Source: an uncultured Pseudomonadota bacterium (GTDB taxonomy: Bacteria > Pseudomonadota > Alphaproteobacteria > RF32 > CAG-239). Taken from it: a stretch of 64,000 nt of DNA. Location of the stretch: positions 7,338 through 71,337 of the forward strand of contig CADCCF010000002.1 of NCBI GenBank assembly GCA_902799835.1, read 5' to 3'. The position numbers and the translations under genes are program-made. Each line of letters starts with the position of its first letter. Positions within the stretch are counted from its first letter, which is position 1. A model generated the notes under the pieces. It made no database searches. It was not told where the DNA came from and saw only the letters and a list, made by a program, of their open reading frames with translations. Below, piece after piece: positions 1-64,000 of this stretch.

Positions 1-194
1 CGCTTAGTGTTGTTTTCGCCGTTTGGAGCCACTTCTGCCTGAGGAAAGCGTTCCAAAATCATATCGCGCATTCGTTCAGCCGTACGGCGCGATACATTAA
101 ATCTTTGTTGAATATCTTTTAATGACACGCCATCGCGTCCCGATTGCATCCAAATTGCTAAATCCAGTAAATCATGCGCTTTTTCATAAGCCAT
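1..194 (-). CDS. N-terminal 64 aa of a winged-HTH (HTH_11/DeoR-like, the class that fronts WYL-domain regulators) transcriptional regulator. The gene runs off the window start.
   Basis: Minus-strand ATG at 194-192 with SD-like AAGGGGG about 6 nt upstream. Translation is MAYEKAHDLLDLAIWMQSGRDGVSLKDIQQRFNVSRRTAERMRDMILERFPQAEVAPNGENNTK. The pattern LLxLxxxLxxxxxGxSxxDLxxRFxVSxRTxxRDxxxL is typical of this HTH class. It is absent from the ORF track because it has no stop inside the window. Confidence 0.5.
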   Translation of the reverse strand, partial: MAYEKAHDLLDLAIWMQSGRDGVSLKDIQQRFNVSRRTAERMRDMILERFPQAEVAPNGENNTK

Positions 195-312
195 AACAGC
201 CCCCTTTTTTATTTATCATAGCTTTTTATTTTATAAAAAACAAACACTATGTCATTTTTTGACGCATTTGTGTTCTAATTTAATCTCATTATCAATAAAA
301 AAGGAGACTAAA

Positions 313-1284
313 ATGACAATCGTAACGCAAAATTTTAACCCGCCGCTTAAAGTTTGTTTGGGCAACGAAAAGTATTATACTGAAATAGAATCGCGCCAAT
401 GGGAAACAGAAGATAAAGGAGATTTTGTCGCAACAATTCAAAACTTGGGCTATATCGGGAACCGCCAAATTGAAGAGGTTTGGAAACATTACCATAACGA
501 ATATTATATCAGCAACTATGGTTATATTGTAAAAATTGCTAAAGAGGATGCCGAAATTGCCGATATTATAATACCTGACATATTAAAAAATGCTGATGAA
601 AATTCATCCGGTGTGCGTTGGCTCGATTTCTTAGAAGAAGTTAAGTTGTTGTTTCGCCGGAATGCTTATGTGCCTAAAAATCGAGAAAATTCAGGCTGTC
701 AAATTTGTCTTAACATTACCGGAAAAACTGCAGAATATGATATTCATAAGTTGGTAGCACGGTTTTTCTTAAAGAAACCGGAAGATTATGCTAAGCATAG
801 CTATGTTGTCCACCATATTGATAATAATTCGTATAACAACAGTGTGACTAATTTAATTTATCTGAAAGCGGAGACGCATAAGGGTAATCAACATAAAATT
901 TATCATCCGATGTCTCATTCAGGTAAAAAAATTAAAATGAAAAAAATAGTTTTAGACACCGAAACAACGGGATTTTATCCCTTAAAAGGAGATAGAATTG
1001 TTGAAATCGGGGCACTGGAGTTGGATGAAAATGATTGCCCGACCGGACAAACATTTCATACTTACATCAATCCGGAGTGTGAAGTATCGGAAGAAGCCGT
1101 AAAAATACACGGATTAACCAACAATTTTTTAAAAGATTATCCGACTTTCGTTGATATAAAAGACGAATTTTTGCGCTTTATTGAGGGCAAAGCCTTAATT
1201 GCACATAATCTTTCCTTTGATTTAGGATTTTTAGAGCATGAATTAGGTTTCAATTTGCCAAACAAAATGATTGATACCTTGTAA
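313..1284 (+). CDS. Fusion protein: NUMOD4 motif plus HNH_3 (phage/homing-endonuclease-type HNH) N-terminal half, DnaQ-like DEDD 3'-5' exonuclease C-terminal half. The reading frame is cut by an in-frame TAA at 1282-1284.
   Basis: SD AAGGAG 7 nt upstream of ATG 313. NUMOD4-like EEVWKHYHNEYYISNYGYIVKIA. HNH_3-like YDIHKLVARFFLKKPEDYAKHSYVVHHIDNNSYNNSVTNLIYLKAETHKGNQH. Exo I is IVLDTETTGF and Exo II is LIAHNLSFDLGFL. Confidence 0.6.
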   Translation: MTIVTQNFNPPLKVCLGNEKYYTEIESRQWETEDKGDFVATIQNLGYIGNRQIEEVWKHYHNEYYISNYGYIVKIAKEDAEIADIIIPDILKNADENSSGVRWLDFLEEVKLLFRRNAYVPKNRENSGCQICLNITGKTAEYDIHKLVARFFLKKPEDYAKHSYVVHHIDNNSYNNSVTNLIYLKAETHKGNQHKIYHPMSHSGKKIKMKKIVLDTETTGFYPLKGDRIVEIGALELDENDCPTGQTFHTYINPECEVSEEAVKIHGLTNNFLKDYPTFVDIKDEFLRFIEGKALIAHNLSFDLGFLEHELGFNLPNKMIDTL

Positions 1285-1431
1285 ATAGCAAAAAAATCTT
1301 TTCCCGATACTATATGTTCCTTGGATGCACTTTGCAAAATATTCAAAATAAATCCAAAAGCTAAAAATGCTCAAGGCGCATTGCTTGATGTTATGTGCTT
1401 GGCAGAAGTTTATCAAAAATTGGCAAAATAA
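1285..1431 (+). pseudogene. In-frame continuation (48 codons) of the DnaQ-like exonuclease domain after the TAA stop. It contains Exo III-like QGALLDVMCLAEVY with the catalytic His replaced by Gln. The 313..1431 gene is therefore a likely pseudogene or recoded gene.
   Basis: Same frame as 313..1284. The sequence ...MIDTL*IAKKSFPDTICSLDALCKIFKINPKAKNAQGALLDVMCLAEVYQKLAK* matches the canonical C-terminal part of DnaQ-type domains (DTLxLAKKxFP...LDALC...HGALxDAxxxAxVY). Confidence 0.5.
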
Positions 1432-1490
1432 AGTTGCTTTAAGCGGATTTTAGACTATCATAATGGTATTAGCTAAATTAAGGAGCAAAA

Positions 1491-2444
1491 ATGACTGGGA
1501 AATTTGATGTAACCAAATGCTTTGCAGATGATAGCGTAAACAAGCAAAAAGGAAAGTTTTGGGAAAACTTTCATAATCTAGATATAGAAAAATGGAAAGA
1601 AGATAAAAGAAAAATCTACTACGATAATAAATATTGTGATAAAGATGCTCTACCAGATCCCGATGCAACTAGCAAAAGTTTATATGATATACATCAAACA
1701 TTATGGAACCTTCAAAGTGAAAAATTTAACATTTCCGAAGTAATTCCTAACCCTAAAAAAGATTGTGAACTAATAATTAAAGAAAAGGATATTCATTTGG
1801 GTAGTGATTCCATAATGAGTATTTATTGGCATTGGGCTGGAAACAAAGTGCCGTTTAGCACAATGCAAAAACTTATTGAAAAAATAGGTAGTAGTATTCA
1901 AGAAAGAAAGGAATACAACGAACTTAAAAAAGAAATGAAAGAAAAAGGCTGTGATACAGAAAAATATTTACCAAACCAATTAAAAAATTTTATTTATCTA
2001 TATCTAAAAAAAGCCAATACAATTGGTGGATTTGTTGTTTTTCCAAAACATGATAAAAATATTAATGGTCGCAGAGGTATCTCTGCTAAAATACGAGATC
2101 GTTTTGACTTAACTCTTGAGTGTATAAAAAGAGGATATGAAAAAATTTTTGATGAAAACGACCTAAATAACCCTCTAGCTGATGTTCTAAAAGCTGATCA
2201 AGAATTTTTCAAAATGTTTGAATCTTTTGATAATTACATAAATTTCTTTTGCTTAAATTCTTGGATAGAAGATGGTCATGTTTTAAGCTTAATTGATAAC
2301 CAACACTTAGATAATTGGGATTTTAATAACGGTGAGCCTCTTCCGACAAAAGATAATTGGTGGACGTTTTATAAAAATATAATGAGCCGCCTTGATGCTC
2401 GTAATAAAGCTATTCAAGATCTATTTCCGGAGGAAAATAAATGA
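1491..2444 (+). CDS. Hypothetical 317-aa protein with no recognisable family. Second gene of the cassette.
   Basis: Long ORF with SD AAGGAG 7 nt upstream, 60 bp after the preceding gene. Its end overlaps the next start by 4 nt (ATGA). Confidence 0.6.
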   Translation: MTGKFDVTKCFADDSVNKQKGKFWENFHNLDIEKWKEDKRKIYYDNKYCDKDALPDPDATSKSLYDIHQTLWNLQSEKFNISEVIPNPKKDCELIIKEKDIHLGSDSIMSIYWHWAGNKVPFSTMQKLIEKIGSSIQERKEYNELKKEMKEKGCDTEKYLPNQLKNFIYLYLKKANTIGGFVVFPKHDKNINGRRGISAKIRDRFDLTLECIKRGYEKIFDENDLNNPLADVLKADQEFFKMFESFDNYINFFCLNSWIEDGHVLSLIDNQHLDNWDFNNGEPLPTKDNWWTFYKNIMSRLDARNKAIQDLFPEENK

Positions 2445-2935
2445 AATTTATAAAAATACTCGGCAAAAGCCTCTGGTTTGTAATAAAGCTCGCCTTTAAG
2501 ATTATCAAATTGCCTTTTGTTATTTTGATTTTCTTAGGTGGCGCCTCAAGCGGTGCAACTAGTGATGAAGCAACAATCAGCGATTATAATACCGGCAGAA
2601 CTTTATATAAAATAAAAGACGATCGTGTTGACGAATATGATACCGGGCGGACATTGTATAAAATTAATGGTAATTACTTTGAAGATGACTATAACGGTCG
2701 AACCATATATAAGCTCAATAATGATTATATTGAAGAGTATTCCAACGGTCGTAGTTTGTATAAAATAAAGGACAACTATATAGAAGAATATAGCACAGGA
2801 AACACATTGTACAGGATAAGAGATAATTACATTGAAGATTATAGCACCGGCAGAACCTTGTATAAAGTCGATGGCAAAATAACCGCATGGGTTATCATAA
2901 CCATTCTCATTTACGAAGGTATTTTGGAAAGATAA
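2441..2935 (+). CDS. Small membrane-anchored protein made of six tandem ~17-aa repeats with consensus Y-S/D-T-G-R-T-L-Y-K-I-x-D-N-Y-I-E-E.
   Basis: SD GGAGGA upstream and a 4-nt overlap with the upstream stop. N-terminal hydrophobic helix LPFVILIFLGG. A second hydrophobic stretch AWVIITILIY lies at the C-terminus. Confidence 0.6.
   Translation: MKFIKILGKSLWFVIKLAFKIIKLPFVILIFLGGASSGATSDEATISDYNTGRTLYKIKDDRVDEYDTGRTLYKINGNYFEDDYNGRTIYKLNNDYIEEYSNGRSLYKIKDNYIEEYSTGNTLYRIRDNYIEDYSTGRTLYKVDGKITAWVIITILIYEGILER
2581..2880 (+). repeat. Imperfect tandem ~51-bp coding repeats (x6) inside CDS 2441..2935.
   Basis: Repeated TGRTLYKI / NGRTIYKL / NGRSLYKI / TGNTLYRI / TGRTLYKV peptide units are visible in translation and as DNA periodicity. 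Confidence 0.55.
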
Positions 2936-3015
2936 TTTTAAAATTATTGCTTTTATTAATCAAGCAGATCAAGTCTAAATCAAGAATATGATACCGCCAA
3001 GCATCTAAAAATAGT

Positions 3016-3044
3016 TTGACTTGCAATCGAGATTATGTTATAAA
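3016..3044 (+). promoter_or_regulatory. Sigma70-like promoter TTGACT-17-TATAAA for the thrS-like gene, followed by a ~190-nt leader.
   Basis: TTGACT at 3016-3021, a 17-nt spacer and TATAAA at 3039-3044. Confidence 0.45.
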
Positions 3045-3092
3045 GACAATATGTTAAACGAAAGAGACATTTTTTTTCAATCATTTCAATTA

Positions 3093-3122
3093 CAGAACTT
3101 GCATGAAAGTTCTGCTTTTTGT
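3093..3122 (+). terminator. Terminator-like hairpin plus U-run inside the thrS-like leader. It is a possible attenuator. A second GC hairpin lies at 3149-3164.
   Basis: cagaactt-gcatga-aagttctg followed by cttttt. The second hairpin is caccgc-ttag-gcggtg. Confidence 0.35.
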
Positions 3123-3237
3123 GTTTCTTTAACCTTTACCGTAACCACCACCGCTTAGGCGGTGATATTTCTTTATTTCTGGATTTATATCCATACAAGT
3201 AATTTAAAGTTTAACAATTTTCGTAAAGGTTAGAAAA

Positions 3238-4512
3238 ATGAATAATAATATAGATGAAAAACAAAATATTTCCGAAAACGACCATCGTCGTATCGGTAAG
3301 GAACTGGACTTATTTTCTTTTAGTGATTATGTAGGATCCGGATTGGCTTTGTGGCATCCCAATGGCGCAATCATTAGAGGCGAAATAGAATCTTTTTGGA
3401 AAAAAGAACATCAAAAAGCCGGCTATAAATATGTCTATTCTCCGGTTGTCGGATTAAAACAGCTATGGGAAAAATCCGGTCATTTGGATCATTTTGCCGA
3501 CTGTATGTATCCGCCGATGGATATGTCCTTAAAGGATAAAGAAGAACAGGGGGCTTATTATGTTAAGCCGATGAGCTGTCCTTTTCATGTGGCAATTTAT
3601 AATGCTTCCGTACATTCATATAAAGAACTTCCGATTAAATATTGTGAACTTGGAAATGTTTATCGTTATGAAGCATCTGGCGGTCTGCAAGGACTATTGC
3701 GCGTTCGTTGCATTACGCAAGATGATGCGCATATTATCTGTCGTCAAGATCAGTTTATGGAAGAGCTTTCAAAGGTTTTGGACTTTGGTTTTGCTTTCAA
3801 TAAAGTCTTTGGCTATGATAAGTTTAAAGTATACTTTTCCATTCGTGATTTAAAAAACAAAAAGGATAAATATATTGAAAACGAGCCCGTTTGGCAAATG
3901 GCCGAGCAAGCGATAGAACAAGTCTTAAAAGACAAAAAACTTCCATATGATATAGATGTCGGAGGAGCAAAATTTTACGGACCGGCCATTGATGTCAAAG
4001 CCGTAGATGAAAATGGCAAGGAATGGCAATGTATGACGATTCAACTGGATATGAATTTGCCGGAAAAATGGGGAATGTCTTATATCGGTGAAGATGGTCA
4101 AAAGCACGTGCCGATTATGTTGCACCGCGCCATTTTAGGATCATTGGAGCGTTTTATCGGCGTATATTTGGAAAGATGCGAAGGTAAATTGCCGGTTTGG
4201 TTGTCACCGATTCAGGTCAAAATTTTACCGGTATCGGACAGGCACCAAGAACAAGCTCTGCAAATTCAAGAACAGCTACTGGCACAAGATATACGTGCTG
4301 AAGCTGATTTATCCAGCAATACGATTTCGTATCAAATCAGAAATGCGGTTAAAAAGAAAATTCCTTATGTTATTGTGATAGGAGACAAAGAAATTGAAAA
4401 TAATCATGTTTCTGTCAGATTGCGTAATGGTGAACAATTAGACGACATTCCGCTTGCTGATTTTATGAAACGTGTATCCGCAAAAATAAAAAACAAAAGT
4501 ATAGATTTGTAA
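3238..4512 (+). CDS. thrS: Threonyl-tRNA synthetase catalytic core plus anticodon-binding domain only (424 aa). The N-terminal TGS and editing domains are absent.
   Basis: Aligns with E. coli ThrRS from about residue 236 (DHRRIGKELDLF vs DHRKIGKQLDLY) through the C-terminus. Class II motifs are present: PMSCPFH, YRYEASGGLQGLLRVRCITQDDAHI and HRAILGSLERFIGVYLE. An in-frame upstream stop prevents N-terminal extension. Confidence 0.85.
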   Translation: MNNNIDEKQNISENDHRRIGKELDLFSFSDYVGSGLALWHPNGAIIRGEIESFWKKEHQKAGYKYVYSPVVGLKQLWEKSGHLDHFADCMYPPMDMSLKDKEEQGAYYVKPMSCPFHVAIYNASVHSYKELPIKYCELGNVYRYEASGGLQGLLRVRCITQDDAHIICRQDQFMEELSKVLDFGFAFNKVFGYDKFKVYFSIRDLKNKKDKYIENEPVWQMAEQAIEQVLKDKKLPYDIDVGGAKFYGPAIDVKAVDENGKEWQCMTIQLDMNLPEKWGMSYIGEDGQKHVPIMLHRAILGSLERFIGVYLERCEGKLPVWLSPIQVKILPVSDRHQEQALQIQEQLLAQDIRAEADLSSNTISYQIRNAVKKKIPYVIVIGDKEIENNHVSVRLRNGEQLDDIPLADFMKRVSAKIKNKSIDL

Positions 4513-4520
4513 AAGCAAAA

Positions 4521-4545
4521 ATCCTCCACAGAAGTGGGGGATTTT
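4521..4545 (+). terminator. Hairpin after thrS-like with a weak T-run.
   Basis: atcctccac-agaa-gtgggggat, then ttt. Confidence 0.35.
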
Positions 4546-4659
4546 ATGTATCATCATGCTGCTGGAATGTTCTTTCTTGACAAGGTTGTGTTTTTATATA
4601 GACTAAGCTTGTTAAATTATAATTATATCCAACAATTATTAATAAAAAATATTATTTCT

Positions 4660-5097
4660 ATGAAAAAATCTAGTAATCATTCCAAATTTGGTGATGAATT
4701 TGATGTTCTATGTATTGTTGATGGCAAAAAAGTTCGCTTGCCGTTTTCTAAAAGAAACCAGGGCGAGCCGATTGGTATCTTTCCATTTAACGGACCGGAA
4801 TATATTGAGCTTGAAGAGGTAGAAAATAAAAAGCACACTGACAAAGATGTTGATGAATCACGCCTTTTAGATGAACGCTTTTGTTGTGGCAAGGTTTCCA
4901 TAGTTGCTGACCGGCTAAACTCCTGCTTAAAAGAGATGGGAAAACCTGTACTGGAAAGCACATATCTTGCAGACAGCTCTTATATGAGGGGTGCGGGATG
5001 GATAATCCGCTTTGATGGTTCAAGTGATTATTACGGCGGCAACATTCCGGCAAAACTGCGCTATATGGGGTATTTCCATGAAGCTTGCCGAAAGTGA
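4660..5097 (+). CDS. Hypothetical protein. The start is uncertain; the ORF is open from 4534.
   Basis: ORF 4534..5097. Upstream ATGs sit inside the terminator hairpin, so the internal ATG at 4660 (MKKSSNHSKF...) is favoured. A clean terminator follows. Confidence 0.4.
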   Translation: MKKSSNHSKFGDEFDVLCIVDGKKVRLPFSKRNQGEPIGIFPFNGPEYIELEEVENKKHTDKDVDESRLLDERFCCGKVSIVADRLNSCLKEMGKPVLESTYLADSSYMRGAGWIIRFDGSSDYYGGNIPAKLRYMGYFHEACRK

Positions 5098-5124
5098 AGC
5101 AGTCAAGACAAGAACATTGCAAAA

Positions 5125-5160
5125 ATTCTCCATAGCGAAACACTATGGAGAATTTTTTGT
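5125..5160 (+). terminator. Rho-independent terminator.
   Basis: attctccatag-cgaaacac-tatggagaat followed by TTTTTTG. Confidence 0.6.
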
Positions 5161-5441
5161 TATAAAAAATCGACGAAAGTATCCGTTTCCTAGTTGTATC
5201 TATATTGGTCGTGCACACTAGGGATAAATCCGAAAATTGATACCATTTTTTGATTGTTTCATTTTCATCTCTAAAATAGTGTGGACGCGTTTTTAGGTTC
5301 GATTACAAAAAAATAGTCTGTTATAAGGCTTTGAAGACAGTTTTATAATTTTACAGCTTAGCATACGGATAAATTAGGAATGAACACTTTATCGAATGCT
5401 TTCTCTTGCGAGTCCATATATTGCGAACCGGTACAAATTAT

Positions 5442-5470
5442 TTGACATATATACAGAATCAGACTATAAT
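5442..5470 (+). promoter_or_regulatory. Perfect-consensus sigma70 promoter TTGACA-17-TATAAT.
   Basis: TTGACA at 5442-5447, a 17-nt spacer and TATAAT at 5465-5470. It lies 35 nt upstream of SD GGAGGAG and ATG 5506. Confidence 0.6.
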
Positions 5471-5505
5471 AAACTCATATTTGTACAATCTATGGAGGAG
5501 AAAAT

Positions 5506-6411
5506 ATGGTTAATATTATTGCCGCCGCCGTTGCCGCCGCTGTTAAGGAACGTCGTATAAGAGAGGAAGAACAAAGGCGATATAGAGAGGCTTTAAGAAT
5601 AGAAGAAGAAAGACGTCGTGAAGAAGAAAGACGTCGTGAAGAAGAAAGACGTCGTGAAGAAGAAAGACGTCGTGAAGAAGAGATTATTGATAAACAAAAG
5701 CGAAGGGCAGAAAATATAGCACGCAACCATCACAGGATATCAGATACGAATAACATCGGTGTAACAGATACGTCAATAACTTTTTTGGAAAAATATTACC
5801 ATCAGAAAGACGAATTATTAAGTGCCATAGTTTCTTCGGACGGCTATGAAAGTAAATGCGCCGACGGTTCGTCCATATTTTTTGGCAAAAATTACTACGT
5901 ACATAAGCTTACAAATGGAGTGCAGAGAATTTATGAAGACCGTGGAAGTTTGGTAAGACTTTGTCGAGAAGATATGCCGGATGGCCGGTCAAGAGTTTAC
6001 GGTGCTAAAGATGAGCATGGTACGCAGTTCACGGATGAAGATTGTTTCTTGCTGTATGAGTGTGATGCGAGCGGAAATTATAAACGCTATGGTGAAAAAG
6101 GCAAATACGGAAAATGGACGAGAACGGACGAAGTTGTGGAAGATGGTAAAATTAATACTTCTGAAATTCTGAATGATAATCAAATTTTTGCATATGAAGA
6201 ACTGAAAAAAGCCATTGAACGCGACGAAGTCGGATTGGATATGTTGAAAATTAAAAAAGAAATTTTACGTAAGAAACTTGGAGGTAAGACAGGTCAAACT
6301 GCAGATTCAAGAACAGGCGAAAAAACAGAAGAACATAAACAAACGGCAAAGACACATATTGATATTACCAAAGTTGTAATGAAAGTAGGGCGAGGACAGA
6401 ACATAAAGTAA
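5506..6411 (+). CDS. Hypothetical 301-aa protein with an N-terminal Ala-rich segment, an (EERRRE)x4 charged repeat and an uncharacterised C-terminal domain.
   Basis: Strong promoter and SD. The ORF ends before a long palindromic terminator. Confidence 0.6.
   Translation: MVNIIAAAVAAAVKERRIREEEQRRYREALRIEEERRREEERRREEERRREEERRREEEIIDKQKRRAENIARNHHRISDTNNIGVTDTSITFLEKYYHQKDELLSAIVSSDGYESKCADGSSIFFGKNYYVHKLTNGVQRIYEDRGSLVRLCREDMPDGRSRVYGAKDEHGTQFTDEDCFLLYECDASGNYKRYGEKGKYGKWTRTDEVVEDGKINTSEILNDNQIFAYEELKKAIERDEVGLDMLKIKKEILRKKLGGKTGQTADSRTGEKTEEHKQTAKTHIDITKVVMKVGRGQNIK
5605..5676 (+). repeat. Four perfect tandem copies of an 18-bp unit gaagaaagacgtcgtgaa (EERRRE) inside CDS 5506..6411.
   Basis: Exact repeats read directly at 5605-5622, 5623-5640, 5641-5658 and 5659-5676. 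Confidence 0.9.
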
Positions 6412-6704
6412 ATCGTCTGACAAATAGTCTTGGTAATTGAATGTTTCCGTAATATGTCCGTATTCAAATACAGAGCAATCAATCTGTTCAAATTTGTCTG
6501 GGGCTAATTCAACAATAAGCCATATAACGGCTCACAATAAAATATTACAGAGCAGAAAGCACCTGAGATATTTTAATGTTGTATATTTTTTCTTTTGTGT
6601 TTCACAACCAGAGGTCAACCCCACCTTATTGGATTTGAACTGGCGACAGCAATCTTGTCAAACACGCTTTCCTCCCGTGTTCTAATCCATTCACTTCGTT
6701 ATTT

Positions 6705-6745
6705 AAAACAGAAAAGGCGGTGATAAACACCGCTTTTTCTGTTTT
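6705..6745. terminator. Long near-perfect palindrome that acts as a bidirectional intrinsic terminator.
   Basis: aaaacagaaaaggcggtg-ataaa-caccgctttttctgtttt. Confidence 0.6.
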
Positions 6746-6747
6746 AA

Positions 6748-6790
6748 TGGTCGGGTTGAAGAGGACTACTTCGTTCACTGCGCTCATCAG
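6748..6790 (-). other. Degenerate partial copy of the 3' half of tRNA-Pro. It is a possible att-site remnant or tRNA pseudogene fragment.
   Basis: tggtcgggttgaagaggact...acttcgttcac...gcgctcatcag aligns with the tRNA-Pro segments tggtcgggacgagaggatt...acttcttgcac...gcgctctaccag. It has an internal deletion and lies 120 bp downstream of the intact tRNA in the same orientation. Confidence 0.4.
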
Positions 6791-6876
6791 CTAAAGCTGA
6801 CCGCCGCGCTTTCGCTCGGCTTTCGCTTGTAGTCGAACCTCCTTTTTCGGAGCTTCAAATCCTGATTCCAAAACCA

Positions 6877-6911
6877 ACAAAAAAACCACCCATAAAGGGT
6901 GGCTTTTTATT
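6877..6911. terminator. Bidirectional terminator hairpin directly 3' of tRNA-Pro.
   Basis: aaaaaaa ccaccc-ataa-agggtgg ctttttatt. Confidence 0.55.
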
Positions 6912-6987
6912 GGTCGGGACGAGAGGATTCGAACCTCCGACTTCTTGCACCCCATGCAAGCGCTCTACCAGACTGAACTACGTCCCG
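6911..6987 (-). tRNA. tRNA-Pro, anticodon GGG.
   Basis: Minus-strand sequence CGGGACG TA GTTC AGTCTGGTA GAGC G CTTGC ATGGGGT GCAAG AAGTC GGAGG TTCGAAT CCTCT CGTCCCG A CCA. It has a C1:G72 pair, A73, G37 and an encoded CCA. Confidence 0.85.
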
Positions 6988-7063
6988 AAAACTCTGTTAT
7001 ATCTAACACAATATTTTTATTATGCAACAAATTTTTGCCGAAACATTTATAATAATAAAAAAA

Positions 7064-7090
7064 GCGGTCTTATGCTGACCGCTTAAAACG
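7064..7090 (-). terminator. Terminator for the BOF-family gene.
   Basis: agcggtc-ttatgct-gaccgct, with a T-run on the minus strand. Confidence 0.5.
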
Positions 7091-7110
7091 AATCCATATT
7101 CGATTCTGTT

Positions 7111-7479
7111 TTATTTTTTCATAACCGACTTAGCATCAATTTCGGTTCCGTTTTTATCCTTGTCAACTTCACCCAAAATTATAACTTCATCAGTCTCGGT
7201 GATAGTGTTTCCACCCCATGCTTCCGATTCGATTTCGACAATTACAGTGCCGGTCGAATCCGCCAATTGATATTTATCACCTTTAACTTGATTGGTAATT
7301 TTTCCTGATACTTTAACCGGAGTGTCATCTTCCATCACCAAAACTTCAGCAATAGTGTTAACCGGCATGGCAGTATTTTGATAGCCGCCCCCCTTGTGGT
7401 GCTTTCCGGCATTGGCAACTGACAAACAGGCGAATCCGGCAATCAGTGTTAAGCTCATGATATACAATATTTTTCTCAT
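7111..7479 (-). CDS. Periplasmic YgiW/YdeI (BOF, bacterial OB-fold) family protein.
   Basis: Signal peptide followed by the characteristic KVSGKITNQV...KYQLADSTGTVIVEIE OB-fold pattern. Confidence 0.65.
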   Translation of the reverse strand: MRKILYIMSLTLIAGFACLSVANAGKHHKGGGYQNTAMPVNTIAEVLVMEDDTPVKVSGKITNQVKGDKYQLADSTGTVIVEIESEAWGGNTITETDEVIILGEVDKDKNGTEIDAKSVMKK

Positions 7480-7824
7480 AAATTTTCTCCTGCTGAAAAA
7501 TTTTTACGCAGTACATATATAAAGTCACAAGAATTTTTAAATAGAAATAAAGAATTATTTTTAACGAGTCGTTTTAACCTTTGCCGAATTAGTGATAAAA
7601 GGTTTAATTTTTTGCATAAATTGCCTAAAAAAATGGCGGATTTCTGCGCTGTACAGGTTATTAATATTTTTATCCTCATGGCAAAAAAAATTTTTTATGA
7701 CACGATTTTAAATAGATAGGTGCGGAATCCAAATTATCAACAAAATTTTATTCTTAACAGCTATTGAGAGCTTTATTTTTATCTGTAAAAATCATCCTCA
7801 ACAGTTTCGCAAAAAAAATTGTGC

Positions 7825-7873
7825 ATACTATATCTAGTATATTTACTTTTTGTTAAGACTATATATTGTATGT
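7825..7873 (+). promoter_or_regulatory. Two NrdR-box-like 16-bp palindromes with centres 32 bp apart, upstream of nrdD.
   Basis: ATACTATATCTAGTAT at 7825-7840 and ACTATATATTGTATGT around 7858-7873. They are compared with the NrdR-box consensus (acaCwAtATaTwGtgt) from established knowledge. Confidence 0.4.
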
Positions 7874-7933
7874 TATCAGCAACAGAGCAAAAAATGGTTT
7901 AATCTTTTAAGCAGTGAAAGAAAGACAATAGAA

Positions 7934-9994
7934 ATGACTAAAGCAACCGCAAAAAATTCATCTGCCGCCGAAGAAAATATCGGCATCGCTCAAATTTCAA
8001 AACGCGATGGTACATTGGCTCCTTTCGATTCAGAGAGAATCTTTAATGCTATTAACAAAGCAGGTTCTGCCACCAAAGAATTTGATGAGGATGAAAGCCG
8101 TCTGTTAACCGCTCAGGTTTTGAAGGTTTTGAAACATAAGTTCTCTGCAAAAAATTTGCCTTCAATCGAACAAATTCAAGATATTGTTGAGCAGGTTTTG
8201 ATTTCGGCTAACTATTTTAACACCGCCAAGGCCTACATTTTGTATCGTGACCAACGCACCCGCGTTCGCCAAGACAACAAAGTTATGGTTGATGTTGAGA
8301 GTTCGGTTAATGAATATTTGGAAAAGTTGGATTGGCGTATTAATGAAAATGCCAACCAAGGTTATTCCAATGGTGGATTGATTTTGAATGTTGCCGGTAA
8401 GGTAACTGCCAATTATTGGTTGAGCCATGTTTATCCGGCAGCTATCGGTGAGGCTCACCGCAATGGTGATTTTCATATCCATGATTTGAGCATGTTGGCA
8501 GCTTATTGTGCCGGTTGGTCATTAAAGAATCTTCTTCATGAAGGTTTTAACGGAGTTCCCGGCAAAGCTGAGGCTGGACCGGCCAAACACTTAAGTGCCG
8601 CAGTTGGTCAGATGGTTAACTTTATGGGTACTTTGCAAAATGAGTGGGCGGGAGCTCAGGCTTTTTCATCAGTTGATACCTATCTTGCTCCTTATGTTCG
8701 CAAAGATAAATTGTCATATAAACAAGTATATCAGAGCATGCAGGAATTGATTTATAACTTAAACGTTCCTTCTCGTTGGGGTTCACAAACACCTTTCACT
8801 AACTTCACTTTCGATTGGGTTTGTCCGGAAGATTTGCGTGATAAACATCCTTTGATTGCTGGTGTTGAACAAGACTTCACCTATGGCGATTTAAAAGACG
8901 AGATGCACATGATTAACAAAGCCTACATCGAAGTTATGATGAAAGGCGATACCAAAGGTCGTCCGTTTACCTTCCCGATTCCCACCTATAATATGACACC
9001 TGATTTTCCGTGGGAAGACGAAAACACTGAATTGTTGTTCGAAATGACCGCCAAATACGGCTTGCCTTATTTCCAGAACTTTATCAATTCTGTATTAAAA
9101 CCCGGTCAAATTCGTTCAATGTGTTGCCGTCTGCAATTAGACTTGCGCGAATTGTTGGCTCGCGGCAACGGCTTGTTTGGCTCGGCTGAACAAACCGGTT
9201 CAATTGGTGTTGTTACCATCAACTGCGCTCGTTTGGGCTATGTTTACAAAGGCAACGAAGCCGGTCTTTATGCTCGTTTGGATGAATTGATGGATATGGC
9301 CAAGGTATCCTTGGAAATCAAACGTAAACTCATTCAGCGCCTGATTGACCAAGGATTATTCCCTTATACCAAACGTTATTTGGGAACTTTACGCAACCAC
9401 TTCTCAACCATTGGTGTTAATGGCATCAACGAGATGATTAGAAACTTCACCAATGATGAACACGAAATTGCCGATGAATGGGGACAAGCTTTTGCTGTTA
9501 AATTCTTGGATTATATTCGCGATCGTTTGGTCAAAATTCAAGAAGAAACCGGTCATATGTATAACCTCGAAGCCACTCCGGCTGAGGGTGCAACAACTCG
9601 TTTTGCCCGTGAAGATAAAAAACGTTTTGCTGACATTATCCAAGCCGGTCCGAAAGAGAATCCTTTTTATACCAATTCATCACAGTTGCCGGTTGGCTAC
9701 ACCGATGATCCGTTTGAAGCTTTGGAATTACAATCAACTCTTCAAACCAAGTACACCGGAGGAACCGTGTTGCACCTTTACATGGGACAGCGTATTTCCT
9801 CAGCCAAAGTTTGTCGCGACATTGTAAAACGTGTTTTGACAAACTACCGGTTGCCTTATGTTACCATCACCCCGACTTTTTCCATTTGCCCAAAACATGG
9901 ATATATCTCGGGAGAACATAAATACTGCCCGATTTGTGATGAAGAAAAGAAGGCAGCAAAAAGAGCCGCAGCATCAAGAAAAGATGTTGCTTAA
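7934..9994 (+). CDS. nrdD: Anaerobic ribonucleoside-triphosphate reductase large (catalytic) polypeptide with an N-terminal ATP-cone. The glycyl-radical motif is not in this ORF.
   Basis: ATP-cone ISKRDGTLAPFDSERIFNAINKAG and a class III RNR body. It ends in a Cys/His cluster CPKHGYISGEHKYCPIC. The start was set at the internal ATG 7934 of track ORF 7850. Confidence 0.85.
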   Translation: MTKATAKNSSAAEENIGIAQISKRDGTLAPFDSERIFNAINKAGSATKEFDEDESRLLTAQVLKVLKHKFSAKNLPSIEQIQDIVEQVLISANYFNTAKAYILYRDQRTRVRQDNKVMVDVESSVNEYLEKLDWRINENANQGYSNGGLILNVAGKVTANYWLSHVYPAAIGEAHRNGDFHIHDLSMLAAYCAGWSLKNLLHEGFNGVPGKAEAGPAKHLSAAVGQMVNFMGTLQNEWAGAQAFSSVDTYLAPYVRKDKLSYKQVYQSMQELIYNLNVPSRWGSQTPFTNFTFDWVCPEDLRDKHPLIAGVEQDFTYGDLKDEMHMINKAYIEVMMKGDTKGRPFTFPIPTYNMTPDFPWEDENTELLFEMTAKYGLPYFQNFINSVLKPGQIRSMCCRLQLDLRELLARGNGLFGSAEQTGSIGVVTINCARLGYVYKGNEAGLYARLDELMDMAKVSLEIKRKLIQRLIDQGLFPYTKRYLGTLRNHFSTIGVNGINEMIRNFTNDEHEIADEWGQAFAVKFLDYIRDRLVKIQEETGHMYNLEATPAEGATTRFAREDKKRFADIIQAGPKENPFYTNSSQLPVGYTDDPFEALELQSTLQTKYTGGTVLHLYMGQRISSAKVCRDIVKRVLTNYRLPYVTITPTFSICPKHGYISGEHKYCPICDEEKKAAKRAAASRKDVA

Positions 9995-10037
9995 GAACCG
10001 AATTTATATTATAATAACAACCACTGGAGAAAAAAGA

Positions 10038-10256
10038 ATGACAACTATTAATTTTGAAGACATTAAATTGAGCGATGAAGAGAGACAACCTTGTGAAGTA
10101 TGGACAAGAGTTATGGGTTATCTTCGTCCTTATTCTGAGTTCAATGTAGGCAAAAAGTCTGAATTTGATTCGCGTGTTTGCTTCTCAGAACTCAAAGCAG
10201 TTAATGGCTGCGCTTGTCATTGTGAATGTGATGTTGAAGCTATTGCGGCAGAATAA
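10038..10256 (+). CDS. Small 72-aa protein carrying the NrdD-type glycyl-radical loop (TRVMGYLRP) and a Cys-rich tail. It is the separately encoded C-terminal piece of NrdD.
   Basis: Own SD GGAG 9 nt upstream of ATG 10038 and 43 nt after the nrdD stop. Sequence MTTINFEDIKLSDEERQPCEVWTRVMGYLRPYSEF...CACHCECD. Confidence 0.65.
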   Translation: MTTINFEDIKLSDEERQPCEVWTRVMGYLRPYSEFNVGKKSEFDSRVCFSELKAVNGCACHCECDVEAIAAE

Positions 10257-10263
10257 TTAACTA

Positions 10264-10968
10264 ATGAATAATTCAAAAATTGTAGTCGGCGGCGTTGAGA
10301 AATTCAGCGCCGTTGATTTTCCCGGGGTATTAAGTGCTGTAGTGTTTATGCAAGGATGCCCGTGGAAATGCCCTTATTGCCACAATGCCTCTATCCGAGA
10401 AATATTGAAAGAAAACAGCTTTTCATGGGAGAAGTTTGTTGATTTTTTACGCAAAAGGGTGGGGCGATTAGATGCCGTAACTTTTTCCGGCGGTGAGCCT
10501 TTGGTGCAGGATTGTTTGGGCGATGCTATTAAGGAAGTTAAAGAGTTAGGATTTAAAATTGGATTGCATACCGGAGGTTATCGTCCGGAGCATTTGGCTA
10601 AAATATTACCTCTGGTCGATTGGGTCGGCTTAGATATAAAGGCACCTTTTGATGAGGCAAAATATCAGGCAATTATCAGGGTTAATCATCTGAAAAAAGT
10701 TGAAGATAGTTTAGATTTGTTGCTTCAATGGGGCGGTGATTTTGAATGTCGCACCACTTGTGATCCGCGGTTCTTAAGTATTGAAGATTTATGGGTAATC
10801 GCTAAAACCTTAAAAGAAAAGGGTGTAAAAAAGTATTTTCTGCAAAAATATCGTCCGGTTGAAAGTGATAAAACCAGCACTGATGATATGTGTGAAAGGT
10901 TAGTTAGCGATTCGGGATTGTTGAAGTATTTGCAAGAAAATTTTGAGAATTTTGAAGTTAGGAAATAA
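10264..10968 (+). CDS. nrdG: Anaerobic ribonucleotide reductase activating enzyme (radical SAM).
   Basis: CPWKCPYCHN radical-SAM cluster motif with a glycine-rich SAM site FSGGEPL. Position is right after nrdD. Confidence 0.85.
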   Translation: MNNSKIVVGGVEKFSAVDFPGVLSAVVFMQGCPWKCPYCHNASIREILKENSFSWEKFVDFLRKRVGRLDAVTFSGGEPLVQDCLGDAIKEVKELGFKIGLHTGGYRPEHLAKILPLVDWVGLDIKAPFDEAKYQAIIRVNHLKKVEDSLDLLLQWGGDFECRTTCDPRFLSIEDLWVIAKTLKEKGVKKYFLQKYRPVESDKTSTDDMCERLVSDSGLLKYLQENFENFEVRK

Positions 10969-11133
10969 ATCAGCTTTTTTACAATATATTAACTACAATA
11001 ACACTAATATATTAAACGATTTTGAGAATACAGAGTCGCTTTTTTGTTGCAATTTAGACAAAAATATGCTACAAATAAAGAAGACATGGATTTTTGATGT
11101 CAAATCTAACGCAATATTTTAAGGAGAAAAGTC

Positions 11134-11808
11134 ATGATTACAAATGAAGATGCTGCTAGATTATTTGAACAACCGACCATCGAAGCCATCCCTAGTGATA
11201 TGAAACGTATTATAATTCCGGCTTACGGATTTGCTGGAGCTAAAGATGCAAAGAGGCAAGAATGGGGTGCTGATGGTCCGTTTATGGAAGATGTTAAAGG
11301 TCTTGTTTTCAAGAATCCTAAGGATGATGCTGATCAAGTATTAAAACAAGGCGATGGAGTTTTGATTTGTTATGATGCCCCTGGTCGCAAAGAGAAAATT
11401 GAACAATATTTGAAAGATAATCCGTCCACCTTTATGACCGCAGGACAAGTGCAAAGGTTTATTGATTATTTGACTACAAATGTTGTTAATGAAGGTGGAA
11501 AAGCTGATTTATGGGATTCAGACTTAGCTTTTGCTTCTGGATTAAAAGATGCACCAGCGAAAGAAGAAATGAAACCGGGAATGGTTTTCACCGGAGTTAA
11601 GAAAAAGGAAGCTGTTCAAGCTGTGTTTGTTAAAGAGGGAGTACAGTTTGAAGGAGCTGAGGGTAAACCCCAAACTGCTGGTAAGGATGGAGCATATATA
11701 ATTAAAGATAGTGCCGGATTAAGAATGATTCAAAAAGCCGAGTTTGCCAAGGCTTATCAAATTACCAAGATACCTCCGGTTCAATCAAATGACAAAGTCA
11801 GAGGTTAA
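11134..11808 (+). CDS. Hypothetical soluble protein (224 aa).
   Basis: SD AAGGAG upstream. A terminator follows. Confidence 0.55.
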   Translation: MITNEDAARLFEQPTIEAIPSDMKRIIIPAYGFAGAKDAKRQEWGADGPFMEDVKGLVFKNPKDDADQVLKQGDGVLICYDAPGRKEKIEQYLKDNPSTFMTAGQVQRFIDYLTTNVVNEGGKADLWDSDLAFASGLKDAPAKEEMKPGMVFTGVKKKEAVQAVFVKEGVQFEGAEGKPQTAGKDGAYIIKDSAGLRMIQKAEFAKAYQITKIPPVQSNDKVRG

Positions 11809-11825
11809 TTAGTAAAAAACAGAAA

Positions 11826-11850
11826 GGAGCCTTGCGGCTCCTTTTTTTAT
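11826..11850. terminator. Bidirectional terminator between convergent genes.
   Basis: ggagcc-ttgc-ggctcc plus TTTTTTT. Confidence 0.7.
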
Positions 11851-13014
11851 TTAAGCACACAGTTCTTCGGCTAACTTTTCCAATTGGGCTAAATCAGCTT
11901 TTTTCATAGCCGATTTGATAGTTATTTTATTTTCGCAAAATGTCAGATTTTTGCAACCTTCCAAAGCCTCACACATTTTTTTTGCTGCCATTGGTGCCCA
12001 AGATCCGTTTTCAATCAAACCGACTTGGCGATTCTGATAATTTTTATCACGTAATTGAGCAATAAAGTTTTCCATCTGCGGCATCATGCCGGCATCATGG
12101 GTGGAACTGGCTAAAACCAAGCGATCATACCGAAAAGCATCTTCCACTGCTTCAGCCATATCTTCACGTGCCAAATCGGTAATAGCCGCTTTTTCTCCTT
12201 TTGCTTCCAACATTTCTTTCAGTTTTAATGCCGCGGCTTTAGTGTGTCCATAAATTGAAGTATAAGCAATAAATATACCTTTGTCTTCCGGCTCATAACT
12301 ACTCCAAATATTATATTTGTTTAGATAATAATCCAAATTTTCGGTCAGCATCGGACCATGCAGAGGGAATATTTTTTGAATATCAAGATTAGCCGCTTTT
12401 TTCAAAACATTCTGTACTTGAACTCCGTATTTGCCGACAATATTGAAATAATAGCGGCGTGCTTCACAAGCCCAATCTTCATCCGTGTCCAAAGTGCCAA
12501 ATTTACCGAATGCATCAGCTGAGAACAAAACTTTGTCCTTTTTATCATAGGCAAACATGACTTCCGGCCAATGCACCATCGGTGCGGCAATAAAAGATAA
12601 TTTATGTTCACCCAAATCCAATTCAACGCCTTCTTTGACTTCAATTTTGCGATTCGTCACATCCAAATTTTCAAAAAATTGCTCTAATAGGGCAAAACTT
12701 TTGGCGCTGGAAACCATTTTCGCCTCAGGATAGGCTTCCATAAATTTAGCAATATTGGCGGCATGATCCGGTTCCATATGCAAAACAACCAGATAATCCG
12801 GTTTTTTATCGCCCAAAACCGCTTGCAAATTGGCAAACCATTCTTGCGTAACTCGTTTATCAGCAGTATCAACAATTGCAATCTTCGTATCTTTAATTAC
12901 ATAGGAATTATAAGTTATCCCGTTGGGAACAATATATTGCCCCTCAAATAAATCGAGAGTTTTATCGTCCACGCCGATATAAAAAATATCGTTGGTTAAT
13001 TGGATATTTTGCAT
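11851..13014 (-). CDS. Flavodiiron protein (metallo-beta-lactamase-like plus flavodoxin domains; rubredoxin:oxygen / NO reductase type).
   Basis: HMEPDH di-iron motif and a C-terminal flavodoxin-like domain. The start is at ATG 13014 with SD AAGGA, which avoids overlap with cysS. The track ORF extends to 13062. Confidence 0.8.
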   Translation of the reverse strand: MQNIQLTNDIFYIGVDDKTLDLFEGQYIVPNGITYNSYVIKDTKIAIVDTADKRVTQEWFANLQAVLGDKKPDYLVVLHMEPDHAANIAKFMEAYPEAKMVSSAKSFALLEQFFENLDVTNRKIEVKEGVELDLGEHKLSFIAAPMVHWPEVMFAYDKKDKVLFSADAFGKFGTLDTDEDWACEARRYYFNIVGKYGVQVQNVLKKAANLDIQKIFPLHGPMLTENLDYYLNKYNIWSSYEPEDKGIFIAYTSIYGHTKAAALKLKEMLEAKGEKAAITDLAREDMAEAVEDAFRYDRLVLASSTHDAGMMPQMENFIAQLRDKNYQNRQVGLIENGSWAPMAAKKMCEALEGCKNLTFCENKITIKSAMKKADLAQLEKLAEELCA

Positions 13015-13046
13015 GAGTTTTTCCTTTTTTGATTCAAATATTATTT

Positions 13047-14414
13047 TTATATTTTTTTCCAAGTAGTTCCGGTCGAGGAATCTTCCAAAACAATACCTTG
13101 AGCCTTCAGGTCATCACGAATTTTGTCGGCCAAAGCAAAATTTTTGTTCTTTTTAGCTTCTTTGCGCTCAGCTATCAATTTTTCAATTTCTTGAGCTTCG
13201 TCAGTCGATTCGCCTTTAAACCAAATTGAAGGATCTTGATATAGCAAACCCAGCAATTCGGCCGATGCCAACAGCAAAGATTTTTTATCCATCATACTTT
13301 TTTCATCAGAAGCTTTATTCAAATCACCGACCAATTCATGAATATAGCTCAAAGCCAGTGGTGTGTTAAGGTCATCTTCCAAAGCTTTTACTACTCTTTC
13401 ATCAGGTGCAACATCTTGCTTAGCAATGTCCTTAACCCGCAACAAAGCATTATAAAATTTATCCAAAGTTTGTTTTGCTGCTTCCAAGCCGTCAAAAGTA
13501 AAGTTGAACGGTTGGTGATAATGTGTCGTTAAAAAAGTCAAACGCAAAGCTTCGGCAGGTACCTTGTCCAAAATCTGGTCAATAGTATAAAAATTACCCA
13601 AAGATTTTGACATTTTAACCCCGTTAACCATCAGCATACCGCCATGAACCCAATAATGAGCAAAGTCATCATTAGGGTGGGCACACATTGATTGAGCACA
13701 CTCATTTTCGTGGTGCGGAAATATCAAATCAGAGCCGCCACCATGAATATCAAACGAATTGCCCAACAATTTTGCGCTCATTGCCGAACATTCCAAATGC
13801 CAACCCGGACGACCAAACCCCCAAGGGCTGTTCCACCCCGGTTGAGTTTCATCAGATGGCTTCCATAACACAAAATCTTCCGGATTCTTTTTGTAATCAG
13901 CGACTTCGATTCGTGCCCCTGCCAACATCTCTTTGCGTGAACGTTTGGATAAAAATCCGTAGTTTGACATCGATTCTACATCAAACAAAACATGACCTTT
14001 TGCTTCATAGGCATGACCGTTTTTGATTAATAATTCTACTAATTCAATCATCTCATTGATATACTCGGTTGCCTTGGGGCGGTGGTTGGGTGGCAAAACA
14101 TTCAGCCGTGCCATATCATCTATATACCACTGATAAGTCTGCTCGGTAATTTCCTTAATCGATTTTCCGGTAGCAATAGATTTGTTGATAATCTTATCAT
14201 CAATATCTGTAATATTGGAAACATAAGTCACATGCTCTTTGCCGTATATATGACGTAACAAGCGGTATAAAATATCAAATACCACCGGTGTTTTAATGTT
14301 TCCCAAATGAGCATGGTCATAAACTGTCGGACCGCATACATACATTCTGACATTATTTGCGTCAATCGGCTTAAACTCTTCTTTTAACCCGCTTAATGTA
14401 TTAAAAATTTGCAT
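13047..14414 (-). CDS. cysS: Cysteinyl-tRNA synthetase.
   Basis: HLGN (HIGH-type) and KMSKS motifs. Confidence 0.92.
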   Translation of the reverse strand: MQIFNTLSGLKEEFKPIDANNVRMYVCGPTVYDHAHLGNIKTPVVFDILYRLLRHIYGKEHVTYVSNITDIDDKIINKSIATGKSIKEITEQTYQWYIDDMARLNVLPPNHRPKATEYINEMIELVELLIKNGHAYEAKGHVLFDVESMSNYGFLSKRSRKEMLAGARIEVADYKKNPEDFVLWKPSDETQPGWNSPWGFGRPGWHLECSAMSAKLLGNSFDIHGGGSDLIFPHHENECAQSMCAHPNDDFAHYWVHGGMLMVNGVKMSKSLGNFYTIDQILDKVPAEALRLTFLTTHYHQPFNFTFDGLEAAKQTLDKFYNALLRVKDIAKQDVAPDERVVKALEDDLNTPLALSYIHELVGDLNKASDEKSMMDKKSLLLASAELLGLLYQDPSIWFKGESTDEAQEIEKLIAERKEAKKNKNFALADKIRDDLKAQGIVLEDSSTGTTWKKI

Positions 14415-14427
14415 AAAATCTCTCCTG

Positions 14428-15750
14428 TTAAGCCTTTTGTCCGTTCAGACGAGCTTTTGCTTTGGTGTGACCGATAAATTTCAACAAAACTTTTAATTCC
14501 GGTCCGTTTTCTAATCCGCTTAATGCCATACGTAAAGGATGGAACAAATCTTTACCTTTTTTGCCGGTTTCTTGCTTTATAGCACTAATCCAATTATTGT
14601 AGGCATCGTCTGTTGTCAAATCAGTCGGTAACACTTCGGCCGCTTTTGCGCATAAATCTTTATCTTCAATAACCGGTGAAACTTCAGCAAAACAAACATT
14701 TTGCCAAGTTGCAGCCTCTGCAACCGTATTAAGATTGCCTTTAATAGCTTCCCAAAATTCTTCTGAAATATTTAAGCGATTTTTTATGTGACTGTACTTC
14801 AGCTGATGCACAACTTTATGGTTAAACAACTTCAGTTCTTCTTCATCAAATTTGGGCTGAGAACGACCGAGTTTGCTAAAGTCTAATGATTGTGCTAAAT
14901 CGTCCAAATTATCCCATGGCTCGATTACCTCTGAAGTACCTAATTTAGCCAAAAAGGCACAAATTGCCATATTCTCGATTCCCATCGCGCGCAATTCTCT
15001 AACCCCAAGTGAACCAAGGCGTTTAGATAATTTGCCTTCTTTACCGGTCAACAATGGCAAATGTGCAAACTGAGGAGCTTTACCCCCCAAGGCTTCAAAC
15101 ATTTGGATTTGTGCTGCAGTATTGGTAACGTGATCTTCGCCGCGTACAATATGGGTGATGCCAAAATCAAAGTCATCTATAACCGACGGAAGATGGTACA
15201 AATAACTGCCATCTTCACGAATAATTACCGGATCAGCTAAATTGGCGGCATTATATTGGATATGTCCTCTTACCAAATCGTCCCACGCAATAACACCTTC
15301 GTTCAGTTTAAAGCGATAGTGTGGTTTGCGTCCTTCGGCTTCATAGCGGGCAATATCTTCTTTTGATAATTTCAAAGCTCCGCGATCATAAATTGGCGGT
15401 TTGCCTTGTGTCATAAGCTTTTTACGCATGACTTCCAATTCTTCGGCAGTTTCATAGCACGCATAGATTCTACCCTGCTCTTTTAATTGAGCGACAACTT
15501 CATCATAGCGTTTGGTGCGTGCCGATTGTCTGGCTTCCTCGTCCCAAGTAAGTCCTAACCATACTAAAATATCTCTAATAGCATCTTCATATTCTTTTTT
15601 GGATCGAACAACATCGGTATCGTCGATTCTCAACATAAACTTTCCGCCTAACTTTTTTGCCAAAAGCCAGTTAAAAACGGCTGTTCTGGTGTTACCGATA
15701 TGCATCCACCCCGTAGGACTTGGCGCAAATCTGACTTTAATATCACTCAT
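14428..15750 (-). CDS. gltX: Glutamyl-tRNA synthetase (short, 440-aa form).
   Basis: RFAPSPTGWMHIGN HIGH region and KLSKR motif. Confidence 0.9.
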   Translation of the reverse strand: MSDIKVRFAPSPTGWMHIGNTRTAVFNWLLAKKLGGKFMLRIDDTDVVRSKKEYEDAIRDILVWLGLTWDEEARQSARTKRYDEVVAQLKEQGRIYACYETAEELEVMRKKLMTQGKPPIYDRGALKLSKEDIARYEAEGRKPHYRFKLNEGVIAWDDLVRGHIQYNAANLADPVIIREDGSYLYHLPSVIDDFDFGITHIVRGEDHVTNTAAQIQMFEALGGKAPQFAHLPLLTGKEGKLSKRLGSLGVRELRAMGIENMAICAFLAKLGTSEVIEPWDNLDDLAQSLDFSKLGRSQPKFDEEELKLFNHKVVHQLKYSHIKNRLNISEEFWEAIKGNLNTVAEAATWQNVCFAEVSPVIEDKDLCAKAAEVLPTDLTTDDAYNNWISAIKQETGKKGKDLFHPLRMALSGLENGPELKVLLKFIGHTKAKARLNGQKA

Positions 15751-15803
15751 TTGTAAAAACCTTATAAAATATCACAGAAACTCCATGAACATTATAAGGT
15801 TTC

Positions 15804-16472
15804 TCAGTTAATTTCAAGGGATTTTTGCGTTGAAGCCAAACTTTCATTCAAACTGTTTTCCCAAGACCTGGTCGCATCTTCCAAATCTTCTAAAAACCAG
15901 TCAATTTCTTCATCATCTTGTGCAATCATTTGATAAAATTTGCCACGATAAGCCAACAACATACTGCTTTCGGCAACTTTTACATCAACAACTTTAATAA
16001 TTCCGTCTTTTTCATGAACTCTAAAAACCAAAGCTATTGTTTGTTTTTGAGAATTAAGGTTGAAATTAACGACGGTAAAGATATTGGTAAATTTGCCATC
16101 CACCTCAGTACTCACCACTTCATAGGTTAGGGTTGAAGCAAAATCCAACGGCAGAGTTTTATAATAAGATAAACCGTAACGTCTAAAGATATCCATATAT
16201 TTTTGCTGTTGTTCCGGCGTCATAATGCGCCAATATTTTCCAATAACAAATTTGCCGATATAATCAATATCAACATATTTTAGTATAATCTCATCCAGTT
16301 CTTTGTAGCGTTTGCTTAAATCTTTTTCTTGAAAGCTCATCAACAAAGCTTTTCCGGTGCTATTGGCAAAGTTAAGTGCATCTTGAGTTGCTACCGGCAT
16401 GGCGAAACCTATTATTGAATATAGCAAAATACTCAATCCTATAATAACTCGCAAAAATATATTACTTTTCAT
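15804..16472 (-). CDS. mlaC: MlaC/Ttg2D-family periplasmic phospholipid-binding protein.
   Basis: Signal peptide and the family-typical YWRIMTPEQQQKY...FRRYGLSYY region. Confidence 0.65.
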   Translation of the reverse strand: MKSNIFLRVIIGLSILLYSIIGFAMPVATQDALNFANSTGKALLMSFQEKDLSKRYKELDEIILKYVDIDYIGKFVIGKYWRIMTPEQQQKYMDIFRRYGLSYYKTLPLDFASTLTYEVVSTEVDGKFTNIFTVVNFNLNSQKQTIALVFRVHEKDGIIKVVDVKVAESSMLLAYRGKFYQMIAQDDEEIDWFLEDLEDATRSWENSLNESLASTQKSLEIN

Positions 16473-16521
16473 TTTTTTCTAACCTATAATACACAACAAA
16501 CGTAACCTATTATAACAATAA

Positions 16522-17550
16522 ATGGTTAATAAAATGATTCTTCAAAAAAAACTTTTGTTGTTTTTAGCATTATTGTTCTCATGGCATAATGCTTATGGCG
16601 CAGAGCTTGGAATTCCGCTGATTTCACAGCGTCACTATGTCGCTTGCGGCATTGATGCTGATTATAACTATTTGGCCCGCAAACAAGAGGGACATTGGAC
16701 CGGTTTTGATGCCGATATGTGCCGAGCCGTGGCTCAAGCGGTTTTGCAAAATTCTGAAAGTTTTAAATTGATATCGGTTAAACCTGCTAATATTGGAAAA
16801 ATGCTCAACACCGGCGCAATCGATATAATGTTTGGTCATAATGTTTTGCCTCCGCAAATTGAAGCTCAACAAAATATTTCTGTCGTTGATGTTATGTATT
16901 ATGATAGGATTGTATTTGCAGTGCGCAATCCCAAAGATAATGCTTCATCAATGAAGGAATATGCTTCAGAGAATGTTTGTGTACGAGATAAGTCGGCAGA
17001 TTTTGATTTCTTAAAACAGTACAACTCAAAATATGCCCTTGGTTTTAATTTTGTAAAATTTCCCAACAATACTGCCTTAAAAGAAGCATTTTATCTTAAA
17101 CGTTGTAACTTGGTCGTAGGCGACGAAGTTTTTCTCAAGAGCATTGTTAAAGATTTGAAATCAGGTAATGCCGAAGTATTGCCGGAAGAAATTTCTCTTA
17201 CCGGCGTTAAGAGTTATACGGCCGGAGGCAACAATCATTTTAACGCAGCTATGCGTGCTATATTTAATGCTATAAAGAGTGCTTCAGCCCTGAATATCAG
17301 CGCGGCAAATGTTGAAGCTTTCAAGTCCGATCCTACACCATCAGTCCAAAATATGTTGGGAATTAATCCGCAAATATGGCAAAAATTCGGTATTGCACCG
17401 GATTGGATGATTCCTTATATATCGCAGTTCGGTGGTTATTCGGAAATTATTGATCGCAATTTGGGTTATGCTTCACCTTTGAGTATTGACACATCGCGCA
17501 ACGAGCCATATAGCAAAGGCGGAATGATTGTTGCAACACCATTGTTATAG
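16522..17550 (+). CDS. Periplasmic amino-acid ABC transporter substrate-binding protein (family 3 SBP). No permease or ATPase genes are adjacent.
   Basis: Signal peptide and SBP_bac_3-like sequence. Confidence 0.6.
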   Translation: MVNKMILQKKLLLFLALLFSWHNAYGAELGIPLISQRHYVACGIDADYNYLARKQEGHWTGFDADMCRAVAQAVLQNSESFKLISVKPANIGKMLNTGAIDIMFGHNVLPPQIEAQQNISVVDVMYYDRIVFAVRNPKDNASSMKEYASENVCVRDKSADFDFLKQYNSKYALGFNFVKFPNNTALKEAFYLKRCNLVVGDEVFLKSIVKDLKSGNAEVLPEEISLTGVKSYTAGGNNHFNAAMRAIFNAIKSASALNISAANVEAFKSDPTPSVQNMLGINPQIWQKFGIAPDWMIPYISQFGGYSEIIDRNLGYASPLSIDTSRNEPYSKGGMIVATPLL

Positions 17551-18231
17551 GCTGCGTTCAATTATAAAGTTCTTGGCGATATCAATCTCTTCATCGGTAA
17601 TACGATGTGCAGTGTCGGCGAAAGAATAGCTTTGAGTTTTACAACCCAGTTTTTTCAGATTTTCAGCGGTAAATTCCAGAGCGCCGATTCGAATTTTTTC
17701 ATCATCTTGTCCGTGTAACAAGAGAACATCCGGTTTGTTCATATAATGATTTTCGATATAACCTTGGGCCGCCAAGATGCCGCCAAAACTTATAACGCCA
17801 CCTATCTTATACGGACACATCAGACCGGAATACATTGCGCACATAGCTCCTTGCGAAAATCCGCACAAGAATAAATCACTATAAGACAGCTGATATTCTG
17901 ATAACAGATTATCAATATATTCCATAATATTTTGATATGCTGACTCTAATCCGACTGTCATTTTGTTATACAATTCTACAAACTCTTCCCAAGAAGGAGT
18001 ATCACGCCTGGCATCATTAGGGTCAAACTGACGGATTGAAAACCATTGCCTTGTAGTATGGTCAATCTCACTTATGAGAGGGGAATCCGGTATGTGTAAG
18101 GCAGTATCAGGCAAGTCCTGTAATTTTAAGCATTTGTGATCAATATGTCCGGCACAATCCTGATAGCCGTGCAAAAAAACCACTAATCTTTTTGGAATTC
18201 CATTGATATGCACAATTTCTTCGTTAATCAT
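17545..18231 (-). CDS. Alpha/beta hydrolase of the phospholipase/carboxylesterase family.
   Basis: GFSQG nucleophile elbow with a downstream HG...D/H pattern. Confidence 0.65.
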   Translation of the reverse strand: MINEEIVHINGIPKRLVVFLHGYQDCAGHIDHKCLKLQDLPDTALHIPDSPLISEIDHTTRQWFSIRQFDPNDARRDTPSWEEFVELYNKMTVGLESAYQNIMEYIDNLLSEYQLSYSDLFLCGFSQGAMCAMYSGLMCPYKIGGVISFGGILAAQGYIENHYMNKPDVLLLHGQDDEKIRIGALEFTAENLKKLGCKTQSYSFADTAHRITDEEIDIAKNFIIERSL

Positions 18232-18290
18232 TTCTTCAACCTCAAATCATCCTGAAGAATAATGCAAAGATTTAAATAAATCGTAAAAAA

Positions 18291-19064
18291 CTAGTCCTCA
18301 TTTTTCAATATCATAAAAGTTATGCTGTTATCATCAGCTTTAATGACTCGCAAACCCTTACCATTAACTGTAATCAAACCAGGCTGATTAGGAAAATTAA
18401 TGCGATCAAATTTTCCGGAAACATCACTTCCATCATAAGCCAGGTAATCAAACCAAATTCTATCCAGCTGAACCCCGGCATATTTTATCTCATAACCATT
18501 TCGTACATTGCTAACTTCATCACGGGATTTTATAATTTTTTCCATCTTCATGCCCGAGGGATAGACCATAACTTCTTCGGGAAGAATTTGTAAAACACCA
18601 TCTTTGTCAAGACCTCCGTGTTCGTAAAAATTGCCTTCCTCATCAAACAAATAGAAATATCCGTCTAAACTGCTTTCCAGCAGGTAATATTTGCTTCCAT
18701 CAATTTTTACCCAATAGCTGACATCATAAGTTTTGCGTGCATCAATATTTAAAGGAAAAACCATATTCTGTAAGCTTCCGCTCATATTCGGCTTAAAAGA
18801 AGTATGTTCATAAGAAGCTCTGTCATAAAGTTTATCACTCAAAACAGCTTCACCTTTTCTTACGGTAAGTGCTTTATTCATCACAACTTCGTTTTCTCTG
18901 ATATTAGATGTTCCTTTATATTCTTCACTGTTAAACTCATGAATGGAATAGCCGCGAGCCGCATTTATAATACTTTTGCGGAAAGGCAACAAATCAAAAT
19001 TTCCTGCCCGTACACATCCGGATAAGACAAGAATCAAAGCTAAAAAAGTGATATATTTTTTCAT
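18291..19064 (-). CDS. Hypothetical lipoprotein.
   Basis: MKKYITFLALILVLSGC lipobox. The start is at the internal ATG 19064 of track ORF 18291..19097. Confidence 0.6.
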   Translation of the reverse strand: MKKYITFLALILVLSGCVRAGNFDLLPFRKSIINAARGYSIHEFNSEEYKGTSNIRENEVVMNKALTVRKGEAVLSDKLYDRASYEHTSFKPNMSGSLQNMVFPLNIDARKTYDVSYWVKIDGSKYYLLESSLDGYFYLFDEEGNFYEHGGLDKDGVLQILPEEVMVYPSGMKMEKIIKSRDEVSNVRNGYEIKYAGVQLDRIWFDYLAYDGSDVSGKFDRINFPNQPGLITVNGKGLRVIKADDNSITFMILKNED

Positions 19065-19166
19065 GTTTTTTCTTTCGAGATAAAACCGATATGTCAATCT
19101 ATTTTTAATTATTATATCATAAACTTAAGCTTAGCAAATGAAATTATGCAATAATAGGATAAATAT

Positions 19167-20030
19167 ATGGAAAGCAAATGCTGGCAGGTCATTTTTAAGC
19201 AAGATTCTCCATCAGAGAGATTCGATGAGTTTTTAGATGAATTTTTTGATGTTACGGCAATTAATTACCTTGATGATGGCAGATTGGAATATGTCGGATA
19301 CGCAAATATTAGCAGTTTTTCCGAAGACAAAATGCTAAAAACGGCCAAAGATTGGAATTTGTCTCTGCCGCCTTATAAAATTATAGAATTGAAAAGTGAA
19401 AATTGGCTCAAAGATTATGTCATAAAATTTGATGCTTTTGAGGTAGCCGATTTTTGCATATACGGAGCACACCAACTTACTCCACCGATTAGTAATAAAA
19501 TAAAATTGCAGATTTATGCGGCCACTGCTTTTGGTTCCAATCATCAAACAACCCGGGCCTGTATTAATGCTATTTCTGATTTGCATCATAAGGGGTTTGT
19601 CGCAGATAAAGTGTTGGATATGGGCTGTGGTTCGGGAATTTTATCACTTTGCGCAGCCAAACTTTGGCCATCTGCTCAGATTGTTTCCGCGGATATTGAT
19701 GAGGAAGCGGTAATTGTCACTAATAGTAATGCCCAAAATAACAATCTGGATTCTCAGATTGTCGCCTTTGCCGGTGATGGTTATCAAAACAGCCAGGTAA
19801 ATAAATCGGCACCATATAATCTTATCTTAAGCAACATTTTAGCTAATCCCTTAAAAGAATTTGCTCCTCAATTATCTCGGCATTTATCAGTACCAGGCTA
19901 TGCCATATTATCCGGATTTGTTGATAATCAGGTTGATGAGGTTATATCTGCTCACGAGCAAAACGGGCTGAAATTGGTTAAACTTTACGAAATAGACAAC
20001 TGGCGCGCCGCGCTTATGCAAAAGGAATAA
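19167..20030 (+). CDS. prmA: Ribosomal protein L11 methyltransferase.
   Basis: DMGCGSGILS SAM-binding motif and PrmA architecture. Confidence 0.8.
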   Translation: MESKCWQVIFKQDSPSERFDEFLDEFFDVTAINYLDDGRLEYVGYANISSFSEDKMLKTAKDWNLSLPPYKIIELKSENWLKDYVIKFDAFEVADFCIYGAHQLTPPISNKIKLQIYAATAFGSNHQTTRACINAISDLHHKGFVADKVLDMGCGSGILSLCAAKLWPSAQIVSADIDEEAVIVTNSNAQNNNLDSQIVAFAGDGYQNSQVNKSAPYNLILSNILANPLKEFAPQLSRHLSVPGYAILSGFVDNQVDEVISAHEQNGLKLVKLYEIDNWRAALMQKE

Positions 20031-20034
20031 TATA

Positions 20035-21696
20035 ATGACCATAAATGATATTCAAAATTATCTCAAAACCAAAGAGTTTGACGCTTATATAATTACTCGT
20101 AATAATATGTTTATAGGTCAAGATGTTCTTGACGAAGAAAACAAAATCAAAGAGTTGACCGGATTTACCGGTTCGGCCGGTACCTTGATAGTTTTTCAGA
20201 ATCGAGCCGTACTTATGGTTGACGGCCGATATGATCTGCAAGCCAAAACTCAAACCGATTCGAGCCTTGTTGAAGTGGTTTGTACTAGAGATTCTATTGG
20301 CACATGGATAAATCATAATATTCATGAACCGCACAAATTTGTTTATGATGCGTGGTGCCACTCAATTTCTGAAGTTGATTATTGGCGTCGCTCACTTGAT
20401 AGACATGTTTTTGTGGAGGATAAGGATAATTTATTAGGCAATCGCATTTCTGCCAAAGAAACTAATATATTTGAGCTTCAAAACGAATTTTGCGGCATCA
20501 CGACAGATGAAAAAATATCTTATTTAACCGAATTTATGGCGCAAAATCATTTGGATGCCTACCTGTTATGTGAAGCAGACAGCGTTTCCTGGTTGATGAA
20601 TTTGCGCTCGGATTTGATAGAATATTCTCCTATATTCAGAGCATTTGCATTAGTCTATGCTTCCGGTGAGGTAAGCCTGTTTGCCAGTGATTTTTCCAAA
20701 TTGGTAGATGAGCTGGCATCGCTCAAAGGAAAAAATATCGGCATCAACTTTTCGCGCACTCCTAAAAAAATGCAAAGTGTCATAAAAGCAAATGAAGCCT
20801 TTTATCGCAATGTCTCTAATCCGATTGTTGAATGGAAAGCAACCAAAAATCCGGTTGAAATTGCCGGCTTTAAGGCTTGTCATATAAGAGATGGTGTTGC
20901 AGTGGTAAAATTTTTGAGTTGGCTAAGAGATAATTTTTCCGGCAGCACGGAGTTGGATTGTGTCAACAAATTACATGAGTTCAGAGCCCAAGAACAAAAT
21001 TTTTATTCGGAGAGTTTTGCCACTATTGCCGGATTTGGTTCTAACGGAGCCATAATTCATTATCAGCCAACTTTGGATACCAATAAAAAAATCACCGGAG
21101 ATTCCATATTGTTGCTTGATTCCGGCGGACATTATTATGACGGAACGACTGATATAACTCGCACTGTAGCTTTTGAAAACCCGTCTCAGGAAATAATTGA
21201 TAGTTACACCCAAGTGCTCAAAGCTCATATTGCGTTGAGTTCACAGGTTTTTCCCGTCGGCACTTTAGGGGCACAGCTCGACGCAATTACACGCTCATCT
21301 TTATGGAATAACCGAAAAGATTACGCTCACGGAACCGGTCATGGCGTTGGATGTTGCCTTAATGTCCATGAAGGACCGCAATCTATTTCATTGAAAAATC
21401 AGGTTCCACTTCAGTCCGGAATGGTGTGTTCCATTGAGCCGGGATATTACAAAGAGGAAGCCTATGGTATTCGTATCGAAAATTTGGCATTGGTGGTTGA
21501 AGACAGTGATGGTTGGTTAAAGTTTGAACCATTGACTGTTGTTCCTTATGAGCCGAAATTAATCAACTCTTCTTTACTGAATGTCCAAGAAAAAGATTGG
21601 TTAAATTCCTATCATCAAAAAGTTGGCGCAACACTTTTACCACTGTTAGACGAAGCAACTTCTGCTTGGCTGAAAGAGCAAATAAAGCCCTTGTAA
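20035..21696 (+). CDS. pepP: Xaa-Pro aminopeptidase (M24B, aminopeptidase P family).
   Basis: Creatinase N-domains plus an M24 C-terminal domain with HGTGHGVG. Confidence 0.8.
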   Translation: MTINDIQNYLKTKEFDAYIITRNNMFIGQDVLDEENKIKELTGFTGSAGTLIVFQNRAVLMVDGRYDLQAKTQTDSSLVEVVCTRDSIGTWINHNIHEPHKFVYDAWCHSISEVDYWRRSLDRHVFVEDKDNLLGNRISAKETNIFELQNEFCGITTDEKISYLTEFMAQNHLDAYLLCEADSVSWLMNLRSDLIEYSPIFRAFALVYASGEVSLFASDFSKLVDELASLKGKNIGINFSRTPKKMQSVIKANEAFYRNVSNPIVEWKATKNPVEIAGFKACHIRDGVAVVKFLSWLRDNFSGSTELDCVNKLHEFRAQEQNFYSESFATIAGFGSNGAIIHYQPTLDTNKKITGDSILLLDSGGHYYDGTTDITRTVAFENPSQEIIDSYTQVLKAHIALSSQVFPVGTLGAQLDAITRSSLWNNRKDYAHGTGHGVGCCLNVHEGPQSISLKNQVPLQSGMVCSIEPGYYKEEAYGIRIENLALVVEDSDGWLKFEPLTVVPYEPKLINSSLLNVQEKDWLNSYHQKVGATLLPLLDEATSAWLKEQIKPL

Positions 21697-21751
21697 AACT
21701 ATTTTTACCACCCATATTAATTTTTGGTTTTATTAATAAGGGAAGGTAAAT

Positions 21752-22192
21752 ATGAAAAAAATTTTATTAGGGCTGCTTATGCTCATGAGTATTAGCGTTG
21801 CATCGGCACAAGACAATATGTTGCAGATGGAAAATCAAGAACAATACTTTCAGGAAAACAATCAAAATCCTGATAAGTCAATTATCTATATTTTCTTCAA
21901 TAATCAGCCTTGCTCAACTTGTCCTATGGCGATAGATATGATAGAGGAAGTTTACAACCAAAATTTCCTTAATGATTATAATTTGATCATGATAAATTAC
22001 AGCGAAGACAACAATGCCGGATTCGTTCAAAGCTATAACTTGAGTGAACCACTGGAAGTAGTCATGGTTTATGTTAATGACGGACAATTTCAAGGGTACC
22101 AAAAAATTGAAGGTCTGCAAGATATGACCACAGCACCGCAAGCTTTTAATGAATACTTTGTCAGTCAAGTAAACGGCTATCTTGGTGAGTAG
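21752..22192 (+). CDS. Hypothetical secreted protein (146 aa).
   Basis: Signal peptide MKKILLGLLMLMSISVASA. A terminator follows. Confidence 0.6.
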   Translation: MKKILLGLLMLMSISVASAQDNMLQMENQEQYFQENNQNPDKSIIYIFFNNQPCSTCPMAIDMIEEVYNQNFLNDYNLIMINYSEDNNAGFVQSYNLSEPLEVVMVYVNDGQFQGYQKIEGLQDMTTAPQAFNEYFVSQVNGYLGE

Positions 22193-22204
22193 AACTTTTA
22201 CATA

Positions 22205-22237
22205 AAAAAACCGCTTTGTTCAAAGCGGTTTTTTTGA
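22205..22237. terminator. Bidirectional terminator.
   Basis: aaaaaaa ccgctttg-ttc-aaagcgg ttttttt. Confidence 0.7.
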
Positions 22238-22239
22238 GA

Positions 22240-23034
22240 TTATAATTTTTCTTTTTTCTCAACAAATTTAAAGAATTGATAAATATGCGCGTAATACGAG
22301 CCCTTTATACAAGTATTGATAGTCTGTATTACAATTCCCAGCAGCCAAAAACTCAAACTGTTTCTGACCACATCAGTTCCATAGATGCCAAATAATATTA
22401 CAGCGCTGATTACCAAAAATAGAAAACACGGCAAACTGGCGGCAATCATCCCCCAAAACACTCTGTTGTGATTGCCATGAACCAGTCGAAACAGTCTTTT
22501 TATGCTCAAAAGGCTCCAGTCTTTTACGGCTATTGATGGAAACACCAAAAACAGCGGAGATATCAAGATACATTCAACAAACAGTATCAAATATATTAAT
22601 GAAACCAATATACTAACATTTGCTAATACTCCTGTAGAAACAGCTAAAGCTGATATCAAAAGGATAACCGGTACAGCCAAAAATATTCCCAACGCAATAG
22701 AGACTAAACAATAAAATACAACACTTTTCCAAAATGAAAGCGAAACAAAATCTAACTCATCTTTTAAAACTATATGCCGACAATAATTTATGATGATTCC
22801 GATGTTAAAAACAATAAAAGCCAAAGAGATGGCGATATTTTGCCAACTGGTTGAGCAATCTTCCACATCGGGAGAACAAGATGAAGTCATTGTTAAAACA
22901 ACCTCTACCACAACTAAGGCCAGTAAGATTGGCAAAATTGTCAGCATCATATTTTTGTTTTTCCAAACATAAACAAAAGTTCTTTTTAGTGTTTCGCCCA
23001 ATGGTAATTTCATTAAAGTTTTTTCATTATTCAT
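22240..23034 (-). CDS. Hypothetical polytopic membrane protein, a paralog of the adjacent gene.
   Basis: Multiple TM segments. Shared pattern with the neighbour: CSTSWQNIAISLAFIVFNIGIIINYCRHIVLKDE vs CSTNFIVFVISHLLNIFVNCMFARNWVEIALNKE. Confidence 0.6.
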   Translation of the reverse strand: MNNEKTLMKLPLGETLKRTFVYVWKNKNMMLTILPILLALVVVEVVLTMTSSCSPDVEDCSTSWQNIAISLAFIVFNIGIIINYCRHIVLKDELDFVSLSFWKSVVFYCLVSIALGIFLAVPVILLISALAVSTGVLANVSILVSLIYLILFVECILISPLFLVFPSIAVKDWSLLSIKRLFRLVHGNHNRVFWGMIAASLPCFLFLVISAVILFGIYGTDVVRNSLSFWLLGIVIQTINTCIKGSYYAHIYQFFKFVEKKEKL

Positions 23035-23836
23035 TGTTGTTGCCTCCGAAAAGTATTTTGTGTTGTATATAGCAGAAATTCATAATCAATGCAATAATAA
23101 TCATTTTAAAGAAATTAATTATATATTCGATGACCACTGTCTGTACAAAAGATATAACACCACCGGCCTCCATAGAAAACTGAAGTGTTTGCGACATTAT
23201 CAATAAATAAATCAACATAATCATTGTTGTTCCGCCAAGAATTGCCATAAGATTTCCTGCAGTTTTCTGCCATAGCAATATCGGCGAAACCATTTTTTCA
23301 CCTAAGGCAATAGTTGCAGCATAACTACTGAATTTCAAAGCAAGTATCGGAACAATAAATCCGATAGAAACAAACGCAAAGAAGGCAATTTCTATTTTCC
23401 AGTTTGGGTTGGGGACTCTCACATATAAAACATACATGCATATCAATGCTAAAACTAATGTCAGAATATATAATCCCAACAGGCCTAACAATTTAAAATC
23501 TTTTTTAGATGGAATAAGAGCCGATTTCCATTTTAATTTTTCTTTATTCAAGGCTATTTCCACCCAATTACGAGCAAACATACAATTGACAAAGATATTT
23601 AGTAAATGAGAAATTACAAAAACAATAAAATTGGTGCTGCAATAATGTGCTTCGCGATAGGCTTGATTAGAGCAAATAAACATGTTTCCGCTTAACGCCA
23701 AAACAATTGTTTCAATTCCTGCAAATACTGCACATAAGAGCCATGCTTGTCGATTTGCCTTTAGCAATAAATCTAAATATCCTACCAGCATCTTAAATGC
23801 AGGAAACTTTATCGCAGTATTATCTTGATTTGTCAT
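23027..23836 (-). CDS. Hypothetical polytopic membrane protein, a paralog of 22240..23034.
   Basis: Same architecture and size as its neighbour. The genes overlap by 8 nt. Confidence 0.6.
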   Translation of the reverse strand: MTNQDNTAIKFPAFKMLVGYLDLLLKANRQAWLLCAVFAGIETIVLALSGNMFICSNQAYREAHYCSTNFIVFVISHLLNIFVNCMFARNWVEIALNKEKLKWKSALIPSKKDFKLLGLLGLYILTLVLALICMYVLYVRVPNPNWKIEIAFFAFVSIGFIVPILALKFSSYAATIALGEKMVSPILLWQKTAGNLMAILGGTTMIMLIYLLIMSQTLQFSMEAGGVISFVQTVVIEYIINFFKMIIIALIMNFCYIQHKILFGGNNNE

Positions 23837-23837
23837 A

Positions 23838-26800
23838 TTACAATTCCTTTATCTTGGTTATTCCCGGCAAAGACCTTATTTGAGCAACAGTGTCACCCCA
23901 TAAAGCAAAACTTTCCTTTAACATAATCCTTATATCCCAATCATTGTTGATTGGTTTGATATATATTTTATTTTTGCCGTTTCTATCTTTTTGCAAAATT
24001 TGTTTTAATCCGGCAATCGCACTTATATCATCTACATATATTTCAAGTCCGTTTGCCACGCCGGCTATCGCTGTATCAAGCAGTTCCACCGTGTTAATCA
24101 ACATGCGTGAATTTTCGCCTTCTTCTTTTTTGTTCAATGTAGCGTTAACCAATAGCGGTTTTCCGGAATTTATAATTTCTTCATACTTGCTCAAACCTTC
24201 AGCAAATAAAACACCTTCAAAATTAGAAATTCCATCGGATAATCCTAAGAAAGCAAATTTATTGCCGTTTTTAGAAATTCGTTTTTGAAAATTGTTAACG
24301 CAACCGGCAAATTTGCAGTGCAAGTTATCACCGACTTTTAGCCCCTGTATAACCTCAGAGTATTTTTTAACTCCAAGTCTTTCCATCCCATCACGATAAC
24401 TATCCAAAGGATGAGCTGACAGATAAAAACCTATTGCATCAGCTTCCTGTTGCAACTTTTCCAATTCCGGCCAATCCGGTTTTTCGGCTAAGGTTATTTT
24501 AGCTGACAGTTCTTCTACACCGAAAAGAGAGCTTTGAGCGCTATTTTTCATTTCTGTTGCCGATGCTATATTAGAAATTATAACATCTAAATTAGCCATC
24601 AATTTGCCGCGTGATTTTTCCAAACAATCAAAAGCCCCGGCTTTGATTAATTGTTCTATTTGTCGGCGATTTATCTGTCTTGCATCGACGCGATTAATAA
24701 AATCGGAAATATCCTTAAATTTGCCACCTTTGTTGCGTTCGGCTATTATAGCTTCCATATTGGCAGCACCGACTGATTTTATGGCGGCTAAGGCATAACG
24801 AATATTGCCATCTTCTACAGCAAATTCGGGTAACGATTTGTTGATATCCGGTGGTAAAACTTTAAATCCCATCTTAGCGCATTCTTCTTTGTAAGACAGT
24901 AATTTATCGACATTGGTCATATCCAATGACATAATAGCGCACATGAATTCCACCGGGTAATGTGCCTTTAAGTATGCTGTTTGATACGAAATCAAAGAAT
25001 AAGCTGCCGCATGCGACTTGTTAAATCCGTAGGAGGCAAATTTTTCCATTTGATCAAAAATTTTGGTGGCAGTATCTTTGTCAATGCCTTTTTTGAGAGC
25101 ACCCTCGGTAAACATTGCGCGTTGCTTGGGTATTTCATCGCGCATTTTTTTACCCATAACTTTACGCAGTTTATCGGCACCGCCTAAGGTATAGCCTCCC
25201 AAAACTTGAGCAATTTTCATAACCTGCTCTTGATACACCATAATGCCATAGGTTTCATCCAAAATCGGCGCTAAATCAGGGTGTAAATAAGTTATTTCTT
25301 CTTCACCGTGTTTGCGTTTAATATAAGTCGGAATATTATCCATAGGGCCAGGACGATATAAGGACACAATAGCAATTAAATCCTCAAATCTGTCCGGTTT
25401 AATTTGTCTGTGCACATCACGCATTCCCGGCGATTCAAATTGAAAAACCGCTGAAGTGTCACCGCGTTGTAACATTTCATAAGTTTCTTTGTCATCTAAG
25501 GGCAGTTCATCAATATTAAAGTCAATTCCATGGCTTGTTTTTATCCAGTCAACGGCTTTTTTTATTACTGTAAGAGTTTTCAATCCTAAAAAGTCAAACT
25601 TAATTAAACCGGTTTCTTCTACAAATTTCATGTCATATTGGGTAACCGGCATATCAGCGCGCGGGTCTTTGTATAACGGAACCAATTTTTCCAATGGTCT
25701 GTCCCCGATAACCACACCGGCAGCATGCATACCGGAATTGCGATATAAACCCTCAAGTTTCATCGCAATATCAAACAATTTGTTGATTTGCGGATCTTCA
25801 GTGCGCATCTGCTCCAACTCGGGTACTTGATCCAATGCTTCTTGCAAAGTGGGGTTTTTGCCTTGCGCTCCGGGGGGAATCATTTTTGATATACGGTCTG
25901 CCTGAGAATAAGGTAATCCCATAACTCGAGCCACATCGCGCACCACAGCTTTTGATTGTAATTTACCATAGGTGATAATTTGCGCAACTTTGTCTTTACC
26001 ATACTTTTCTTGAACATATTCAATGGTTTTATAACGATTCTCTTGGCAAAAATCGACATCAAAATCCGGCATGTTAACGCGTTCAGGATTCAAAAAACGC
26101 TCAAACAACAAATCAAGTTTTATCGGATCCAGCTCAGTTATATGTAAAGACCAAGCCACAATTGAACCCGCACCGGAACCACGTCCCGGTCCGACCGGTA
26201 CTCCATGCCCTTTTGACCAAGTTATAAAATCCGACACTATCAGAAAATATCCCGGAAATCCCATTTTTTTTATGACACTTAGCTCATATTCCAAACGGGC
26301 ATAATATTTTTCATCAATCGATTTTTTTTCTTCTTCGCTCATGCCCTCATGATAAACATGTTTCTCCATACGGCCTTTTAGTCCTTCATAAGCGCGCTTG
26401 GTAATATATTCATCTTGTGTCATATTGTCAGGACAGATAAAGATTGGCAGTAAAGGCTGTACTTTTTTGGAAAGATAATTGCAACGCTTGGCAATGATAA
26501 CTGTGTTTTGCAGTGCTTCTGGCAAATCATCAAAAAGCTGTAACATCTCAGCTTCAGTTTTGAGACGGTTGTTGATTGAAAAATGTTTGCGGTTTTCATT
26601 GCTCAACACTTCGGCTGCAGCAATGCAAACCAAAGCATCATGAGCTTCGTACATATCCTCATCAAAGAAAAAAGCTTCATTGGTTGCAACTAACGGAATA
26701 TCAAATTCATAGGCCAAATTTATAAAAGCTTCTTCAGTTTGTTTTTCACTATCCAATCCCAAACGAGATATTTCCATATAAAAGCGATTACCGAAAATAG

Positions 26801-27305
26801 CTTTAAGTTTTGCGACAGTTGCTTTGGCTTCATCAAGACGATTCTCCAATAACAAACGTCCGATTTGTCCATCAACTCCGCCGGATAAAGCGATAAGTCC
26901 TTCACTGGCATTTTCCAAATCACTCATTCGCAAAAATGGTTTTTCAACTGAGCTGGGATTGTCCAAGTATGATAATTTCATCAGGTGCATGATGTTCATA
27001 TATCCGGTTTCACTCATGACTAATAAAATTATCTTATCAGGGTCTATTGTCATGCCTTTTGATTTTAACACATCATCAGCATCGGGGTTGCGTAGATAAA
27101 ATTGGCAGCCGAGGATTGGTTTTATGCCAGCTTCAGCAGCAAACTTTGATACCGCTTTACCGCCAAACATATTGGCGGTATCGGTCATTGCAAAAGCTGG
27201 AATACCCATTTCACCCAAGCGCTTAACCAAAGCCGGAACCTTCATAGCTCCCTCAGATAGAGAGTATGCCGTGTGCACTCGCAAAGGTATGTATTTTGGT
27301 TCCAC
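23838..27305 (-). CDS. dnaE: DNA polymerase III alpha subunit.
   Basis: 1155-aa protein with PHP and polymerase core (GxPDFDVDF) domains. Confidence 0.95.
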   Translation of the reverse strand: MEPKYIPLRVHTAYSLSEGAMKVPALVKRLGEMGIPAFAMTDTANMFGGKAVSKFAAEAGIKPILGCQFYLRNPDADDVLKSKGMTIDPDKIILLVMSETGYMNIMHLMKLSYLDNPSSVEKPFLRMSDLENASEGLIALSGGVDGQIGRLLLENRLDEAKATVAKLKAIFGNRFYMEISRLGLDSEKQTEEAFINLAYEFDIPLVATNEAFFFDEDMYEAHDALVCIAAAEVLSNENRKHFSINNRLKTEAEMLQLFDDLPEALQNTVIIAKRCNYLSKKVQPLLPIFICPDNMTQDEYITKRAYEGLKGRMEKHVYHEGMSEEEKKSIDEKYYARLEYELSVIKKMGFPGYFLIVSDFITWSKGHGVPVGPGRGSGAGSIVAWSLHITELDPIKLDLLFERFLNPERVNMPDFDVDFCQENRYKTIEYVQEKYGKDKVAQIITYGKLQSKAVVRDVARVMGLPYSQADRISKMIPPGAQGKNPTLQEALDQVPELEQMRTEDPQINKLFDIAMKLEGLYRNSGMHAAGVVIGDRPLEKLVPLYKDPRADMPVTQYDMKFVEETGLIKFDFLGLKTLTVIKKAVDWIKTSHGIDFNIDELPLDDKETYEMLQRGDTSAVFQFESPGMRDVHRQIKPDRFEDLIAIVSLYRPGPMDNIPTYIKRKHGEEEITYLHPDLAPILDETYGIMVYQEQVMKIAQVLGGYTLGGADKLRKVMGKKMRDEIPKQRAMFTEGALKKGIDKDTATKIFDQMEKFASYGFNKSHAAAYSLISYQTAYLKAHYPVEFMCAIMSLDMTNVDKLLSYKEECAKMGFKVLPPDINKSLPEFAVEDGNIRYALAAIKSVGAANMEAIIAERNKGGKFKDISDFINRVDARQINRRQIEQLIKAGAFDCLEKSRGKLMANLDVIISNIASATEMKNSAQSSLFGVEELSAKITLAEKPDWPELEKLQQEADAIGFYLSAHPLDSYRDGMERLGVKKYSEVIQGLKVGDNLHCKFAGCVNNFQKRISKNGNKFAFLGLSDGISNFEGVLFAEGLSKYEEIINSGKPLLVNATLNKKEEGENSRMLINTVELLDTAIAGVANGLEIYVDDISAIAGLKQILQKDRNGKNKIYIKPINNDWDIRIMLKESFALWGDTVAQIRSLPGITKIKEL

Positions 27306-27391
27306 TATTCGTCCCTCAATTGTCCCAAAACTAATCTATCATAAACATTTTACCGCTCTATCACAACGAAAAAGTTAAACATTATAAAAAA

Positions 27392-28465
27392 TTATTCCAA
27401 AGCAGCCAATTTTTGTGCCTGATCATCAGCAACCAAAGCATCAATAATTTCGCCCAAAGCGCCTCCGTGCATAACCTCATCCAATTTATAAAGCGTCAGG
27501 TTGATGCGGTGGTCAGTTACACGACCTTGCGGAAAATTATAAGTTCTGATTCTTTCGGAACGATCACCGCTGCCGACTTGTTGTTTACGAGCCTCAGCAT
27601 AGGCGGAATCAGCGGCTTCTTTTTGTGAGTTATACAGTTTTGCGCGCAATTTTCGCATGGCATTGTCGCGGTTTTTAAACTGTGAACGCTCTTCCTGCGA
27701 TTCGACAACTATGCCTGAAGGAATATGAGTCAGGCGAACGGCAGAGCTGGTTTTGTTAACCTTTTGACCTCCGGCACCTGACGAGCGGAATGCTTCCATT
27801 TTTACATCAGCCGGATTAATATAAATATCCACTTCTTCAATTTCAGGCAATACAGCAACTGTGGCTGCTGAAGTATGAACGCGTCCTTGGCTTTCAGTCA
27901 CCGGCACACGTTGCACGCGATGAGCGCCGGATTCAAATTTTAATTTAGCAAAAACTCCTTTGCCTGAAATGGAGGCTGTCGCTTCCTTATATCCGCCCAA
28001 TTCATTTTCGGAAGCATCCATAAATTCAAATTTCCACCCTTGAGTTTCGGCATAACGTTGATACATTTCAAACAAGTCAGCAGCAAACAAAGCCGCTTCA
28101 TCACCACCAGTGCCGGCTCTTACTTCCAAAATAGCATTTTTTTCATCATCAGCATCTTTAGGTAAAAGCAAAATTTTTATTTCTTTTTCCTTTAACGGTA
28201 ATGCATCTTTAATTTGGTAATACTCAGCTTCGGCTAATTCTTTCATTTCTTTATCCATGGTAGGATCATCCATAATTTCTTTAGCTTCGGCAAAACTTTG
28301 ATTCATTTGATTATAGTCGTTAATGACTTCAACTACCGGAGCCAAATTAGATAACTCCTTATTCATCTTGACCAAATTATCTGGAGTTACAGCGGGATCA
28401 GCTATCAGAGCTTCCAGTTCTTTATAGCGGTTAACAACATTTGCTAATTTCTCATTTATATCCAT
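27392..28465 (-). CDS. prfA: Peptide chain release factor 1.
   Basis: GGQ motif and an RF1-type tripeptide region ([12 protein letters not shown]). Confidence 0.9.
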
Positions 28466-28540
28466 TTTTAATTCCTTTTTTTATATACCAAAAATTGCAG
28501 GAGTACGATTCCACTCCTGCAATTAAAAGCATTCATCTTG

Positions 28541-29599
28541 CTAATGGTTAGAATTCAAATAGCTGTCAATATCGATGTTCATCTTTCTGCCAATGCGAGC
28601 AATGTCGGTTTTTTTGCCGTTAACATAAACATTAACGCCACCAAGTTTGCCAACTGACAGTATTAATCCTGTGTCATTAGGCAGAGTATAACTGGCACCA
28701 GGTTGTAAGACTTTGCTTATATAAAGCTTGGATTCGTTTCGAACTTCTATCCATGTTTCTTCCAAAACTTCAATGAAAACACCATGGTCGGGAATAACAG
28801 TATTCTGCACTATAATTTCAGTATCTGGTGATTCGTTTTTTACTTCGGCGGCTGTAGTCTCGGTCTTTTCTTCATTTTTAATTTCGGTTATCGGAGTCTC
28901 TTTAGCGGGTTCCTTAACGTCCCCTTCCGATGCTGTCACTTCTTCTTCCAAAACGGCGTCACTGACTTTAATGTCGTTTTCGCTTGATTGAGGGATGGTT
29001 AGTTCTTCAAAAACAACCAATTCATCACTTTCATTGGGCTGCTCGCTTGAAATTTGGTCAACCTCTTCGTCTTCTTCTTTGCTGTTCCACATTGTCCAAG
29101 CACCATACAAAATACCCAAAGCGACTAAGCTGGCCAAAACATAGATTCCGTTTGGCATTGCCGACGTAGTTTGTGTCTCTGTCAAATTAACGGGCGCCGG
29201 ATTTTTTTCGGTTGTTTCTTCCTTATACAATTCAACAATATTACCGCTATTTAATCCTAAAAAGTCAGCATAAGAACGTATGAAACCAGTACCATAAGGA
29301 AAAGGCGGAACTTCGGCATAATTACTTTCTTCAATAGCTTCCAAATATTGTTTTCTAATACACAACTTTTTGGCAACTTCAACAATTTTTAACCCTTTTT
29401 CTTGTCGCATATTCTTCAGCAAAGTTCCAACTTTTGTTACTTTGGGCTGAGTAGCAACAGGTTTGGCCTCTTCTTTAACCTCTTCTTTAACCTCTTTAAC
29501 CTCGGTCTCTGTTCCGGGTTTGGCATCTGCTGCAACTTCTATTTTTTTCTCTTTCTTTACCATATTATTCCTCTCGTTCTTTTTTTGCGCTTTTACCAT
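28541..29599 (-). CDS. rodZ: RodZ-like cytoskeleton protein (XRE HTH, a TM segment, an acidic linker and a C-terminal DUF4115-like domain).
   Basis: N-terminal HTH LLKNMRQEKGLKIVEVAKKLCIRKQYLEAIE, a single TM and a long E/K-rich linker. Confidence 0.6.
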   Translation of the reverse strand: MVKAQKKNERNNMVKKEKKIEVAADAKPGTETEVKEVKEEVKEEAKPVATQPKVTKVGTLLKNMRQEKGLKIVEVAKKLCIRKQYLEAIEESNYAEVPPFPYGTGFIRSYADFLGLNSGNIVELYKEETTEKNPAPVNLTETQTTSAMPNGIYVLASLVALGILYGAWTMWNSKEEDEEVDQISSEQPNESDELVVFEELTIPQSSENDIKVSDAVLEEEVTASEGDVKEPAKETPITEIKNEEKTETTAAEVKNESPDTEIIVQNTVIPDHGVFIEVLEETWIEVRNESKLYISKVLQPGASYTLPNDTGLILSVGKLGGVNVYVNGKKTDIARIGRKMNIDIDSYLNSNH

Positions 29600-29614
29600 T
29601 ATATTACCTGCTTT

Positions 29615-31891
29615 TTAAAAAATTTCAATATTATGATCGGTTGCATAGGCAGTCATCTGCGAACGTAAACTGCGTTGATCCTTTTTTAACAAGGTGTTTA
29701 AGTAATCAGACAGCTGTGCAGTATTAACTGATCGCGCCATCTTTTTTACCTTATAGAAGGATGCACCAGACACTGATAAATTACGATAACCCAAGCCTAG
29801 CAAGGCCATTGCTTCAATAGGATTAGACGCCATTTCTCCGCATACTGAACAAGCAACCTTATAATTATTGCATTTATCAATAATTTCTTTCAATATTCTT
29901 AAGAATGGTGATGAAAGTACGTCATAACGGTACATTAAACGATTATTGGTACGATCACAAGCAAAAACAAATTGCGCCAAATCGTTGGTACCGATAGAAA
30001 CAAAATCAGTATAAGGCAATATTTCATCTAACTGAAAAAGTAATGACGGAACTTCAATCATCATTCCTGTATTAACAGAGCTGGGCACTTCATTGGATCG
30101 CTGTTTTTCTCTTTCCATCTCAATCATCAGAGTTTCTTTTGCTTCATTAAACTCAGTTAAATTAGCTACCATCGGGAACATAACATTCAATTCTTTTCCC
30201 TTGGCTGCTCTTATAAAAGCACGCAACTGTTGTCTCAGGATTGCTCTGCGATCAAGGGTAATGCGAATAGAGCGCCAACCGATGGCGGGATTTTCTTCGC
30301 CGGAAAAAGCCCAATAAGGCAACAACTTATCCGAGCCGACATCCAAACTGCGGAACACCACTTTTCTGTTTCCGGCCTTATCCATTAGCTTGGAATAAAA
30401 TGATAATTGCTCATTTACATCAGGCATTTTGCTGGCGGACATGAAGGGTATTTCTGTGCGATATAAACCTACACCGTTGCAATTTGTGCTCTCAATATAT
30501 TCAAGATCAAAATCAAGTCCTACATTGATAAATAAATTTACTTTTTGATTGTCCAAGGTTTTAGATGCGCGTTTCTTTAGCGCACTCATCTGTTTAATTT
30601 CTTGCTGTTTTTGGGTTATTTTTTGTTTTATTGTTTCTAAAACTTTTCCTTTAGGGTCTATATAAACAACACCGTTTTCACCATCCACAGCCAAAATTTC
30701 GCCATTGCGAATTTCGTTGTAAATTCCCTTTATCTTGGCAACTACCGGTATTCCCAAAGCTTTGGCAACAATTGCCACATGCATGGTCGGAGTTCCGTCT
30801 TCCAAAATTAATGCCCTTATTTTATGGTAGTCATAATCCATTAAATCAGCAGGTCCCATCATTTGAGCGATAACAATAATATCTTTCTCATCTTGTGATT
30901 TTGGCTCATTTTTATCATCATACAAATAAGATAGCAACCTGTCGGTGATATCGCGTAAATCGTTCAACCTTTCGCGTAAATATGTATCTTGTGTCCCGGA
31001 AAGGCGATTCCACATATCCTCATAAGCGCGCTCAACCGCAGCTTCAACCGTCAGTCCGCCACCAATATGGTCAGTCATTCTCTTCAGCCAGCCTTTATCT
31101 TTGGCCAACATTCGATAGGCATCAAGAATTTCAGCGTGCTCACCCAATCCCAGTTTGGCCGAATTAAATTTCTCGTCCAAATCCTCATTCATCTTGCTAT
31201 GGGCTTCAGTTAAACGCTTTAGTTCGGCTTCTTTATCTTTAGCAAAAATCTTAGTAACAGCTTGACGACGACGATGTACAACGGCTGCGCCGATTCCATA
31301 GCCTCTGTTTAAGGAAACCCCCTTAAATCTGTCGCGTGCACTTATACCGCGTTTGCGCATAAAATCACTTTTATAGTTGCGTATTTCATCTGAGGCTGCC
31401 CATTCGGTAAAAGGCATGGCCAAAGTTTCCATAGCGTTAATTTCTTCATTATTGAATTCATAAACTTCTTTTTTATACAAACACAAAACGCCGATGGCAA
31501 TTCCCCAGCGAATTAGCGGCACGCCGAGAAATCCCTTATATTGCTCTTCTTCAACACCATCGCGATGTAAAAAATCAGGATCTTCCCACATGTTATCGGT
31601 GGTAAAAGTGCATTTGGCTTTAGCGATTCGGCCAATAATACCTTCACCGACTTTCAGGGCTATTTTATTGTTTAGTTTGCTGCTGAAACCGTACGATGCA
31701 AACATTTCAATGTAGTTATCATCGACAGCTAAATAACAGGATGAACCATCTGCCCCTATACCTTCGGCAATAGTTTTCATTGCTTCATTTAATTTTTCAG
31801 CCACATCAAAAGAACTGTTGATTATATCTTTCAACAGTTCAGCTACTTGAGCAGCTTTATTAGTCATAGGCGGGTTCATGCTTTTTACCAT
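29615..31891 (-). CDS. ptsP: Phosphoenolpyruvate-protein phosphotransferase PtsP (GAF domain plus enzyme I; EI-Ntr).
   Basis: N-terminal GAF domain and PEP-utilizing enzyme domains with the conserved phospho-His region. Confidence 0.88.
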   Translation of the reverse strand: MVKSMNPPMTNKAAQVAELLKDIINSSFDVAEKLNEAMKTIAEGIGADGSSCYLAVDDNYIEMFASYGFSSKLNNKIALKVGEGIIGRIAKAKCTFTTDNMWEDPDFLHRDGVEEEQYKGFLGVPLIRWGIAIGVLCLYKKEVYEFNNEEINAMETLAMPFTEWAASDEIRNYKSDFMRKRGISARDRFKGVSLNRGYGIGAAVVHRRRQAVTKIFAKDKEAELKRLTEAHSKMNEDLDEKFNSAKLGLGEHAEILDAYRMLAKDKGWLKRMTDHIGGGLTVEAAVERAYEDMWNRLSGTQDTYLRERLNDLRDITDRLLSYLYDDKNEPKSQDEKDIIVIAQMMGPADLMDYDYHKIRALILEDGTPTMHVAIVAKALGIPVVAKIKGIYNEIRNGEILAVDGENGVVYIDPKGKVLETIKQKITQKQQEIKQMSALKKRASKTLDNQKVNLFINVGLDFDLEYIESTNCNGVGLYRTEIPFMSASKMPDVNEQLSFYSKLMDKAGNRKVVFRSLDVGSDKLLPYWAFSGEENPAIGWRSIRITLDRRAILRQQLRAFIRAAKGKELNVMFPMVANLTEFNEAKETLMIEMEREKQRSNEVPSSVNTGMMIEVPSLLFQLDEILPYTDFVSIGTNDLAQFVFACDRTNNRLMYRYDVLSSPFLRILKEIIDKCNNYKVACSVCGEMASNPIEAMALLGLGYRNLSVSGASFYKVKKMARSVNTAQLSDYLNTLLKKDQRSLRSQMTAYATDHNIEIF

Positions 31892-31976
31892 TTTATTTTT
31901 TTTGCCTTGCGTTTTTACTTATATTATCTATATTCATATACATCAAGTGAAAAACAAAATTTATCAAGGAATAAAA

Positions 31977-32339
31977 ATGACTACAACTTATCAAAAAGGC
32001 GCTTCGGACAATCGTCCATGGGGAACATGGGAAGTACTGGAGTCTTCTACCGGTTATTGTGTCAAAAAAATTTGTGTGAAACCCCATGCGCAATTGTCGT
32101 TGCAACTTCATCATCACCGCGCCGAACATTGGATTATCGCCGATGGTCGGGCTATTGTTACCATTGGTGATAAAAAGATTAATGTCAAAAAAGATGATGC
32201 AGTATATATTCCGGTTGAAACAAAGCACAGAATTGAGAACGATTCGGACAAGGAAATGACCTTTATTGAAGTGCAGACCGGCGATCTTTTGGATGAAGAT
32301 GATATAGTTCGCCTCGAAGATATATATGGTCGTGTATAA
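31977..32339 (+). CDS. Cupin-domain protein (mannose-6-phosphate isomerase type II C-terminal-like).
   Basis: Cupin motifs HHHRAEHWII...AVYIPVETKHRIEN. SD AAGGA before ATG 31977. Confidence 0.6.
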   Translation: MTTTYQKGASDNRPWGTWEVLESSTGYCVKKICVKPHAQLSLQLHHHRAEHWIIADGRAIVTIGDKKINVKKDDAVYIPVETKHRIENDSDKEMTFIEVQTGDLLDEDDIVRLEDIYGRV

Positions 32340-32352
32340 TTTAGAAAGGTAA

Positions 32353-33138
32353 ATGATTATGAATTTTAGAGAATTAGGTTTAAGCGAACAGACAGTTCAA
32401 GCAATAGACGAATATGGTATTACTGAACCGACCACGGTTCAGGCGGATGTCATACCGGCAATTTTAGCCGGTCGCGATATTTTCACCATTGCTCCGGCGC
32501 GGTGCGGCAAGACCATGTCTTATGTGTTGCCGTTGTTGGATATTATCAATGCTAAAAAAGTCAAAAATATTTTGATTATCACTGCCAATTCCCAAATGGC
32601 GGTCAAAACCTCTGATTGTTTGGCTATTTTTAACAAATATCATGAAATCAACGGAACTGCCATCAAAGAGGGCGAAGATATGGCAGCAGATGAGGCTAAT
32701 GTTGTTATTGGTGCTCCGGATTTATTGTTGGAGGTTGCAGACGGAACCAAGGTTGATTTGAGCCAAATTGATATTTTGGTGGTTGATGATATCAACTTAA
32801 TCAAGAAAAATAAGCAGTTGGATAATTTGGAAAAGGTTTTGGCAATGTTGCCGGCTGACAAGCAAAATGTTGTATACACCAATCGCCGCTCCAAAGAGAC
32901 GCAAGATATTTTGGATAAGATAATGCAGACTCCGGCAGAGATTAAAATAGACAAGAATAAAGAACAAGAAGCTGAAACCTCAAAAAAAGCAGCCATGGAC
33001 AAGAAGAATAAATCAACATTTGTTGAAAAGATTGATGATGAAGCCGTCAGTTTGGCCAGGAAACTTAATTCGTTTAACGGTAAGACACCTAAATTTTTGT
33101 TGATAAAGGGTATTATTGCCGAGGGCGAAGAAAAATAA
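32353..33138 (+). CDS. Degenerate DEAD-box helicase N-terminal RecA-like domain protein. Domain 2 is absent and the catalytic motifs are altered.
   Basis: F...Q motif (FRELGL...PTTVQ), Walker A-like APARCGKT and motif II VVDD in place of DEAD. No SAT motif and no C-terminal helicase domain. Confidence 0.55.
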   Translation: MIMNFRELGLSEQTVQAIDEYGITEPTTVQADVIPAILAGRDIFTIAPARCGKTMSYVLPLLDIINAKKVKNILIITANSQMAVKTSDCLAIFNKYHEINGTAIKEGEDMAADEANVVIGAPDLLLEVADGTKVDLSQIDILVVDDINLIKKNKQLDNLEKVLAMLPADKQNVVYTNRRSKETQDILDKIMQTPAEIKIDKNKEQEAETSKKAAMDKKNKSTFVEKIDDEAVSLARKLNSFNGKTPKFLLIKGIIAEGEEK

Positions 33139-33357
33139 TTTTTTTATAAAAATCATTGACAACTAAGTAAAAAAGTGTTCTATAAGGGACACTTTTTTAT
33201 AATTATGTATTTAAATGCTTAGTATGTCGTTGATTCCCTTTATTCTGCAAAATAAGGATTTATCCATAATCTACGGCATACTTTTTGAACGAAGTTTTGT
33301 TCCATAAATATCTATATTCTCAACTGTCGTGAGACAGCTGAAGTGCTTGCTTATTTC

Positions 33358-33423
33358 GGGAGGATTGCTCCGCCAAGGCCGCATTTTGCCAATCGTGCCG
33401 CTTTAGGCAATCCTCTTTTTTTA
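33358..33423 (+). terminator. Strong stem (gggaggattgc/gcaatcctc) with a structured GC-rich loop, then TTTTTTT. An orphan terminator that is a possible 3' end of a small RNA.
   Basis: Inverted repeat 33358-33368 / 33407-33415, then a T7 run. No upstream CDS ends nearby. Confidence 0.35.
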
Positions 33424-33640
33424 GGAACTTTCTTCCTTCTTCCCATATATATCACGCCGGTTTTGAAAGATTCGTTTGTGTCAATTCCTAACGCTCTTTC
33501 AAGCCGGCTTAATTTTTTTAAACAGCATTTCCACTTTTATCAAAAATTTAGACAAAAAGACTTGAATGTTGTATTGTTATGTGATAACTTAAAGTCACCG
33601 TCAAGTTATTAGTATTTATTAACGCAAAAAAACTAGAATT

Positions 33641-33940
33641 ATGGAGAGACAACAGCTTTCCGATGCAGCCCTTGCGCATGAAGAGAATCGAGTTATTACT
33701 TACGCCCACAAGCATGGTATGAAAATTCTCACAAAAGGGCGCGGTGTCATCTGCCTGGGACGCAACAACTCTTATCCGAGTTATTATGTTACAGCAATTA
33801 AAGACACCAAAGGCGACAAAAATGCACGTCGCCACGGGTTTCCGTTGGGGGTGGAAGTAATCATCTCTATCCTGACCAACGGAAAGGTTTCATGCCTGCC
33901 AATATACGCGCGGCATGTGACAATCCGTAACGCAAATTAA
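33641..33940 (+). CDS. Possible small protein (99 aa) in a locally GC-richer patch. It could instead be non-coding.
   Basis: ORF without a convincing SD. It ends about 20 bp before a terminator. Its GC content is visibly higher than the surrounding sequence. Confidence 0.25.
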   Translation: MERQQLSDAALAHEENRVITYAHKHGMKILTKGRGVICLGRNNSYPSYYVTAIKDTKGDKNARRHGFPLGVEVIISILTNGKVSCLPIYARHVTIRNAN

Positions 33941-33960
33941 ATTATTTTTTCTAATAAAGA

Positions 33961-34003
33961 AAAGCGTTGGCCTTGCGAGGACTCAACGCTTTTCGCTTTT
34001 TTA
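33961..34003. terminator. Bidirectional terminator for thyA (minus strand) and any plus-strand upstream transcript.
   Basis: aaagcgttg-gccttgcgaggactc-caacgcttt plus a T-run. Confidence 0.6.
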
Positions 34004-34012
34004 AATACTAAG

Positions 34013-34828
34013 TTAAACCGCAACTTCACCTTTGATGGCCGGATGGTATTGATAACCTACCAGCTCAAAGTCCTCGTACCGGAAATCATCAATGTTTTTG
34101 ATTTCAGGGTTGATTTTCATTTGCGGCAAAGGATAGGGTTCACGCGACAGTTGCAATTTGACCTGCTCAAAGTGGTTGGAGTAAATGTGTGCATTACCCA
34201 AGGTATGCACAAACTCACCCGCTTTGAGCCCGCAAACCTGCGCCACCATCATGGTAAGGAGCGAATAGGACGCTATGTTGAAGGGAACTCCCAAAAACAT
34301 ATCGCAACTGCGCTGATACAACAGGCAGTTGAGATAACCGTCCGGTGTAACATCGAACTGGAAAAAGCAGTGACAAGGTGGCAAAGCCATCTCGTCAATC
34401 TGCGCCGGATTCCATGCGCAGACGATTTCGCGGCGATCTTGCGGATTGTTTTTGATGCGATCGATGACGTCTTTAATTTGGTCAACTCCGCCTTCGGTTT
34501 TGACGCCTTTGGCCCACGGGGCATTGAAATGCCGCCACTGGTGTCCGTAAACCGGCCCCAAATCACCCTCGGCATCGGCCCACTCATCCCAAATGGTAAC
34601 ATTGTTATCCTTGAGATACTTGATGTTGGTATCGCCCGAAAGCAACCAAATCAACTCGTGGATAATACCTTTGTGAAAGACCTTTTTGGTGGTTACCAAA
34701 GGGAAGCCTTGGCGCAAATCAAAGCGCATTTGGCGACCGAAAACTTTGCGAGCATAAACGCCCGTGCGGTTGTTGGCATCCTGACCGTGGTCTAAGATGT
34801 CCTGAAGCAAATCTAAATACTGTTTCAT
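34013..34828 (-). CDS. thyA: Thymidylate synthase.
   Basis: PPCHCFFQF active-site region. Confidence 0.95.
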
Positions 34829-34844
34829 AACTTAATCCTTTTTT

Positions 34845-35405
34845 TTAATGGTTAATAATTGCGTTAGTAATATGTTTTAAAACTTCCTGCGGCACAAATT
34901 CGCCTTTTTTCACCCAAATAGTGGTGGTAACATTATCTTCTTCATAATCCGGCGAAATTTTGCTGTAATTCTTTTCCATCGCCTCGATACATTCTTTGAT
35001 GTCAACCGGATTGCCGCTCAAAGACTTATCAATTTCATTATGATTGCATGAATCAACAATAATCTCCGGCGCCATCTTTTTCATAAATAACTTGTAGATA
35101 CTGGCTCCGCCGGCAATGTACAGCGGCTCGTCAAAGTCCTTTAAGGTCATCATATCATTAACTACATGGTGATTCTGCTTGTCTGACACCTCATAATCTT
35201 TTTCAAAAGTTAAAACATAAATTTGCCGATTCGGTAGAGTGCGGTTGGGAAAGCTTTCATAAGTGGTTTGTCCACAAGTGATGTTTGCGCCGGATGTAAT
35301 GCGGCGAAAACGTTGCAAATCAGACGGAATGCTCCATGGAATTTTCGGCCCTATTCCGATAATACAGTCATTCTCATGACGACACCAAACGGCAATTTTA
35401 GTCAT
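34845..35405 (-). CDS. folA: Dihydrofolate reductase.
   Basis: IIGIGPKIPWSIPSDLQRFRRITSG matches the DHFR signature. The start is at the internal ATG; the track ORF begins at GTG 35471. Confidence 0.8.
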   Translation of the reverse strand: MTKIAVWCRHENDCIIGIGPKIPWSIPSDLQRFRRITSGANITCGQTTYESFPNRTLPNRQIYVLTFEKDYEVSDKQNHHVVNDMMTLKDFDEPLYIAGGASIYKLFMKKMAPEIIVDSCNHNEIDKSLSGNPVDIKECIEAMEKNYSKISPDYEEDNVTTTIWVKKGEFVPQEVLKHITNAIINH

Positions 35406-35555
35406 GGTATTTTCTCCCCTTTTTGAGCAAAAGCATAAATAATTTCCAAAATAAATGCAAACAAAAAACACTGATTATTTTATTTATATCCCTAATTTTT
35501 TGCTTAACAAACCCAATCTCATCTTGTAGATTGGGTGATAAATTGAGAGTAAAAC

Positions 35556-36911
35556 ATGAAAGATATGTTCGAGATTGAAACACCTAAAGATCAGCCGGAA
35601 TTGAGTGTTAGTGAGATTTCAGCGGTTATTAAAAAATGCGTGGAAACAACTTTTTCGCGCGTTAAGGTGCGTGGCGAGATATTTGGTGCTAAACGAGCCG
35701 ATTCCGGACACTGGTACTTGAGCTTAAAAGACGAAAATGCCACATTGTCGGCAGTAATTTGGCGCGGCACGGCCTTGGGGTTGAATATCAAACCGGAAGA
35801 CGGATTGGAAGTTGTTGCCACCGGTAAAATTACTACTTTTGCCGGAAAATCGTCGTATCAATTGGTTATCGAACATATGGAGGCTGCCGGTGTGGGCGCT
35901 CTGTTGAAACTTTTAGAGGAGCGTAAACAAGCCTTTGCCAAAGAGGGATTGTTTGATATTGCCCACAAAAAAGCCATACCCTTTTTGCCTCAGACCATCG
36001 GCGTTGTAACCTCAGCTTCCGGCGCAGTTATTCGTGATATAATCCATCGGGTGCGTGATCGTTTTCCTTCTCATATTTTGCTTATTCCCACTCCGGTGCA
36101 AGGCGAGGGAGCAGCCCTAAAAATTGCTCAAGCCATCAAAGATTTTAATCGCTTGGATAAAATATCGTCCTTTGCCAAACCCGATGTTTTGATAGTGGCG
36201 CGCGGTGGCGGAAGCTTGGAGGATTTGTGGCCTTTTAATGAAGAATGTGTGGTCAGGGCAGTCTATGACTCCGAAATACCGATTATTTCTGCAGTAGGAC
36301 ACGAAACCGATACCATGCTGATAGATTATGTTGCCGATAAAAGAGCGCCAACTCCGACTGGAGCTGCCGAGTTTGCAGTGCCGGTGCGTTCTGAATTGCA
36401 GATGAAGGTTAATAATTTGGAGCAAAGGCTAAAAAACGGCATCTTGCGTTATGTTAGTGAAAAAAGCAGTTTTTTAGCTGCGTTGGGGCGGGGAATTCCC
36501 AATTTGGAACAAATATTACAAGAAGCAATGCAAAAGTATGACGGCAAAATTGAGCGGTTGAATTTGGCTTTTAAAAATCTCCTGAAGGATAAATTTCACC
36601 AACTTGAAATTTGTCGGTTGCAACCCTTAGCAGTAACTAAAATAATTGAACGTAATCAGGAAAAATTGAACCATTTGTGGGAGGTGTTGTCATCAGTTTC
36701 GGTCGGCTCAGTTCTAAGAAGAGGCTTCGCTTGGCTCAAAAATGAAAAAGGTCAAACCTTATATAATGCCTCTCAAGCCCTACAAGCCAAAGAATTTATC
36801 ATTAATTTTGTTGACGGGCAGGTTAGAGCAATAAACGCCTCATCAGCAACTAATAAAAACAAAAAGGATAAAACAAATGAAACTAAACAAATATCTCTGT
36901 TTGATTTATAG
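35556..36911 (+). CDS. xseA: Exodeoxyribonuclease VII large subunit.
   Basis: OB-fold N-terminus and a catalytic domain. Confidence 0.9.
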   Translation: MKDMFEIETPKDQPELSVSEISAVIKKCVETTFSRVKVRGEIFGAKRADSGHWYLSLKDENATLSAVIWRGTALGLNIKPEDGLEVVATGKITTFAGKSSYQLVIEHMEAAGVGALLKLLEERKQAFAKEGLFDIAHKKAIPFLPQTIGVVTSASGAVIRDIIHRVRDRFPSHILLIPTPVQGEGAALKIAQAIKDFNRLDKISSFAKPDVLIVARGGGSLEDLWPFNEECVVRAVYDSEIPIISAVGHETDTMLIDYVADKRAPTPTGAAEFAVPVRSELQMKVNNLEQRLKNGILRYVSEKSSFLAALGRGIPNLEQILQEAMQKYDGKIERLNLAFKNLLKDKFHQLEICRLQPLAVTKIIERNQEKLNHLWEVLSSVSVGSVLRRGFAWLKNEKGQTLYNASQALQAKEFIINFVDGQVRAINASSATNKNKKDKTNETKQISLFDL

Positions 36912-37713
36912 CGTGGCGATTCTATGTAATAATGCCGAAGCGGTTGAAATCTGTGGTAATCTGAACCAGGGCGAATTTGTCATTGGTAAAACTCAACCCG
37001 GTCAAGAGGTTTATCTTAACGGCGACAAGATAGCAGTTGATAGTGATGGTCGTTTTTTAATGGCTTTCGGCCGTGACGAAAAAGAAGATCAGCTTTTGAC
37101 AATTGCCAACACTAAGGGGCAAAAAAAAGACTTTATTTTGCCGATATCTGCCACCGAATGGAATATCCAAAACATCACCGGTGTTCCGCCCCGTAAAGTC
37201 AATCCTTCTGATGGCGATTTGGTTGCAATTAACAAAGAAAACACTTTATTAAAACAGGCTTTAAAAACCAATAATAATGAGACATCGTGGCAGCAAGGTT
37301 TTATTACTCCGGTTGAGGGTAGAATATCAGGCGAATTCGGCGGACAACGCATTATGAATAAAGTTCCCAAGAGCCCGCACCGCGGTATGGATATTGCCGC
37401 TAAGGAAGGCACTCCTGTCAAATCTGCAGCTAAAGGTAAGGTGGTGTTGGCTTATCCTAATTTATTTTACTCCGGTAATGTGGTAGTAATTGATCATGGT
37501 TTTGGTTTGCAAACTATCTACGCCCATCTCAAAGAAATAAAAGTAAAACTCGGTGATGAGGTTGCACAAGGCGACGTCATAGGACTGGTCGGCAAAACCG
37601 GACGAGCCACCGGACCTCACTTGCATTTCGGTGCATCTTTACGCAATTTGCGTTTCAATCCTAAATCATTGTTAGATATGAACAATAATTTACAAAAATG
37701 TTTTACTTTATAA
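36877..37713 (+). CDS. M23 family (LytM-type) metallopeptidase, secreted.
   Basis: Signal peptide. HRGMDIAA...HLHFG M23 motifs. Confidence 0.8.
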   Translation: MKLNKYLCLIYSVAILCNNAEAVEICGNLNQGEFVIGKTQPGQEVYLNGDKIAVDSDGRFLMAFGRDEKEDQLLTIANTKGQKKDFILPISATEWNIQNITGVPPRKVNPSDGDLVAINKENTLLKQALKTNNNETSWQQGFITPVEGRISGEFGGQRIMNKVPKSPHRGMDIAAKEGTPVKSAAKGKVVLAYPNLFYSGNVVVIDHGFGLQTIYAHLKEIKVKLGDEVAQGDVIGLVGKTGRATGPHLHFGASLRNLRFNPKSLLDMNNNLQKCFTL

Positions 37714-37756
37714 ACAAAATGGATAAACTAGACAGCAAGTTACAAGTTTATGAGGG

Positions 37757-38185
37757 TTGATTATGAACGATATCAATAACAAACAGATTAGTTTGGATAC
37801 AGTTACTTGTCTAATCGTTGACGATGATAAATTTTCGCGTACTTTTACCAAAACCGCTCTTTATCAAATAGGGGTGAAAAACACCAAAGAGGCGGCGACA
37901 GCGTTGGAAGCAACCGAAATTATCAATAGCTACAAAATAGATTTTGTGCTATTGGATCACCAAATGCCAGAACAGAATGGGCTGGAATTGGCTCGTCAAA
38001 TTAAAGAAGGTAAAATCGGCAACCACAAAGATATGCCGATTATTATAGTCACTATTGATACAAAAGAAAATACTGTAATGGATGCTAAGAAAATAGGTAT
38101 TCATGAGTATTTAGTTAAACCGATTTCGCCACTGGCATTGCGCAAGAGAATTTGCACAGCCTTGGGTATCAAAGAAAGAGTATAA
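37757..38185 (+). CDS. Single-domain CheY-like response regulator.
   Basis: Receiver domain LIVDDD...LLDHQMP...K with no output domain. Confidence 0.8.
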   Translation: MIMNDINNKQISLDTVTCLIVDDDKFSRTFTKTALYQIGVKNTKEAATALEATEIINSYKIDFVLLDHQMPEQNGLELARQIKEGKIGNHKDMPIIIVTIDTKENTVMDAKKIGIHEYLVKPISPLALRKRICTALGIKERV

Positions 38186-38188
38186 ATC

Positions 38189-39016
38189 GTGCTTGAGAAT
38201 ATACATATTTTATACTTGTCAATTTTGCAAGGAATTACCGAGTTTTTACCGGTAAGTTCTTCCGGTCATCTCATATTGTTATCTAAATTTACCAACTTTC
38301 CTGATCAAGGATTGGTATTAGATGTAGCTGTTCATTTTGGCTCAATCTTGGCAGTTTTGATGTATTTTTCTTCCACTATCGCCGACATGGTTAAAGGTGT
38401 ATGGAAGAGCAGATTTATTCCCAATACCACAAATGAAAGCGCTAAGCTTTTTTGGTTGTTGGTGGTTGGAACTTTGCCGATAATTGTTGCCGGTTTATTG
38501 CTTCGTAACTATGGAACTGAATGGATGCGTAGCACAAAACTTGTCGGATGGACAATTTTGGGTTATGGTTTGTTGCTGTTGTTTGCCGACAGTTGCTCAA
38601 TGACAGTAAGACAAATAAAGCATATGGGCTTTTTTGATGCTATACTCATCGGCTTGGCTCAATGCTTAGCGCTTATTCCGGGAACATCGCGCTCCGGTAT
38701 AACTATTACAATGGCACGTTTTTTGGGTTTAGAGCGTACCGAGGCTGCAAAATTTTCAATGTTGCTGTCTATACCGGCTATAATCGGAGCAACGTCTTTG
38801 GTGTGTTGGAAAATTGTGGCTGATGGCAATTTTGCTGAGATAGCACAAGTTTTTGATGGTGTGGTTTATTCTTATGCCGCTTCGGTTATTGCTATATATA
38901 TTGTTATGTGGTGGCTTAAAAAATCAACATTTTTCCCGTTTGTTGTTTATCGCATAGCACTAGGAAGTTTCTTGCTTCTGGATTCTTACGGATATTTGCA
39001 TAAGTGGCTTGACTAA
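38189..39016 (+). CDS. uppP: Undecaprenyl-diphosphatase (BacA).
   Basis: GTG start. BacA family polytopic membrane protein with the SRSG motif. Confidence 0.88.
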   Translation: MLENIHILYLSILQGITEFLPVSSSGHLILLSKFTNFPDQGLVLDVAVHFGSILAVLMYFSSTIADMVKGVWKSRFIPNTTNESAKLFWLLVVGTLPIIVAGLLLRNYGTEWMRSTKLVGWTILGYGLLLLFADSCSMTVRQIKHMGFFDAILIGLAQCLALIPGTSRSGITITMARFLGLERTEAAKFSMLLSIPAIIGATSLVCWKIVADGNFAEIAQVFDGVVYSYAASVIAIYIVMWWLKKSTFFPFVVYRIALGSFLLLDSYGYLHKWLD

Positions 39017-39054
39017 ATTTAAATTTAAGTTTATAGATGAGCTCAATCTGAAAT

Positions 39055-39141
39055 GCTCTGGTGGCGGAATTGGTAGACGCGCAAGTTTCAGGTACTTGTG
39101 AGGGTTTCCTCGTGAAAGTTCGAGTCTTTTCCAGAGCACCA
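39055..39141 (+). tRNA. tRNA-Leu, anticodon CAG.
   Basis: GCTCTGG acceptor, anticodon loop TTCAGGT, a long variable arm, a TTCGAGT T-loop and an encoded CCA. Confidence 0.88.
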
Positions 39142-39143
39142 AA

Positions 39144-39170
39144 ACACACCCTTTGAGGGTGTTTTTTTGT
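39144..39170 (+). terminator. Terminator after tRNA-Leu.
   Basis: acacaccc-tttga-gggtgt plus TTTTTT. Confidence 0.65.
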
Positions 39171-39322
39171 ACTCTTGGGTAAAACAGGTGCCCGAGAAAA
39201 GTTGCAAAGCAAACAAAATTTTGCTGTTCTTTATTTTGTGAAGTGTCGGCAAAAAGTTAATGACAAAAAGATTATTTGCGTTAATATAAAGCAAAACAAA
39301 TTTATGCATAAGAGTTTTGTTT

Positions 39323-40039
39323 ATGAAGACATTATATAAGAGAGTTTTACTCAAGCTTTCCGGTGAGGGTTTATCCGGGGATAAGGGATTCGGTGTTGAT
39401 TCGCAAGCAGTCTTAGCTCTTGCCGAACAGATAAAAAAAATCGTCAAAGCAAAAATTGAAGTTTGTATAGTGGTAGGCGGCGGTAATATTTTCCGTGGCG
39501 CTAAAGATTGCACAATCGGACTAGACCGCTCGCAAGCTGATCAACTGGGAATGATGGCTACCATTATGAATGCCGTAGTTTTGCGCGGTGCCTTGTCTCA
39601 TGTCGGAGTTGAGGCTAGAGTCTTATCGGGTTTGAGTGCTCCTAAAGTTTGTGAAGATTACAATTATGATCGTGCCATAAGCCATCTGCAAAAAGGGCGT
39701 GTGCTTATTTTTGCGGCAGGTACCGGTAATCCTTATTTTACCACCGATACAGGCGCGGCGTTGCGAGCTATTGAAATGCATTGTGATGTCATGCTGAAAT
39801 CCAGCCAGGTAGATGGTGTTTATTCTGCTGATCCGCTTAAAGATAAAAATGCTGTTCGTTATGACGAAGTATCTTATGATGAAGTTATTACCAAAAAACT
39901 CAAGATTATGGATTTGACGGCAGTAGCATTGGCTCGTGAAAACAATTTGCCTTTGATCGTATTTTCACAACACGAAAAAGATTCTCTTGTTAATATAGTG
40001 CAAGGCAAAGGACATTTTTCTACTATCAAAAATAAGTGA
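39323..40039 (+). CDS. pyrH: UMP kinase.
   Basis: KRVLLKLSGE...GGGNIFRG motifs. Confidence 0.92.
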   Translation: MKTLYKRVLLKLSGEGLSGDKGFGVDSQAVLALAEQIKKIVKAKIEVCIVVGGGNIFRGAKDCTIGLDRSQADQLGMMATIMNAVVLRGALSHVGVEARVLSGLSAPKVCEDYNYDRAISHLQKGRVLIFAAGTGNPYFTTDTGAALRAIEMHCDVMLKSSQVDGVYSADPLKDKNAVRYDEVSYDEVITKKLKIMDLTAVALARENNLPLIVFSQHEKDSLVNIVQGKGHFSTIKNK

Positions 40040-40046
40040 GGTTACA

Positions 40047-40610
40047 ATGGAAGATTTTAGCGAAGTTAAAGATAGTGCAATCAGCCGTATGGATAAAACA
40101 ATCGAGACATTGAAGTCTGATTTTGGTTCTTTGCGTGCAGGGCGTGCTCATATCAGTTTACTTGATGGTATTATGGTCGAAGCTTATGGGTCATTGACAC
40201 CGATTGCTCAGGTCGGCTCAATCTCAACTCCGGATGCCCGCACACTATCGGTTAGTGTTTGGGATAAAAGTCTAACTAAAGCGGTGGAAAAAGCCATTAT
40301 GGAGTCTGAATTAGGGTTAAACCCCTCAAGTGATGGTCAACTTATTCGTATTCCGGTGCCGCCTTTGTCCGAAGAAAGACGTAAAGAGTTAATCAAAGTA
40401 GCCGGTAAATATGCTGAAGGAGCTAAAGTAGCTGTTCGCAACATTCGTCGCGATTCGATGGACGGCATCAAAAAGCTGAAAAAGGACAATTCAATTTCAG
40501 AGGATGAAGAAAAGAAATTCGAAAATGAAATTCAGAAATTAACTGACGAGGCTACCAAAAAAATTGACGATATTTTGAGCCAAAAAGAAAAAGATATTTT
40601 GCAAGTATAG
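40047..40610 (+). CDS. frr: Ribosome recycling factor.
   Basis: RRF family, 187 aa, SD GAGG. Confidence 0.92.
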   Translation: MEDFSEVKDSAISRMDKTIETLKSDFGSLRAGRAHISLLDGIMVEAYGSLTPIAQVGSISTPDARTLSVSVWDKSLTKAVEKAIMESELGLNPSSDGQLIRIPVPPLSEERRKELIKVAGKYAEGAKVAVRNIRRDSMDGIKKLKKDNSISEDEEKKFENEIQKLTDEATKKIDDILSQKEKDILQV

Positions 40611-40621
40611 AGGGACATTAG

Positions 40622-41323
40622 TTGAGTAACGAGTTACAACATATTGCCATTATAATGGACGGTAACGGACGCTGGGCCAAAAGTCGCGGTCTGCCGCGTT
40701 CGGCCGGACACAAACAAGGTGCGGAAACCTTGCGCAAAATTGCTGAATCTGCAGCTGATATGGGGCTAAAATATTTAACTGTCTATGCTTTTTCGACTGA
40801 GAATTGGCAACGTCCGCAAGAAGAGGTTGATTATTTGATGGGGCTGTTACGCCAATATCTCAAATCTGAATTGAAAGAGTTGCAAGAACATGGCGCTCGC
40901 ATTTGTTTTGTTGGCGAAAGAAACATGTTGGATGCAGATATCGTTGCTCAAATGGCAAAAATTGAAGCTGACACAGTCGATAACGATAAATTTACGCTGT
41001 GTATTGCTCTAAGCTATGGTTCGCGGCAAGAAATAGTAGCGGCTGTTAAAAATATAGCTCAAGCAGTAAAAAGCGGAAAAAATGATATTGCTGACATCAA
41101 CGAAAAATTAATCAGTGATTCCTTATATACAAAAAATATTCCTGATCCTGATTTGGTGATTCGCACCAGCGGAGAACAACGAATTAGCAATTATTTGTTG
41201 TGGCAAATCGCATATAGCGAATTATTTTTTACCAAAACATTATGGCCGGATTTTACGGTAGATGAGTTAAAGTCAATTATTAACGAATATCAATCAAGGG
41301 AGCGGCGTTATGGCAAAGTCTAA
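40622..41323 (+). CDS. uppS: Undecaprenyl diphosphate synthase.
   Basis: TTG start. HIAIIMDGNGRWA and ERR motifs. Confidence 0.9.
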   Translation: MSNELQHIAIIMDGNGRWAKSRGLPRSAGHKQGAETLRKIAESAADMGLKYLTVYAFSTENWQRPQEEVDYLMGLLRQYLKSELKELQEHGARICFVGERNMLDADIVAQMAKIEADTVDNDKFTLCIALSYGSRQEIVAAVKNIAQAVKSGKNDIADINEKLISDSLYTKNIPDPDLVIRTSGEQRISNYLLWQIAYSELFFTKTLWPDFTVDELKSIINEYQSRERRYGKV

Positions 41324-42104
41324 ATTAAATTCTTTCATCAAAAGGTTGATCACGACACTTATTTTGGTTCCGGTAGTTGTTGGTTGCGTGCTGGGCGGAA
41401 GAGAGGCTGTATCGCTTTTGGCATTGGGTGTGGCCGCTTTATTATCTTGGGAGTGGGCGCATATGTTGCGTGGTCGTAGTGAAGGTTTTGCAGCTCTTTC
41501 TTATCTGGTAGCGACGGTGGTGGCGATTATGATGTCGCCTTATTACATTGCTGTCGGAACAATTATAGTTTTGAGCATGTTGGGCGGTTTTTGTTGGCGT
41601 CACGACAAGCATCTGTTTTTGCGTGTGTTAGGTATTTCCTATATAGCAATCGGTATTGGTTTTATAATGGCATTGTATACTAGTTATGGTGCCGGAGTGG
41701 TTTTGTGGTATATGTGCGCGGTTTGGGCTGTTGATATAGGCGGATATTTGTTCGGTTCTACCTTGCATGGACCAAAATTGGCACCGCGTATTTCTCCCAA
41801 TAAAACTTGGGCCGGTTTATTTGGTGGCATGTTGCTGTCTGTAACGATAAGTTGGTGTGCTTGTCACTGGTTCGGCGGCGACAAATATATGGCCAATGCA
41901 GTTATTTTAGCGGGTATTATCACGATTATTGCCCAAATTGGCGACTTGGTTGAATCGGCGATAAAACGTCATTTAGGCCTAAAAGATTCCAGCAATCTCA
42001 TACCCGGACATGGTGGGGTTTTTGACCGTATTGACGGACTGATTTTTGCTGCGCCGTTTACATATGGTTTGTTGCAAATCATGAAAATAGCTTTTGAATA
42101 TTAG
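41310..42104 (+). CDS. cdsA: Phosphatidate cytidylyltransferase.
   Basis: CTP_transf_1 membrane protein. Confidence 0.85.
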   Translation: MAKSKLNSFIKRLITTLILVPVVVGCVLGGREAVSLLALGVAALLSWEWAHMLRGRSEGFAALSYLVATVVAIMMSPYYIAVGTIIVLSMLGGFCWRHDKHLFLRVLGISYIAIGIGFIMALYTSYGAGVVLWYMCAVWAVDIGGYLFGSTLHGPKLAPRISPNKTWAGLFGGMLLSVTISWCACHWFGGDKYMANAVILAGIITIIAQIGDLVESAIKRHLGLKDSSNLIPGHGGVFDRIDGLIFAAPFTYGLLQIMKIAFEY

Positions 42105-42113
42105 GATAATTAA

Positions 42114-43238
42114 ATGAATTGGTTAATTAACACAATATATTATGTCGTCCCGTTTTTAGTCGTACTCGGAGTATTGGTTTTTGTTCACGAGTTCGGACAT
42201 TATTTAGTAGCAAAACTTTGTGGGGTTAAGGTCGCTGAATTTTCTATCGGTTTTGGCAAACAATTATGGGGTAAATATGACAAATCAGGTACATTGTGGA
42301 AGCTGTCAGCAATTCCCTTAGGCGGTTATTGTAAATTTTTGGGAGATGATGATGCTTCATCTTCAACCAGCAAGGAAGAAGATTTGTCAGATGAAGACAA
42401 AAAATATGCTTTTGCTTATCAAAATCCGTTTAAAAAATTGGCAATCGTGATTGGCGGTCCGGGGTTCAACTACCTGTTTGCTATTTTGGTATTTTTTGGT
42501 ATTTTTGCTATTCTTGGCAAAATGGATTTTCCTCCGGTCATTGGAACAGTGCTGGAAAACAGTGCCGCTCAAGAGGCAGGAATTTTGCCCGGTGATCGGG
42601 TTTTGAGTGTGGATGGTATAGAGATCAAAACCTTTCAGGAGTTCAGACAGGAAATTGAGATGAATACCAGCGGCACCTCGGCAATCAAGTTACGCCGTGG
42701 TGAAGATGTTTTGGATGTGAATGTCCATCTGAAACTTATTGATGATGAAGCATCCGGTGTCAAAACAACCAAGCCGGTTGTCGGGGTTACTTCGGTAAAC
42801 AATATTGAATTCAGCCCGATAAAATTGTCATTGGGTGAAGCATTAAAGGAATCATTCAGTGAGACTTGGCGTATAACTACCATGACTTTGCGAGGGGTTT
42901 ATCAGATGATAACCGGTGCACGGGGAACCGAAGACTTAGGCGGTATAGTGCGCATTGCCGAAATGAGCGGCGACATATCAAAATCAAATTCATGGATAGA
43001 TTTGTTGGTATTTACGGCTTTATTGTCAATTAATTTGGGCTTGATTAATCTTTTTCCGATACCGGTTTTAGATGGTGGTCATGTTGTAATCTTTTTAATT
43101 GAAATAGTAATAAGACGTGAAATTAATGAAAAAGCCAAAGAATGGGTTTTCAAATTTGGCTTTGCTTTGTTGATAGCATTAATGTTTTTTGCTACATACA
43201 ATGACATTATTCACCTTATTAAAAGATGGTTTTCTTAA
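42114..43238 (+). CDS. rseP: RIP zinc metalloprotease RseP (site-2 protease).
   Basis: HEFGH zinc motif, a PDZ domain and LDGG. Confidence 0.88.
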   Translation: MNWLINTIYYVVPFLVVLGVLVFVHEFGHYLVAKLCGVKVAEFSIGFGKQLWGKYDKSGTLWKLSAIPLGGYCKFLGDDDASSSTSKEEDLSDEDKKYAFAYQNPFKKLAIVIGGPGFNYLFAILVFFGIFAILGKMDFPPVIGTVLENSAAQEAGILPGDRVLSVDGIEIKTFQEFRQEIEMNTSGTSAIKLRRGEDVLDVNVHLKLIDDEASGVKTTKPVVGVTSVNNIEFSPIKLSLGEALKESFSETWRITTMTLRGVYQMITGARGTEDLGGIVRIAEMSGDISKSNSWIDLLVFTALLSINLGLINLFPIPVLDGGHVVIFLIEIVIRREINEKAKEWVFKFGFALLIALMFFATYNDIIHLIKRWFS

Positions 43239-43268
43239 AAGTAATTTTTATAGCAAGTGGAGTGTAAA

Positions 43269-45530
43269 ATGAAAAAAATAAATATAGGAAGTTTTTTAGG
43301 ATGCTTGTTGGCTTCAACCAGTGCCTTAGCATCATCTGTCTATGTCAAAGATATTAAGATTGATGGATTGCAGCGCGTTGAGCCTGAAACCGTGTTGTCA
43401 TATATCAACATCAAATCAGGAACTAGCACTACTGATGAGGCGATGAACTCAGCCTTAAAGAATTTGTATTCTACCGGATTGTTTGAGGATGTATCAATTA
43501 ATGTTGATGCCGCCAATGTGATGCGAGTTCATGTTTCGGAAAATCCGATAATTTCACAAGTTTTGTTTGATGGTAATGACAAAATTGATGATGAAATGCT
43601 GACTTCCGAAGTTCGCTTAGCGCCACGCTCCACATTTTCACGCGCTAAGGTTCAGGAAGATGTTCGCCGCATTATGGAAGTTTATCGTCGTTCAGGTCGT
43701 TATGCCACGGTTGTAAATCCTGAGATTATTCGCCGTGACCAAAATCGAGTTGATTTGATATTTAATATTGATGAAGGACCAACAGCCGTTATTGATAAGA
43801 TTAACTTTATCGGCAATCAGCACTATTCAGCCAAAGAGTTGCAAGAAGTTATTATGAGCAAAGAGAGCCGTTGGTATCGCATATTCTCTTCTTCAGAAAA
43901 TTACGATGCTGAAAAAGCCGAATATGACAAAGAATTACTGCGCCGTTTTTACCACAAAAAAGGTTATGCTGATTTCAGAGTTGTTTCCAATGTTGCCGAG
44001 CTCAGCTCCAACAAAAAGTCATTTACTCTGACTTTCGTTGTTGATGAAGGACAAAAGTATAAACTGAACAACATTAAAATTGTTTCAGATATTAACGATA
44101 TTAACGCTGATGATTTTTACAAATTTTTGGAAGTTGAATCCGGTGATATTTACAGCACCGATGATATTGACAAGAGTATAACTGCATTGACCGATGAATT
44201 GGGTAAAAAAGGCTTCGCCTTTGTCGAGGTTGTTCCTGAAGACTATCGTAATGCCACAGATGGTACAGCCGATTTGACTTTCCGTATTCGTGAAGGTGAA
44301 CGCTTCTTTATTGATCGTATTAATATCAAAGGTAATACTCGTACACATGACAAAGTTATTCGTCGCGAGCTGCGCTTGGGCGAAGGTGATGCTTTCAATG
44401 CTTCCAAGATAAAAGATTCTCGTCGTAATTTGGAGAATCTGGACTACTTTGAAAAAGTTGATATTGATACATCGGCTAAAGATGGCAACCGTGCTGATTT
44501 GAATATTGATGTCAAAGAAAAGTCAACCGGATACTTTAACGTCGGTGTTGGTTTTTCAACAGTTAACGGTGCTCTTGTTCGTACCGGCGTTACCGAGAAC
44601 AACTTCCGTGGTGTTGGACAACAAGCTTCATTTGATGTTGCGGTTTCGCAAAAATCTCAAGATTTTGATTTCAGCTTTACTGAGCCTTATTTCTTGGATC
44701 GTCGCTTGCGTGCCGGTTTTGATTTGTTCCATTCGCGTCAGGACTATCAAGACGAAAGTTCTTATGACAGCCGCACTACCGGTGGTCGTTTGCGCACCGG
44801 TTGGAACTACACCGATGACTTGTCTCAACAACTGAGATACACCTTGAAAAAAGATGAAATCACTTCTGTCGGACAATATGCTTCTAAATATATTAAAGCT
44901 GAAAAAGGCGAATATACCGGTTCTTCGGTTGGTACCAGCTTTGTTTATGACAAACGTGATTCTGCCAACTTTACTCGTAACGGTTATTTCTTGATGGCTG
45001 GTGGTGATTTTGCCGGACTTGGCGGTGATGAAAAATACTACAAGTTCGATGGTAAAGCCTATTGGTACTACACCATGATGGACTACTATACCTTTAAGTT
45101 CTTCGCTAATGCCGGCTATATTGACGGCTATTCCGGCGAGCCGGTACGTTTGGCTAACCGTTATTATTTGGGCGGTTATACAATGCGTGGCTTTGAGGTC
45201 GGCGGTATCGGTGCTCGTGACAAACACACTGATGACGCTTTGGGCGGCAACTGGATGGTATATACCGGTGCGGAGTTAGGATTCCCGATTGGTTTGGATG
45301 AACTGGGTATTACAGGCCATGTATTTACTGATGTTGGTATGCTGGGCAAACCTGACGGAATTGACACCAATGATGTATATTACTCAGACAAAGCTAGAGT
45401 TTCAGTCGGTTTTGGTTTCCAGTGGATTTCCCCGATGGGGCAGATCGATATTGATTTCGGTTTCCCGGTTGTCAAAGAGAAGTATGATGAAACAGAGGTA
45501 TTCCGTCTGAATTTCGGTACTCGTTTATAA
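43269..45530 (+). CDS. bamA: Outer membrane protein assembly factor BamA.
   Basis: POTRA repeats plus a C-terminal beta-barrel ending ...FNFGTRL. ATG 43269 has SD GGAG; the track ORF starts at GTG 43257. Confidence 0.9.
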
Positions 45531-45543
45531 GGGAGGAATTACA

Positions 45544-46557
45544 ATGATAGACAGCCGTTTTTATAAAAACAACGGACCATTCTCGCTTAGCAAAATTGCT
45601 GAAATTTGCGGTGCCGAATTGCAAGACTCTGCCAAAGTTGGGGTTATGATTAATGACATTGCCGGTATAACCTCGGACAAAGAGGGCGAAATTTGTTTCT
45701 TTTTTGATCGCAAGAAAAAAGAAATGGCATCGCAAATCAAGACGACTGCTTGCGTTACCACTTCGGCATTTGTTGAGTTGATACCACAGGGAGTTATTGT
45801 CTTGACCTGTGATGATCCGCATAGTGCTTTTATCAAACTTAATCGTGCTATGTATACCGAGATTATGCACGCACCGGAAATTCATGAACGCGCAGTTGTT
45901 TCACCTACTGCGAAAATTGGCAAAGATTGTTATATCGGACCTAATGCCGTGGTTGGTGATGGCGCGGTGGTTGGCGATAATTGTTATCTGGAACCCAACT
46001 GCACTATCGGCGATAATTGTGTTTTGGGCAACAATTGCCGAATTGGCGCTAATGCCAATGTTATGCATGCTATCCTTGGCAATAATGTTTATATCTATGG
46101 CGGAGCGCGTATCGGTTGGGATGGTTTCGGTTTTCAAACTGTTGCCGGTCAGCATCAAAGAATTGCTCAGCTGGGCAGGGTGATTATCGGCAATGATGTC
46201 GAGATTGGAGCCAACTCTTGCGTTGATCGCGGTGCTTTGGACGATACGGTAATCGGCGATGGTTGCCGCATTGATAATTTGGTACAAGTTGCGCATAATG
46301 ACAAGTTAGGGCGCGGATGTATCTTGGTGGCTCAAGTCGGAGTGGCCGGATCTTGCACTTTTGGCAATTATGTTGTTGCCGGCGGTCAAGTCGGATTCGC
46401 CGATCATTTGAATATCGGCGATATGGCGCAAATTGGCGCTCAATCCGGTGTTATGCGTGATGTTGAAGCCGGTTCAACCATTATGGGAACTCCGGCTATC
46501 GGTGCTCGTGATTTTATGAAGCAAACGGCCTGCGTACAAAAATTATGGAAGAAATAG
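45544..46557 (+). CDS. lpxD: UDP-3-O-acylglucosamine N-acyltransferase.
   Basis: Left-handed beta-helix hexapeptide repeats. Position is between bamA and fabZ. Confidence 0.9.
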
Positions 46558-46563
46558 GTTAAA

Positions 46564-47001
46564 ATGACTACTTATACTCGCGAAGATATCTTAAAACTGT
46601 TGCCTCATCGTGATCCGTTTTTGTGGGTTGATAAGATTGATATTATCACCAGCGGTGAAGAGGGCATGGGATATAAAAATATCAAAAAAGACATGGATTT
46701 TTTCCGCGGACATTTTCCCGGTAATCCGGTAATGCCCGGAGTTTTGCAGATTGAGGCTATGGCGCAAACTGCCGGTTGTGTGGTGATGGAAGCATTACGC
46801 AATGATCCCGAACCACCGACACAAGTCTTTTTTATGTCGATTGACAAAGTTAAGTTTCGTCACATGGTGGTGCCGGATTGCCAGCTTAAGATGCATGCCA
46901 AAAAGGTTAAATCGCATGGTAAGGTATATGTTTTTGAAGCCAAGGCTTATGTTGACGACAAATTGGTTTCAGAAGCGACTTTCAGCGCCTTGGTTGGTTA
47001 A
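46564..47001 (+). CDS. fabZ: 3-hydroxyacyl-ACP dehydratase.
   Basis: Hot-dog fold. HFPGNPVMPGVL motif. Confidence 0.92.
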   Translation: MTTYTREDILKLLPHRDPFLWVDKIDIITSGEEGMGYKNIKKDMDFFRGHFPGNPVMPGVLQIEAMAQTAGCVVMEALRNDPEPPTQVFFMSIDKVKFRHMVVPDCQLKMHAKKVKSHGKVYVFEAKAYVDDKLVSEATFSALVG

Positions 47002-47079
47002 AAATTATTTGCCAAAACGGTTTTAGTGTTTTATAACTTGGCACAAGTTTAAAACCTTAAGATTCGGAGTTTTTTGATT

Positions 47080-48189
47080 ATGGGATTTAATTGTGGTATT
47101 GTAGGTCTGCCTAATGTCGGCAAATCAACTTTGTTTAATGCGTTAACCCAAACTATTGCGGCACAAGCGGCTAATTTTCCTTTTTGCACGATTGAGCCTA
47201 ATGTCGGCAGAGTAGCCGTGCCGGACAAGCGCCTAAAAATCTTAGAGGAAATGGTAAAACCGAAGATGGTAACCCCAACGCAATTGGAGTTTGTTGATAT
47301 TGCCGGTTTGGTCAAAGGAGCATCCAAAGGCGAAGGTTTGGGCAACCAGTTTTTGGCCAACATCAGAGAGGTTGATGCCATAATCCATGTTTTGCGTTGT
47401 TTTGAAGACGACAATATCACTCATGTTGAAGGCTCGGTTGATCCTATTCGCGATGCCGAAATTGTTGAAACCGAATTAATGATTGCCGATTTGGAATCTT
47501 TGGAAAAACGTCTTGATCAGGCCACCAAAAAAGCTCGTGGCGGCGACAAAGAAGCGATTGTTAATGTTGCAGTGATGACACCTGTTATTGAGGCCTTAAA
47601 GGCAGGCAAACCCGCCCGCACCGCCAAGCCGGACGAGAGCAACAAAGATGCCTGCAAAGCCTATAAAAATTTGCAGCTTTTGACCTCTAAACCGGTTTTG
47701 TATGTCTGCAATGTTGATGAAGCTTCGGCGGCTAACGGTAACGAATTTTCTAAAAAAGTTTTTGCCAAAGCCAAACAAGAAAATGCTCGCGCCGTAGTGA
47801 TTTCGGCAGCGATTGAGGCGGAAGTTGCCCAGCTTGAGAGCGAGGAAGAGCGGGCTGAATTTTTGGCTGATTTAGGCTTGAGTGAAACCGGTTTGGCCAA
47901 AATTATCCGCGAGGGCTATGAGCTTTTAGGCTTACAAACTTATTTTACCGCCGGACCGAAAGAAGTGCGCGCTTGGACATTTATCAAAGGTTCTAAAGCT
48001 CCGGTTTGCGCCGGAATTATTCACTCTGATTTTGAGCGCGGATTTATCAGAGCTGAAACCATCTCGTTTGATGACTTTGTCAAGTTTGGTGGTGAGCAAG
48101 GCGCCAAAGAAGCCGGTAAAATGCGCTCCGAGGGCAAGGATTATGTCGTCCAAGATGGCGATTTGCTCAATTTTTTGTTTAATGTGTAG
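47080..48189 (+). CDS. ychF: Ribosome-binding ATPase YchF (Obg-family GTPase).
   Basis: [10 protein letters not shown]-loop and a C-terminal TGS domain. Confidence 0.9.
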
Positions 48190-48203
48190 GTAGAATCTAA
48201 AAA

Positions 48204-48668
48204 ATGCGGCTTGCTTTATTTCAACCCGATATTCCGCAAAACACCGGAACCCTGTTGCGTCTGGGCGCTTGCCTTGATTTGCCGATAGATATTATTGAAC
48301 CATGCGGATTTTTGTTTAATGAAAAAGCGATGAAGCGTGCCGGTATGGATTATTTGGATTTTGCTTCATATCGCCGTCACGATTCGTGGGAAGATTTTCT
48401 AAAGTTTCGTGCTGATAATCCTCAAGAATACGGACGTATCGTTTTGATGACAACACACGCCACTCAACCTTATACCGATTTTTGTTTCCAAGAAAACGAC
48501 ATTATTTTGATGGGGCGCGAGTCGGCGGGTGTTCCCGAAGCCGTGCATCAAATGGCCGATGCCAGGCTCACCATACCGATGAACCCGAATGCACGTTCAA
48601 TCAATATGGCAATTTCTGCTGCCTTGGCAGTCGGCGAAGCACTTCGCCAAACCAGATGGTGCAAATAA
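48204..48668 (+). CDS. trmL: tRNA (cytidine/uridine-2'-O)-methyltransferase TrmL (SpoU family).
   Basis: Short SpoU/TrmH fold, 154 aa. Confidence 0.8.
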   Translation: MRLALFQPDIPQNTGTLLRLGACLDLPIDIIEPCGFLFNEKAMKRAGMDYLDFASYRRHDSWEDFLKFRADNPQEYGRIVLMTTHATQPYTDFCFQENDIILMGRESAGVPEAVHQMADARLTIPMNPNARSINMAISAALAVGEALRQTRWCK

Positions 48669-48858
48669 ATCTTAAGTTTATAGTGAAAAAGTATTTTTGG
48701 GCGATTATCTAGGCAATAAAGGCTTAACGCTCGATAAAAAACTCAGCAATGATAAAAAAAGTTGCAAAACATGATGTTTTTTAGTTGAAAATTAAGTTTT
48801 TATTGTTAAGTTAATCCTGTATTAGTTGTTATGCAACTGAGATAAATTTAAAACCCAT

Positions 48859-49332
48859 ATGGAGAAAATTAAAATGAAAAAACTTTTAAGTTTGGTTTGT
48901 GCTGTTATGGCTTTGTCTGCTTGCTCAACCTTGAGTGAGAGCGCTTTGTTCGGTGGCAGCGAATGTGAATCTAAATTAGCTCGTGATTTTATGGCTAACG
49001 CCGAAGACAGAGTATTCTTTGCTTTTGATAGCTCAGCTATTTCTGCTGATGCTGCTGAAGTTTTGAACTCTCAAGCAAAATGGTTGAAGAGCCATGACAA
49101 TGTAAATGTTGTTGTTCAAGGCTACTGCGATGAAAGAGGTACCAGAGAATACAACTTGGCTTTGGGTGAAAGACGTGCCAATGCCGTAAAACAATACTTG
49201 GTATCTAAAGGTGTTGCAGCCAACAGAATCTCTACCATTTCTTATGGTAAAGAAAGACCGGCTGTTTTGGGCAACAACGAAACCGCTTGGGCTCAAAACC
49301 GTCGTGCTGTTACAGTTGTAGCTGCTAACTAA
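48859..49332 (+). CDS. pal: Peptidoglycan-associated lipoprotein (OmpA-like domain).
   Basis: Lipobox LSAC. OmpA C-terminal motif NRRAV. The likely start is ATG 48874. Confidence 0.85.
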   Translation: MEKIKMKKLLSLVCAVMALSACSTLSESALFGGSECESKLARDFMANAEDRVFFAFDSSAISADAAEVLNSQAKWLKSHDNVNVVVQGYCDERGTREYNLALGERRANAVKQYLVSKGVAANRISTISYGKERPAVLGNNETAWAQNRRAVTVVAAN

Positions 49333-49454
49333 TACCTTTTTGAGGTTTTATGATATGCTCTGGGCTAATAGTTCAGAGCATATTTTTTATTCTTGAGATT
49401 TGTGATAATTTGTTTTAGATTTGAAAAAACAAATTTTATTAAAGCGAGGCAAAA

Positions 49455-50312
49455 ATGAAAAAAGCATTATTATCCGGAGTAGTTTTGGCAGGCATTATGG
49501 GATTTATTTCCAATGATGTTTGGGCGGTATCGGATGTCCAGCGCCAAATTGAAAATTTGCGTGAAGAGGTGCAAATTTTGCAACGCCAAGCTGCTCGCAT
49601 GGGCAATTCTTCCGGCGAGGATGTGGTTATGCAAATGACCCAAATGGATGAAACTGTGCGCTCGCTTAATGGTCGGCTTGATATGTTGGAGCACAACTTA
49701 AAAGCTTTGGAAGACAAAATCTCTAATATCAACAAAGATATTGATTTGCGCCTTAATATGCTTGAAGGCAAAGGTATGACCACAGCGTCTTCCGATTTGA
49801 GTGTCGCATCTGCCAATAAAGAACCAGCTAAAAAATTTGAAGCCCAGGTTGCAACTGCAGCTCCGGCAGCTATATTGGGTGGTGAAATTGCTAAAGGTGA
49901 GGCTTTGCCCGAGGTTAACACCAAATCACCCGACCAGATTTATCAAGAAGGTTTGGATGCCATCAAAGCCAATGATTTTGATTTATCCACGGCTCGTTTT
50001 ACAACCCTTTTAACCAAATATCCCAATCATGCTTTGGCCGATAATGCTCAGTATTGGCTTGGTGAATCATATTATGGCAAAAAGGACTACACTAAAGCGG
50101 CTGTGGCTTTTGCAACCGGTTATGAAAAGTATAAAAATGGTCATAAGGGAGCCGACAATATCTTAAAATTGGGAATGTCAATGCAGATGTTGGGCAAAAA
50201 AGATGAGGCGTGTACTGCGTTTACCAATCTGCCCAAAGAATTTCCCAAGGCTTCGGATGTCCTAAAAGACAAAGCTGCCAAGTTGGCCGCAGAATTGGAA
50301 TGTAAAAAATAG
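49455..50312 (+). CDS. cpoB: Tol-Pal system protein CpoB/YbgF (coiled coil plus TPR).
   Basis: Signal peptide, a coiled coil and TPR-like repeats. Position is after pal. Confidence 0.75.
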   Translation: MKKALLSGVVLAGIMGFISNDVWAVSDVQRQIENLREEVQILQRQAARMGNSSGEDVVMQMTQMDETVRSLNGRLDMLEHNLKALEDKISNINKDIDLRLNMLEGKGMTTASSDLSVASANKEPAKKFEAQVATAAPAAILGGEIAKGEALPEVNTKSPDQIYQEGLDAIKANDFDLSTARFTTLLTKYPNHALADNAQYWLGESYYGKKDYTKAAVAFATGYEKYKNGHKGADNILKLGMSMQMLGKKDEACTAFTNLPKEFPKASDVLKDKAAKLAAELECKK

Positions 50313-50315
50313 GTT

Positions 50316-51365
50316 ATGCAGGATTTTTTTGTTCAACACGGAATTGAAGAAGCAATAATAGCGGTTGGGGTTTCCGGTGGTGCGGATTCGCTGGCGCTTG
50401 CTTTGTCTCTCCATGAACAGGGCAAAAATATAATAGCATTAACAGTTGACCATGGACTGCGTCCTGAATCAAAAAACGAGGCTGAATATGTGGCCTCGAT
50501 TATGCAAAAATTCGGTATAGAACATCATATTTTGACATGGGAAGGTCAAAAACCGCAAACCGGAGTGGAGGAGGCGGCACGACAGGCGCGCTATAATCTG
50601 TTGTTTGACTATTGCCACCGGCATAATATTAAATATTTGGCGACCGGACATCACCGCCGTGATCAAGCCGAAACATTTTTGTTGCGTTTGTCACGGGGGA
50701 GCGGAGTATTCGGGTTGAGCGGAATTTTACCTCTATCCGAGCGCAATGGAATTACAATTATCCGTCCGCAGCTTGATGCCTCGCCCGATGATTTAAAACA
50801 ATATCTCAAAGACAAAGATGTATCTTGGGTTGAAGATCCGATGAATGATATTACCGACTTTGTCAGAGTTAAGATTCGCAAATTTTTACCTCAGTTGCAA
50901 GATATCGGCATTGATGAAGCCAAATTGGCGCAAACCGCCGCAATCCTGCAACATACCAGAGAATTTTTGCAAAACCTTTGTGACAGATTTGTGAGTGATT
51001 ATGTGCGGTGGTTTGGCAATAAAGCCGCTTCAATTTCGTTGCAGAATTTGGCTGATAGTGATGAGGAAATTACTCGTTTGGTTTTGGGTGAGCTGATTCG
51101 TTCAATCGGAGGTGGCAATTATTCTCCCGAAGCCGAAAGTGTGCACCGTATTATTGCTGAAGGCGAAAATTTTAAGGGTTGCACTTTGGGTGGTTGTGAG
51201 TTAGAGGTAGCTTTAGGAAGGCTTTGGATTATTCCGCAAGATGAGGGCAATATTCTGTTAAGTACCGAACAATGGAACGATTTTGTAGCACACCATTTGG
51301 AATTTGCCAATTCCGGATTACCTTATAAGGTTCGTCGGGCCATTTGGCAAAATTGGAAAGAATAA
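50316..51365 (+). CDS. tilS: tRNA(Ile)-lysidine synthetase.
   Basis: VGVSGGADS PP-loop. Confidence 0.85.
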   Translation: MQDFFVQHGIEEAIIAVGVSGGADSLALALSLHEQGKNIIALTVDHGLRPESKNEAEYVASIMQKFGIEHHILTWEGQKPQTGVEEAARQARYNLLFDYCHRHNIKYLATGHHRRDQAETFLLRLSRGSGVFGLSGILPLSERNGITIIRPQLDASPDDLKQYLKDKDVSWVEDPMNDITDFVRVKIRKFLPQLQDIGIDEAKLAQTAAILQHTREFLQNLCDRFVSDYVRWFGNKAASISLQNLADSDEEITRLVLGELIRSIGGGNYSPEAESVHRIIAEGENFKGCTLGGCELEVALGRLWIIPQDEGNILLSTEQWNDFVAHHLEFANSGLPYKVRRAIWQNWKE

Positions 51366-51368
51366 AAA

Positions 51369-51854
51369 ATGGCAAAAGATAAGAAAAAATCAAATTTAAT
51401 TTCAACCGGAGTTGTCGCCAACAATCGCCGCGCCAATTTTGATTATCAAATTGAAGAAAAGTTTACGGCCGGACTAATTCTCACCGGCACGGAAGTTAAA
51501 TCTTTGCGGCTTGGACATGCCAATATCAACGATGCTTATGGCATGGAAAAAGACGGCGAAATATTTATTCTCAATATGTTTATTGCCGAATATACCAACA
51601 AAGGTTATGCCAGTCACGAAGAAAAGCGGACACGCAAACTATTGCTTAACAAACGTGAGATTATTAACATCACCAATGCGCTTGCACGCAAAGGTGCCAC
51701 GCTTGTTGCCATAAAGTTGTTTTTTGATAACCACGGACGAGCAAAATTAGAAATCGGTTTGGGTTTTGGTAAAAAGAATTATGACAAACGCGAGACTATC
51801 AAAAATCGTGATATTGATCGCAAAATTCGCACCCAAGATTTTCGCAGAATTTAA
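51369..51854 (+). CDS. smpB: SsrA-binding protein.
   Basis: SmpB family, 161 aa. Confidence 0.9.
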   Translation: MAKDKKKSNLISTGVVANNRRANFDYQIEEKFTAGLILTGTEVKSLRLGHANINDAYGMEKDGEIFILNMFIAEYTNKGYASHEEKRTRKLLLNKREIINITNALARKGATLVAIKLFFDNHGRAKLEIGLGFGKKNYDKRETIKNRDIDRKIRTQDFRRI

Positions 51855-51994
51855 GCTAGATAATAGTTTGATAAATAATAATAAAATCGCGAATATTAAT
51901 GATTGTAATATTTGTTAAATTTTTGTGTTTTGCCTTATGTTAAAAAAGCTTTTAAGGTGAAATTTAGATTAAACATTTTAGGACTATTAAGTAA

Positions 51995-52789
51995 ATGTCA
52001 AAGATTCATCCTTCAGCCGTCATTGAGGACGGCGCAAAGATTGCCGATACCGCCGAGATCGGTCCTTTCTGTTGGATTAGCTCACAAGCCAAAATTGGTG
52101 AAAATGTAAGACTTTTGGCTCGTGTTACTGTTTATGGTGATACCACCATTGGTGATGGCACTGTTGTTTTTCCGGGTGCTTGCTTAGGTACCGGTCCGCA
52201 GGATCATGGTAACGAGTTTGTCCCCGGCGCCAAAGTTATTATTGGCAAAAATAACGTCATCAGAGAAAATGTTACAATACATGCCGGAACACCCAAAGAG
52301 CACCAAACAACGGTTGTCGGTGATAATTGCATGTTTATGGTCAATTCCCATGTTGCTCACGATTGTGTCGTCGGTAACGATGTGATTATGACCAACAATG
52401 CGGTTATTGGCGGACACGTTCGTCTCGGCGATGGTGCTGTTTTGGGCGGCAATTGTGCAGTACATCAATTCTGCCGTATTGGTCGCAAAGCTATGATTGG
52501 CGGCCTTTCCGGAGTTGCCAGAGATGTTATTCCTTTTGGTATTGTTACCGGAGATCGCGGCAAATTGCGCGGACTTAATCGCATCGGCATGATGCGCAGC
52601 GGTATGTCGGAAGCTGATGTTAAATCGGTTAGTCATGCTTTTATGTACATTTTCAAGAGCGAAGAAGACAACTTTGACATTCGTTTGGAAAAAGCTAAAG
52701 AAAAGTACAAAGATAATCCGTTAGTAATGGAGCAAGTTGAGTTTATAATTGAAGGTTTGGCCGGTCGTCGCAAAGTTATGACGGCTTGA
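51995..52789 (+). CDS. lpxA: Acyl-ACP--UDP-N-acetylglucosamine O-acyltransferase.
   Basis: Hexapeptide repeats and an LpxA C-terminal domain. Confidence 0.9.
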   Translation: MSKIHPSAVIEDGAKIADTAEIGPFCWISSQAKIGENVRLLARVTVYGDTTIGDGTVVFPGACLGTGPQDHGNEFVPGAKVIIGKNNVIRENVTIHAGTPKEHQTTVVGDNCMFMVNSHVAHDCVVGNDVIMTNNAVIGGHVRLGDGAVLGGNCAVHQFCRIGRKAMIGGLSGVARDVIPFGIVTGDRGKLRGLNRIGMMRSGMSEADVKSVSHAFMYIFKSEEDNFDIRLEKAKEKYKDNPLVMEQVEFIIEGLAGRRKVMTA

Positions 52790-52825
52790 GGCTAGGGAAG
52801 AATACCTCTTAGAAGAGGTTGTAAA

Positions 52826-52857
52826 TTGGCTTGGCACTTTTGTTAAGCCAATTTTTA
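52826..52857 (+). terminator. Terminator after lpxA.
   Basis: ttggctt-(12-nt loop)-aagccaa plus TTTTT. Confidence 0.4.
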
Positions 52858-52996
52858 CAAAGCTTGATATATGATGGCTTAAGATTTCTTTTGATAAATG
52901 GTCGTCAGTTTGTTTTTTGTAAGCAATGGCCGCTGTTTTTTGAGAAATAATGTGTCGTTATAATATCAAGTTTTTTTTATATTAAAGGGCTGATGA

Positions 52997-53845
52997 ATGA
53001 CCAATAAAACACGCAAACTCGGAATTATTGCAGGCGGGGGAAATATACCGGCAATGCTTATTGAACATTGTCGGCAAAATGGCATAGATTTTGTCGCTTT
53101 GGCCATAGAGGGTAACGCCGATAAATCATTTTTTAAGGGTGAGGAATTTGCGTATCGCTGGATTCGCATCGGTCAAGCCGGTAGCGGATTTAAGTATTTT
53201 GCTCAAGAAAAAGTTACCGATGTAGTGATGATTGGCACTATTCGCCGCCCCAGTTTTTTTGATTTGGTACCTGATTTGCGTACTACGGCCTTTTTTGCCA
53301 AAGTCGGAGCTAAGGCATTGGGTGATGACGGTATTTTGCGAGCAGTCATATCCGAAATTGAAAAAGAGGGTATGCATGTTAAAGGTATTCATGAACTGAT
53401 GCCGGATTTACTGATTTCGCAAGGCTTATTGACCAAACATAAACCTTCTAAATCTGATATGATTGATATTCAAAGGGGAGTGGAGGTTGCTTTTGCACTC
53501 GGCAAATTGGATGTCGGACAATCGGTTGTTGTACAACATGGCTTGGTACTGGGTGTCGAAGGGATTGAAGGTACCGACGAGTTGATACGCCGTTGTAAAG
53601 ACTACCGTCGTAAGGGTGACGGCGGAGTTTTGGTCAAACTGCGCAAACCGCAACAAGATATGCGGATTGATTTGCCGACCATTGGGATAAAAACCATTGA
53701 GGGGGCTCATGAGAGCGGTTTGCGAGGTGTTGTTGTCCATGCCGGCAACGGCTTGATTGTCGACCAAGCACAAGCGGTTGCTTTGGCTGATAAATATGGA
53801 ATGTTTATAATGGGGGTACTCCCGGATGAGCTCTGCAAAAATTAA
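52997..53845 (+). CDS. lpxI: UDP-2,3-diacylglucosamine hydrolase LpxI (DUF1009).
   Basis: LGIIAGGGNIP N-terminus. Position is between lpxA and lpxB. Confidence 0.8.
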   Translation: MTNKTRKLGIIAGGGNIPAMLIEHCRQNGIDFVALAIEGNADKSFFKGEEFAYRWIRIGQAGSGFKYFAQEKVTDVVMIGTIRRPSFFDLVPDLRTTAFFAKVGAKALGDDGILRAVISEIEKEGMHVKGIHELMPDLLISQGLLTKHKPSKSDMIDIQRGVEVAFALGKLDVGQSVVVQHGLVLGVEGIEGTDELIRRCKDYRRKGDGGVLVKLRKPQQDMRIDLPTIGIKTIEGAHESGLRGVVVHAGNGLIVDQAQAVALADKYGMFIMGVLPDELCKN

Positions 53846-54983
53846 GGTCTATTTGATTGCCGGTGAACCGAGCGGTGATTTGCTGGGCTCGCGTTTGATG
53901 CGTGCCTTGCGTCAAAAAAATGCTGTTGAATTTTGCGGCATTGGCGGTGATACCATGCAGCAGGAAGGATTGCAATCACTGTTTGATATCTCTGAATTGG
54001 CGGTCATGGGATTGGCCGAAGTTATTCCCAGTATTCCTAATGTTTTGCGCCGGATTAAACAGACAGTTGCCGATATAGTCAAGCAAAAACCTGATGTGGT
54101 AGTGACGATTGATAGTTGGAGTTTTTGTAGCCGGATTCATAAAAAATTACGCAAACTTAATACCGGAATAAAACAAATTCACTACGTTGCACCGCAAGTT
54201 TGGGCATGGAAAAAGCGTCGCGCTAAAACTATGTATCAATATGTTGATGAGTTATTGACACTGCTTCCTAACGAACCGCAATATTTTACCCCTTATCACT
54301 TAAAAACAACTTTTGTCGGACATCCGGTAATTGAAAGCGCCGCCTTAAAGGCTGACGGTGCAGAATTTCGTCGTCGCCACAATATTGCCGATAACAAACA
54401 AATTATTTCAATTCTTCCCGGTTCGCGCCACAATGAAGTAAGTCGGCTTTTGCCTGATTTTTTGGCTGCGGCACAAAAGCTGTATGCCAAACACCCTGAT
54501 ATGTTTTTTGTTCTGCCGACGGTAACCACGGTTGCCCAAAGAGTTCAAAATATGGTTAAAGGTTGTGATTTACCCTTGTTAGTGGTAACAAGCGAAAACG
54601 AAAGGTATGGTGCTTTTCAGGCTTCATCAGCGGCAATAGCGGCTTCCGGCACTGTGGCTTTGGAGTTGGCAATGTGTCGCATTCCTCACATTATTGCCTA
54701 TAAAATTTCGCCTTTGACTTATTACTTGGCTAAGAGCTTGGTAAAAATAAAATATGTAAATTTAACCAATATCATGTTGGATCGTCCGGTTATTCCTGAG
54801 CTTTTGCAACATGATTGTACTCCGCAAAATATTGCTGATCATATTGATGAGCTCTTAGCCCATGCACAAGTTTATCAAAAACAAATGCAGGGTTTTGATG
54901 ATATAAAGCAATATTTGAGCAATGGTAATGATACGCCGAGCAATCAGGCTGCGGCAGTAATATTAAAGGCTATACAATGTTAG
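53826..54983 (+). CDS. lpxB: Lipid-A-disaccharide synthase.
   Basis: GT19 family (YLIAGEPSGD). Confidence 0.9.
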   Translation: MSSAKIKVYLIAGEPSGDLLGSRLMRALRQKNAVEFCGIGGDTMQQEGLQSLFDISELAVMGLAEVIPSIPNVLRRIKQTVADIVKQKPDVVVTIDSWSFCSRIHKKLRKLNTGIKQIHYVAPQVWAWKKRRAKTMYQYVDELLTLLPNEPQYFTPYHLKTTFVGHPVIESAALKADGAEFRRRHNIADNKQIISILPGSRHNEVSRLLPDFLAAAQKLYAKHPDMFFVLPTVTTVAQRVQNMVKGCDLPLLVVTSENERYGAFQASSAAIAASGTVALELAMCRIPHIIAYKISPLTYYLAKSLVKIKYVNLTNIMLDRPVIPELLQHDCTPQNIADHIDELLAHAQVYQKQMQGFDDIKQYLSNGNDTPSNQAAAVILKAIQC

Positions 54984-56908
54984 AATTATTGATATCTTGT
55001 TGGAAATCAGATTATTCCCGCCGCATTTTGTGGCTTCCGGTGTTGTTTGGCTGCGGTATCGGCAGTTATTTTCTTCTGTCTGAGGAACCTAATAAATGGA
55101 TAACTTTATGGACAGTAGAAGCGCTGATAGTGATTGCGATTATTTTTCGCCGGCGTATGCGGGTGCTTTATTATTTAGCGGCAATTTTTGTTTTTGTATT
55201 GGGTTTTGCCATCATACAATTAAAAAGCATTTATATCAGCAATTTTCCGCATGATTTATATGGCAAAACCTCTTATCTCAAAGGCGTGATTACTAAAATA
55301 GACACCAATTACAAAGGCAAACAACGCTTCACTTTTGATGAATTGGAAGATTTTGATGGCAATAAATATTCCGGCAAATATCGCATTGTGCAACGCTCTA
55401 ATGACAAAGTTGCGTCAATTGGTGATTGTGTTGAGCAAGTTGGAACCATTATGCCTCCGGCAGTAGAAACGGCAGTGGGCGGATATCAGCTTGACCGCAA
55501 AAATTATTTTGAGGGACTTAAAGGTAGCGGTTATGCCGAAAGCAATTTTTTCCCCGCAGAATGTGATGTTTCATCTCCGGGCTGGTTTGGTTCACAAATA
55601 GCACGGTTACGCCAAAGATTGGTGCGCCACATTATGCGCTTGTTGCCGCCTGCGGAATCTTCGGTTGCGGCAGCGATTATTGCCGGTGATAAAAGTTTGA
55701 TTTCTCCTGAGCAATATGATCAATATCGCAATTCGGGTTTGGCGCATTTCTTGGCCATCTCCGGTTTGCATATGAGTTTATTATGCGGATTGATGTTTTT
55801 TATCGTGCGCTTAGGCTTAGCACTTGTTCCGCCGATGGCTTTACGCTTCGATTCGCGTAAAATTGCAGCTTGGTGTGCGCTGATTACCAGCTTTATCTAT
55901 TTGTTAATTTCCGGCATGGCAGTTCCGGCACAAAGAGCATTTATTATGATTGCGGTCGTTTTAATCGGAGTCATAACCAACCGTCGGGCAATTTCGATGT
56001 ATTCGGTTGGGTTGGCGGCATTTATCATACTGTTATTATCGCCGGAAGTTCTTATTTCGCCCAGTTTTCAGATGTCATTTGCCGCAACCATCGGGTTGGT
56101 GGCTTTTTATGAAAAATATTCGAGCGCAATTCACTCATATTTTGCCAAAGGCAACAAGTTTTGGCAGGGTTTTAAGATATATATATTCGGTATATTGATT
56201 ACAGACTTTATTGCCTCACTTTCTACTTTGCCTTTTGCCATTTATCATTTTAACATGGTGGCAATTTATACCACTTTGGGCAACTTGGCTTCCGGACCGA
56301 TTATCGGTTTTGTCATCATGCCTTGTGTGCTGTTCAGCCTGTTGCTGTTACCTTTGGGTTGGGACAAGCCGTTTTTAATCGCAGCAGGCTTTGGTATCGA
56401 TTGGGTTAATCATATTACGGAATATGTTTCTTCATTGCCTTATGCCGGATTTTATGTTCAGGCGATGCCGACCATCGGACTTTTGGCTATAGTCTTTGGC
56501 GGATTGTGGTTGAGTATTTGGTTTTGTCGTTGGCGAATTTGGGGCGCTTATGCCATAGGCTTAGGCTTGTTGAGTATATTATTTGTGCGCACCCCTGATG
56601 TGCTGGTTGGCGACCATCTCAAAGCGATAGCTTTTAAGAATGATGATGGTAAATTAGAACTGGTTTCAACTCGTGGCGGTGGTTTTATCAAACAATCATG
56701 GCGACAACGTTATCCGACCTCCGATAATATAACCATGCTCAAAGCTCATCCTGAACTTTGGATTGAGGGAGATATTGTTACCATCGGTCGTCAGCAATAC
56801 AATATTAAGGATATTATCGGTTTCAGTGCCTATAAAAAAGGTGATGATTATATCGTCAAAACCATCCGTGATGACATTGGCAACCGCAAGTGGAATGAAA
56901 ATAATTAA
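54977..56908 (+). CDS. comEC: ComEC/Rec2 family membrane protein with no MBL domain.
   Basis: DUF4131 plus competence-domain polytopic protein. Confidence 0.75.
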   Translation: MLELLISCWKSDYSRRILWLPVLFGCGIGSYFLLSEEPNKWITLWTVEALIVIAIIFRRRMRVLYYLAAIFVFVLGFAIIQLKSIYISNFPHDLYGKTSYLKGVITKIDTNYKGKQRFTFDELEDFDGNKYSGKYRIVQRSNDKVASIGDCVEQVGTIMPPAVETAVGGYQLDRKNYFEGLKGSGYAESNFFPAECDVSSPGWFGSQIARLRQRLVRHIMRLLPPAESSVAAAIIAGDKSLISPEQYDQYRNSGLAHFLAISGLHMSLLCGLMFFIVRLGLALVPPMALRFDSRKIAAWCALITSFIYLLISGMAVPAQRAFIMIAVVLIGVITNRRAISMYSVGLAAFIILLLSPEVLISPSFQMSFAATIGLVAFYEKYSSAIHSYFAKGNKFWQGFKIYIFGILITDFIASLSTLPFAIYHFNMVAIYTTLGNLASGPIIGFVIMPCVLFSLLLLPLGWDKPFLIAAGFGIDWVNHITEYVSSLPYAGFYVQAMPTIGLLAIVFGGLWLSIWFCRWRIWGAYAIGLGLLSILFVRTPDVLVGDHLKAIAFKNDDGKLELVSTRGGGFIKQSWRQRYPTSDNITMLKAHPELWIEGDIVTIGRQQYNIKDIIGFSAYKKGDDYIVKTIRDDIGNRKWNENN

Positions 56909-56920
56909 GATTGCAAAGTA

Positions 56921-56954
56921 AAAAAAACAGCTTGGCTTTGAGAAAGCCAAGCTG
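56921..56954 (-). terminator. Hairpin with a minus-strand T-run. It terminates the minus-strand 57120 gene and is possibly bidirectional.
   Basis: aaaaaaa cagcttggcttt-gaga-aagccaagctg. Confidence 0.55.
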
Positions 56955-57119
56955 TCTTGCTATTTAATCGTTAAATAGTAACTTTTCATCTATAGTTTGA
57001 GAAAACTAACAAATATAACACCCAGAATCACGATGCCGTATTTTTTTTGATTTAAATCTCAGCTTCCGAGTCGGAATCAAGAATGACGATAAAAAATATA
57101 TTATAAAATTTTTTTATGA

Positions 57120-57791
57120 TTATTTCAAATTACAAAAATCTAAAATTGCCGGTTTTAGCTCAGCATAAATTTTTGCCATATCTTCTTCATTTTCGGCATG
57201 CCATGTTTCAACCGTAATCAGCGGAATTTTTCTTTCAATTCCCGCCCAAGTGCCAAACGAACCGTTGGTCGGATAGCCGATTTCATCAACCAAACGATAA
57301 CCGCAAATTTGGCTGAATTTTAAGGCCAGTTCTTTCGCCGGTCCATCATAATCAATCAGGTGCAAATCCGAGTGGATGGAGAGTATGCGCTTAAAGTTGT
57401 AACCATTAATCAGATCCATCATGATTTGCGTTTCAATCTCGGATGCCGGTTGACCGGAGGAAATTTCTTTGACATGCGGATTGACGCAGGTTGAGCTGAA
57501 ATTTTCGGTTGGATAATTGCGATTGAGATCAACCCCATGTCCGTTCGCCCGAGTGAAAAGCTTTTTCCCGCTGGGGTTTAGGCAAGGCAAAATATAGATA
57601 TTATAAGGGGATTGCCACTTATTTTGCTCTAATTCCGACAGCAATTGTCGCAAGCAAAATTCCCCCTCCGGCTCATCACCATGAAAACGTGCCACCAACA
57701 AAATATTGTCATCAGATGGATACGATGGATAGCACAATAATTCTATCGGATTACCGAAACTATCAACCCAATCCTTAACTTTAGTCAGCAT
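57120..57791 (-). CDS. M14-family zinc carboxypeptidase-like protein (MpaA / succinylglutamate desuccinylase-aspartoacylase type).
   Basis: HGDEPEG zinc-binding motif and a downstream H. Confidence 0.65.
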   Translation of the reverse strand: MLTKVKDWVDSFGNPIELLCYPSYPSDDNILLVARFHGDEPEGEFCLRQLLSELEQNKWQSPYNIYILPCLNPSGKKLFTRANGHGVDLNRNYPTENFSSTCVNPHVKEISSGQPASEIETQIMMDLINGYNFKRILSIHSDLHLIDYDGPAKELALKFSQICGYRLVDEIGYPTNGSFGTWAGIERKIPLITVETWHAENEEDMAKIYAELKPAILDFCNLK

Positions 57792-57793
57792 AA

Positions 57794-58510
57794 TCAGCGT
57801 CCTACTACTTTGGTGAAAAATCTTTCTTTGATTGCAATATTACGTAATACATCAGAAAATCGGCTTATTCCGATTGATACCGGAGACAAACAAAATTCCG
57901 TTTTATTGTTTTGCGATGTGATGTGGTCAAAATCCGAAGTATGAGCTACCTTTTTAGCACACAAAACATTCTCATGAAATTTTTTGCCATTAGTATTATT
58001 ATCATTATATTCCACGATAAATTGATTAAAACCTTTTTGCTGTAATTCTTGAAATACCGTTTTAATAAAATAAGTTCCTAAACCTTGCTTTTGAGCTTCC
58101 GGCGCAATATAAATCTGATTTAAGATTAGTGTATTTTTCTCATAGTTGGGATTCCGAGTATATTGAATTTTACGTTGACGCGCCATTTTCCATCCGTCTA
58201 ACTCGCCGGTCTCATGCTCAACGGCTTGCAAATCTTGATTAATATAGCGATAATCTTCAGGTATGGGATTAAGTCTCATGATTCCACAAGGCTTGCCATT
58301 CTGATGCAAGACATAGATAAAAGGTTCATTGCCCTTTTCTTGATTAATTGCCCACTTTTCCAGTTTTTTTATAAATGAAAATTTGGTGTACAAAGCCATC
58401 TCTTCTTTGGTTTTATAGCCTTTTGACAGCTCATTATATGAGCGCATATAGACATCAGCCAAGGGTAAAATTTCTTTATAGTTGCCGGCGAACTTTTTAA
58501 CTTTCAACAT
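57794..58510 (-). CDS. GNAT family N-acetyltransferase.
   Basis: Acetyl-CoA motif QKQGLGTYFIKTVFQEL. ATG 58510 has SD GAGG; the track ORF extends to 58573. Confidence 0.65.
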   Translation of the reverse strand: MLKVKKFAGNYKEILPLADVYMRSYNELSKGYKTKEEMALYTKFSFIKKLEKWAINQEKGNEPFIYVLHQNGKPCGIMRLNPIPEDYRYINQDLQAVEHETGELDGWKMARQRKIQYTRNPNYEKNTLILNQIYIAPEAQKQGLGTYFIKTVFQELQQKGFNQFIVEYNDNNTNGKKFHENVLCAKKVAHTSDFDHITSQNNKTEFCLSPVSIGISRFSDVLRNIAIKERFFTKVVGR

Positions 58511-58675
58511 ATTATCAACCTCGCAAAATCTCAAGTGTGCGGGTATAATAAGATTTTGTTTATTTTTTGTCAAGTAAATATTCTTTCAAATGTCGGTTGT
58601 GTATCAGAAAGTTTTTTTGTTGCGTATAACAAATTAAAATGCTACAAAAACAAGCAAGGGAGAGTGGTTTTGAAT

Positions 58676-59080
58676 ATGGAAATCGCAGAAATAATTGACA
58701 ACATGTCTTTCTTTGACTCATGGGAGGATAAATATCGCTATATTATTGAAATTGGCGAAAGTTTGCCCGATTTGCCGCCCGAGTTTTTGACCGAAGAATG
58801 GAAGGTGAAGGGTTGTCAATCTCAGGTTTGGCTTGTTCCGCAAAAGAAGGCTGATAATACTCTGTCTTTTTTGGGAACCAGTGATGCGATGATTGTTAAA
58901 GGCTTGATAGGCATTGTCTTGAGTATATATAACAACAAAACCCCGTCCGAGATTAAAAGTATGGATATTGATGGAATTTTTGCTTCTTTGGGCTTGCGTG
59001 AACATTTATCACCTTCACGGCGCAACGGGTTAGAGGCGATGATTGAAAAAATTAAGCATTATGCGGTTGTTATGGAGTAA
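58676..59080 (+). CDS. sufE: SufE-like cysteine desulfuration protein.
   Basis: SufE family with the conserved Cys in KVKGCQSQVWL. The start is the internal ATG 58676 with SD. Confidence 0.8.
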   Translation: MEIAEIIDNMSFFDSWEDKYRYIIEIGESLPDLPPEFLTEEWKVKGCQSQVWLVPQKKADNTLSFLGTSDAMIVKGLIGIVLSIYNNKTPSEIKSMDIDGIFASLGLREHLSPSRRNGLEAMIEKIKHYAVVME

Positions 59081-59092
59081 GGTAAAAGCGGT

Positions 59093-60295
59093 ATGAATAT
59101 TCATGAGTATCAAGCCAAAAATGTACTGAAGCACTTCGGAATAAGTGTTCCGAATGGCAAGATAGCTTATACTCCTAAAGAAGCTTCAGCCGTAGCCGTC
59201 GAAGTCAGCAGTCATGGACCATGGGTGCTCAAGGCGCAAATTCAATCCGGTGCCAGACAATCAGGCTTTTTCTTAGAAAAATCGGCCGGTGTTGCCGGAG
59301 GAATTCGTCTGGTCAAAAATCGTCGTGCTGTTGCCAGCGAAACCGAAAAAATGCTTGGCAATACCTTGGTTACCATCCAAACCGGACCAAAGGGCAAAGT
59401 GGTTAATAAAATTTATGTTGAGGCTTTTCAAAAAGTCAAAAAAAGTTTCTACCTCGGGTTGACCATAGATCGCATAACTTCTGAATTGGTTTTGTTGGCA
59501 GCAAATGTTCCTGATGGCAATATTATTGAAAAAGCGATTAATAATCCTGACGAAATTTTACACCTTTCGCTCAATACCTTGGGCACAACTTCACAACAGC
59601 AGATTCAGCACATAATGAAGTTTTTAAAATTACCCAAACGCACTCTTCCTCACTTGGAGCAGTTGGTTAATGGTTTGCACAAAGCCTTTTTGGGTTTGGA
59701 TGCTACTATGATAGAGATTAATCCGGTTGGCGTTACATCTTCCGGCGAATTATTAGCGTTGGATGCTAAAATTTCGCTTGATGACAATGCTCTGTTTCGC
59801 CATCCTGATATTGCAACTCTGCGTGATGACAGTGATTTGGACGAGCGAAAATTACAGGCTAGACGCTATAAGTTTACTTATCATGATTTTTCAGGATCGG
59901 TTGGATGTATTGTCAACGGCGATGGATTGGCGCTGTCAACGATGGATTTGCTCAAAGAAAAAGGCAGTGGTGCCGCGTGTTTTATCAATGTAAAAGGCGG
60001 TGTTGATAAGGACAAAATCGCTAACGGCATCAAGATAATCATGACCAATCCGCGCGTTGAAGGAATATTGCTCAATATTTTGGGCGGTTTTGTGCGATGC
60101 AATTTGATAGCAGATGGAATTATTGCCGCCGCCGCCGAGGCCGGACTTAATGTTCCGATGGTGATTCGCTTTGAAGGAACCAATAAAGATATGGCTCATG
60201 AAATTTTGAACAATTCACATTTGCCGGTTATATGGGCAGATACTCAAGAAGAAGCAGTCGACAAACTGCTTAAAGAAATGGAGGCTGCGGTCTAA
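59093..60295 (+). CDS. sucC: Succinyl-CoA synthetase beta subunit.
   Basis: ATP-grasp plus ligase-CoA domains. Confidence 0.92.
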   Translation: MNIHEYQAKNVLKHFGISVPNGKIAYTPKEASAVAVEVSSHGPWVLKAQIQSGARQSGFFLEKSAGVAGGIRLVKNRRAVASETEKMLGNTLVTIQTGPKGKVVNKIYVEAFQKVKKSFYLGLTIDRITSELVLLAANVPDGNIIEKAINNPDEILHLSLNTLGTTSQQQIQHIMKFLKLPKRTLPHLEQLVNGLHKAFLGLDATMIEINPVGVTSSGELLALDAKISLDDNALFRHPDIATLRDDSDLDERKLQARRYKFTYHDFSGSVGCIVNGDGLALSTMDLLKEKGSGAACFINVKGGVDKDKIANGIKIIMTNPRVEGILLNILGGFVRCNLIADGIIAAAAEAGLNVPMVIRFEGTNKDMAHEILNNSHLPVIWADTQEEAVDKLLKEMEAAV

Positions 60296-61164
60296 TGGCG
60301 ATTTTTGTTAACAAAGATACTCTTGTTGTATGCCAAGGTATAACCGGTACCCAAGCCTCATTCCATGTCAAAAATTCATTGGATTATGGCACCAAAGTTG
60401 TCGCCGGCGTAACCCCTGATAAAGGCGGAACTTTGCATTTAGGTCTTCCGGTTTTTAACACTTTACAAGAAGCCGTCAAAGAAACCAAAGCTACTGCCAG
60501 TGTTATGTATGTTCCGGCATCACAGTTGAAAGCGGCTGTGCGTGAGGCGGTTGAAGCCGAGTTGGATTTGGCAGTCAGTATTGCTGCCGATGTTCCTTTG
60601 CGAGATATGCTTGAAATAAAAGCAATGCTTCGTGGTTGCAAAACCAAACTTATCGGCCCGAATACGCCGGGAATTATCACTCCCGATGAAGCCAGATTAG
60701 GTATTTTCCCCGTTGATATTCATAAAAAAGGCAATATCGGCGTTGTTTCGCGTTCATCAACTTTGACCTATGAGGCAGTTCTTTCCATCAATCGTGCTGG
60801 ATTGGGACAATCAACAGTAGTTGGTTTGGGTGATGACATTTTGATTGGTGTTGATTTTATTGATGTGATATCAGCGTTTAATCATGATGATGAAACCAAG
60901 GCAATCGTGATGATAGGTCAGCTGAGCGGGCCGTTTGAAGAAGCTGCTGCCGAATGGTATAAACGCCAACACAACAAAAAACCGGTTATAGCCTTTGTTG
61001 CCGGTGATGCCATGCCGTTTGATCACAATATGGGTTATGCCGGAGATATCCTGACCAATGGCTATGTTTCGGTTCAGGATAAAAAAGATGCGTTAGCTGA
61101 TGCCGGTATGATAGTGGTAAACACTGTCAGCGACATAACTAAAGCGTTGGTTAACCTAAAATGA
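60295..61164 (+). CDS. sucD: Succinyl-CoA synthetase alpha subunit.
   Basis: CoA-binding and ligase domains with a phospho-His region. Confidence 0.92.
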   Translation: MAIFVNKDTLVVCQGITGTQASFHVKNSLDYGTKVVAGVTPDKGGTLHLGLPVFNTLQEAVKETKATASVMYVPASQLKAAVREAVEAELDLAVSIAADVPLRDMLEIKAMLRGCKTKLIGPNTPGIITPDEARLGIFPVDIHKKGNIGVVSRSSTLTYEAVLSINRAGLGQSTVVGLGDDILIGVDFIDVISAFNHDDETKAIVMIGQLSGPFEEAAAEWYKRQHNKKPVIAFVAGDAMPFDHNMGYAGDILTNGYVSVQDKKDALADAGMIVVNTVSDITKALVNLK

Positions 61165-61886
61165 CGATTTGGCATAAAATTCTCAATTTTATATTACCGC
61201 CTCGTTGCGTCATCTGCGGAAAAATTTTGCCTGAAGATAAAGGCCTTTGTGATACTTGCATTCGGGAAATTGAATTTCTCAAATCTCCGGTTTGCCATCG
61301 TTGCGGTCAACCTTTGGGCGAAGTTGCGGCTGAAGATAATGTCCATTTGTTGTGCGGACAATGTTTGCAAAACAAACGTAAACCTTTTCGCCTTTCACGT
61401 TCAGCTTTTGCCTATGATGATTTTTCCAAAAAATTAATTTTGGATTTTAAATTTTACGATCACACGGAATTAGCTTCGCTACTGGCCAAGATGATGTTTG
61501 TTGCCGGCAACGAAATTTTTAAATCCGGTGTGGATGTGATAATACCGGTTCCCTTGCATTACACTCGTTTGATTTGGCGCAAGTATAATCAGTCATCACT
61601 TTTGGGTAAAGAATTGTCTGAGTTGACCGGTATTGAGGTTAATAATTCCGTTTTGCGTAAGATTCGTCGAACCAAGTCACAAGTAGAATGCAAAGGGTTT
61701 GCCCGATTGAAAAATTTGCAAGGTGCATTTGGTGTAAAGAATGGTCAACTAATCAAGGGTAAAAGAGTTTTGTTGATAGATGATGTTCTCACAACCGGCT
61801 CAACGCTTAAAGAATGTACTCAGGTTTTGAAACACGCCGGAGCCAAATCGGTTGATTGGCTGACCGTAGCGCGCACATCAATTTGA
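61161..61886 (+). CDS. comF: ComF-family protein (zinc finger plus phosphoribosyltransferase domain).
   Basis: CxxC...CxxC N-terminus. PRTase motif VLLIDDVLTTGST. Confidence 0.8.
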   Translation: MTIWHKILNFILPPRCVICGKILPEDKGLCDTCIREIEFLKSPVCHRCGQPLGEVAAEDNVHLLCGQCLQNKRKPFRLSRSAFAYDDFSKKLILDFKFYDHTELASLLAKMMFVAGNEIFKSGVDVIIPVPLHYTRLIWRKYNQSSLLGKELSELTGIEVNNSVLRKIRRTKSQVECKGFARLKNLQGAFGVKNGQLIKGKRVLLIDDVLTTGSTLKECTQVLKHAGAKSVDWLTVARTSI

Positions 61887-61991
61887 TTGTTAACATATTG
61901 TTAGCATTTTTTTGCTATACTGTTATCGGTTGGACAAAAAAGCTTGATTTTTTTATTATTTTATGATAGCACCCAATAATAGAACTATGGA

Positions 61992-62363
61992 TTGTTGAAT
62001 AAAATGATAATTGATAGCAATAATAAGATACAAAAAAGTATCCTGACTAATAAGTGCTTTTACCAAACAACAGCACGGATTATGCGTGACTTTGAAGAAA
62101 AGGGATATGCAAATTCGGCTGATGAGACGGTAAAGGCCATTTCGGCGTATCATGCTATCGTTCAAAAAAGAGTCAAAAATAACTACAATGCCGACTATAA
62201 TGCCGCCTTCAAACGTATTGATGATGCGATAAGCACATTGGCCAATCAAGTGTTTTATGACTGCGACAAAAAAAGTTTGGATTATGCTTATCAATCTTTT
62301 GAACATTTTGATCATATTAAGGCGATTGTAACTCGCCAACGCGCCAAAAAAGGCGAATTGTAA
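61992..62363 (+). CDS. Hypothetical protein (123 aa).
   Basis: ORF only. No strong SD. Confidence 0.4.
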   Translation: MLNKMIIDSNNKIQKSILTNKCFYQTTARIMRDFEEKGYANSADETVKAISAYHAIVQKRVKNNYNADYNAAFKRIDDAISTLANQVFYDCDKKSLDYAYQSFEHFDHIKAIVTRQRAKKGEL

Positions 62364-62475
62364 TTTTTTAATCCACCACGTATCTTGTTTTTGTAATATT
62401 GCCGTTGCGAAAATGTTTTTAATGGTCTAACATAGCTTCATTAACTACAATAGCATTGAAAGGCTTGAAGTAACT

Positions 62476-64000
62476 ATGACTAAAATATCACTAATCGGAT
62501 GTGGTCGTTGGGGCACATTTTTAGGATGGTATGTTGCCAATTATGGCAAGGCTGACGAAGTTTATATGTATGATATTCCGACTTCACCTAATTTTATTGA
62601 ACTGGAAAAAACTCGCAAAAACTCTTATTTGGCACTGAGTGACAATATGTTTTTGTTTGATAATTTGGCTAAGGTTTTGGAAAATGATTTTATTATCATA
62701 TCTATCGGATGCCAATATTTTCGAGGCCTTTGTAAAGAATTAAGTGCATATGATTTGAAAGGCAAAACATTTTTGTTGGCGATGAAAGGACTGGAAGAGC
62801 CATCTGGCGAAAGAATGCTTGATATTATGCGGGAAGAAATTAGCCAAAATATTTATATTGCTACTCTCGGTGGTCCTGGACATGTGCAAGATTATATGGC
62901 AGGCATACCTTCGGCTGCGGTTGTTGATAGTGATGATGATATGACCAAACAATACGTCATAAACATTATGCAGAGCCCCCTTATCAGATTATATTATGGA
63001 AATGATTTGATAGGTAACCAGATAGGAGCAGCCTTAAAAAATGTAATGGGGTTAGCTGCAGGTATTCTTGACGGATTGGGATGGAGTGGCCTTAAAGGTG
63101 CGTTAATAGCCCGTGCTCCGGTTGAGGTTGGACGTTTGATAAAATTTTACGGTGGCAATCCGATGACCGCTTATGGACTGTCGCACTTAGGAGATTATGA
63201 AGCTACGTTATTTTCCAAACATAGTCATAACCGCATGTTTGGTGAAAAATTTGCTCGTGGAGAAACATTTGAGAAGTTGGCCGAGGGTGTGCCAACCTTA
63301 AAAGCAGTAAAAATTATCGCTGATAATAACAATATTGATATGCCGATTTCACAAGCTTTATACCAAGCCATTTATGAAAAAGCAGACATTAAAGTTGTTA
63401 TCAAGAAATTATTTGAGCGATCATTAAAACAGGAATTTAAAGATATAAGCGCAACAAATTCCCAAACTACTAAAAAAATTGCTGAAATAGACGTCGAAAT
63501 TAAAACGGGCGATATAGTTAATGAAGAGGCAAATTGCATAGTTGTACCTGAATTTATCAACAAGGCTTCTTATGGCGGAGTAGGAGCATCAATTTGCCGA
63601 GCAGGTATGTATGCGGGAATTAAAGAATTTGATGATATGGCTCAAAGTAAAGATTTAAAATATGGTGATGCTATTTTTACTAAGAGTGGTAAAAATAATG
63701 TGTATTTATCTAACGTTGTAACCATCGGTGCTGATAGATCTCATCAGTTTATGACGGTGTTCAGTGCTGTTATGCATACTTTAGCACAGGCTGAAAAACT
63801 TGGTTTGAAAAGTGTTGCTATTCCTGAGTTGGGAACTGGCAAAGATGGAACTTTGACATCTCATCAATCAGCCAAAGCTATATTGGGAGCTGTTTATCAA
63901 TTTTCCAGAATGCGCCAAACCAAATCAGTTGAAAAAGTGGTAGTATTAAATTATCACGGTTCAATAGAAAAAGCCCAAAAGGTATTGGAAGAAGAAAGCT
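62476..64000 (+). CDS. gpsA: NAD(P)H-dependent glycerol-3-phosphate dehydrogenase with an in-frame C-terminal extension of at least 180 aa that resembles a macro (ADP-ribose-binding) domain. It runs off the window end.
   Basis: ATG 62476 (LIGCGRWGT Rossmann motif). The GpsA body ends near ...QALYQAIYEK... and the frame then stays open to 64000. Macro-like motifs are IKTGDIVNEEANCIVVP, YGGVGASICRAG and LKSVAIPELGTGKDG. It is absent from the ORF track because it has no stop in the window. Confidence 0.8.
   Translation, partial: MTKISLIGCGRWGTFLGWYVANYGKADEVYMYDIPTSPNFIELEKTRKNSYLALSDNMFLFDNLAKVLENDFIIISIGCQYFRGLCKELSAYDLKGKTFLLAMKGLEEPSGERMLDIMREEISQNIYIATLGGPGHVQDYMAGIPSAAVVDSDDDMTKQYVINIMQSPLIRLYYGNDLIGNQIGAALKNVMGLAAGILDGLGWSGLKGALIARAPVEVGRLIKFYGGNPMTAYGLSHLGDYEATLFSKHSHNRMFGEKFARGETFEKLAEGVPTLKAVKIIADNNNIDMPISQALYQAIYEKADIKVVIKKLFERSLKQEFKDISATNSQTTKKIAEIDVEIKTGDIVNEEANCIVVPEFINKASYGGVGASICRAGMYAGIKEFDDMAQSKDLKYGDAIFTKSGKNNVYLSNVVTIGADRSHQFMTVFSAVMHTLAQAEKLGLKSVAIPELGTGKDGTLTSHQSAKAILGAVYQFSRMRQTKSVEKVVVLNYHGSIEKAQKVLEEES

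Follow-up and report, generated by a model that had tools for sequence, protein, structure and literature searches.

A candidate DriD-type regulatory unit facing a DUF6994 operon in an uncultured rumen alphaproteobacterium

Introduction

DriD is an SOS-independent activator of the DNA-damage response in Caulobacter that senses single-stranded DNA (ssDNA), whereas the related WYL regulators CapW and BrxR are repressors; the Caulobacter protein DidA is a very small membrane protein. The nuclease domains of GmrSD/BrxU, SspE, and DndI serve in type IV restriction and phosphorothioate-sensing defence. In Caulobacter, DriD boxes drive a damage-induced endonuclease, BapE, and the small membrane division inhibitor DidA (PMC9186387, PMC13004042). 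In the didA promoter (PdidA), the box ends 1 nt upstream of the -35 position (PMC9186387), and in the bidirectional driD promoter the box activates the divergent operon and not driD itself (PMC13004042). CapW likewise senses ssDNA (PMC11662680).

Here, we describe a locus from an uncultured, AT-rich rumen alphaproteobacterium, within a 64-kb stretch of DNA (hereafter, the window). The reading that we favour, at a probability of roughly 0.55, is a DriD-type regulatory unit, in which an ssDNA-sensing wHTH-WYL-WCX factor would stand divergent from a three-gene operon, with a DriD box in their shared promoter.

Results and Discussion

Locus organization

The original prediction described three co-oriented genes with Shine-Dalgarno sequences, divergent from a regulator, and this arrangement was recovered, with an AGGAG-type sequence before each of the three genes:

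1-194, minus strand: 5' part of the regulator gene (first 64 codons, 3-194; start codon at 192-194, from translation)
228-255, minus strand: sigma-70-like regulator promoter (-35 ATGACA at 255-250, 16-nt spacer, -10 TAAAAT at 233-228; consensus scan 10/12)
248-266, no strand assigned: DriD box TATGTC-ATTTTTT-GACGCA, in a 118-nt bidirectional intergenic region; zero mismatches to the Caulobacter-derived consensus
268-295, plus strand: putative operon promoter (weak -35-like TTGTGT at 268-273, -10-like TATCAA at 290-295; read from sequence)
313-1431, plus strand: gene 1, pseudogene with an in-frame TAA at 1282-1284
1491-2444, plus strand: gene 2, 317 aa, DUF6994 (PF22507)
2441-2935, plus strand: gene 3, 164 aa, overlapping gene 2
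3093-3164, plus strand: two terminator-like hairpins, each with a T run, between gene 3 and thrS (consensus scan)
6911-6987, minus strand: tRNA-Pro(GGG)

Genes 2 and 3 are joined by the ATGA overlap that had been predicted, which provides translational coupling, while the gap between genes 1 and 2, given earlier as 60 bp, measures 59 nt. The hairpins downstream, which matched no Rfam family, likely mark the end of the operon. The cassette is AT-rich, as had been claimed, with 32.5% GC against 39.3% for the window, and falls within the lowest 2% of 2.6-kb windows. It had further been placed in a block bounded by a tRNA-Pro carrying an att-like partial duplicate. Although the tRNA is present, the supposed duplicate is only a degenerate ~25-nt match (TGGTCGGG...) at 6749-6775, 135 nt from the tRNA, and a repeat search found no long direct repeats. 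Moreover, in the sister genome L005 the same cassette adjoins the same short thrS, suggesting a lineage-stable locus rather than a demonstrably tRNA-bounded island, the case for which is weak. In L008, a related operon (stand-alone DEDD, DUF6994, gene 3, and the regulator) is followed by a 425-aa gene at the thrS position.

A DriD-like regulator and a shared promoter with a DriD box

On a longer contig (L001, 7733-8704), the regulator is 323 aa in full length and consists of a wHTH, a three-helix bundle, and Pfam WYL and WCX domains. The earlier assignment to the WYL class therefore stands, but the BrxR/CapW affinity proposed with it gives way to a specifically DriD-like one, as judged by sequence similarity. 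The closest solved relative in a phmmer search of the PDB is Caulobacter DriD (8tp8/9pfq; E about 1e-47, residues 1-314), and no solved BrxR or CapW chain appeared among the matches at E<=1. Beyond their shared domain architecture, the two proteins have an identical recognition helix, RRTAERMRD. Among the ssDNA-contacting residues listed for DriD (PMC9186387), Tyr168 and Tyr192 are kept, while others are changed (S172Q, R178A, K202E, R204H, and W206F), which makes ssDNA a putative ligand of the regulator.

The intergenic sequence TATGTCATTTTTTGACGCA at 248-266 has 0 mismatches to the degenerate consensus TAYGWY-N7-GNCGCA, built from three experimental Caulobacter sites (the didA, driD/CCNA_03891, and bapE promoters; PMC9186387, PMC13004042). 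This consensus has two exact matches in the 64 kb, the second at 11371, which we assume to lie within a gene; for the palindromic form of the box, 248-266 is the sole exact match in the window. The sequence of the box is identical in L005. As in Caulobacter, the box is of the 19-bp type TAYGWC-N7-GNCGCA with a T-rich spacer, and it sits in a divergent promoter facing an uncharacterised operon (PMC13004042). The cargo differs, however: a DEDD/HNH protein, DUF6994, and a repeat membrane protein here, as opposed to an unknown protein and a TonB-dependent transporter in Caulobacter.

The -35 element of the regulator promoter overlaps the left half of the box, and the -35-like element of the putative operon promoter, for which CATTAT (287-292) is an alternative -10-like sequence, begins 1 nt after the box, a geometry that appears to match the description of PdidA. 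Given that the related CapW and BrxR repress, we infer activation here only through the similarity to DriD and the geometry of the box.

These features bear directly on a competing explanation, that the locus is a self-contained, undescribed anti-phage or abortive-infection module. Under this explanation, a BrxR/CapW-type WYL regulator would silence nuclease and membrane effectors until infection yields ssDNA, whereupon the nuclease would attack phage DNA, possibly modified, or the membrane protein would kill the cell. WYL regulators do often control defence islands, and DdaA governs both DNA-damage and defence genes (PMC9122601, PMC11662680, PMC12392091). The regulator also shares with BrxR and CapW its wHTH-WYL-WCX class and its position beside the genes controlled. 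Against this, it resembles DriD and not the solved BrxR or CapW, its neighbours form no known defence system, and its box and promoter geometry are those of DriD, an activator.

Gene 1 is a recent pseudogene of an HNH-DEDD fusion

Gene 1 joins a phage-type HNH endonuclease (codons about 1-205) to a DnaQ-like DEDD exonuclease domain (codons about 206-372). The fusion that had been described was recovered, with an RNase_T/DEDD match at E 1.6e-29 and an HNH part supported by matches to PHROG 959 (5e-13), PHROG 59 (5e-11), and the PADLOC model HEase (5e-7). Its NUMOD4/HNH_3 label was not confirmed, with NUMOD4 undetected by Pfam and HNH_3 at 19.2 bits, below the 24.8 cut-off. Its inactivation is recent: where L005 has GAA, a single G-to-T substitution, seen in three assemblies, creates the TAA at 1282-1284 and removes the Exo III motif.

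The DEDD half is 52-55% identical to alphaproteobacterial DnaQ (225-229 aa) and has the Exo I (DTETTG) and Exo II (HNLSFD) motifs. Nevertheless, it scores 188.8 bits against an equivalog cut-off of 222.7 for NCBIfam dnaQ_proteo, does not extend into the last, C-terminal third of the dnaQ profile, the region that binds the polymerase alpha subunit, and has the catalytic His of Exo III replaced by Gln (QGALLD), or by Asn in stand-alone relatives (NGALLD). The genome's own dnaQ is probably P0153, a 227-aa DnaQ-like protein whose longest contig matches in length (549,809 bp) the one on which this locus lies. We read the DEDD half, from its sequence, as a dnaQ paralogue without the catalytic His.

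The HNH half, in turn, appears to be a recently fused, phage-derived add-on. The full-length fusion was seen in only two near relatives, with three intact copies (L005, P0117, and P0118), and elsewhere the halves are separate genes. Stand-alone HNH homologues carry PF13392; one lies in a prophage with a recombinase, a terminase, a DnaB-like helicase, and Bro-N, and others form a mobile Septknot+HNH pair.

Such mobile settings, together with the pseudogene, the low GC of the block, and the occurrence of DUF6994 next to Mu-like transposase A and B genes in some Gastranaerophilales, could also be read as what is left of a prophage, an ICE, or a homing-endonuclease insertion in decay, with no present cellular function; on this view, an HNH gene homed beside a dnaQ-like gene, and the entire block is disappearing. 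We consider this improbable: the nonsense mutation is one recent change to a gene that is intact in the near relatives, whereas neither genes 2 and 3 nor the regulator gene is disrupted, and strong Shine-Dalgarno sequences and translational coupling are retained. Further, the box is perfectly conserved with L005, the DEDD-DUF6994-regulator linkage is kept across several species-level genomes, and no integrase, att repeat, or phage structural gene was found in or beside the cassette.

Gene 2 belongs to DUF6994, gene 3 is a membrane-anchored repeat protein

The 317-aa product of gene 2, which had been thought to have no recognizable family, belongs to DUF6994 (PF22507), with 140.4 bits against a cut-off of 27 (E 9.6e-41), and all 115 homologues found carry the same domain. 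In a confident structural model, its nearest neighbours are the nuclease domains of BrxU/GmrSD and SspE, and also DndI, so that gene 2 is predicted to adopt a DUF1524/GmrSD-like His-Me-finger nuclease fold. It also differs from these enzymes: identity is only 7-11%, the DUF262/ParB-like NTPase sensor domain is absent, and the canonical catalytic His is reported by the Pfam authors to be missing from DUF6994, where two invariant Asp residues (the DRFD motif) are conserved instead. Given that DUF6994 lacks the canonical His, and the DEDD domains of the clade the Exo III His, either could be non-catalytic.

The predicted fold is a point in favour of a defence module. DUF6994 is also patchily distributed (at least 580 of about 185,000 species genomes, bacterial and archaeal) and nearly absent from phages (1 of 50,697 records), and the cassette is AT-rich relative to the genome. 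In other phyla, the genes immediately next to DUF6994 include DpnII restriction-modification (6 loci), Nmad3 (6), type I R subunits, McrB-like N-domains, a mad3/PtuA-like ATPase, and the PADLOC candidates PDC-M72A, PDC-S11, and mad2. These defence-like neighbours, however, come mostly from one Gastranaerophilales synteny block, and the locus studied here is syntenic beside thrS in L005 rather than placed in a variable island. PADLOC models returned no matches to genes 2 and 3, and for gene 1 and the regulator they gave only generic, domain-level ones (DEDDh, PDC-S48 over the DEDD part, HEase, and WYL). No named system was assigned, and the refuting conditions set out with the original prediction did not overturn a defence-like module.

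Gene 3 is a rare membrane-anchored protein, in line with the anchor and six ~17-aa repeats originally noted. A hydrophobic N-terminal helix (Kyte-Doolittle peak 2.2) is followed by six 17-aa (51-nt) beta-hairpin repeats, giving 12 strands, and by a C-terminal hydrophobic helix. It is possibly a Tubby-like barrel; in the Tubby-like/LURP1 (DUF567) fold, 12 beta-strands close into a barrel that surrounds a central hydrophobic helix from the C-terminus.

Gene linkage and boxes across relatives

Homologues co-occur elsewhere: the DEDD exonuclease, DUF6994, and the regulator recur together in related rumen and gut Alphaproteobacteria. Specifically, 12 of 81 genome loci, as well as the metagenome locus L090, have the regulator next to DUF6994; seven loci have the DEDD exonuclease in the DUF6994 operon (L001, L005, L008, L010, L011, L090, and L092); and in five, DUF6994 is followed by gene 3.

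Across the 81 DUF6994 loci there are 13 exact palindromic boxes, about eight-fold more than in shuffles (1.7 +/- 1.1), and at least 10 of the 13 are intergenic, while intergenic DNA makes up 10% of the sequence. A box lies upstream of DUF6994 or its operon in L001, L004, L005, L007, L014, L023, L033, L039, L068, and L074 (the last from the count only). None was found before the DEDD-DUF6994 operon in L008, L010, L011, L090, or L092, and a per-gene comparison shows weak enrichment of boxes immediately before DUF6994 (Fisher P 0.03 to 0.1; 75 loci). Boxes also precede a DnaB_C-like gene and occur at regulator-adjacent promoters, and Melainabacteria-like genomes have similar ones before DUF6994.

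In relatives, similar boxes stand before other nearby DNA-metabolism genes (helicase-like and nuclease) and before DUF6994 genes without an adjacent regulator, which suggests the behaviour of a regulon rather than of a self-contained cassette and further disfavours the defence explanation. The defence-like module of the original prediction thus keeps its co-occurrence, its lack of a PADLOC system, and its defence-like fold and neighbourhoods, and it is a live but distinctly second-placed rival to the DriD-type unit.

A model for the DriD-type unit

By analogy with DriD, ssDNA arising from DNA damage, a replicating phage, or a mobile element would bind the WYL domain and free the wHTH domains. 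The regulator dimer would then bind TATGTC-N7-GACGCA at the -35 position and recruit RNA polymerase, such that the operon is transcribed away from the regulator's own gene. The operon would thus probably be switched on by DNA damage or phage-made ssDNA. Of this model, the domain identities, the box, the linkage of the genes across genomes, and the pseudogene are observed, while ssDNA sensing, activation as opposed to repression, nuclease activity, and the physiological role are proposed. Gene 1 would contribute a DnaQ-derived DEDD paralogue, fused to HNH in this lineage and inactivated by the nonsense mutation in this genome; gene 2, a DUF6994 protein with the predicted nuclease fold of GmrSD/BrxU/SspE; and gene 3, a translationally coupled, membrane-anchored beta-hairpin-repeat protein. 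From these contents, we infer that the output may be an inducible activity that processes or degrades DNA, with a partner in the membrane.

This arrangement parallels BapE and DidA, for which a DriD box likewise drives a nuclease and a small membrane protein. The likeness is one of regulatory logic, and gene 3, with 164 aa and a beta-repeat domain, is unlike DidA. The physiological role may be repair, BapE-like self-destruction, or phage defence. A more speculative extension, to which we hold only tentatively, is that DUF6994, with or without the DEDD protein and gene 3, is the effector of an undescribed nuclease system triggered by ssDNA or damage under DriD-type WYL control, acting against phages or in BapE-like suicide.

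Conclusions

What is understood of DriD-type regulation has so far come from Caulobacter, and the same type of regulator and box are found here in uncultured rumen and gut Alphaproteobacteria. DUF6994, a family with a structural prediction alone, thereby gains a testable context, in which ssDNA or DNA damage would induce it and its partners would be a membrane protein and a DnaQ paralogue lacking the His. It is also connected with the nuclease domain that type IV and phosphorothioate-sensing restriction enzymes carry. Even if DUF6994 is not a triggered nuclease, the locus is still a clean example of a WYL regulon rewired by rearrangement and by fusion of a homing endonuclease. Should an undescribed nuclease system exist, its effector would be a free-standing relative of the GmrSD/SspE nuclease domain that lacks the sensor domain normally found with it, and sensing would fall to the WYL regulator, through transcription. 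If DUF6994 does prove to be a nuclease triggered by damage or infection, it would represent a further class of effector, situated where the DNA-damage response and phage defence meet.

Architecture and composition of the cassette

The cassette consists of three tightly packed, co-oriented genes and a divergent helix-turn-helix regulator, as the original prediction had it.

Features of the cassette and its 3' flank
3-194, minus strand: regulator N-terminus (first 64 residues, by translation), a helix-turn-helix protein
313-1431, plus strand: gene 1, HNH-DEDD nuclease fusion, a pseudogene with an in-frame TAA at 1282-1284
1491-2444, plus strand: gene 2, DUF6994 protein
2441-2935, plus strand: gene 3, membrane-anchored repeat protein, with an ATGA overlap with gene 2
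3093-3164: two predicted terminator-like hairpins 3' of gene 3

An AGGAG-type ribosome-binding site precedes each of the three genes. The AT-richness noted previously is borne out, with a GC content of 32.5% vs 39.3% for the window, among the lowest 2% of 2.6-kb windows. The identical gene 2 protein occurs on a 549,809-bp rumen metagenome scaffold (L001; L-numbers denote the compared loci) and in two further assemblies, all three of which carry the TAA; related genomes are those of uncultured rumen and gut Alphaproteobacteria.

The proposal that the cassette lies in a block bounded by a tRNA-Pro and an att-like duplicate did not hold. The repeat search found no long direct repeat, and a tRNA-bounded island was rejected because the copy of the tRNA 3' end is degenerate and only ~25 nt long. 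This copy (TGGTCGGG...) lies at 6749-6775, 135 nt from the tRNA-Pro (6911-6987, minus strand), and could be an old integration scar, yet the cassette is not bracketed by copy and tRNA. An Rfam scan of window positions 1-8000 returned the tRNA alone, with no tmRNA and no T-box.

The adjoining threonyl-tRNA synthetase gene, thrS (3238-4512, plus strand), encodes only 424 aa, with the tRNA-synt_2b core and anticodon-binding domain present and the N-terminal TGS and editing domains absent; in the sister genome RUG10873 (L005) the cassette is likewise followed by what is read as this short thrS, of 426 aa, and in L008 the related operon by a gene of 425 aa, both matched by position and length only. 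Further along, an 18-nt tandem repeat coding for (EEERRR)n at 5584-5691 lies within ORF 5506-6411, which encodes 301 aa in the window vs 432 aa on L001. The L001 scaffold is ~393 nt longer between this repeat and a BOF-domain gene, so that assemblies vary in length here.

A DriD-type regulator and its box

The full-length regulator, read from L001, has 323 aa and carries the Pfam domains WYL and WCX. Its assignment to the class that includes BrxR, CapW and PafBC therefore stands as far as the WYL type goes. A search against all PDB sequences gave no chain of these three at E<=1, and the best matches were structures of DriD (8tp8, 9pfq/9pfv/9pga and 7tzv; E ~1e-47, residues 1-314), the Caulobacter WYL-family DNA-damage activator that senses ssDNA. 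Given this full-length match and a recognition-helix segment, RRTAERMRD, identical to that of DriD, the regulator has DriD's architecture and DNA-reading head. The ligand pocket is conserved in part only. Specifically, the DriD residues reported to contact ssDNA include Tyr168, Tyr192, S172, R178, K202, R204 and W206 (PMC9186387); the regulator keeps both tyrosines but differs from DriD at the other five (S172 to Q, R178 to A, K202 to E, R204 to H and W206 to F).

Three experimentally defined Caulobacter sites, those of didA (ATACGTCCGTTTCTGGCGCA), driD/CCNA_03891 (ATACGACCGTTTCTGTCGCA) and bapE (TATGTTCTCTTCTGGCGCA) (PMC9186387, PMC13004042), were the sole source of our degenerate consensus, TAYGWY-N7-GNCGCA. 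The spacer is 7 nt; a scan with an 8-nt spacer misses the window's own site. The consensus has two exact matches in the window, one in the 118-nt intergenic region between the regulator and gene 1 and one at 11371, assumed to lie within a gene. The palindromic form of the box (TRYGWC-N7-GWCRYA) occurs once in the 64 kb. A near-box at 57634 was rejected as a second site, as it falls within a coding gene.

Box and promoter elements between the regulator and gene 1
248-266: exact consensus match, TATGTCATTTTTTGACGCA, with a T-rich spacer similar to the Caulobacter spacers
268-273: weak -35-like TTGTGT, with a -10-like TATCAA 16 nt beyond it
255-250, minus strand: -35 element ATGACA of a predicted sigma-70-like regulator promoter, within the left half-site of the box

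The box stops 1 nt short of the weak -35-like element. PdidA has the same geometry, its box adjoining the -35 position, and good -35 elements are reportedly absent from DriD-dependent promoters (PMC9186387, PMC13004042). The layout is likewise that of the Caulobacter driD locus, where a box in the bidirectional promoter activates a divergent, uncharacterised operon and not driD itself (PMC13004042).

The cargo genes

Gene 1 had been described as a NUMOD4/HNH_3 endonuclease domain fused to a DEDD exonuclease domain. Residues ~206-372 form an RNase_T/DEDD domain (E 1.6e-29). For residues ~50-205 the matches are to HNH endonuclease families of phages (PHROG 959, 5e-13; PADLOC HEase, 5e-7), with Pfam HNH_3 under threshold and NUMOD4 undetected. 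The DEDD part is nearest proteobacterial dnaQ but scores 188.8 bits, less than the equivalog cut-off of 222.7, and reaches no further than position 168 of the 231-position profile; it is 52-55% identical to alphaproteobacterial DnaQ proteins of 225-229 aa, one of which (P0153) is probably the genome's own dnaQ. It differs from DnaQ in that the Exo III His is replaced by Asn or Gln, both in gene 1 and in the stand-alone DEDD relatives encoded in one operon with DUF6994.

The HNH half also occurs as stand-alone proteins of ~207 aa. One is encoded within a prophage, flanked by a Septknot gene and a DnaB-like helicase and with genes for a serine recombinase, a ParB-methylase, a terminase and Bro-N close by; a second, in ordinary chromosomal surroundings, again forms a Septknot+HNH pair. 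This pairing in both settings suggests a mobile two-gene unit. The small Septknot-domain gene is always directly upstream of the stand-alone HNH gene (L084 5687-6621, L087 5701-6627). The database search found the full-length fusion in two near relatives only (98% and 80% identity), and this, together with the separate halves elsewhere and the prophage HNH, points to gene 1 being a recent chimera in which an ancestral dnaQ paralogue lacking the His gained a mobile HNH gene at its front. The gene is also a recent pseudogene: in L005 the four genes are laid out alike and gene 1 is intact, and comparison with it reveals the TAA as a single G-to-T change from GAA. In the window genome, its product ends before Exo III.

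Gene 2 had been said to belong to no recognisable family, which is wrong, since its 317-aa product matches Pfam PF22507 (DUF6994) at 140 bits. It has a predicted GmrSD-type nuclease fold. In line with this, the authors of the Pfam entry give the family a beta-beta-alpha fold that has another residue in place of the catalytic His and keeps two invariant Asp (PMC11701544); in gene 2, these are D203 and D206, within the invariant motif DRFDLTLEC. PADLOC, NCBIfam and PHROGs contain no model for it. DUF6994 is present in at least 580 species genomes, with hosts that include Alphaproteobacteria, Gastranaerophilales, Saccharibacteria, Pelagibacter, SAR86 and actinobacteria, and is nearly absent from phage (1/50,697) and plasmid (5/72,556) records.

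Gene 3 encodes 164 aa: a hydrophobic N-terminal helix, six 17-aa repeats of pattern (D/E)Y-x-x-G-x-x-LY-x-I and a short hydrophobic C-terminal helix. A word-indexed search found one relative. When HMMER was run exhaustively over 1.84 billion representatives, 91 came up at E<=1e-3, mostly proteins of 110-200 aa without a Pfam family and a few WG_beta_rep proteins. Structure work used a two-sequence alignment, and Foldseek against the PDB gave nothing significant.

Gene order and boxes across DUF6994 loci

Using our own ORF calls on 81 non-redundant loci and phmmer with the window proteins, we found that the cassette genes do co-occur elsewhere. The regulator adjoins DUF6994 in 12 of the 81 loci, and gene 3 comes directly after DUF6994 in four loci (L004, L005, L006 and L008) besides the window; a stand-alone DEDD exonuclease is near DUF6994 in L008, L010, L011 and L015. 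The pattern recurs on two independent metagenome contigs. In L090, the order is a 159-aa gene, RNase_T, a 331-aa gene and DUF6994, followed on the opposite strand by a convergent WYL/WCX gene, a 317-aa gene and a DnaB_C gene; in L092, an ankyrin gene stands between RNase_T and DUF6994. The complete arrangement, HNH included, occurs in L001 and L005 only. The regulator is convergent with the operon in L004, L006, L008 and L090, which means that the window lineage has been rearranged, placing the operon directly on the regulator's bidirectional promoter.

Ankyrin-repeat proteins, unusual partners in a bacterial nuclease operon, stand between the DEDD exonuclease and DUF6994 in several Alphaproteobacteria, at L010 8444-9895, L011 7806-9356, L090 1831-2793 and L092 3969-4970, and in one protein (P0131) ankyrin repeats are fused to a DEDD domain. 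Macro-domain proteins also recur near DUF6994 (L023 3790-5165, L088 6001-9198 and L001 4949-5554, the last a weak match two genes past the regulator).

The palindromic box has 13 exact occurrences in 1.22 Mb of loci vs 1.7 +/- 1.1 in first-order Markov shuffles, and no fewer than 10 of them fall between genes, where intergenic DNA makes up only 10% of the sequence. Boxes stand directly upstream of DUF6994 in L014 and in three loci from Melainabacteria-type genomes (L023, L033 and L068), upstream of a DUF6994-containing operon in L001, L005, L004, L007 and L039, ahead of the Macro-domain gene that precedes DUF6994 in L023, and at regulator-adjacent promoters facing a PD-(D/E)XK gene. They also precede a gene for a DnaB_C/AAA_25 protein of 321-332 aa in six loci.

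DnaB_C/AAA_25 genes preceded by a box
L004 5246-6244, minus strand
L008 15741-16706, minus strand
L011 14329-15300, minus strand
L012 12743-13708, minus strand
L013 13548-14513, minus strand
L090 8174-9139, minus strand

This gene looks like a further direct target of the same regulator. Its product is conserved and without the DnaB N-domain. No box was found ahead of the DEDD-DUF6994 operon in L008, L010, L011, L090 or L092. Per-gene and operon Fisher tests for a box upstream of DUF6994, run over all 75 loci, gave weak results (P 0.03 to 0.1; the L074 box counted in the operon-level test only), so that we claim box control for a subset of DUF6994 loci, not generally. A fair statement from these sequence comparisons is that DriD-type boxes of functional appearance abound in these neighbourhoods and that the DUF6994 operon would be a direct target in a subset that includes the window.

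Damage response or phage defence

The earlier observation is thus largely confirmed, with corrections: the unit is a WYL/DriD-controlled inducible cassette with uncharacterised cargo. Our favoured mechanism, to which we commit as the reading of the combined analysis, is a DriD-type operon that would be induced by ssDNA or DNA damage. Several lines of evidence point to a damage regulon. First, the regulator and box are, as far as their sequences tell, DriD's. Second, boxes precede helicase-like, nuclease and Macro genes too, and some of the DUF6994 genes with a box lack a regulator next to them. Third, the locus is stable in the window lineage. Finally, DUF6994 has repair-like partners, namely an EEP nuclease and a Macro protein on Selenomonas pSRC2 and an MBL/RMMBL nuclease in L039. 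On pSRC2, the Macro-domain protein comes after the EEP nuclease.

That the cassette is instead a dedicated phage-defence system stands unrefuted but is not the best-supported reading; it draws on the low GC of the cassette, on the fold relatives of DUF6994, all of which are defence nucleases, and on the company that DUF6994 keeps in other phyla. There, its immediate neighbours include DpnII restriction-modification with two methylases and Nmad3 (6 loci), as well as type I R subunits, McrB-like N-domains, a mad3/PtuA-like ATPase and several PADLOC candidates, of which PDC-M72A matches four immediate neighbours. In Gastranaerophilales (L020 7454-11540), DUF6994 sits between the DpnII system (two methylases and the endonuclease) and the Nmad3 protein, a synteny repeated in L017, L019, L022, L024 and L031. 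At L028 6014-10762, a WYL regulator, a 461-aa mad3/PtuA/AriA-like ABC ATPase and DUF6994 stand together, an arrangement that recalls ATPase-plus-HNH defence pairs, Septu among them. For the output of the DriD-type operon, we give somewhat higher weight to damage-triggered DNA processing or self-destruction than to dedicated phage defence. The two roles do not exclude each other. DdaA, a WYL activator, reportedly controls DNA-damage and defence genes alike (PMC12392091).

The wider weight of the locus is tempered by one of its three cassette genes being dead in this genome and by existing concepts being uncontradicted. It nevertheless gives DUF6994 a concrete, testable biology, and it indicates that DriD-type regulation reaches beyond Caulobacter.

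Follow-up and report, generated by a model that had tools for sequence, protein, structure and literature searches.

The window analysed here comprises 64,000 nucleotides from an uncultured alphaproteobacterium of the gut or rumen with a low GC content, and its positions 1–6990 make up the right two thirds of a species-variable segment of about 10.6 kb. Conserved genes bound this segment on both sides, ftsY-marC to the left and tRNA-Pro(GGG)-ygiW-nrdDG to the right. The left flank was read in the assembly L081, where it consists of a pilin gene, a radical-SAM gene, ftsY, marC, a macro-domain gene, a 655-aa ORF and a WYL regulator. The initial annotation had interpreted positions 1–6990 as one island of about 6.9 kb, likely acquired horizontally. 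Its inventory was accurate, as the regulator, the nuclease-related genes, the short aminoacyl-tRNA synthetase, the repeat-protein genes and the uncharacterised genes are all present, whereas its limits were too narrow, the variable segment extending 3.7 kb left of the window start, to marC. All block genes to the right of the regulator lie on the plus strand. As for the proposed check for presence or absence in relatives, L147 retains the frame ftsY-marC ... tRNA-Pro-ygiW-nrdD (95% identity for NrdD and 88% for MarC), and its intervening 8.3 kb encode an autotransporter, a CCA-adding enzyme and a GNAT protein, with none of the block genes. As the CCA-adding enzyme is a housekeeping protein, the difference may be due in part to simple rearrangement and not to insertion. 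Moreover, L155 and L135 have a left flank of a third kind, and the neighbours of nrdDG differ in 78 other relatives, which indicates that synteny is generally poor in this group.

The left edge of the block is occupied by module A, a regulator with a divergent operon. As had been noted, the regulator is divergent: the first 64 codons of a wHTH-WYL-WCX protein of DriD type (Pfam WYL and WCX) are found at 1–194 on the minus strand, and the 323-aa gene continues to the left of the window. The full gene is present in L081 (7733–8704), and the protein matches the structure of Caulobacter DriD (8TP8) over its full length (E=1e-47). The divergent promoter region contains a palindromic box (247–267, CTATGTCATTTTTTGACGCAT), a candidate DriD-box-like operator with 14/20 identity to the published DriD site of didA (PMC9186387). 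This box is the only match within the 64 kb window, and related boxes adjoin WYL homologues in L058, L084 and L089. The first gene of the operon (313–1431, plus strand) joins an HNH domain resembling those of homing endonucleases to a DEDD domain similar to epsilon (DnaQ) (Pfam RNase_T and HNH_3; PHROG HNH endonuclease, E=5e-13). It is stopped by an in-frame TAA at 1282–1284, leaving an ORF at 313–1284 and an in-frame tail at 1285–1428; the same TAA is found in assemblies L081 and L082, and the gene is intact in L001 (372–391 aa). The epsilon-like domain has a Gln at the position of the ExoIII His and thus lacks the catalytic His. The next gene (1491–2444, plus strand) encodes a DUF6994 protein with a BrxU/SspE-like nuclease fold by structural similarity. 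According to the Pfam authors the canonical HNH His is replaced in this family, and a nuclease activity is therefore only putative; the invariant Asp residues are D56, D58, D106, D203 and D206 (window numbering). In two independent pairs of loci the DUF6994 proteins share 42–50% identity while their neighbours share 85–94%, indicating that the allele has been swapped. A distant DUF6994 gene adjoins a type III restriction-modification system and Mrr. The DUF6994 stop overlaps the start of the last gene of the operon (2441–2935, plus strand), which encodes a 164-aa membrane protein that is hydrophobic at both termini, contains six repeats of about 17 aa (Y-x-T-G-R-T-L-Y-K-I...) and is 49% identical to a 158-aa gene product encoded after DUF6994 in L089. 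The cassette, consisting of the epsilon-like gene, a variable middle gene, DUF6994, the repeat protein and the WYL gene, is found at other loci as well (L084, L085, L087 and L089). One may envisage that the DriD-type regulator senses ssDNA arising from DNA damage or from invading DNA and then turns on the operon through the palindromic box. Because of its BrxU/SspE-like fold and the exchange between alleles, DUF6994 could act as effector, or confer specificity, in a system of defence or conflict. In the present genome the nonsense codon has already broken the first gene of the operon. PADLOC recognised no known defence system at the locus.

Module B consists of a short threonyl-tRNA synthetase (ThrRS) gene preceded by a Thr-rich leader. 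A sigma-70-type promoter is predicted from the sequence at 3016–3044 on the plus strand (TTGACT, 17 nt, TATAAA), in a region that is conserved across species, and is followed by a leader ORF of 35 codons (3051–3158, plus strand, MLNERDIFFQSFQLQNLHESSAFCVSLTFTVTTTA), likewise conserved across species, in which five ACC Thr codons fall within the final nine. The leader ORF has the same position and a similar length (34–38 codons) in six species, with 5–6 Thr codons in five of them, and the design recurs upstream of a 596-aa ThrRS in L097. The leader stop codon lies within the loop of a terminator-like hairpin (CACCGC-TTAG-GCGGTG) followed by a U-rich run (3149–3178, plus strand). No Rfam leader family matched this leader, and a literature search found no description of a comparable Thr-rich leader for thrS. 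When Thr-tRNA is scarce, ribosomes may stall at the ACC codons and mask the hairpin, allowing transcription to proceed into thrS by attenuation; such a design would couple thrS expression to the charging of tRNA-Thr. The gene itself (3238–4512, plus strand) encodes 424 aa with the catalytic and anticodon-binding domains only, and scores 506.7 bits against TIGR00418 (cut-off 383.65 bits) over profile positions 160–564. The description of the synthetase as truncated is thus correct in that the N-terminal TGS and editing domains are missing, but the gene is not a decayed remnant: comparison with the S. aureus and E. coli enzymes shows no loss of Zn ligands or class II motifs, dN/dS is 0.044, demonstrating strong purifying selection, it has its own regulatory leader, relatives of about 425 aa form more than 25 clusters, and the gene is conserved across the clade. 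Its nearest full-length relatives are TGS-less proteins of 596 aa (55–63% identity), and a search for a partner editing protein found none. Homology between species is limited to the short thrS gene and 110–260 bp of leader. In four of five species contexts the gene lies 2–7 kb from a tRNA-Pro gene (GGG, UGG, CGG and CGG), on its 3' side. In L093, L095, L166 and L167 it is found and the cassette is not, and in L084, L087 and L089 the cassette is found but the short thrS is not. Should the genome encode no other ThrRS, module B would be core and not accessory.

The remaining two modules lie next to the tRNA gene. Module C is a 146-aa ORF (4660–5097, plus strand), which, as comparison with L001 (7313–8383) showed, derives from an uncharacterised protein of 356 aa by an in-frame deletion of 630 bp. 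Several bidirectional terminators had been reported, and terminator-like hairpins of this kind are indeed found at 5121–5157 (a perfect 15-nt inverted repeat), 6703–6747, 6880–6908 and 7062–7084. The motif TGGTCG at 5206–5211 on the minus strand, a copy of the last six bases of the tRNA (CGACCA), marks the left junction of an indel of 1.54 kb between TGGTCG repeats, as the alignment of the window with L001 breaks at 5206–5211 and resumes at 6749. Module D includes a predicted consensus promoter (5442–5470) and a plus-strand gene (5506–6411) for a 301-aa (EERRRE)n repeat protein that is strain-variable, being absent in L001 and 432 aa long in L081, and it extends to one and a half copies of a repeat unit of about 165 nt next to the tRNA.

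The block ends, as described, at tRNA-Pro(GGG) (6911–6987, minus strand; ARAGORN, Rfam 60.8 bits), whose 3' end points into the block. The degenerate partial copy of the tRNA 3' end could also be located, at 6748–6767 (TGGTCGGGTTGAAGAGGACT versus TGGTCGGGACGAGAGGATT), and in L001 a second copy is exact over 19 nt, where no match is expected by chance. The copy in the window is part of a tRNA-trailing repeat unit (6748–6910, minus strand; nhmmer E=2e-37) that holds a bidirectional terminator, internal hairpins and two copies of the tRNA 3' end, one inverted and one split direct. A half copy with the terminator and an inverted T-arm-like segment adjoins it (6654–6747, minus strand; nhmmer E=6e-4, model positions 4–87). 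The unit, which is conserved and about 165–185 bp long, carries a terminator of its own as well as internal hairpins that covary, and it is absent from Rfam. The family follows 15 of 45 tRNA-Pro(GGG) loci as well as tRNA-Pro(UGG), tRNA-Pro(CGG) and tRNA-Trp, and the arms match each of the four tRNA genes followed. In L100 and L150 a prophage with a large serine recombinase abuts the same tRNA-Pro, and 12 of 17 viral contigs carry just 31–57 nt of its 3' part, in the manner of an attP site. Judged from these repeats, the module C and D junctions may be scars of site-specific insertions at the tRNA. It should be underlined that the tRNA 3'-end copies bracket only the tRNA-proximal 1.7 kb or so, in pieces of 160 bp and 1.5 kb. 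The block in the window contains no integrase, as had been stated; the suggestion that an integrase and a second att might be found upstream of position 1 was not borne out, as the 8.5 kb to the left contain no integrase, and neither a search tolerating up to 3 mismatches nor a relaxed profile search detected a distal att copy. Nor was a transposase found for the block as a whole, and none of the five contexts of thrS or the cassette yielded an integrase. For these reasons, we infer integration for the tRNA-proximal part only.

With regard to composition, the block is more AT-rich than its surroundings, as claimed (35.6% GC versus 39.7% in the rest of the window), and ranks second lowest among 115 sliding 7-kb windows; the block genes have lower GC (0.355 versus 0.405, Mann-Whitney p=0.001) and GC3 (0.310 versus 0.376, p=0.006). 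However, the dip belongs to one module: it is concentrated in 1–3000, coinciding with module A, the only clearly AT-rich part, with the DUF6994 gene as the most extreme (GC 29.7%, GC3 21%), and composition is near normal from the ThrRS gene rightward. Compared with the sister lineage L001, dS ranges from 0.25 to 0.65 for the block genes and is 0.41 for the flanking ygiW and 0.46 for nrdD. As these values are comparable, the block is older than that split.

We consider it probable that independent modules accumulated long ago on the 3' side of the tRNA and that the segment, which has no integrase, is not one island. An ordinary chromosomal region, formed by rearrangement and gene turnover with no horizontal acquisition at the tRNA, would accord with the poor synteny around nrdDG, the cca gene in L147, the agreement in dS and the near-normal composition of the ThrRS gene and those to its right; the tRNA-end copies would then be local duplications, and template switching at the quasi-palindromic tRNA terminator could yield the inverted ones. 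We nevertheless regard this as unlikely, since the cassette and the short thrS are found at differing loci across species, repeatedly adjoining tRNA genes, the DUF6994 allele has been replaced, tRNA-end repeats flank indels, homologous units with matching arms follow four different tRNA genes, and viral contigs carry attP-like pieces of the same tRNA. A single island of 7 kb or more, inserted at tRNA-Pro by an integrase that lies beyond the window or was lost, seems improbable. The horizontal character that had been proposed is retained in so far as the block lies on the 3' side of the tRNA close to a partial copy of its 3' end, has low GC and accessory-type genes and is not conserved in relatives, being missing from the same frame in L147, and a serine-recombinase prophage uses the same tRNA; its unity is contradicted by the negative searches for an integrase and a second att, by the small size of the pieces that the att-like repeats enclose, by the restriction of low GC to one module, by the separate occurrence of the cassette and thrS and by block dS equal to that of the flanks. 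It is very doubtful that all genes of the block work together as a single defence island, in which the short ThrRS would serve, for example, as a backup that sustains translation under attack on the housekeeping ThrRS or tRNA-Thr by a toxin or a phage factor. The WYL regulator at the edge, nuclease-like folds typical of defence proteins, the common strand and, in L085, a further gene resembling a class II synthetase at 5 kb from the cassette would fit, but the L085 gene is not homologous at E<1e-4, thrS has its own promoter, leader and terminators, and both thrS and the cassette occur alone.

An accretion of modules has its closest parallels in tandem genomic islands and integrase-less remnants of CIME type, as described for the Dehalococcoides ssrA islands (PMC3146451) and streptococcal CIMEs (PMC7563491, PMC5704250). 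There too, cargo modules lie 3' of a small-RNA gene, separated by repeated 3'-end copies, in tandem arrays of which some members lack integrases. In contrast, the modules described here are only putatively mobile, and their repeated piece is a conserved unit of about 165–185 bp that has a terminator of its own and covarying hairpins; it is found after several different tRNA genes, each of which is matched by the arms of its unit.

DriD of Caulobacter crescentus is a WYL protein that activates a response to DNA damage independently of SOS; its relatives BrxR and CapW are repressors that control defence systems. The present regulator resembles DriD in its wHTH-WYL-WCX architecture, the full-length match, the palindromic 20-bp box in its own divergent promoter region and the nuclease-like neighbours; its apparent targets, an epsilon-like protein, DUF6994 and a membrane repeat protein, differ from didA, recA or BREX. 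In comparison with the type IV restriction enzymes GmrSD and BrxU and the C-terminal DUF1524 nuclease of SspE, DUF6994 has no DUF262 NTPase domain, Foldseek found no whole-chain match to it, and the invariant Asp residues suggest that its chemistry may be different.

Leader-peptide attenuators are known from the E. coli thr operon and pheST, and thrS/thrZ of Bacillus are under T-box control. Like the former, the thrS leader has a short ORF rich in cognate codons, closely followed by a hairpin and its U-run, ahead of a synthetase gene; unlike in classical attenuators, the Thr and stop codons lie inside the hairpin and not upstream of a 1:2/2:3/3:4 set. Yeast mitochondrial MST1 (PDB 3UGQ) and crenarchaeal ThrRS-cat (3A31) are ThrRSs that naturally lack the editing domain. 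With these, and with the duplicated T1/T2 pair of Anabaena (PMC4787780), the short ThrRS shares the restriction to catalytic and anticodon-binding domains and the intact active-site residues, and it differs from them in being a bacterial, chromosomal enzyme whose gene adjoins tRNA-Pro genes in several species.

From its left edge, the flagged block (1-6990) comprises the 5' part of a minus-strand gene for an HTH-WYL-WCX regulator, an ORF with HNH and DnaQ-like parts, a DUF6994 gene, a gene for a 164-aa membrane repeat protein, a ThrRS gene lacking the N-terminal domains, a short ORF of no known function and a gene for an (EERRRE)n repeat protein. On the right it meets a tRNA-Pro(GGG) gene whose 3' end, at 6911, points into the block. 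The initial annotation had proposed that this is a horizontally acquired island ending at the tRNA gene, and its description of that boundary was accurate: the block lies at the 3' end of the tRNA, a partial tRNA copy is located at 6748-6767, and four bidirectional terminator-like hairpins are found at 5121-5157, 6703-6747, 6880-6908 and 7062-7084. To the left, the region could be followed in a 549-kb ENA scaffold (L081) that is 99.8-100% identical to the window and in which window position 1 corresponds to position 8511. This flank carries a pilin gene, a 271-aa ORF, a radical-SAM gene, ftsY, marC, a macro-domain gene and a 655-aa ORF. No integrase or recombinase family of Pfam was detected in the block, as had been noted from the start, nor in the 8.5-kb left flank. 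Copies of the tRNA 3' end were found only at 6748 and 5206, with no further copies in window positions 1-5200 or in the 8.5 kb to the left, so that neither the integrase nor the second att repeat suspected to lie beyond position 1 was recovered there.

The block was also said to be more AT-rich than the rest of the window, and as a whole it is: its GC content is 35.6% compared to 39.7% for the remaining window (window mean about 39%), which is the second lowest among 115 sliding 7-kb windows, and its genes are lower in GC (p = 0.001), GC3 (p = 0.006) and codon-usage fit (p = 0.036). However, the dip is restricted to the stretch from the regulator to the repeat protein, with a clear deviation in 1-3000 only; by gene, GC is 29.7% in the DUF6994 gene but 37.5-39% in the ThrRS gene and the genes to its right. 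An outlier of the opposite kind, a 271-aa ORF at 34013-34828 (minus strand), has a GC of 0.486, a GC3 of 0.587 and the worst codon-usage fit in the window.

To compare the block with relatives, we examined synteny around nrdD in 80 loci or genomes. NrdD (7850-9994) is 83-99% identical to proteins from uncultured Alphaproteobacteria of the gut and rumen, whose MAGs are labelled 'CAG:495' or 'Azospirillum sp.'. An ORF of about 72 aa matching NRDD (PF13597) follows the 686-aa nrdD at about 10038-10256 (L081 18941-19159), and such an ORF also occurs at 575-790 of L087, a locus with a DUF6994 gene; the C-terminal portion of the anaerobic reductase may thus have a coding sequence of its own. Among the 80 loci, only L001, a rumen MAG of a sister lineage, shares the block. 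The neighbours of nrdDG differ in nearly all the others, and the absence of the block there therefore says little. An informative frame was obtained solely by scanning metagenomes with a 59-nt stretch of the tRNA-Pro as query; this gave 50 loci, three of them informative (L147, L155 and L135). In L147, FtsY (78% identity) and MarC (88%) are retained to one side and the tRNA-Pro, YgiW (70%) and NrdD (95%) to the other, and the 8.3 kb inside this frame hold an autotransporter, a CCA-adding enzyme and a GNAT gene but none of the block genes. L155 and L135 have a left flank of yet another kind; a 375-aa gene in L155, considered as an IS transposase, turned out to encode a GDSL lipase. Since the content differs in these three loci, the segment between marC and the tRNA varies between species; it measures about 10.6 kb here, and the window covers its right-hand 6.9 kb.

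With regard to age, DNA identity between the window and L001 is about 90%. Synonymous divergence (dS) lies at 0.27-0.36 in the genes of the regulator, the exonuclease-like protein and the repeat protein, and amounts to 0.65 in ThrRS and 0.25 in the short ORF; the flanking nrdD and ygiW have values of 0.46 and 0.41. As judged by these values, the block is not a recent arrival and was present before the two lineages split, already in their common ancestor. The block is variably present in relatives: L147 shows the same frame with other content, and L001 shares the block. What stands of the island is a tRNA-flanking, species-variable region of accessory-type genes; it is, however, an old mosaic of independent modules and contains no integrase.

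What appear to be insertion scars are confined to the 1.7 kb proximal to the tRNA. To their left, the short ORF (4660-5097) derives from a gene for a 356-aa protein of unknown function (L001 7313-8383) by an in-frame deletion of exactly 630 bp (210 codons). The window also carries 1.54 kb absent from L001 (5212-6748). This extra stretch includes the repeat-protein gene with a consensus promoter and lies between two copies of TGGTCG, which reproduces the last six bases of the tRNA. The (EERRRE)n protein itself has 301 aa in the window (5506-6411) and 432 aa in L081 (14016-15314), because an internal 131-aa domain is duplicated in the latter; this difference represents either strain-level copy-number variation or assembly collapse.

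Related loci provide evidence that tRNA-Pro(GGG) is used as a real integration site. In L100 (1-1571) and L150 (2-457), a 98.7% identical tRNA-Pro(GGG) abuts the gene of a large serine recombinase, which belongs to a 36-kb predicted prophage (IMGVR_UViG_3300045988_181565), and 12 of the 17 viral contigs sharing a 19-mer of the tRNA carry only 31-57 nt of it, in the manner of an attP.

Directly beside the tRNA in the window lies a 163-bp unit (6748-6910), adjoined by a half unit (6654-6747). Units of about 165-185 nt, in 1-3 tandem copies, directly follow the tRNA in 15 of the 45 tRNA-Pro(GGG) loci with sufficient flank, and they are also found behind tRNA-Pro(UGG), tRNA-Pro(CGG) and tRNA-Trp. 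Copies were located in L001 (8493-8830, two units, one of which terminates in 19 nt identical to the tRNA 3' end), L117-L157, L166 (13106-13460), L085 (6186-6519), L087 (3814-3979), L093 (13613-13784) and L089 (3873-4048, 14181-14360 and 15160-15337). In L084 and L089, both of which hold a DUF6994 cassette, the unit occurs without an intact tRNA, and the copies in L089 flank about 10 kb containing the cassette. Each unit contains a bidirectional terminator and internal hairpins, and it repeats the 3' end of the adjacent tRNA twice, once inverted and once as a split direct copy; these arms vary with the tRNA (CCUCC/GGAGG, CCAGC/GCUGG or CACGC/GCGUG). The P2 hairpin, which usually has a GNRA cap, shows 86.7% pairing, with 6 of 7 pairs changed on both sides; its covariation score, calculated on hairpin segments cut out by hand, was reached by none of 500 shuffles.

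A two-piece tmRNA was found neither by ARAGORN, which reported no tmRNA in the unit, nor by Rfam, where the Rfam 15 covariance models gave only tRNA matches at E<=0.1-1. A hammerhead ribozyme was likewise rejected, as CUGAUGA...GAA is present in some copies only, with no stem II and no Rfam match, and so was a tRNA-like RNA closed by the acceptor stem, the 5' strand of which is not conserved across copies. We consider the units to be either att-type modules or a structured RNA. They could account for the growth of integrase-less islands at tRNA genes.

The short ThrRS (3238-4512) is also associated with tRNA-Pro genes. Its TIGR00418 score exceeds the thrS equivalog cut-off, and alignment to 1NYQ and 6L2P shows that the Zn ligands (Cys, His, His), class II motifs 2 and 3 and the anticodon-binding domain are kept; the protein starts at position 160 of the TIGR00418 profile and is devoid of the N-terminal TGS and editing (tRNA_SAD) domains. 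With a dN/dS of 0.044, it is under strong purifying selection. Its relatives form more than 25 clusters of about 425 aa (69-88% identical), the close ones all without PF07973, and the next-best ThrRS matches are 55-63% identical, 596 aa long and equipped with the editing domain. A gene for a small serine recombinase (resolvase) is located immediately upstream of the closest 596-aa relatives (L097 3164-5769 and L098 613-3218). When the ThrRS editing domain was used to look for a separately encoded partner, mainly fragments of full-length enzymes were retrieved, and nothing at the loci examined. Phage and plasmid collections yielded nothing above 44% identity to the short ThrRS and do not place it on phages or plasmids.

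Across species, DNA homology of this module extends over the gene and 110-260 bp upstream only, and a promoter (3016-3044) can be read within this conserved upstream piece. A leader ORF of 34-38 codons is kept here in six species (the 3016-3237 region of the window, L001, L166, L093, L167 and L095), and in five of the six, 5-6 of its last nine codons specify Thr. A conserved terminator-like hairpin followed by a U-run holds the leader stop codon in its loop, 77-83 nt upstream of the thrS start. No convincing alternative pairing was identified as an antiterminator for the leader, which we infer to be a likely attenuator reading the supply of Thr-tRNA. The same design, with 18 codons and the peptide MMKRNFDMICLTKTTTTA, precedes the 596-aa relative in L097 (3816-3978). 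In four species the short thrS is found 2-7 kb beyond the 3' end of a tRNA-Pro gene: at 3238-4512 versus 6911 (GGG) in the window, 9001 versus 13788 (UGG) in L093, 9001 versus 16798 (CGG) in L095 and 10001 versus 13469 (CGG) in L166; L167 was left out of this count as its contig ends too early. These are different tRNA genes with differing acceptor stems, and the remaining neighbours differ too. An editing-less ThrRS with a Thr-rich leader beside tRNA-Pro genes raises questions of translational fidelity or inhibitor resistance.

A further-reaching reading, which we hold to be rather unlikely, is that the units form an undescribed family of structured elements at which cargo modules accumulate and move between tRNA-Pro genes without an integrase, the short ThrRS being a mobile auxiliary. 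Each unit may then copy the 3' end of its own tRNA, restore the terminator and offer a secondary attachment site, and the cargo would be the repeat-protein gene, the attenuator-controlled short ThrRS and the regulator-DUF6994 cassette. If this were true, the short ThrRS might serve as protection when a ThrRS inhibitor is present or charged tRNA-Thr is scarce. As an island, the block is an ordinary one: a decayed, mosaic, tRNA-flanking variable region. Its cassette, its leader-preceded short ThrRS and the tRNA-trailing unit are leads in poorly known, uncultured gut bacteria.

The left-hand module belongs to a cassette that recurs at differing chromosomal places and consists of two small ORFs, an epsilon-like gene, an ankyrin-repeat gene, DUF6994, a repeat protein and the WYL regulator. 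The 164-aa repeat protein, considered as a conserved upstream partner of thrS, was rejected as such and is a member of this cassette. DUF6994, the only domain detected in its protein, has homologues in 115 clusters, mostly 40-55% identical; the phage and plasmid collections gave one weak phage match (25% identity), which does not place it on phages or plasmids. Across two locus pairs, the DUF6994 proteins are only 42-51% identical. Between the window (1491-2444) and L001 (4191-5096), the neighbours are 85-94% identical, DUF6994 is about 46-51% identical with a saturated dS of 0.94, and the breakpoints fall at gene borders; between L084 (10001-11071) and L089 (8001-9008), DUF6994 is 50% identical as against 87-94% for the neighbours. 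Such saturated divergence amid similar neighbours indicates that the DUF6994 allele has been replaced at gene borders, in two independent comparisons. In L085, a 406-aa protein with a class II synthetase core only (tRNA-synt_2b) is encoded at 1965-3185, 5 kb from the cassette and adjoining ADP-ribosylglycohydrolase and methyltransferase genes; it shows no homology to the short ThrRS at E<1e-4.

The N-terminal half of the epsilon-like gene matches phage HNH endonucleases, and its epsilon-like domain is similar to E. coli epsilon (E=4e-34). In the window this gene has an in-frame TAA that is common to L081 and the assembly L082 and is not found in L001. The regulator, with Pfam WYL and WCX domains and a weak HTH_11 match, aligns over its full length (residues 1-314) to the Caulobacter DriD structure 8TP8 (E=1e-47). 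DriD is a WYL activator that is switched on by ssDNA and binds a 20-bp palindrome (PMC9186387). A box in the divergent promoter at 247-267, CTATGTCATTTTTTGACGCA, is identical to the didA DriD site at 14 of 20 positions and is a candidate operator; the pattern derived from it occurs once within the window, and related boxes adjoin homologous regulators in L058, L084 and L089. At other loci, nucleases of the PD-(D/E)XK or metallo-beta-lactamase type accompany the regulator. PADLOC returned only generic WYL and DEDDh matches, including the candidate system PDC-S48, and no known defence system, and the defence catalogues have no entry for a DriD-type regulator with a DUF6994 cassette. We infer that the module would be a cassette induced by ssDNA or DNA damage and serving defence or conflict, partly decayed here. 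The allele-swapped DUF6994, with its predicted BrxU/SspE-like fold, and the putatively ssDNA-sensing regulator make it a candidate conflict system.

Compared to known systems, the regulator shares the wHTH-WYL-WCX domain order and the size of about 320 aa with the DriD/BrxR-type WYL regulators. Unlike the GmrSD, BrxU and SspE nucleases of the DUF1524 type, which possess a DUF262 or NTPase sensing domain, the DUF6994 protein has no such domain at its N-terminus. DEDDh exonucleases of the DnaQ/epsilon type carry a full catalytic set (ExoI D-x-E, ExoII D, ExoIII H-x4-D), whereas this set is incomplete in the epsilon-like domains of the cassette (window 955-1431, L084 8479-8991, L085 7948-8502, L087 4276-4827 and L089 6479-6997): the ExoIII His is missing in all five, being Gln in the window and L001 and Asn in the four cassette homologues, and the first catalytic Asp is replaced by N or Q in three of the five. 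Given these missing residues, the cassette domains may be inactive or repurposed.

Follow-up and report, generated by a model that had tools for sequence, protein, structure and literature searches.

A probable recently truncated allele of a conserved gene joining a phage-type HNH domain to a short epsilon-like domain

A gene near the start of the window (the whole 64,000-nt stretch of DNA analysed here) couples an HNH-type domain to a DnaQ-type exonuclease domain, is interrupted by an in-frame TAA and lacks the histidine of the Exo III motif. The host is a rumen alphaproteobacterium, in which the nonsense mutation is strain-specific. The initial annotation read the stop and the missing histidine as parts of a single story and raised the possibilities of a recently inactivated nuclease, a sequencing error or a domain kept for binding rather than catalysis. 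Which of these describes the locus, and do the two lesions belong together? We find that the best explanation of positions 313–1431 is recent truncation of a conserved two-domain gene, a reading of the whole in which we have good confidence, and that the histidine was lost long before and across an entire family of short relatives of the proofreading subunit epsilon.

Anatomy of the gene and ancestry of the stop

The fusion of HNH-type and DnaQ-type domains was recognized correctly at the outset. The translation of 313–1434 runs through NKMIDTL, a stop, IAKKSFPDTICSLDALCKIFKINPKAKNAQGALLDVMCLAEVYQKLAK and a second stop, confirming that an in-frame TAA at 1282–1284 cuts the exonuclease-like domain ahead of Exo III. 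The truncated open reading frame covers the whole N-domain and roughly 70% of the epsilon-like domain, which we denote eL. The features of the gene are as follows.

313–1284, plus strand: truncated open reading frame, 323 codons and the premature TAA
313–936, plus strand: N-domain (residues 1–208), phage-type HNH endonuclease family, with the motif VHHIDNNSYNNSVTNLIYLKAETH...H (alignment A9, PHROG, PADLOC)
937–1431, plus strand: eL domain (residues 209–372 of the ancestral protein)
955–963, plus strand: Exo I, D215/E217
1219–1221, plus strand: Exo II, D303
1282–1284, plus strand: premature TAA, codon 324; the aligned codon is CAA (Gln) in locus L100 and GAA (Glu) in L001, L002, L003 and L011
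1285–1431, plus strand: 48 untranslated codons and the natural stop, frame open and without indels
1372–1374 and 1387–1389, plus strand: Exo III, Q354 (CAA) and D359, respectively

Downstream of the premature stop, 48 open codons lead to the natural TAA at 1429–1431, which is kept in all five aligned loci, and no second lesion (further stop or indel) occurs in 1285–1431. The product of the TAA allele would be a 323-residue protein with a whole HNH domain and an eL domain that stops short of Exo III and the final two helices.

The stop had been placed at a conserved leucine (DTLxLAKK) and derived from TTA, but the homologues point elsewhere. The residue after DTL varies among relatives (E, Q, A, I, V, D or L), and in DNA alignments no close relative has a leucine codon at the site, where GAA or CAA is found instead; TTA is thereby ruled out as the ancestral codon. 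Because L100, the closest local haplotype, is identical around the site except for CAA, codon 324 was most likely CAA (Gln), turned into TAA by a single C-to-T transition.

The HNH domain and the truncated product

The N-domain resembles phage nucleases of the HNH_3, homing-endonuclease-like type (PF13392, PHROG 959) in its HH-x-D...NN...NL...H motif, in a predicted ββα core and in having stand-alone homologues in prophage replication modules (L004, L100). It matches PHROG 959 ‘HNH endonuclease’ at 5.7e-13, PHROG 59 at 8.4e-11 and the PADLOC HEase model at 9.3e-7. It differs from these nucleases in a long insertion that separates the N-terminal EEVWKHY..YISNYGY motif from the HNH core, in its sub-threshold Pfam score (19.5 bits for HNH_3 against a gathering score of 24.8) and in the eL domain attached at its C terminus; neither a NUMOD nor an AP2 DNA-binding tail was detected. 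All family-invariant residues in alignment A9 are kept in the window (C132, H167, H168, D170, N171, N172, N175, N176, N180, H189 and H198), among them H167, H168, N176, N180 and H189, which are invariant across 20 family members. An AF2 model (pLDDT roughly 60–80) has strands at 164–168 and 181–185 followed by helices, placing the conserved His/Asn/His residues, putatively catalytic and metal-binding, on a predicted ββα core.

The intact N-domain speaks against a wholly dead gene, and the truncation may have been tolerated or even favoured, with eL dispensable and the 323-residue protein acting like the stand-alone HNH homologues of roughly 205 residues. Homologues consisting of the N-domain alone form around 15 clusters, with YHPMSH as their end; L013 and L014 combine an intact N-domain with an eL relic of about 27 codons (KKNCLDTQTRGFHPLKGDKIVEKCAL), an independent loss; and L100 encodes HNH and eL as separate neighbouring genes. 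The retention of every invariant N-domain residue in the window also fits this reading. However, the eL domain of intact fusions is strongly constrained, the partial domain of 115 residues may misfold and destabilize the protein, and the 90%-identity cluster holds eight distinct intact 372-residue variants to the one truncated allele. We consider dispensability a serious possibility, though not the favoured one.

The eL domain is a short relative of epsilon

The eL domain belongs to the DEDD/RNase_T exonuclease-fold superfamily by profile scores above threshold (PF00929; TIGR00573 domain) and by fold: Pfam RNase_T covers residues 212–315 (E=1.6e-24), and the predicted model adopts an epsilon fold with high confidence. 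It shares 52–56% identity with alphaproteobacterial DnaQ. In an alignment to Escherichia coli epsilon (PDB 1j53), Gln354 lies opposite His162, the general base in epsilon (PMC3439924), and Asp359 opposite Asp167. The alignments thus upheld the proposed change of the Exo III His to Gln, though not the leucine codon, and eL reads D-E-D-Q-D in place of the complete DEDDh pentad (D12, E14, D103, H162 and D167 in E. coli numbering).

Besides carrying Gln for the general-base His, eL differs from DnaQ (TIGR01406, PDB 1j53) in lacking the last roughly 60 residues. The intact-type protein P0001 stops at position 168 of the 231 in the profile, immediately past the AEVY helix; the C-terminal 63 positions are missing, and the segment that binds the clamp and the PHP domain of alpha is not present in eL. 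P0001 scores 182 bits against the TIGR01406 equivalog cut-off of 222.7, and 178.1 against the NF004316 cut-off of 196. A further difference is that eL is here fused to HNH, while a separate canonical DnaQ is apparently present in the genome: P0353, a 227-residue DEDHD protein with a TIGR01406 score of 273.6, is probably encoded on the same scaffold as this locus, its longest contig and that scaffold both measuring 549,809 nt. Within the window there is no canonical dnaQ (tblastn with P0037 matches 937–1422 only). By these sequence measures, eL is a short paralogue of the proofreading epsilon subunit and not the replicative epsilon.

The eL family and selection on it

We define the eL clade as proteins that end past the AEVY helix, carry the ELP-NK deletion, lack the Exo III His and stand apart from canonical DnaQ. 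It comprises more than 100 short epsilon-like proteins or sequence clusters from host-associated Alphaproteobacteria, and the window domain falls within it (alignments A5 and A8, and the tree split). In a neighbour-joining tree, canonical DnaQ separates from the short eL proteins and the fusions with a bootstrap of 97/100. The Exo III His is absent in 101 of the 106 short eL proteins that have a residue there, and the Exo I Asp is missing from most as well; all 16 canonical proteins read DEDHD. The family is large and seemingly undescribed: we found no literature on HNH–DnaQ fusions or inactive stand-alone DnaQ paralogues. In IMG/VR, scans with the fusion protein and with the neighbouring DUF6994 protein gave no matches, and a scan with the eL profile gave relatives at 47% identity or below only.

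The loss of the His is old and family-wide. Every intact relative, like the 101 short eL proteins, already lacks it, so the TAA is a separate, lineage-specific event, and the idea of one joint inactivation does not hold. Between intact genes, eL evolves with a dN/dS of 0.12–0.14, indicating purifying selection, and the segment after the stop site with 0.22. Retention for a non-catalytic role, the third of the original suggestions, describes the family best, although it does not account for the stop.

A comparison of dN/dS on either side of the stop gave a divided answer. Against L011, the window has 6 nonsynonymous and 3 synonymous substitutions past the stop and 5 and 15, respectively, upstream in the same domain (Fisher p=0.048), corresponding to a dN/dS of 0.50 past the stop (n=9 substitutions) and 0.07 upstream. 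With L100 as comparator, 5 nonsynonymous and 7 synonymous changes lie past the stop and the signal of relaxed selection disappears.

Retention for binding has to be weighed against an eL domain that is still an active exonuclease using another general base, in a fusion that nicks and resects DNA, such that the stop destroys a toxic or costly activity. In the window clade D215, E217, D303 and D359 are all kept (DEDQD), which leaves room for exonuclease activity that is weak or catalysed in another way; the high-confidence epsilon fold and the fusion to an endonuclease domain point the same way. Yet the general base of epsilon is the very residue lost, L003 and P0017 of the same clade have changed the Exo III Asp to Asn, and the Exo I Asp has given way to N, T or Q in most short eL proteins, with NEDND as the commonest pattern. 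We regard continued catalysis as unlikely.

Authenticity and age of the stop

A sequencing or assembly error, with the organism encoding an intact 372-residue protein, would account simply for a TAA that is one base away from CAA and is followed by a wholly open frame. The same TAA, however, occurs in L009 (a 549.8-kb scaffold) and L010, so that two or more assemblies that are not identical carry it. L010 matches the window at 100% identity and may come from the same reads or a re-assembly of the same sample, but L009 is set apart from the window by 16 SNPs and a repeat-length variant of about 390 bp and is therefore not the same consensus. The identical 323-residue product is found on at least three contigs and is recorded in NCBI, ENA and Logan assemblies from different assemblers, and the site lies outside any homopolymer. 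Error, one of the explanations first offered, is accordingly very improbable, although a consensus error common to assemblies made from a single library keeps some small probability.

Decoding of the TAA, by programmed read-through or an altered genetic code, would also suit the open downstream frame but has almost no probability, as TAA terminates 30 of the 46 long open reading frames in the window and is its main stop codon, serves as the conserved natural stop of the fusion gene itself (5/5 loci) and is replaced by a sense codon at this site in homologues. ARAGORN found only tRNA-Pro and tRNA-Leu in the window, hence no suppressor tRNA there; with the TAA usage, this rules out a suppressor or an alternative code.

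The lesion is also young, as was suspected. Intact 372-residue orthologues exist at 92–98% identity; one of them, that of L011 in the metagenome-assembled genome RUG10873, is syntenic, identifying the window gene as an allele truncated by a premature stop. No homologue was found that ends at this point with a separate gene downstream. The stop is real, recent and specific to the lineage of the window.

The gene neighbourhood

The neighbourhood of the fusion gene has the following features.

1–194, minus strand: 5′ part of a divergent WYL-family regulator gene, the initial 64 codons with the HTH region, the remainder lying beyond the window edge
251–263, no strand assigned: palindrome GTCAttttttGAC in the intergenic region between the WYL and fusion genes
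1491–2444, plus strand: DUF6994 gene, 317 residues, next in the operon (PF22507, E=9.6e-41)
2441–2935, plus strand: 164-residue protein, hydrophobic segments at both the N and the C terminus, about seven tandem repeats of about 15 residues (Y..TGRTLYKI.DNYIEDY)
3093–3164, plus strand: two terminator-like hairpins (3093–3114 and 3149–3164), from consensus scans only

The full WYL regulator, 323 residues in L009 and L011, has an HTH-WYL-WCX architecture, with PF13280 (WYL) and PF25583 (WCX) found in L009 and L010; the PADLOC WYL model matches the L001 orthologue at E=5.7e-21. L003 keeps the palindrome, as GTCATATTTTGAC, amid flanking intergenic sequence that is otherwise divergent (alignment A2), making it a candidate operator. 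DUF6994, predicted to have a ββα-Me, type IV restriction-enzyme-like fold (PMC11701544), is a divergence hot spot between genomes otherwise around 89% identical: its L011 orthologue shares 46% amino acid identity, against 85–94% for the neighbouring genes. The start of the 164-residue gene overlaps the DUF6994 stop (ATGA). Its product has no family in Pfam, NCBIfam or PADLOC, and a homologue with 48% identity occupies the same position in L018, where eL is fused to ankyrin repeats. The hairpins appear to close the three-gene unit ahead of a short thrS.

Genes for eL stand alone or are joined to HNH or ankyrin repeats, and eL adjoins DUF6994 in four genomic contexts (the window clade, L018/L019, L015 and L016), three of them with an adjacent WYL gene; most close loci end just upstream of DUF6994. 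In the prophage-like L100, eL lies in a replication module without DUF6994. A metagenome scan for DUF6994 returned 80 loci, mostly distant short forms (about 30% identity), with eL in L022 only (the same contig as L016) and one weak match in L061. Since eL is nearly absent there, the link holds only for the long-form alphaproteobacterial DUF6994 subfamily, in the few loci documented. The cassette matches no known anti-phage system in PADLOC-DB v2, where the matches were generic DEDDh, HEase and WYL models and the exonuclease part of PDC-S48; neither DUF6994 nor the 164-residue protein had a match.

Comparison with other systems

The fusion protein matches the PADLOC DEDDh model at 1.7e-35 and the N-terminal region of PDC-S48 at 4e-30, that is, its exonuclease part and not the rest. 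Like PDC-S48, Cas2-DEDDh (8fy9) and DinG with an N-terminal exonuclease (8zef), it joins a DEDDh-type domain to another nucleic-acid enzyme, a combination met with in defence and repair; the domains in those proteins, unlike eL, keep the His and are active. Inactivated DnaQ-like domains are also carried by the PolA2 and PolB2 polymerases (PMC12926913), but there they are internal to a polymerase, whereas eL, a bacterial paralogue of epsilon itself, occurs free or fused. Exuperantia (EXO-like domain, 5l80) and Maelstrom (4ybg) also have catalytically dead DEDD-fold domains used for binding, but they are eukaryotic RNA-binding proteins. A divergent HTH-WYL-WCX regulator beside nuclease-like genes recalls the DNA-damage regulons of DriD and PafBC and the defence regulators of the BrxR/CapW type, a likeness of architecture and gene position.

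Discussion

WYL regulators of HTH-WYL-WCX architecture typically respond to single-stranded DNA or infection signals. The intact gene encodes a 372-residue protein composed of a phage-type HNH domain and eL, the latter an epsilon fold that has kept four metal-binding carboxylates and lost the general-base His and the C-terminal tail by which epsilon is tethered to the polymerase and the clamp. It would be the first gene of a unit continuing with DUF6994 and the small membrane-repeat protein, probably controlled by the divergent regulator. HNH and DUF6994 would supply the nuclease chemistry, and the dead epsilon domain would bind DNA 3′ ends or a protein partner instead of hydrolysing DNA. We infer, then, a WYL-controlled nuclease cassette that uses a dead epsilon for binding or sensing, possibly with a part in defence or the damage response. 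A Walker-A-less DnaB-like protein fills the eL slot in L025 and L027. Speculatively, and with low probability, it and eL could be catalytically dead copies of host replisome parts that serve the WYL-regulated DUF6994 cassette as baits or sensors coupled to the HNH and DUF6994 effectors; what they sense may be phage proteins that hijack the replisome, or abnormal replication intermediates.

The stop itself is a routine strain-level lesion; the unusual part is the gene family. Annotations should mark the gene as truncated and call its exonuclease-like part neither DnaQ nor an active exonuclease; eL proteins are currently annotated as ‘DNA polymerase III subunit epsilon’. If the bait reading were true, bacteria would have made an ‘integrated decoy’ immune design out of the proofreading subunit. 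If a conflict or DNA-damage system employs this dead proofreader as sensor or adaptor, a core replisome component would have found a new use, and DUF6994 would gain a testable functional context.

The nonsense codon and its age

The gene studied opens a unit of three co-directional genes, arranged as follows.

194–3, divergent from the unit and 5′ of it: first 64 codons of an HTH-WYL-WCX regulator
313–1431, forward strand: fusion of an HNH-type half (residues 1–208) and a short ε-like (eL) domain
1491–2444, second gene: DUF6994 protein
2441–2935, third gene, its start overlapping the DUF6994 stop: 164-aa protein
3093–3164, 3′ of the unit: terminator-like hairpins

On translation, the fusion ORF starts at an ATG at 313, with AAGGAG ahead of it, and contains the in-frame TAA at 1282–1284 that the initial annotation described; beyond this codon the frame stays open for 48 more codons, to a TAA at 1429–1431 that is the conserved natural stop of the fusion gene. 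Recoding of TAA was rejected, because TAA is the usual stop in the window (30 of 46 long ORFs), serves as the natural stop of this gene and is matched by no suppressor tRNA in the window, where ARAGORN detects tRNA-Pro and tRNA-Leu only.

A sequencing error, one of the explanations first offered, is unlikely. At least three contigs, drawn from NCBI, ENA and Logan assemblies, encode the exact 323-aa product. Locus L010 matches the window with 100% identity over 5.6 kb, and the same TAA occurs in L009, a 549.8-kb scaffold. L009 is an independent consensus: against the window it shows 1 SNP in the first 6.1 kb, 15 SNPs in the following 5.1 kb and a repeat-length difference of roughly 390 bp. The length polymorphism (about 5781–6153) lies inside a gene at 5506–6411, which is about 390 bp longer in L009 and encodes 432 aa there versus 301 aa in the window.

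Protein searches retrieved intact 372-aa homologues (P0001 at 92% identity and P0002 at 82%), and the 90%-identity cluster comprises the 323-aa allele together with eight different 372-aa variants, all intact. Where the stop lies, intact proteins carry Glu or Gln; in DNA alignments, the codon opposite the TAA is GAA in L001, L002, L003 and L011, and CAA in the prophage-like locus L100. The TTA-to-TAA change proposed earlier thus finds no support among close relatives. Over the first 100 columns of a 210-nt alignment (A7), L100 and the window are identical except for C/T at the stop and an upstream synonymous AAC/AAT difference, and this stretch takes in the downstream ATA-GCA...ACT-ATA codons that set the window apart from the GAA alleles. 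Because L100 is nearly identical around the site and carries CAA, a C-to-T transition from CAA (Gln) to TAA is the most parsimonious origin of the stop.

The lesion is young, since the frame beyond it has gained no further stop or indel and the syntenic orthologue in L011 (rumen MAG RUG10873), which shares its neighbours on either side with the window, is intact; the suspicion of a recent truncation is thereby borne out. A comparison of dN/dS on either side of the stop, also raised at the outset, gave a divided answer. When the window is compared with L011 by Nei–Gojobori counts, the part of the eL domain before the stop has 5 nonsynonymous and 15 synonymous differences (dN/dS 0.07) and the downstream segment has 6 and 3 (dN/dS 0.50; Fisher p=0.048), whereas comparison with L100 gives 5 and 7 for the downstream segment, which is less constrained between intact genes too (dN/dS 0.22). 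The signal of relaxed selection is thus weak, as expected of a recent event.

The ε-like domain

Pfam places an RNase_T/DEDD exonuclease domain at residues 212–315 (E=1.6e-24). Alignment to Escherichia coli ε (1j53) sets Gln354 opposite His162 and Asp359 opposite Asp167, in agreement with the reported replacement of the Exo III His by Gln; His162 is the general base of E. coli ε (PMC3439924). Treating the stop and the His loss as one linked event was mistaken, as every intact close relative already has Gln at this position. The more distant fusion in L003 has Thr there, together with an Exo III Asp-to-Asn replacement, and the ankyrin fusion P0017 has Ser. Between intact genes, dN/dS is 0.12–0.14 for the eL domain and 0.10–0.11 for the HNH domain, and the former is as constrained as the latter.

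A profile built from six eL domains matched more than 100 clusters of stand-alone 164–190-aa proteins at 230–305 bits, below which scores fall to canonical 219–234-aa DnaQ proteins at 206 bits or less. When catalytic positions were tabulated, the canonical proteins had D-E-D-H-D in all 16 cases; among short proteins in which the Exo III His position is occupied, His was absent in 101 of 106 (Asn in 81). The Exo I Asp is gone in most short proteins, NEDND being the commonest pattern. All short eL proteins share a small deletion (ELP-NK) and end immediately after the AEVY helix, so the clamp-binding and α-binding tail is absent. A neighbour-joining split separates canonical DnaQ from the short proteins and fusions in 97 of 100 bootstraps. 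On these sequence comparisons, the best description of eL is that of a family of pseudo-exonucleases that derives from alphaproteobacterial ε. The window clade (DEDQD) is its least eroded branch, and may therefore retain residual exonuclease activity. The searchable literature yielded no description of this family.

The real proofreader of the organism is very probably encoded elsewhere in the genome: the eL domain falls under the cut-off of the DnaQ equivalog model (182 versus 222.7 bits), and P0353, a 227-aa DEDHD protein, passes it at 273.6 bits, its longest contig being equal in length (549,809 nt) to the scaffold carrying the fusion locus.

The HNH domain and the origin of the fusion

PHROG and PADLOC models support the N-terminal half as a phage-type HNH endonuclease, the Pfam HNH_3 match (residues 164–187) being sub-threshold; with the RNase_T match, they uphold the original reading of an HNH-type/DnaQ-type fusion. 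About 15 clusters of roughly 205-aa proteins match this half only, ending at YHPMSH. Residues H167, H168, D170, N171/172, N175/176, N180, H189, H198 and C132 are invariant in twenty family members, and the window retains them all. Stand-alone HNH genes lie in a prophage-like region beside Septknot-domain and DnaB-type helicase genes (L004) and in a chromosomal context beside a Septknot-domain gene (L007). A gene of about 95 aa sits directly 5′ of stand-alone HNH homologues (L004 5687–5986, L007 5701–5988 and L100 4073–4354), which suggests a conserved two-gene pair, and is absent from the window. It is the Septknot-domain (PF19647) gene in L004 and L007; the L100 counterpart encodes a 93-aa product with DWDAD repeats and no recorded Pfam hit.

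In L100, HNH (201 aa) and eL (164 aa) are encoded by two separate adjacent genes with 23 nt between them, within a prophage-like replication module that includes ParB-methylase, terminase, GIY-YIG, DnaB_C and WYL genes, and this eL gene has 94.5% nucleotide identity to the eL domain of the window. The fusion thus unites two genes that are neighbours in a phage module. Within it, Met209 (MKKIVLDTETTG) is the counterpart of the eL start codon. At the domain junction (913–945) are two A7 runs (GGTAAAAAAATTAAAATGAAAAAAATA), and, among related loci, L100 is split and P0244 (...SGKRIKSLDAM-stop) altered at or near it; slippage at these runs may contribute to fusion or split variants.

Loci L013 and L014 keep the N-terminal domain and have eL reduced to a relic of about 27 codons, an independent loss. 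The truncated allele of the window thus resembles natural HNH-only forms and, provided that the partial domain is not destabilizing, may remain functional as an HNH protein. In the fusion gene, L001 and L011 show 27 nucleotide differences in the HNH half and none in the 492-nt eL half, which points to a mosaic formed by intragenic recombination between alleles, and the nearest allele to the eL half of the window is that of L100.

DUF6994 cassettes

The 164-aa protein has hydrophobic N and C termini and about 7 tandem repeats of roughly 15 residues (TGRTLYKI.DNYIEDY); it matched no known family, and a 48%-identical homologue occupies the same position in the Ank–eL cassette L018. Pfam curators predict that DUF6994 adopts a ββα-Me fold akin to those of type IV restriction enzymes and HNH proteins (PMC11701544). 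In the intergenic region that separates the fusion gene from the divergent WYL gene, a palindrome (GTCAttttttGAC, 251–263) is conserved in the 82%-diverged L003, although its surroundings are not, and is a candidate operator. Further along the window, a threonyl-tRNA synthetase (3238–4512) is only 424 aa long, with the catalytic core and anticodon-binding domain (TIGR00418 positions 160–564) and without the N-terminal TGS and editing domains; the short form is conserved in L011 (426 aa, 94% identity).

The same cassette logic recurs at unrelated chromosomal positions: an Ank–eL fusion, DUF6994, a 158-aa homologue of the repeat protein and WYL (L018/L019); eL, an ankyrin protein, DUF6994 and WYL (L015); and eL, an ankyrin protein and DUF6994 (L016). 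Two loci, L025 (6169–7899; syntenic with L018) and L027 (172–1896), have a 576-aa protein instead of eL in the slot upstream of DUF6994. It combines a DnaB_C-like domain, whose Walker A GKT is degenerate (RHAPTDS or VYPYSDN), with an AAA domain. With this protein, the cassette type would include a second ‘dead replisome part’. By eye, 226-aa proteins in L016 (2271–2951; no Pfam family found) and L100 (7253–7933) also resemble degenerate DnaB_C-like proteins.

Flanking proteins are 85–94% identical between the window and L011, and DUF6994 only 46%; nucleotide homology (1491–2444 against L011 9190–10095) stops at the DUF6994 start codon and returns about 90 nt short of the end of the gene. DUF6994 is a divergence hot spot, which suggests cassette replacement or diversifying selection; genes in genetic conflict typically show hot spots of this kind. 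The cassette corresponds to no PADLOC system.

Discussion

The characterized WYL regulators of HTH-WYL-WCX architecture, DriD and PafBC, sense single-stranded DNA and switch on damage or defence genes. The likeliest reading that we infer is a WYL-controlled nuclease cassette, in which the regulator would control expression, HNH and DUF6994 would supply cleavage, and the dead ε domain would supply recognition, of either DNA 3′ ends or a protein partner. Such a cassette may act in phage defence, in prophage replication or competition, or in damage processing. The boldest idea compatible with these observations, drawn from a handful of loci, is that the dead replisome parts (ε and DnaB) are integrated baits; we consider it improbable.

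The stop itself is an ordinary event, a nonsense mutation that arose recently in a single lineage of rumen alphaproteobacteria. The underlying gene is of more interest than its lesion: it represents a new architectural variant, joining a phage HNH domain to what appears to be a catalytically dead ε paralogue, and belongs to a sizeable family.
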